A stretch of 11,432 nt of DNA, taken from Candidatus Sigynarchaeum calidifontis. Lineage in GTDB: Archaea > Asgardarchaeota > Lokiarchaeia > Sigyniarchaeales > Sigyniarchaeaceae. The stretch lies in contig JAUQYZ020000064.1 in the NCBI GenBank assembly GCA_030587475.2, forward strand, positions 1 through 11,432. The letters are read 5' to 3'. A model generated the notes under the pieces. That model did no database searches and was not told where the DNA came from. It was given only the letters and a program-made list of their open reading frames with translations. A program made the position numbers and the translations under genes. This document shows positions 1-11,432 of this stretch, in pieces; position 1 is the first letter of the stretch, and every line of letters begins with the position of its first letter.

Positions 1-105
1 TCAGGTGTACCGCTGCCACGAGGCATTATTACTTGGGCGGGGTGAACGAACACGAGCGAGAAAAAAAATGGCGAAAAGCGGCAATGCCGCGAATGTGGCA
101 TCGCG

Positions 106-1881
106 TTGCAGCCGGACCAAGTAACGTGCCATTTCTGCGGGGAAACGAACCCTTTACCGGCCATGACGATGAAAAAGGACGCGGGAATGCCAGGTGATCA
201 GAACCGTGCCATGTCTAGCATAGTCCCGGAAAAGCCGCTTCAGGAGACTCCCGCAATCACGAGCACGGTCACGTCTGGCCAGGAACGCGACCCGATATGC
301 CCCCGGTGCGGCAAGGATAATTCGAATATAAAGAATGCCCGTTTTTGTTTTGGCTGTGGAACTACCCTCCTCACCCGGCAAGGTCTCATGGGAATCACTT
401 CCGCAGTCGCGCGCGCAGTGGATGCCATTCAATTGCGCGATCCGATTTGTCCACGATGCGGCAAGGATAACTCCAAAATAAAAAATGCTCGTTTTTGTTT
501 TGGTTGCGGGACAATACTCTCCACGAAGCAAACTGCTACTGATGTTGTCCCGAGGCCGAGACCGGTACCGCGGCCATGCCCGCACTGCGGGAGAGATCTG
601 GCGATGCAGCCAATTGGCAAGTTCTGTATCTATTGTGGAAAGCCCGTGTCCTCGGAACCGCCGATGGGCGCACCCGTGCCGGGAGCAAGTAGGAACGGGA
701 AAACAGCAGCAGCACAGCCGCAACAAGTACCATTGCACGCGGAGCTATCGCCAAGCACGGTGCCAGATACACGAACCGTACCACCACATGCCCAAGAAAA
801 TTCCACCATTGCGACACTAGCAGCGATCACGCAGGCAAAACCCTTGAGCACGACATTAGCCAAGACTGAACAGCTAGAGTCGAAGATCATGGGACCGGCC
901 AAGCCCGCGACGCCAGAACCGGTGGTTTCGAAACCCGTCTCTCCAGGTAAACCAGCCGTGGAGCCGGTCGATATGCTGAACATCACGTGCCGGTACGAGG
1001 CGCCCGTGCTATCTGCGATGTTCTCGAAGGACGGGAAGGAATTCTTCGTCGGCACCGCGAGGAACCAGATCATCGCCCGCGAGACGACCAATGCCAGGGC
1101 AAAAAGGACCATCCCCGGCGAGGGGACAGGCAAGGCGGTCACGGTACTCTCGGAGCGCGATGGCAAGGGCTTCGCAACGTGCATGAGCGGCCCGGTCATG
1201 CGCTTCACGCGGGTCGCCCTCCTGGATCCCAAGGGGAGCATCACGAGCCAGGTCAAGACATCCCAGGCGGCGATCTTGTCCGTGGCGGTGAATCCGGCGG
1301 GCTCGCAGCTGGTACTCGGGGGATATGACAAGAAGGCCGAGATCTACGACGTGAAGTCGGGTAAGCTAGCCTTCACGCTGGCGGGCCACGATGGTGCCAT
1401 CGACGCGGTCGCGTTCGATCCCACGGGCAAGCTCGCCGCGACCGGCGGCCGCGATGGTGCCGTGAAGGTGTGGAAGGCCGAGACCGGGGAATTGCTCCGG
1501 AGCTTTGCCGGCCACGAGAAGCCGGTACTTTCCCTGGCCTTTTCGCAAGACTGCACGCGACTTGCTAGTGGGTCGGGTGACGGCAGCATCAAGATCTGGG
1601 ATCCCGAGAAAGATTCAGCCCTGAGCACGTTGATCGGGCACCGGGGCGGCGTGCTGAGCATCGCCTTTGATAACGATGGCAAGCGTCTCGTGAGCGGGGG
1701 GGATGACACGGTCGCCCGCGTCTGGGACGTCGAATCGGCCAAGGTGCTCCGGGCGGTCGACGTGCACGCGGGGGCGATCACCGCCATTGCGATCTCCCCG
1801 GACGGCAAGCGGGTCATCACGGGCGGCGCGGACAAGCGTAGTTACCATTGGCTTCTTGATGCATGGAAAACAATGGAATAA
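106..1881 (+). CDS. Zinc-ribbon repeat + low-complexity linker + WD40 beta-propeller protein (true start probably upstream of 85; see findings)
   Basis: N-terminus has CxxC-x(n)-CxxC ribbons: CPRC..CFGC twice, CPHC..CIYC, and CHFC whose partner CREC lies in frame at 85-96. A Pro/Ala/Thr/Gln-rich linker follows. Then about 7 WD40 repeats of roughly 42 aa, e.g. GHDGAIDAVAFDPTGKLAATGGRDGAVKVWK, GHEKPVLSLAFSQDCTRLASGSGDGSIKIWD, GHRGGVLSIAFDNDGKRLVSGGDDTVARVWD; the first two are degenerate. Stop TAA 1879-1881. Confidence 0.9.
   Translation: MQPDQVTCHFCGETNPLPAMTMKKDAGMPGDQNRAMSSIVPEKPLQETPAITSTVTSGQERDPICPRCGKDNSNIKNARFCFGCGTTLLTRQGLMGITSAVARAVDAIQLRDPICPRCGKDNSKIKNARFCFGCGTILSTKQTATDVVPRPRPVPRPCPHCGRDLAMQPIGKFCIYCGKPVSSEPPMGAPVPGASRNGKTAAAQPQQVPLHAELSPSTVPDTRTVPPHAQENSTIATLAAITQAKPLSTTLAKTEQLESKIMGPAKPATPEPVVSKPVSPGKPAVEPVDMLNITCRYEAPVLSAMFSKDGKEFFVGTARNQIIARETTNARAKRTIPGEGTGKAVTVLSERDGKGFATCMSGPVMRFTRVALLDPKGSITSQVKTSQAAILSVAVNPAGSQLVLGGYDKKAEIYDVKSGKLAFTLAGHDGAIDAVAFDPTGKLAATGGRDGAVKVWKAETGELLRSFAGHEKPVLSLAFSQDCTRLASGSGDGSIKIWDPEKDSALSTLIGHRGGVLSIAFDNDGKRLVSGGDDTVARVWDVESAKVLRAVDVHAGAITAIAISPDGKRVITGGADKRSYHWLLDAWKTME
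286..513 (+). repeat. Intragenic duplication of a 78-nt zinc-ribbon module (286-363 and 436-513; period 150 nt)
   Basis: RDPICPRCGKDNSNIKNARFCFGCGT vs RDPICPRCGKDNSKIKNARFCFGCGT: 25/26 aa identical, 14 nucleotide differences, all at third codon positions. Confidence 0.95.
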
Positions 1882-1894
1882 AAGAGAAATGCAC

Positions 1895-3646
1895 CTATTT
1901 TTTCACCAACTTCGCGGGCCGCTTGTTAAATGCCGCAAAGATCGCGTCGACGAACTCGCCGCGCGGTGCTTTTGTCCGCAAGCTCACGAGGACGAAGACG
2001 ATGATGGCGACGGCTTGCGACACGAGAAACTCGTGAATGCCAGCCTTGGACATGGCGGACGTGTTATCCCCGGCGATCTTGTAAAAGTCCCCGAGCGTGA
2101 TCTTGAACGGGCTGGTGAGCAGGGTCACGGCGCGCAGGTCATGGAACACTAATTCCACGGCAGGATTGCTGAACCGGAAGATAAACCACCAGATGATCGC
2201 GGTAGCAAGACTGACGATGCCAGAAATCCATGCTGCCTTGGCAGTCCCGCGTTTCCAAAAGAGACCAAAAACATACGGCACGAGCACGGCGGAGGCAATG
2301 GCTGACCACGCGAACATGCACAAGGTGAGCACGAAATCGATTTTACCGATGGCGAAAAGCAAAGCAGCGATGATGACGATGATCGTCGCGTATTTCGTAA
2401 CCTTGAGCATCTTCTCATCCGAAATCTTGGGCCGCGAACCACGCTCGAGCAAGTTTTGGTACACGTCTTGCGAAAAACCAGAGGCGGAAATCAACACGAC
2501 CTTCTCCTCCGTAGTCATGGATGCCGAAGTCACCGCCGCGATAAAGATTGCAACGATGGGCGCAGGCATAACACTCCGGAGGAATAGCGGGATGTTCATG
2601 TCCATGTCCTTGATGATCCGGAGTATGTTATCGTTGATTCCTGGTTGTCCAAGATGTAAAAACCAGTACGAGTTGGCGACTGCCCCGTTGAAATACGAGA
2701 AGAAAGCTACGATAGCAGCCCAGCTGCACGCGACAATGAGACCATACTTGATCGCATTTTTCGACTTGGCCGTGAAGAACCGGCTCAAAGCTTGTGGCAT
2801 TCCCCATTGTCCGAAAGAAGTGACGAGGATGAACCCGATCAAGCCCATGCCCCCGAATCCGACGAATTCCGTGAGGGAGTTCGGGGTGAACGGCGCGTTG
2901 CGATCGGGCAAAATCCCAGAACCATCGATGAAGGGTCCCGTTTCGGCGATGCGCAACCCGGCGATGAGTCCATCGATACCACCAACGCTCACGATACCAA
3001 TGATCGTGACCAGCAAGATCCCGGCGAGCATGATGATGCTCTCGAACGCGTCCGAGATTATCGCGCCGATCGATCCACCAAAGACGAGATAAAAGATCGT
3101 GATGCCGCCGCAGAGGGCGATGCCTATCAAGTATGCAATGTCTGCTTCCGCTTGGGTCCCGTGGGGGGTGAGAAGGGTAAGGAGCTTCGCAAGCCCCGTG
3201 TAAACGCTCACGAGATAGATCATCTCGAAGAACATGATGACGAGGCCGAGAAAGACTTGATAATTCTTGTCCTGGTATCGGAAAGCAAGCAATTGAGGAA
3301 TCGTGACCGCTTTGCACTGGTCAGACATTATCTTCGTGCGCCGCCCAAAAAGCATGAAAACAAGAAAGATACCGACCAGGACATTAATCGATGCGACCCA
3401 GATTGCCCCCAGGCCCCACATGAATGCCTGGCCACCACCACCAATGACGAGGACGCTACTGAAGTATGTCACCCCGAACGACATGCCGAGAAGTACAGGG
3501 CCAATTGATTTACCCGCGATAAGATAATCTTCCACGGATTTCGTGCGTTTCTTGCTGTAAATACCAAACGCCACAAGAACACCCAGATATGCCACGAGAA
3601 CGATCCAAAAAATGGGGATCTCCACGTCCGTAACCTGGCTCATCAT
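1895..3646 (-). CDS. Sodium:solute symporter (SSS/SLC5 family, PutP/PanF-like), substrate unknown
   Basis: About 13-14 hydrophobic segments; family motifs EDYLIAGKSIGP, TIPQLLAFRY, YLVFGG..GAIISDAFE, GMPQALSRFF, SASMTT, GLFWKRGTAKAA. Start moved from 3766 to ATG-ATG at 3646/3643 (MMSQVTD) because the 40-aa extension is hydrophilic, overlaps a better small ORF in another frame, and GGAGGA lies about 10 nt upstream of 3646. Confidence 0.92.
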   Translation of the reverse strand: MMSQVTDVEIPIFWIVLVAYLGVLVAFGIYSKKRTKSVEDYLIAGKSIGPVLLGMSFGVTYFSSVLVIGGGGQAFMWGLGAIWVASINVLVGIFLVFMLFGRRTKIMSDQCKAVTIPQLLAFRYQDKNYQVFLGLVIMFFEMIYLVSVYTGLAKLLTLLTPHGTQAEADIAYLIGIALCGGITIFYLVFGGSIGAIISDAFESIIMLAGILLVTIIGIVSVGGIDGLIAGLRIAETGPFIDGSGILPDRNAPFTPNSLTEFVGFGGMGLIGFILVTSFGQWGMPQALSRFFTAKSKNAIKYGLIVACSWAAIVAFFSYFNGAVANSYWFLHLGQPGINDNILRIIKDMDMNIPLFLRSVMPAPIVAIFIAAVTSASMTTEEKVVLISASGFSQDVYQNLLERGSRPKISDEKMLKVTKYATIIVIIAALLFAIGKIDFVLTLCMFAWSAIASAVLVPYVFGLFWKRGTAKAAWISGIVSLATAIIWWFIFRFSNPAVELVFHDLRAVTLLTSPFKITLGDFYKIAGDNTSAMSKAGIHEFLVSQAVAIIVFVLVSLRTKAPRGEFVDAIFAAFNKRPAKLVKK

Positions 3647-3753
3647 TTTAACCCGTCCTCCGTTTCTTTGATGCTCATCAAGTTGTATATTATCGCTGCG
3701 ACGACCGATCCGATGAGGATCGCGATTCCAAACCAGATGGTCCAATGAAACAT
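3643..3753 (-). CDS. Small single-pass membrane protein, probable symporter accessory subunit (36 aa; not in ORF track)
   Basis: Hand translation: MFHWTIWFGIAILIGSVVAAIIYNLMSIKETEDGLK*. One hydrophobic helix plus a charged tail; its TGA overlaps the symporter start (AAA-TGA-TG, i.e. ATGATG). Small membrane genes just upstream of SSS genes are an established arrangement (e.g. yjcH-actP, yhdT-panF). Confidence 0.8.
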   Translation of the reverse strand: MFHWTIWFGIAILIGSVVAAIIYNLMSIKETEDGLK

Positions 3754-3966
3754 GGTTTTCACGCACTTGTTAGCCGTTTTTTAGCTCGATATGACCGGTT
3801 TCCGACCCATTCTTTGCCCATTTTTCGCGGTTTTATATCGCACGTGTCGGAATCCGATGTAACGATGTCATTTTTTCGTCGCCGGAACTTCTTAAGCATT
3901 TATACTCGGTGTTGCGAATATACATGTTACCATTCAAGGACTCGCTCGACGTGGTTGAATCGGCCC
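3754..3966. promoter_or_regulatory. Divergent promoter region between the symporter operon and the GTPase-like/GH4 operon
   Basis: AT-richer stretch between head-to-head genes, with TATA-like elements TTTTATAT (3831-3838; ATATAAAA on minus) and TTTATA (3899-3904). Exact promoters cannot be determined. Confidence 0.5.
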
Positions 3967-4515
3967 ATGGCGGCAGGCAAGGACAAGATCAAGATTATCG
4001 TTTTCGGGGCTCGGCATACGGGACAAGGGCCATTAGGGAGGGCATGGGGAAAGACAGATGCCGACTTGCCCGATTTGCAGCCAGTCGTCATATACGAGCG
4101 CGAGATCGATCACGAGAGGGGGAAAAAGACCGTTGCGGCATGGATTCTCTCCGTGGATCCACAATTCGACTACATGAGAAGGTCAATGTATGAGAAGGCT
4201 GACGGGTTCATTTACACCTTCGACGTGACGGACATCACGGGGAAATCGCTCCATTACCTCGACCCGTTCGTCGATGAGGTCCGAGCCATGTATCATCCCG
4301 CCCCGCCCGAGGTTCTCGTGGGATCGCATCCCGATCCGACCATCACGACCAAGCCAGAGAAGACACGGGCGTTCGTGAACTCGTGGCTCGCTGCCCATGG
4401 CAACATTCCTTTTCTCGAGCTCGACCTCACCGATAAAAAGAAGTTTTTCGATGGAGCGGAGGCCGTTTTCAGCACCTTGCTCGGTATCATCCTGGGCAAG
4501 CACGGCGAGGCTTGA
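3967..4515 (+). CDS. Rab/Ras-like small GTPase-fold protein with degenerate G1-G5 motifs (putative pseudo-GTPase), 182 aa
   Basis: Colinear with the Rab consensus over its whole length: KIIVFGARHTGQG (KxvvxGxxxxGKS/T), AAWILSVDPQFDYMRRSMYEKADGFIYTFDVT (iWDTAGQERFrslrssYYrgAdGailvYDvT), VLVGSHPD (LVGNKxD), IPFLELDL (lpffETSAK), GAEAVFSTL (nVeeaFxxl). Start set at ATG 3967; the ORF track's extension from 3745 crosses the intergenic region. Confidence 0.8.
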   Translation: MAAGKDKIKIIVFGARHTGQGPLGRAWGKTDADLPDLQPVVIYEREIDHERGKKTVAAWILSVDPQFDYMRRSMYEKADGFIYTFDVTDITGKSLHYLDPFVDEVRAMYHPAPPEVLVGSHPDPTITTKPEKTRAFVNSWLAAHGNIPFLELDLTDKKKFFDGAEAVFSTLLGIILGKHGEA

Positions 4516-4518
4516 TAA

Positions 4519-5901
4519 ATGAAAGTTGCTTTCATCGGCGCGGGCAGCAGGATCTTTTGCAAGAATCTACTCACGGACATCCTTGCTTTTCCTAAACTAC
4601 GCGAAAACATAACCATTGCCTTGCATGATATCAACAAGCCGCGCCTCGAGAAAATGGCCGAGGAGATGGAGCGCTACAAGGCGGATCATGCTGACAAGCT
4701 GTCGAGCGTGCGGTTCGATGCCACGACCGACTTGCGCGCTGCAATCACGGGCGCGAAATACGTGATCGACGCGGTGATGGTCGGTGGTCCGGATGCGTTG
4801 AAACTCGACATCGACATCCCGATGAAGTACGGCGTCGATCAATGCATCGGCGACACGACCAGCGCGGGAGCCGTGTTCCGTGCCTTGCGTACATTCCCTG
4901 TACTCAAGGACATCATCACGTGCATGAAGGAAGTCGGTTACAACGCGGGAAACAAGAACTGTGCGAGGCCGATCTTGCTCAACTATGCAAATCCCATGGC
5001 CATGAACACGTGGTGGTGCAACGTGCTCTGGCCGGGGAGTACCGTTGGCTTGTGCCACGGCGTGCAAGGCACGTTCAAGCAGCTGCACGCGACTTACATC
5101 GGCGCGAGCTCGGACGAGTGTTCGTTCCTCTGCGCCGGAATCAACCACATGGCATGGTTTACAGAGCTCTGGTTTAAGGACCGAACACTGCCGGATGCCA
5201 AGTGGCGGGACGCGTACCCTATCATATGGGAGCATTACCAGGACGAGCCCGCGATCGTCAACGAAGAGAAGGTGCGATGGGACATGATGAAAGCCACGGG
5301 TTATTACATGACCGAGTCGAGCGGCCACCTGTCCGAGTACGTTCCATACTACCGGAAGCGAAAGGACCTCATCGAGAAATACAAGGGAAACACGAATGGC
5401 TTCAACAACCTCGCGCACGGCTGGGACCTGCAGTTCTTCGGAGCCAACACGGATTCGGTCGAGAAAACGCTCAAGCTCAAGCCGAGGTCAATGCCGTTCA
5501 AGCACACGCCATCCGAGGAATACGCGGGCCACATCATCAACGCCATGGAGACCAACGCACCGTTCCGCTTCAACGGGAACGTCATGAATGAGAAGGGCGC
5601 GTTGATCACGAACCTGCCCGCGGGATGCTGCGTGGAGGTGCCCATCTTTGCTGATTACCACGGGTTACACCCGCAAGGGGCCATCGAGCTGCCGACGGCG
5701 TGCGCCGCACTCTGTACATCGAACATCATGGTGCACAAGGCAACGATCGAAGGCGCGCTTGCCAAAGACAAGGAAAAAATCTACCAGGCCGTGCTGCTCG
5801 ACCCGCTCACGGCTGCAGCGTGCTCGCCCGAGGAGATACGCCAGCTCGTTGATGAAATGTTCCGGGTGGAAAAACAATGGTTGGGATGGATGGATTCATA
5901 G
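4519..5901 (+). CDS. melA: Glycoside hydrolase family 4, alpha-galactosidase (MelA-like), NAD+/Mn2+-dependent
   Basis: Rossmann start KVAFIGAGS; GDT..GAVFRALRT; LLNYANPM; metal ligands in GLCHG and GINHMAW; MelA-type TESSGHLSEYVPYYRK; C-terminal CVEVP and LLDPLTAA. Family is secure; exact substrate is not. Confidence 0.88.
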   Translation: MKVAFIGAGSRIFCKNLLTDILAFPKLRENITIALHDINKPRLEKMAEEMERYKADHADKLSSVRFDATTDLRAAITGAKYVIDAVMVGGPDALKLDIDIPMKYGVDQCIGDTTSAGAVFRALRTFPVLKDIITCMKEVGYNAGNKNCARPILLNYANPMAMNTWWCNVLWPGSTVGLCHGVQGTFKQLHATYIGASSDECSFLCAGINHMAWFTELWFKDRTLPDAKWRDAYPIIWEHYQDEPAIVNEEKVRWDMMKATGYYMTESSGHLSEYVPYYRKRKDLIEKYKGNTNGFNNLAHGWDLQFFGANTDSVEKTLKLKPRSMPFKHTPSEEYAGHIINAMETNAPFRFNGNVMNEKGALITNLPAGCCVEVPIFADYHGLHPQGAIELPTACAALCTSNIMVHKATIEGALAKDKEKIYQAVLLDPLTAAACSPEEIRQLVDEMFRVEKQWLGWMDS

Positions 5902-5916
5902 GACGATCGGGGGCGC

Positions 5917-7545
5917 CTATTCCAGCGTCTCGACGTATTTTTTGAGGAACCCGGTCAATTTTCGTGCCGGTAGCTTGAAAGCTTTCACGCGCCTCTCTAT
6001 CTCGTTTTGGGTCAATCGCACGTTGATCGTCCTGGCGGGAATATCGATGTCGATGATGTCGCCATCGTTCACCGCGAGAATCGGCCCGCGATCCCATCCT
6101 TCCGGCGCGACGTGGCCGAAGCAACCACCGCGCGTGCCGCCGGAAAAGCGCCCGTCAGTGATGAGGGCAACTGAATCGGCAAGGCCCATGCCGGCGATGG
6201 CACTCGTCGGGGATAGCATCTCCGGCATGCCCGGCGCGCCCTTTGGCCCCATCAAGCGAATCACCACGCAATCGCCGGCCTTCACTTTGCCATCGAGGAT
6301 CGCTTGCATCGATTCGTCCTCGGAATTGAACACCTTCGCCGTGCCCGAAAATTTCATCATGTTCTCGGAAACCCCCGCGCTCTTGATGACCGCTCCGCCG
6401 GGGCAGATGTTGCCCCGCATGATGGCGATGCCTCCTTCCCTCGAATATGGGTTATCCATGGATCTGATGATGGTGTCATCCTTGACTTTCCCGGCCGCGG
6501 CGATCTCATTAATGGTCTTGCCATTAACGGTTTGTTGATCGCCGTGAAGGAATTTTTTGATGCGGTTCAAGACCGCAGGGATACCGCCCGCCGCGTCCAG
6601 GTCTTCGAGCATGTGCGGCCCGGAAGGGCGTATTCTCGCGAGATTCGGGGTCGTTCGGCTGATCTTGTCGAAGAGGTCGAGGTCGAGATCGATGCCAAAT
6701 TCCATGGCGATGGCAGGAAGATGGAGCACCGTGTTCGTCGAGCCGCCGATGCACATGTCGACGGCGATCGCGTTCTCGAACGATTTCAAGGTCACGATGT
6801 CCTTTGGTTTAATCCCTTTCCGTGCAAGCTCGACGACTCGCTTGCCACTCCGGAAAGCGAGATCGAGTTTTTTCGGGTCGCTGGCCAGCATGGTCGCGCA
6901 ACCCGTCATCGACAAGCCGAGAACCTCCGTCATGCACGCCATGGTGTTGGCCGTGAACAGGCCGGCGCAAGATCCTTCGCCGGGGCAAGCGCACTGCTCC
7001 ATTCGCACGAGATCTGCTTCCGACAGCTTTCCCGCCTTGTAGGCACCGACAGCCTCGAAGCAGCTGATGAGGTCTATCTTCTTGCCATCGAGCACGCCTG
7101 CCTTCATCGGACCACCCGTCACGATGACGCACGGAAGGTTCAGCCTACCCGCCGCCATGAGCATGCCCGGCGTGATCTTATCGCAGTTCGTGATGCCCAC
7201 CCACGCATCGATGCTATGGGCGCCGACCATGAGCTCGACGTTGTCGGCAACGTGCTCGCGGGACGGCAACGAGTAGAACATCCCTCGCCCCTTGCCCATC
7301 GCGATGCCATCGCAGATACCCGGGACTCCCCACTCGAACGGCACGCCGCCTGCATCTTTAATTCCCTGGATCACTTTTTCGGCAATTTTTTTAAGATGCA
7401 CGTGGCCGGGGATGATGTTATTGTACGAATTCGCAACGCCCACCCATGGCTTTTCACCGAAATCATCATCCTTCAATCCGGTTGCACGGAGCAGCGATCG
7501 ATGCGGAACGGTTTCCAAGCCTTGCTTGATCCTATCCGAGTTCAA
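5917..7545 (-). CDS. ilvD: Dihydroxy-acid dehydratase
   Basis: Motifs [66 protein letters not shown]. Start is probably TTG at 7545 (MNSDRIKQG, matching the usual MRSD.. N-terminus); alternative GTG at 7581. Confidence 0.96.
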
Positions 7546-7637
7546 AGTTAATCGACCTTGTTTCGACAATGAGGGTAGCACGTTTCAAGGGCTTCGCTGT
7601 GTAAAAAAGGTAGAGCACACCTTATGAACAAGTCCCC

Positions 7638-8732
7638 TCACTCGTCATCGTCATCTATGCCCTCGTGACCGCCGAGCCATGACGGTAGGAAAAATTCCGC
7701 CCAAATCTTGCCCGGAAAGTGCGTGCTCAAGTATAACCCCCTTGGATCGAGATTGTGGTAAACTTTCATGATGTCCTCCGGCGCGGCGTCCATGACGATG
7801 TTTTTTCCGGCGGCTTGGATCTTCTTGTAGACGGGAAGCCACGTTTCATGGGCCATCGGGGGCTTGCCGGCGCCGGGAACCCATTGAATGCCGGTTAGCT
7901 CGGGAATGGCCAGTAAATCATCGAGATAGGGCAGCTGGTTTACGCCGTCGAGATGGTAGATGGCATAGTCGAGGTGCCTGCATTGAGCGACAATATCGGG
8001 GAGAACAAAACGTTTAAACCATTTGGGCGAGAGCATGTACGAAAAGTCGCATTGTAACGGGTACCATCGCTTCCGGTTCCACAAGCCCATCCACGCGCTC
8101 GTGCAATGGCAGTGTTCGAGGGTGATCGCCACGAGCTTGTCGAACAACTTGAACGATTTCTCGAGAATGATGGTCCTGCACGTATCAATGATCTCTGGCT
8201 TGTTCCGCATCGCATAGAAGATGTCCTTCGGGGCAAGGAAAGAAGCGAGGATGTCGAGTATACCGCCGTAGTCAGTGGTCGCAACCGCATATTGATCCTT
8301 CGCGTGCTTAGCCGCGTATTCCGTGATGCGCACGAGGCGAGCGTACCATGGATTGTTCATGTTGAACTCGGCGCCTTCGAGCAAGGGCACGATGTCATCG
8401 AGCGATGTCGGCTTGAAAAACCAGACCGTGTCGGACTTGAAGACGGAATCCGCCCCGAACACGCACGCGAAGACACCTGCACCATAATTTGGATTGAACA
8501 CGGGAAAACGCTCGCCGCCAAATTCAATACTGACATGGCTCTTTTCAAAATTATCGATGGCACCTTCGATATCATCGGGATGTTTTGCCAGGTACCAGTG
8601 ATCATAAAATTCACGTGGCACCATATCCGGTTTCGGGCACGTGTAAGCAAGGATCGGGCGATCGGTCGACTCGTGGTTCCACCACGCGTCCATCCGCTGC
8701 TTCGCGGCATTCACATCTTCCTTGTATATCAT
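7638..8732 (-). CDS. Uroporphyrinogen decarboxylase/MtaA-like (URO-D/CIMS) TIM-barrel protein of unknown function
   Basis: N-terminal R..AWW..E.TDRP; QCDFSYMLSPKWFKRFVLP (the family's D....SP..F..F..P pattern); YHLDG; IQWVPGAG; acidic DDDDE tail. Confidence 0.75.
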   Translation of the reverse strand: MIYKEDVNAAKQRMDAWWNHESTDRPILAYTCPKPDMVPREFYDHWYLAKHPDDIEGAIDNFEKSHVSIEFGGERFPVFNPNYGAGVFACVFGADSVFKSDTVWFFKPTSLDDIVPLLEGAEFNMNNPWYARLVRITEYAAKHAKDQYAVATTDYGGILDILASFLAPKDIFYAMRNKPEIIDTCRTIILEKSFKLFDKLVAITLEHCHCTSAWMGLWNRKRWYPLQCDFSYMLSPKWFKRFVLPDIVAQCRHLDYAIYHLDGVNQLPYLDDLLAIPELTGIQWVPGAGKPPMAHETWLPVYKKIQAAGKNIVMDAAPEDIMKVYHNLDPRGLYLSTHFPGKIWAEFFLPSWLGGHEGIDDDDE

Positions 8733-8780
8733 AGTTATAACTCGGTAGCATGAAATAAATAAATATCACATACTCGGTTA
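8733..8780 (-). promoter_or_regulatory. Putative archaeal TATA promoter of the URO-D-like gene (leaderless or short leader)
   Basis: Minus strand reads TATTTATTTATTT about 21-33 nt upstream of ATG 8732, with no clear Shine-Dalgarno; flanked by two ACCGAGT copies. Confidence 0.45.
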
Positions 8781-8828
8781 GAAAAAACGTGCGATGATGC
8801 TTTGAAAAACAAATATAGATAAATTAAA

Positions 8829-9857
8829 CTATTTCTTGGAGGGTTTCACGAAGAGCTTGCGGAGCTCGTCCCCTGTTTTTTGAAGAAGGTTATTCCCTTC
8901 TGCCTCGCGCATTTTCTTTAGCGTTGGCATACCATTGTTTGCTTCTGCCATCCATTCCCTCGCGAACGCGCCCGATTCGCAGTCTTGTAGCATTTTCTTC
9001 ATGACCGGCTTGATCACAGCACGGTCGATGACGAGTTTGCCGCGAGTACGGCCGCCATACTCTGCCGTGTTGGAGACCTTTCGGTACATTTCCTCTATGC
9101 CTCCCTTGTAGATGAGGTCCGTGATAAGCTTGAGCTCGTGGCTGGCCTCGAAGTATGCCATTTCCGGGGGATAACCGGCCTCGACCATTGTTTCAAAGGA
9201 AGCCTGGATCAGTTCGGCAACACCGCCGCAGAGCACGGATTGCTCGCCAAAGAGGTCGGTGAAGGTCTCGAGGTCGAAGGGAGACATGCCCTCGCGCGGT
9301 GGCTTGAAACTGTTGAGATCGATGACCCCTGCCATGGTGAAATGCATGGCCTTGGCCATAGCGAGTGCTTTCTTGAGCGCCGTGCCCGTCGCGTCTTGAT
9401 GAACGGCAACGAGGGCGGGTACGCCGAATCCTTCGAGATAAGTCTGCCGTTCGGATGGGCCCGGTGACTTGGGGGCGACCATAAACACGTCAACATCTTT
9501 TGGCGGGACGATGAGCTTGTAGGAGATGTTAAAGCCATGCGAGAAGCACAGCGCCTTTCCCTTGGTCATAGCGGGGGCAATTTCTTCCTTGTAGACCTTC
9601 GCTTGCAGCTGGTCGGGGATCAGGATTTGCACGATGTCCCCCTTTTTTGCTGCATCTGCGATGGTGAGTACCTCGAAGCCGTCCTTTTTTGCCTGGTTCC
9701 ACGATTCGCCGTCTTTGCGAACGCCGATAACGACCTTCACTCCCGAGTCCCGCATCATGGCCGATTGGGCCTGGCCCTGGGATCCATAGCCAATCACTGC
9801 GACCGTGAGTTTTTTTATTGCATCCAACGAGGCATCTTGTTCTCGATAAATTTTCAT
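8829..9857 (-). CDS. ilvC: Ketol-acid reductoisomerase (class I, short form)
   Basis: VAVIGYGSQG, LIPD, FSHGFNI, MVAPKSPG, TDLFGEQSVLCGG, AYFE..HELKLI.DLIY.GG, SNTAEYG. Confidence 0.97.
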   Translation of the reverse strand: MKIYREQDASLDAIKKLTVAVIGYGSQGQAQSAMMRDSGVKVVIGVRKDGESWNQAKKDGFEVLTIADAAKKGDIVQILIPDQLQAKVYKEEIAPAMTKGKALCFSHGFNISYKLIVPPKDVDVFMVAPKSPGPSERQTYLEGFGVPALVAVHQDATGTALKKALAMAKAMHFTMAGVIDLNSFKPPREGMSPFDLETFTDLFGEQSVLCGGVAELIQASFETMVEAGYPPEMAYFEASHELKLITDLIYKGGIEEMYRKVSNTAEYGGRTRGKLVIDRAVIKPVMKKMLQDCESGAFAREWMAEANNGMPTLKKMREAEGNNLLQKTGDELRKLFVKPSKK

Positions 9858-9943
9858 ATGTCGATCACTTGCTTGTTCGTGTCCTTTTAATTGCGTCCTG
9901 GAGAAAAACCCTTGCTCGTGGCAGCTATGGGACCCGAACCACT

Positions 9944-10864
9944 TCAGCGTGTCCTTTTATGCTTGATGAATGTCCCGTTGCGATATTCTTCGAATGCGAT
10001 CCGCAATTCTTCTTGCGTGTTCATAACGATCGGCCCATACCATGCCACTGGTTCTTTTATTGGTTTCCCTGCCACGAGCAAGAAACGACTTGGCATCGCA
10101 TCTGTCATGATGGTAACGAAATCACCATCATCAAATATCACGAGAGATTCGTGCCCGAGCTTGCATTCTCTTTCTATATTCCACCAACCGCGCCCACGCA
10201 TGGTGAAAGCAAACGCGTCGCGCGAATCGTCGAAATATGCTGCACCCTCTATCGTGTATGCAAATACCGTGTGCCCTCGTGGTATAAGATGCTTGAATTC
10301 AGTTTTCGGAGGGATTGTCACGTCAAGATACTGGGGATCCGTGATTATATCCTTGACCGGCCCCTTGGTTCCTTGGAACGACCCGGCCACGACCTTGACG
10401 CGTGTCCCTGAATCCAGGACAACCTCGGGAATGTCAGCCTGCATAACGCCCCGGTATCGCGGTTCCATCATCTTGTGCGATCGCGGGAGATTTGCCCAGA
10501 GCTGGAAGCCCCACATGTGCTTGTCCGGTTCGTTGCTCTTCGGCATCTCTTGATGGATGATACCGCTTCCCGCGGTCATCCATTGGACATCGCCGGGACG
10601 AATGGTGCCCGTGTTCCCCATGCTATCGCTATGATCGATTTCACCGTGGAGCATATAGGTAATCGTCTCGATGCCTCTATGCGGATGCCAAGGGAACCCG
10701 GCAAGGTAATCGTCAGGATTGCTCGAATGAAAGTCGTCCAGGAGAAGAAAGGGATCGAGGGACGGGCTTTCTTGAAAGCCGAATGCCCTTTTTAAATGCA
10801 CTCCAGCGCCCTCGATCGTGGGAATACTCTTGGAAACGTGTTTAACTCTTCTAATCGAAACCAT
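9944..10864 (-). CDS. Pirin family protein (bicupin)
   Basis: EGAGV, LDPFLLLD, GFPWHPHRGIETITY, WMTAGSGIIHQE, GFQLWANLP, EPVAWYGPIVMNT. Metal ligands H-x-H...H-x-E intact. Start likely ATG 10864 rather than 10897. Confidence 0.95.
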   Translation of the reverse strand: MVSIRRVKHVSKSIPTIEGAGVHLKRAFGFQESPSLDPFLLLDDFHSSNPDDYLAGFPWHPHRGIETITYMLHGEIDHSDSMGNTGTIRPGDVQWMTAGSGIIHQEMPKSNEPDKHMWGFQLWANLPRSHKMMEPRYRGVMQADIPEVVLDSGTRVKVVAGSFQGTKGPVKDIITDPQYLDVTIPPKTEFKHLIPRGHTVFAYTIEGAAYFDDSRDAFAFTMRGRGWWNIERECKLGHESLVIFDDGDFVTIMTDAMPSRFLLVAGKPIKEPVAWYGPIVMNTQEELRIAFEEYRNGTFIKHKRTR

Positions 10865-11022
10865 CGTGGATCGTCGAGAGAATTCGGTGAATCGCAATAA
10901 AAAAGTGCTTGTTATGAAACCTCATCTCGGGTTATCGGGGAAGGCTGGTATTGTTCATAAAAGTAGGCTCTGCGGGAGTAGTGAGACGTACTTATTTGTG
11001 CCAACACGCCAGTGGATATATC

Positions 11023-11432
11023 ATGGAAGACCACAGCGGCAGATCAAGGCCGGAACCGATCTCGGAAAGCGGTTCGAGAAAGGTTAATGGGGGAAAATTC
11101 GGAATCAAACCGCAACACGTCGCCATCATCGCCATTTGCGCTTTGGGTGCCCAGATGTTCGGCTACATGGAACAACAATTGCTGAACACCTACATCGACC
11201 ACATTCTCCGGCTGGAAACGATATTCATCGGGGTCATGGTGAGCTGCTCGGCTATTGCCGGGCTCATCTTCATGTTCGTCTTCGGCATCTTGAGCGACAA
11301 CACGCGGTCTAGATTTGGCCGCCGGCGGCCGTATTTATTAGCCGGGGGGCTGATCGCGGGCAGCGCGATCATCATATTCGGATTTTCCCACGTCATTTTT
11401 GGCCAAACCATCGCCGCGTATGTTTTTTGCTT
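11023..11432 (+). CDS. MFS transporter (GPH/MelB-like sugar-cation symporter type), 3'-truncated by window edge; not in ORF track
   Basis: Open from ATG 11023 to the end: MEDHSG...HVAIIAICALGAQMFGY...IGVMVSCSAIAGLIFMFVFGILSDNTRSRFGRRRPYLLAGGLIAG. Contains the G-x-x-SD-x-TRSRFGRRRPY loop typical of GPH-type MFS proteins. Confidence 0.9.
   Translation, partial: MEDHSGRSRPEPISESGSRKVNGGKFGIKPQHVAIIAICALGAQMFGYMEQQLLNTYIDHILRLETIFIGVMVSCSAIAGLIFMFVFGILSDNTRSRFGRRRPYLLAGGLIAGSAIIIFGFSHVIFGQTIAAYVFC

What the first reader, a model, noticed from the sequence alone, without database searches (positions are those of the whole stretch)
3967..4515. Rab-like small GTPase with all five G-boxes degenerate: candidate prokaryotic pseudo-GTPase
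Seen: a clean 182-aa ORF that follows the Rab/Ras structural pattern end to end, yet nearly every nucleotide-handling residue is replaced. G1 GxxxxGK[S/T] reads GARHTGQG (no Lys, no Mg-binding Ser/Thr). Switch I appears shortened with no Thr at the G2 position. G3 WDTAGQE reads WILSVDP. G4 NKxD reads SHPD (only the Asp remains). G5 SAK reads DLT. Structural motifs (Y..ADGFIYTFDVT, VLVG, IPFLE, EAVF) are kept, and there is no C-terminal Cys for prenylation. Established: these residues are needed for GTP binding and hydrolysis, and eukaryotic pseudo-GTPases such as CENP-M and the p190RhoGAP pG domains act as scaffolds. Inference: losing catalytic residues while keeping the fold and frame points to a maintained non-enzymatic adaptor, or a sensor of some other ligand, rather than random decay. 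I do not know of a described family matching it.
Basis: partly seen in the sequence, partly recalled or inferred. Interest (0 to 1): 0.85.

Follow-up and report, generated by a model that had tools for sequence, protein, structure and literature searches.

The report
Paired dead GTPases of Loki archaea
This gene of a Lokiarchaeia-type Asgard archaeon encodes a Rab-shaped protein whose GTP-handling residues were replaced long ago and have been kept unchanged since, and a structure model suggests it uses its former switch surface to pair with a sister copy, so it probably works as a fixed dimer and no longer as an on/off switch.

Summary
3967-4515 (+) encodes a 182-aa Ras/Rab-fold protein (AF2 pLDDT 88; Z about 19.5 to Rabs) with all five G-boxes altered. 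The host is a Lokiarchaeia-type Asgard archaeon. This is not decay: GxRHTGQGP is present in 27 of 27 complete orthologues down to 42-50% identity, and dN/dS is about 0.1. The genome also has a paralogue (type B, GxR[YH][TS]GKG, 74 sequences). Types A and B form one long-stemmed clade found in 8 of 400 Asgard genomes, all in one order. All three Mg2+ ligands are lost in both types. The altered P-loop, switch I, beta-2 and switch II are the most conserved parts. A complex model pairs A with B through a symmetric beta-2/switch interface (0.78 against best control 0.01), which fits homo- or heterodimers equally well. Best reading: a switch-dead dimer; binding of another ligand is not excluded. I found no paper on the family. 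This scan noted a type B member and other, unrelated Asgard pseudo-GTPases on other DNA. No biochemistry exists.

The parts
3967..4515 (+). Gene for a 182-aa stand-alone Ras/Rab-fold pseudo-GTPase (type A of a Lokiarchaeia family)
4006..4032 (+). Rewritten P-loop GARHTGQGP (residues 14-22): no Lys, no Ser/Thr; Arg16, Thr18, Gly19, Gly21 shared with type B
   Evidence: 27 of 27 complete type A sequences; only synonymous codon changes in nine loci
4054..4098 (+). Switch I and beta-2 (residues 30-44, motif ADLPxLQPVxxYE): Leu37 at the G2 Thr position; core of the predicted two-fold dimer interface
4141..4161 (+). G3 region WILSVDP (59-65): Asp>Ile/Val, Gly>bulky residue, Gln>Asp; Trp59, Ser62, Asp64 nearly invariant in both types
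4171..4194 (+). Switch II helix (69-76), second half of the predicted dimer interface
4324..4341 (+). G4 region SHPDPT (120-125): Asp-Pro-Thr invariant in type A (31 of 31), variable in type B
4417..4431 (+). G5 region ELDLT (151-155): Asp153 in 30 of 31 type A; bulky residue in place of the Ala of SAK

Best explanation
The protein is a selected pseudo-GTPase derived from the Asgard Ras-like (RasL) expansion. It no longer cycles as a Mg-GTP switch: the P-loop Ser/Thr, the switch I Thr and the G3 Asp (the three Mg2+ ligands) and the G3 Gly are replaced in the whole family, and type A has also lost the P-loop Lys (shown in sequence; loss of binding is inferred from established G-motif chemistry). 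The old effector face (switch I, beta-2, switch II) became a fixed self-association surface: two G-domains pair through antiparallel beta-2 strands about a two-fold axis near Val40 (predicted). Genomes with only type B would make B:B; genomes with both types may make A:B, A:A and B:B (inferred). The dimer would act as a nucleotide-independent scaffold, with the invariant Arg/His/Thr of the P-loop and Arg25, Asp33, Ser62, Asp64 holding the switches in one shape (inferred). What the dimer binds is unknown.
For: Motif replacement is family-wide: Gly21 in 27/27 type A and 74/74 type B; Leu37 in 29/30 and 74/74; Ile/Val60 in all. Purifying selection: dN/dS 0.106 (window against L001), 0.101 (L020 against L016), 0.18 (type B pair). 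One origin: A+B clade SH-aLRT 100 on a stem of 1.7-1.8 changes per column. Conservation peaks at P-loop, switch I and G3 (0.89-0.94) against 0.37-0.60 for helices 3-5. Complex model of A with B: score 0.78, best of 3 controls 0.01; this mark was reached by 58 of 80 solved complexes and 2 of 110 mismatched pairs (counts hold only roughly, own alignments were used); the runs agree in at least 81% of contacts; partner pLDDT at least 85. The contacts are symmetric (38 with the partner's 42-equivalent, 40 with 40, 73 with 73). The 20 interface positions are more conserved than the rest (0.90 against 0.67 in A, 0.83 against 0.57 in B; 0 of 10000 random sets as high) and 13 of 20 have the same consensus in both types. 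All 5 genomes with type A also hold type B.
Against: No binding, oligomer or structure measurement exists. The complex score may reflect memory of effector-face contacts in solved small-GTPase structures: a Rab9-GDP dimer is in the PDB (1S8F) and beta-2/beta-2 K-Ras dimers have been modelled (bioRxiv 2020.09.07.285783). The controls were unrelated proteins, not ordinary GTPases, and close cousins of a true partner pass this test, so homo- and heterodimer cannot be told apart. Switch regions tend to be conserved in any GTPase orthologue set, which weakens the conservation test. The P-loop lies outside the predicted interface yet is nearly invariant, unlike CENP-M and p190 pG1, where it is eroded or blocked; a pure scaffold does not obviously need that. 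The A and B genes are not neighbours in any locus seen.
Confidence: 0.5

Rival explanations
1. A sensor with a re-specified pocket: it binds a phosphate-bearing or guanine-bearing ligand without Mg2+ and without hydrolysis. The two types may split the job, since type B keeps the P-loop Lys but has a variable G4, while type A has lost the Lys but keeps the G4 Asp. This is compatible with dimer formation.
For: P-loop conservation 0.93-0.94 with invariant Arg16 and an aromatic residue at 17; Lys in 74/74 type B; Asp123-Pro-Thr in 31/31 and Asp153 in 30/31 type A; some type A members read TKLD, a G4 form also used by ordinary GTPases of this genome. Nucleotide-binding pseudo-GTPases exist (class ii and iii in PMC5593906). 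From my own knowledge, adenylate kinases use a GKG P-loop.
Against: Type A lacks Lys, Ser/Thr and, through Pro22, a backbone NH that binds the alpha-phosphate in Ras (own knowledge). Ala32 is invariant and no aromatic residue lies in 28-36 to stack on guanine; the G5 Ala is replaced by Leu/Met. No metabolic gene stays attached to type A across loci.
Confidence: 0.25
2. A monomeric adaptor or decoy: the locked switch face binds a third protein (an effector, a roadblock/longin regulator or an ordinary RasL GTPase), as CENP-M does in the kinetochore, and the predicted self-pairing is a by-product.
For: The conserved face is the one that small GTPases use for effectors; the genome has about 65 intact small-GTPase domains whose partners could be shared; class i pseudo-GTPases act as scaffolds.
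Against: The model gives a confident, self-complementary two-fold interface covering that same face. No fused form was found and no neighbouring gene follows the family; the cupin beside type B is also present in many genomes that lack the family.
Confidence: 0.19
3. An atypical but active GTPase or NTPase in which catalytic residues have moved (Arg16 or Lys20 for phosphate, Thr36 of type B or Asp36/Asp64 for the metal), perhaps completed in the dimer.
For: Type B keeps Lys20 and mostly Thr at 36 (59/74), one residue before the G2 position; Asp64 and Ser62 are invariant. RGK proteins hydrolyse GTP with divergent motifs.
Against: Position 36 varies (T/A/S in B, D/A/S in A), so it is no fixed ligand; the window protein has no Lys, Ser/Thr, G2 Thr, G3 Asp or G3 Gly.
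Confidence: 0.05
4. A decaying duplicate from the large Asgard GTPase expansion.
For: Redundancy is high (69 domains) and the family is absent from most Lokiarchaeia.
Against: Identical altered motifs in all orthologues, dN/dS about 0.1, no stops, only synonymous change in the seven RHTGQGP codons across nine loci.
Confidence: 0.01

Closest known systems
Asgard Ras-like (RasL, 'Rab-like') small GTPases, e.g. Thor-Rab (PDB 7EZB; PMC10933270; classification in bioRxiv 2024.02.28.582541)
   Same: Fold, size, no prenylation Cys, host group; best profile and structure hits are Rab/Ras; the family sits among RasL sequences in the tree, with weak placement.
   Different: All five G motifs are rewritten and switch I is two residues shorter. 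The family is separated from all other Asgard GTPases by a clear gap (at least 216 bits against at most 68). It is not Rup3, which is Heimdallarchaeia-specific and has insertions.
Class i pseudo-GTPases: CENP-M, p190RhoGAP pG1/pG2, fungal dynein LIC (PMC5593906, PMC4080450)
   Same: [quoted passage not shown]
   Different: CENP-M and pG1 have deleted switch I and have an eroded or blocked P-loop; here switch I and the P-loop glycines are kept and are the most conserved parts. This protein is archaeal and stand-alone. No sign of direct descent: none of them was among the top structure hits.
IFT22/RABL5, RGK (Gem) and the AGAP1 GTP-binding-like domain
   Same: Rab-like proteins with partly lost motifs; IFT22 clusters were the top language-model look-alikes (0.95); Gem, AGAP1 GLD and IFT22 align at Z 17.8, 17.8 and 15.4.
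   Different: IFT22 complexes co-purify with GTP (PMC10505919) and a GTP-bound structure exists (6IA7); they rank below true Rabs in structure and profile searches, so the likeness looks convergent.
Effector-face GTPase dimers: modelled K-Ras beta-homodimer (bioRxiv 2020.09.07.285783), Rab9-GDP dimer (PDB 1S8F), RABL3 homodimer (own recollection, paper not held)
   Same: Pairing of two G-domains through beta-2 and the switch regions.
   Different: Those are active nucleotide-binding proteins; here the interface is predicted in a family that has lost the switch chemistry, and it may join two paralogues.

Membership tests
Ras superfamily (fold and ancestry) | Six-stranded G-domain fold and sequence homology to Ras/Rab | tested here: met
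   PF00071 above gathering score, 46 of 58 family members hit it; Foldseek and VIA-align
Canonical Rab/RasL GTPase switch | G1 GxxxxGK[ST] | tested here: not met
   GxRHTGQG in 27/27 type A; GKG in 74/74 type B
Canonical Rab/RasL GTPase switch | G2 Thr in switch I | tested here: not met
   Leu37 at the position by spacing; no Thr at 36-39 in any type A
Canonical Rab/RasL GTPase switch | G3 DxxG | tested here: not met
   [IV]LS[LV] in type A, [VI]xS[FY] in type B
Canonical Rab/RasL GTPase switch | G4 [NT]KxD | tested here: not met
   SHPD in the window protein; Asp kept in 31/31 type A and TKLD in 4 relatives, so only partly lost in the subfamily
Canonical Rab/RasL GTPase switch | G5 SA[KL] | tested here: not met
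   D[LM]T consensus in type A
Eukaryotic Rab family | C-terminal Cys for geranylgeranylation | tested here: not met
   No Cys in the protein; also absent from Thor-Rab
Pseudo-GTPase (definition in PMC5593906) | [quoted passage not shown] | tested here: met
   definition
Pseudo-GTPase (definition in PMC5593906) | Maintained by selection, not a pseudogene | tested here: met
   dN/dS about 0.1; about 105 intact homologues
Class i pseudo-GTPase | No nucleotide binding in vitro | not testable with these tools
   Needs purified protein
Rup3 (Heimdallarchaeia) | Insertions in the G-domain; Heimdallarchaeia range | tested here: not met
   Normal length, found only in one Lokiarchaeia order
IFT22/RABL5 or CENP-M orthologue | Specific kinship above other Rabs | tested here: inconclusive
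   Family profile finds Rab9/12/33/1 first; IFT22 at Z 15.4 below Rabs at 19.5, CENP-M not listed; no tree with eukaryotic sequences was built

The most novel reading that the evidence does not exclude
An archaeal pair of pseudo-GTPases that form an obligate heterodimer through their former switch faces, with ligand recognition split between them (type B keeps the phosphate-binding Lys, type A the guanine-reading Asp), so that the dimer senses a ligand other than Mg-GTP.
Probability: 0.12. Interest if true: 0.85.

Novelty: new variant of a known kind. Interest (0 to 1): 0.64.

Why it matters
The pseudo-GTPases listed in the papers I could read are eukaryotic, apart from a loose analogy to CheY, and searches found no paper on Asgard pseudo-GTPases. 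The largest survey of Asgard GTPases left about 124 sequences unclassified as possible pseudogenes or undefined groups. This family shows that one such kind is an old, selected lineage. It is a small, single-domain, two-member system in which the step from GTP switch to fixed binding module can be tested directly. It is limited to part of one Lokiarchaeia order and shows no link to a eukaryotic protein, so it illustrates parallel evolution and does not trace an ancestor of eukaryotic pseudo-GTPases.

Tried and rejected
Operon or nutrient-sensing module with the symporter, GH4 and WD40 genes: rejected. The symporter lies beside no other type A locus; GH4 is adjacent only here (1 kb away in L018, 7 kb in L016, absent from L001, L020, L025); ilvD is near in five loci but on the other strand, which marks a conserved chromosomal position and not a partner. 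Cupin as dedicated partner of type B: adjacent in five Sigynarchaeaceae-type loci but found in 48 of 154 genomes, most without the family, and absent beside other type B genes. Fused forms: none among 50% representatives or longer proteins (weak evidence). Order of events: type A was nested within type B in one quick tree and unresolved in another, so 'A arose from B' is not shown. L037/P0040 first domain (68 bits, WVYFDD at G3) did not group with the family. NCBIfam gave no hit. Expression: no RNA holder was listed. The sigma-70 scan found nothing and does not suit archaea. CENP-M and p190 pG1 were not among the 50 listed structure matches. The pseudo-GTPase review (PMC7544640), the IFT22 structure paper and the RABL3 paper were not held. 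NCBI labels Bathyarchaeota and Hodarchaeota on two hits: the first genome is placed in the window's own family by the genome search (L002 = L006, G160); the second was not checked.

Full report
Observation. Each motif reads as stated: G1 GARHTGQG (14-21), G3 WILSVDP (59-65), G4 SHPD (120-123), G5 DLT (153-155). Spacing from the last P-loop Gly to the G3 Trp is 40 residues in 87 of 101 family members and most often 42 in this genome's ordinary GTPases, so switch I is two residues short and Leu37 occupies the G2 Thr position. The fold is a Ras/Rab G-domain: Pfam Ras E 7.3e-5, AF2 pLDDT 88.1, Foldseek E about 1e-10 to Rab/Ras only, Z 19.6 at rmsd 2.5 A over 162 residues, and Rabs on top in the wide search.

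Host. Named homologues are Candidatus Lokiarchaeota, Lokiarchaeia and Sigynarchaeum. The genome has 69 small-GTPase domains, as expected of an Asgard archaeon; only four lack GxxxxGK[ST], namely this protein, a paralogue on contig C43 and two unrelated eroded proteins.

Family. The protein has 30 homologues at 42-83% identity, here type A. The paralogue (C43:300-875, minus; 38% identical) heads a second group of 74 sequences, type B. A profile search of 1.84 billion representatives found ten hits under 1e-30, all 148-198 aa, and then a gap to other GTPases. Among 400 Asgard genomes the family was found in 8, all in the window's order: all 4 of its family, the single genome of a second family and 3 of 14 of a third. 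Full-length members score at least 216 bits and the next GTPase 68. It was not found in 135 genomes of the largest family. All five genomes with type A also hold type B (in G160 cut by a contig end, in G008 partly masked); three genomes, 76-91% complete, show only type B. A and B together form one clade with SH-aLRT 100 on a long stem; whether A is nested in B is unresolved (quick trees).

Selection. GxRHTGQGP is present in 27 of 27 complete type A sequences and GxR[YHWF][TS]GKG in the type B set (one has Cys for the first Gly). The seven codons of RHTGQGP all vary synonymously across nine loci and never change the residue. Nei-Gojobori dN/dS is 0.106 for the window against L001, 0.101 for L020 against L016 and 0.18 for the closest type B pair; more distant pairs are near saturation. 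Private decay is excluded.

Anatomy. Both types have Gly for the P-loop Ser/Thr, Leu for the G2 Thr, Ile/Val for the G3 Asp and a bulky residue for the G3 Gly. By established G-motif chemistry (summarised) this removes the Mg2+ site and gamma-phosphate sensing. Type A also has Gln for the Lys and a Pro after the loop; type B keeps the Lys in 74 of 74. The guanine side is the reverse: type A has Asp-Pro-Thr at G4 in 31 of 31 and Asp153 in 30 of 31, while type B is variable there. [quoted passage not shown] The motifs were thus rewritten and then fixed, unlike CENP-M and p190 pG1, which deleted switch I.

Partner. Gene context names none. Type A stays near ilvD in five loci while its immediate neighbours change; the symporter is unique to this window and GH4 is adjacent only here. 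Type B follows a cupin in one family only, and that cupin is widespread without it. No fusion was found. I therefore tested A with B. The model scored 0.78 against a best control of 0.01; this mark was reached by 58 of 80 solved complexes and 2 of 110 mismatched pairs (roughly applicable, as my own alignments were used); runs agree in at least 81% of contacts and the partner's pLDDT is at least 85. The interface is pseudo-symmetric: residues 38-44 of A pair with the equivalent strand of B in antiparallel register about Val40, flanked by switch I (28-37) and switch II (69-76). These positions are more conserved than the rest in both types, and 13 of 20 share the same consensus. Because the interface is symmetric and some genomes appear to have only type B, the result speaks for self-association of the family, not specifically for a heterodimer. 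It is a prediction; it may echo known effector-face contacts (Rab9-GDP dimer 1S8F; modelled K-Ras beta-homodimer), and the controls were not GTPases.

Mechanism. Shown: fold, loss of the switch motifs, selection, single origin, two paralogues. Predicted: a beta-2/switch dimer. Inferred: no Mg-GTP cycle (about 0.9), and a fixed dimer acting as a scaffold (0.5). Rivals: a Mg-independent ligand sensor, suggested by the invariant P-loop outside the interface and the complementary retention of Lys (B) and Asp (A) (0.25); a monomeric adaptor or decoy for a third protein (0.19); an atypical active enzyme (0.05); decay (0.01).

Relation to what is known. It works like a class i pseudo-GTPase and meets the sequence definition; the biochemical criterion is untested. 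It fails every motif test for a canonical Rab/RasL switch and is not Rup3. IFT22 was the top language-model look-alike but ranks below Rabs by structure and binds GTP. Literature searches found no description of this family or of Asgard pseudo-GTPases, though most subscription papers are not held, and members may sit unnamed in the unannotated set of the Asgard survey.

Verdict. A real, undescribed family of stand-alone archaeal pseudo-GTPases with two paralogues and a testable dimer model: a new variant of a known kind, interest 0.64.

Noticed in passing
G000 C43:300-875 (-) = L003:300-875: Type B paralogue (GSRYTGKGQ); AF2 pLDDT 88.8. It follows a 111-aa cupin (889-1224) and a 2-oxoacid:ferredoxin oxidoreductase operon; in L026, L028 and L029 it converges on a TFIIB gene.
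   Followed up: yes
G000 C106:26925-27437 (+) and C5:9234-9761 (+): Two more stand-alone small-GTPase-like ORFs without GxxxxGK[ST] (GSRNAGIS; RSDNKAAIS), each on its own long branch and unrelated to this family.
   Followed up: partly
L037 (G048) and P0040: 572-aa protein with two tandem G-domains and a C-terminal helix-turn-helix-like region; the first G-domain keeps G1 and G4 but lacks the G2 Thr and G3 DxxG (WVYFDD). Related first domains in L041 and L047.
   Followed up: partly
window 106-1881 (+): 591-aa protein with four CxxC pairs (zinc-ribbon-like, two of them a near-identical repeat), a Pro-rich linker and a WD40 propeller; its orthologue lies directly upstream of the pseudo-GTPase in L001 (60% identity), so the symporter looks inserted between them here.
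   Followed up: partly
window 3643-3753 (-): 36-aa hydrophobic ORF just upstream of the sodium:solute symporter (1895-3640, minus); possible small accessory membrane peptide.
   Followed up: no
window 3899-3904: TTTATA about 63 bases upstream of the ATG in an AT-richer stretch; possible archaeal TATA box, not tested against chance.
   Followed up: no
window 4519-5901 (+): GH4 glycosidase (alpha-galactosidase-like, NF011657, just under cut-off) starts 3 bases after the pseudo-GTPase stop, so it is probably co-transcribed here, but the adjacency is not conserved.
   Followed up: yes
window 7638-8732 (-): 364-aa ORF between ilvD and ilvC with no Pfam or NCBIfam hit; by eye it resembles uroporphyrinogen decarboxylase or methyltransferase-like barrels (unverified).
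   Followed up: no
L021:5786-9976: Downstream of type A member P0020: an adaptin mu-like domain protein, an EAP30 (ESCRT-II) gene and a Band 7 gene; seen in one locus only.
   Followed up: no
L016:1-3110 and L020:1-4451: Very large ORFs (about 3087 and 1945 aa) without Pfam hits lie a few kb upstream of type A genes in two genomes.
   Followed up: no
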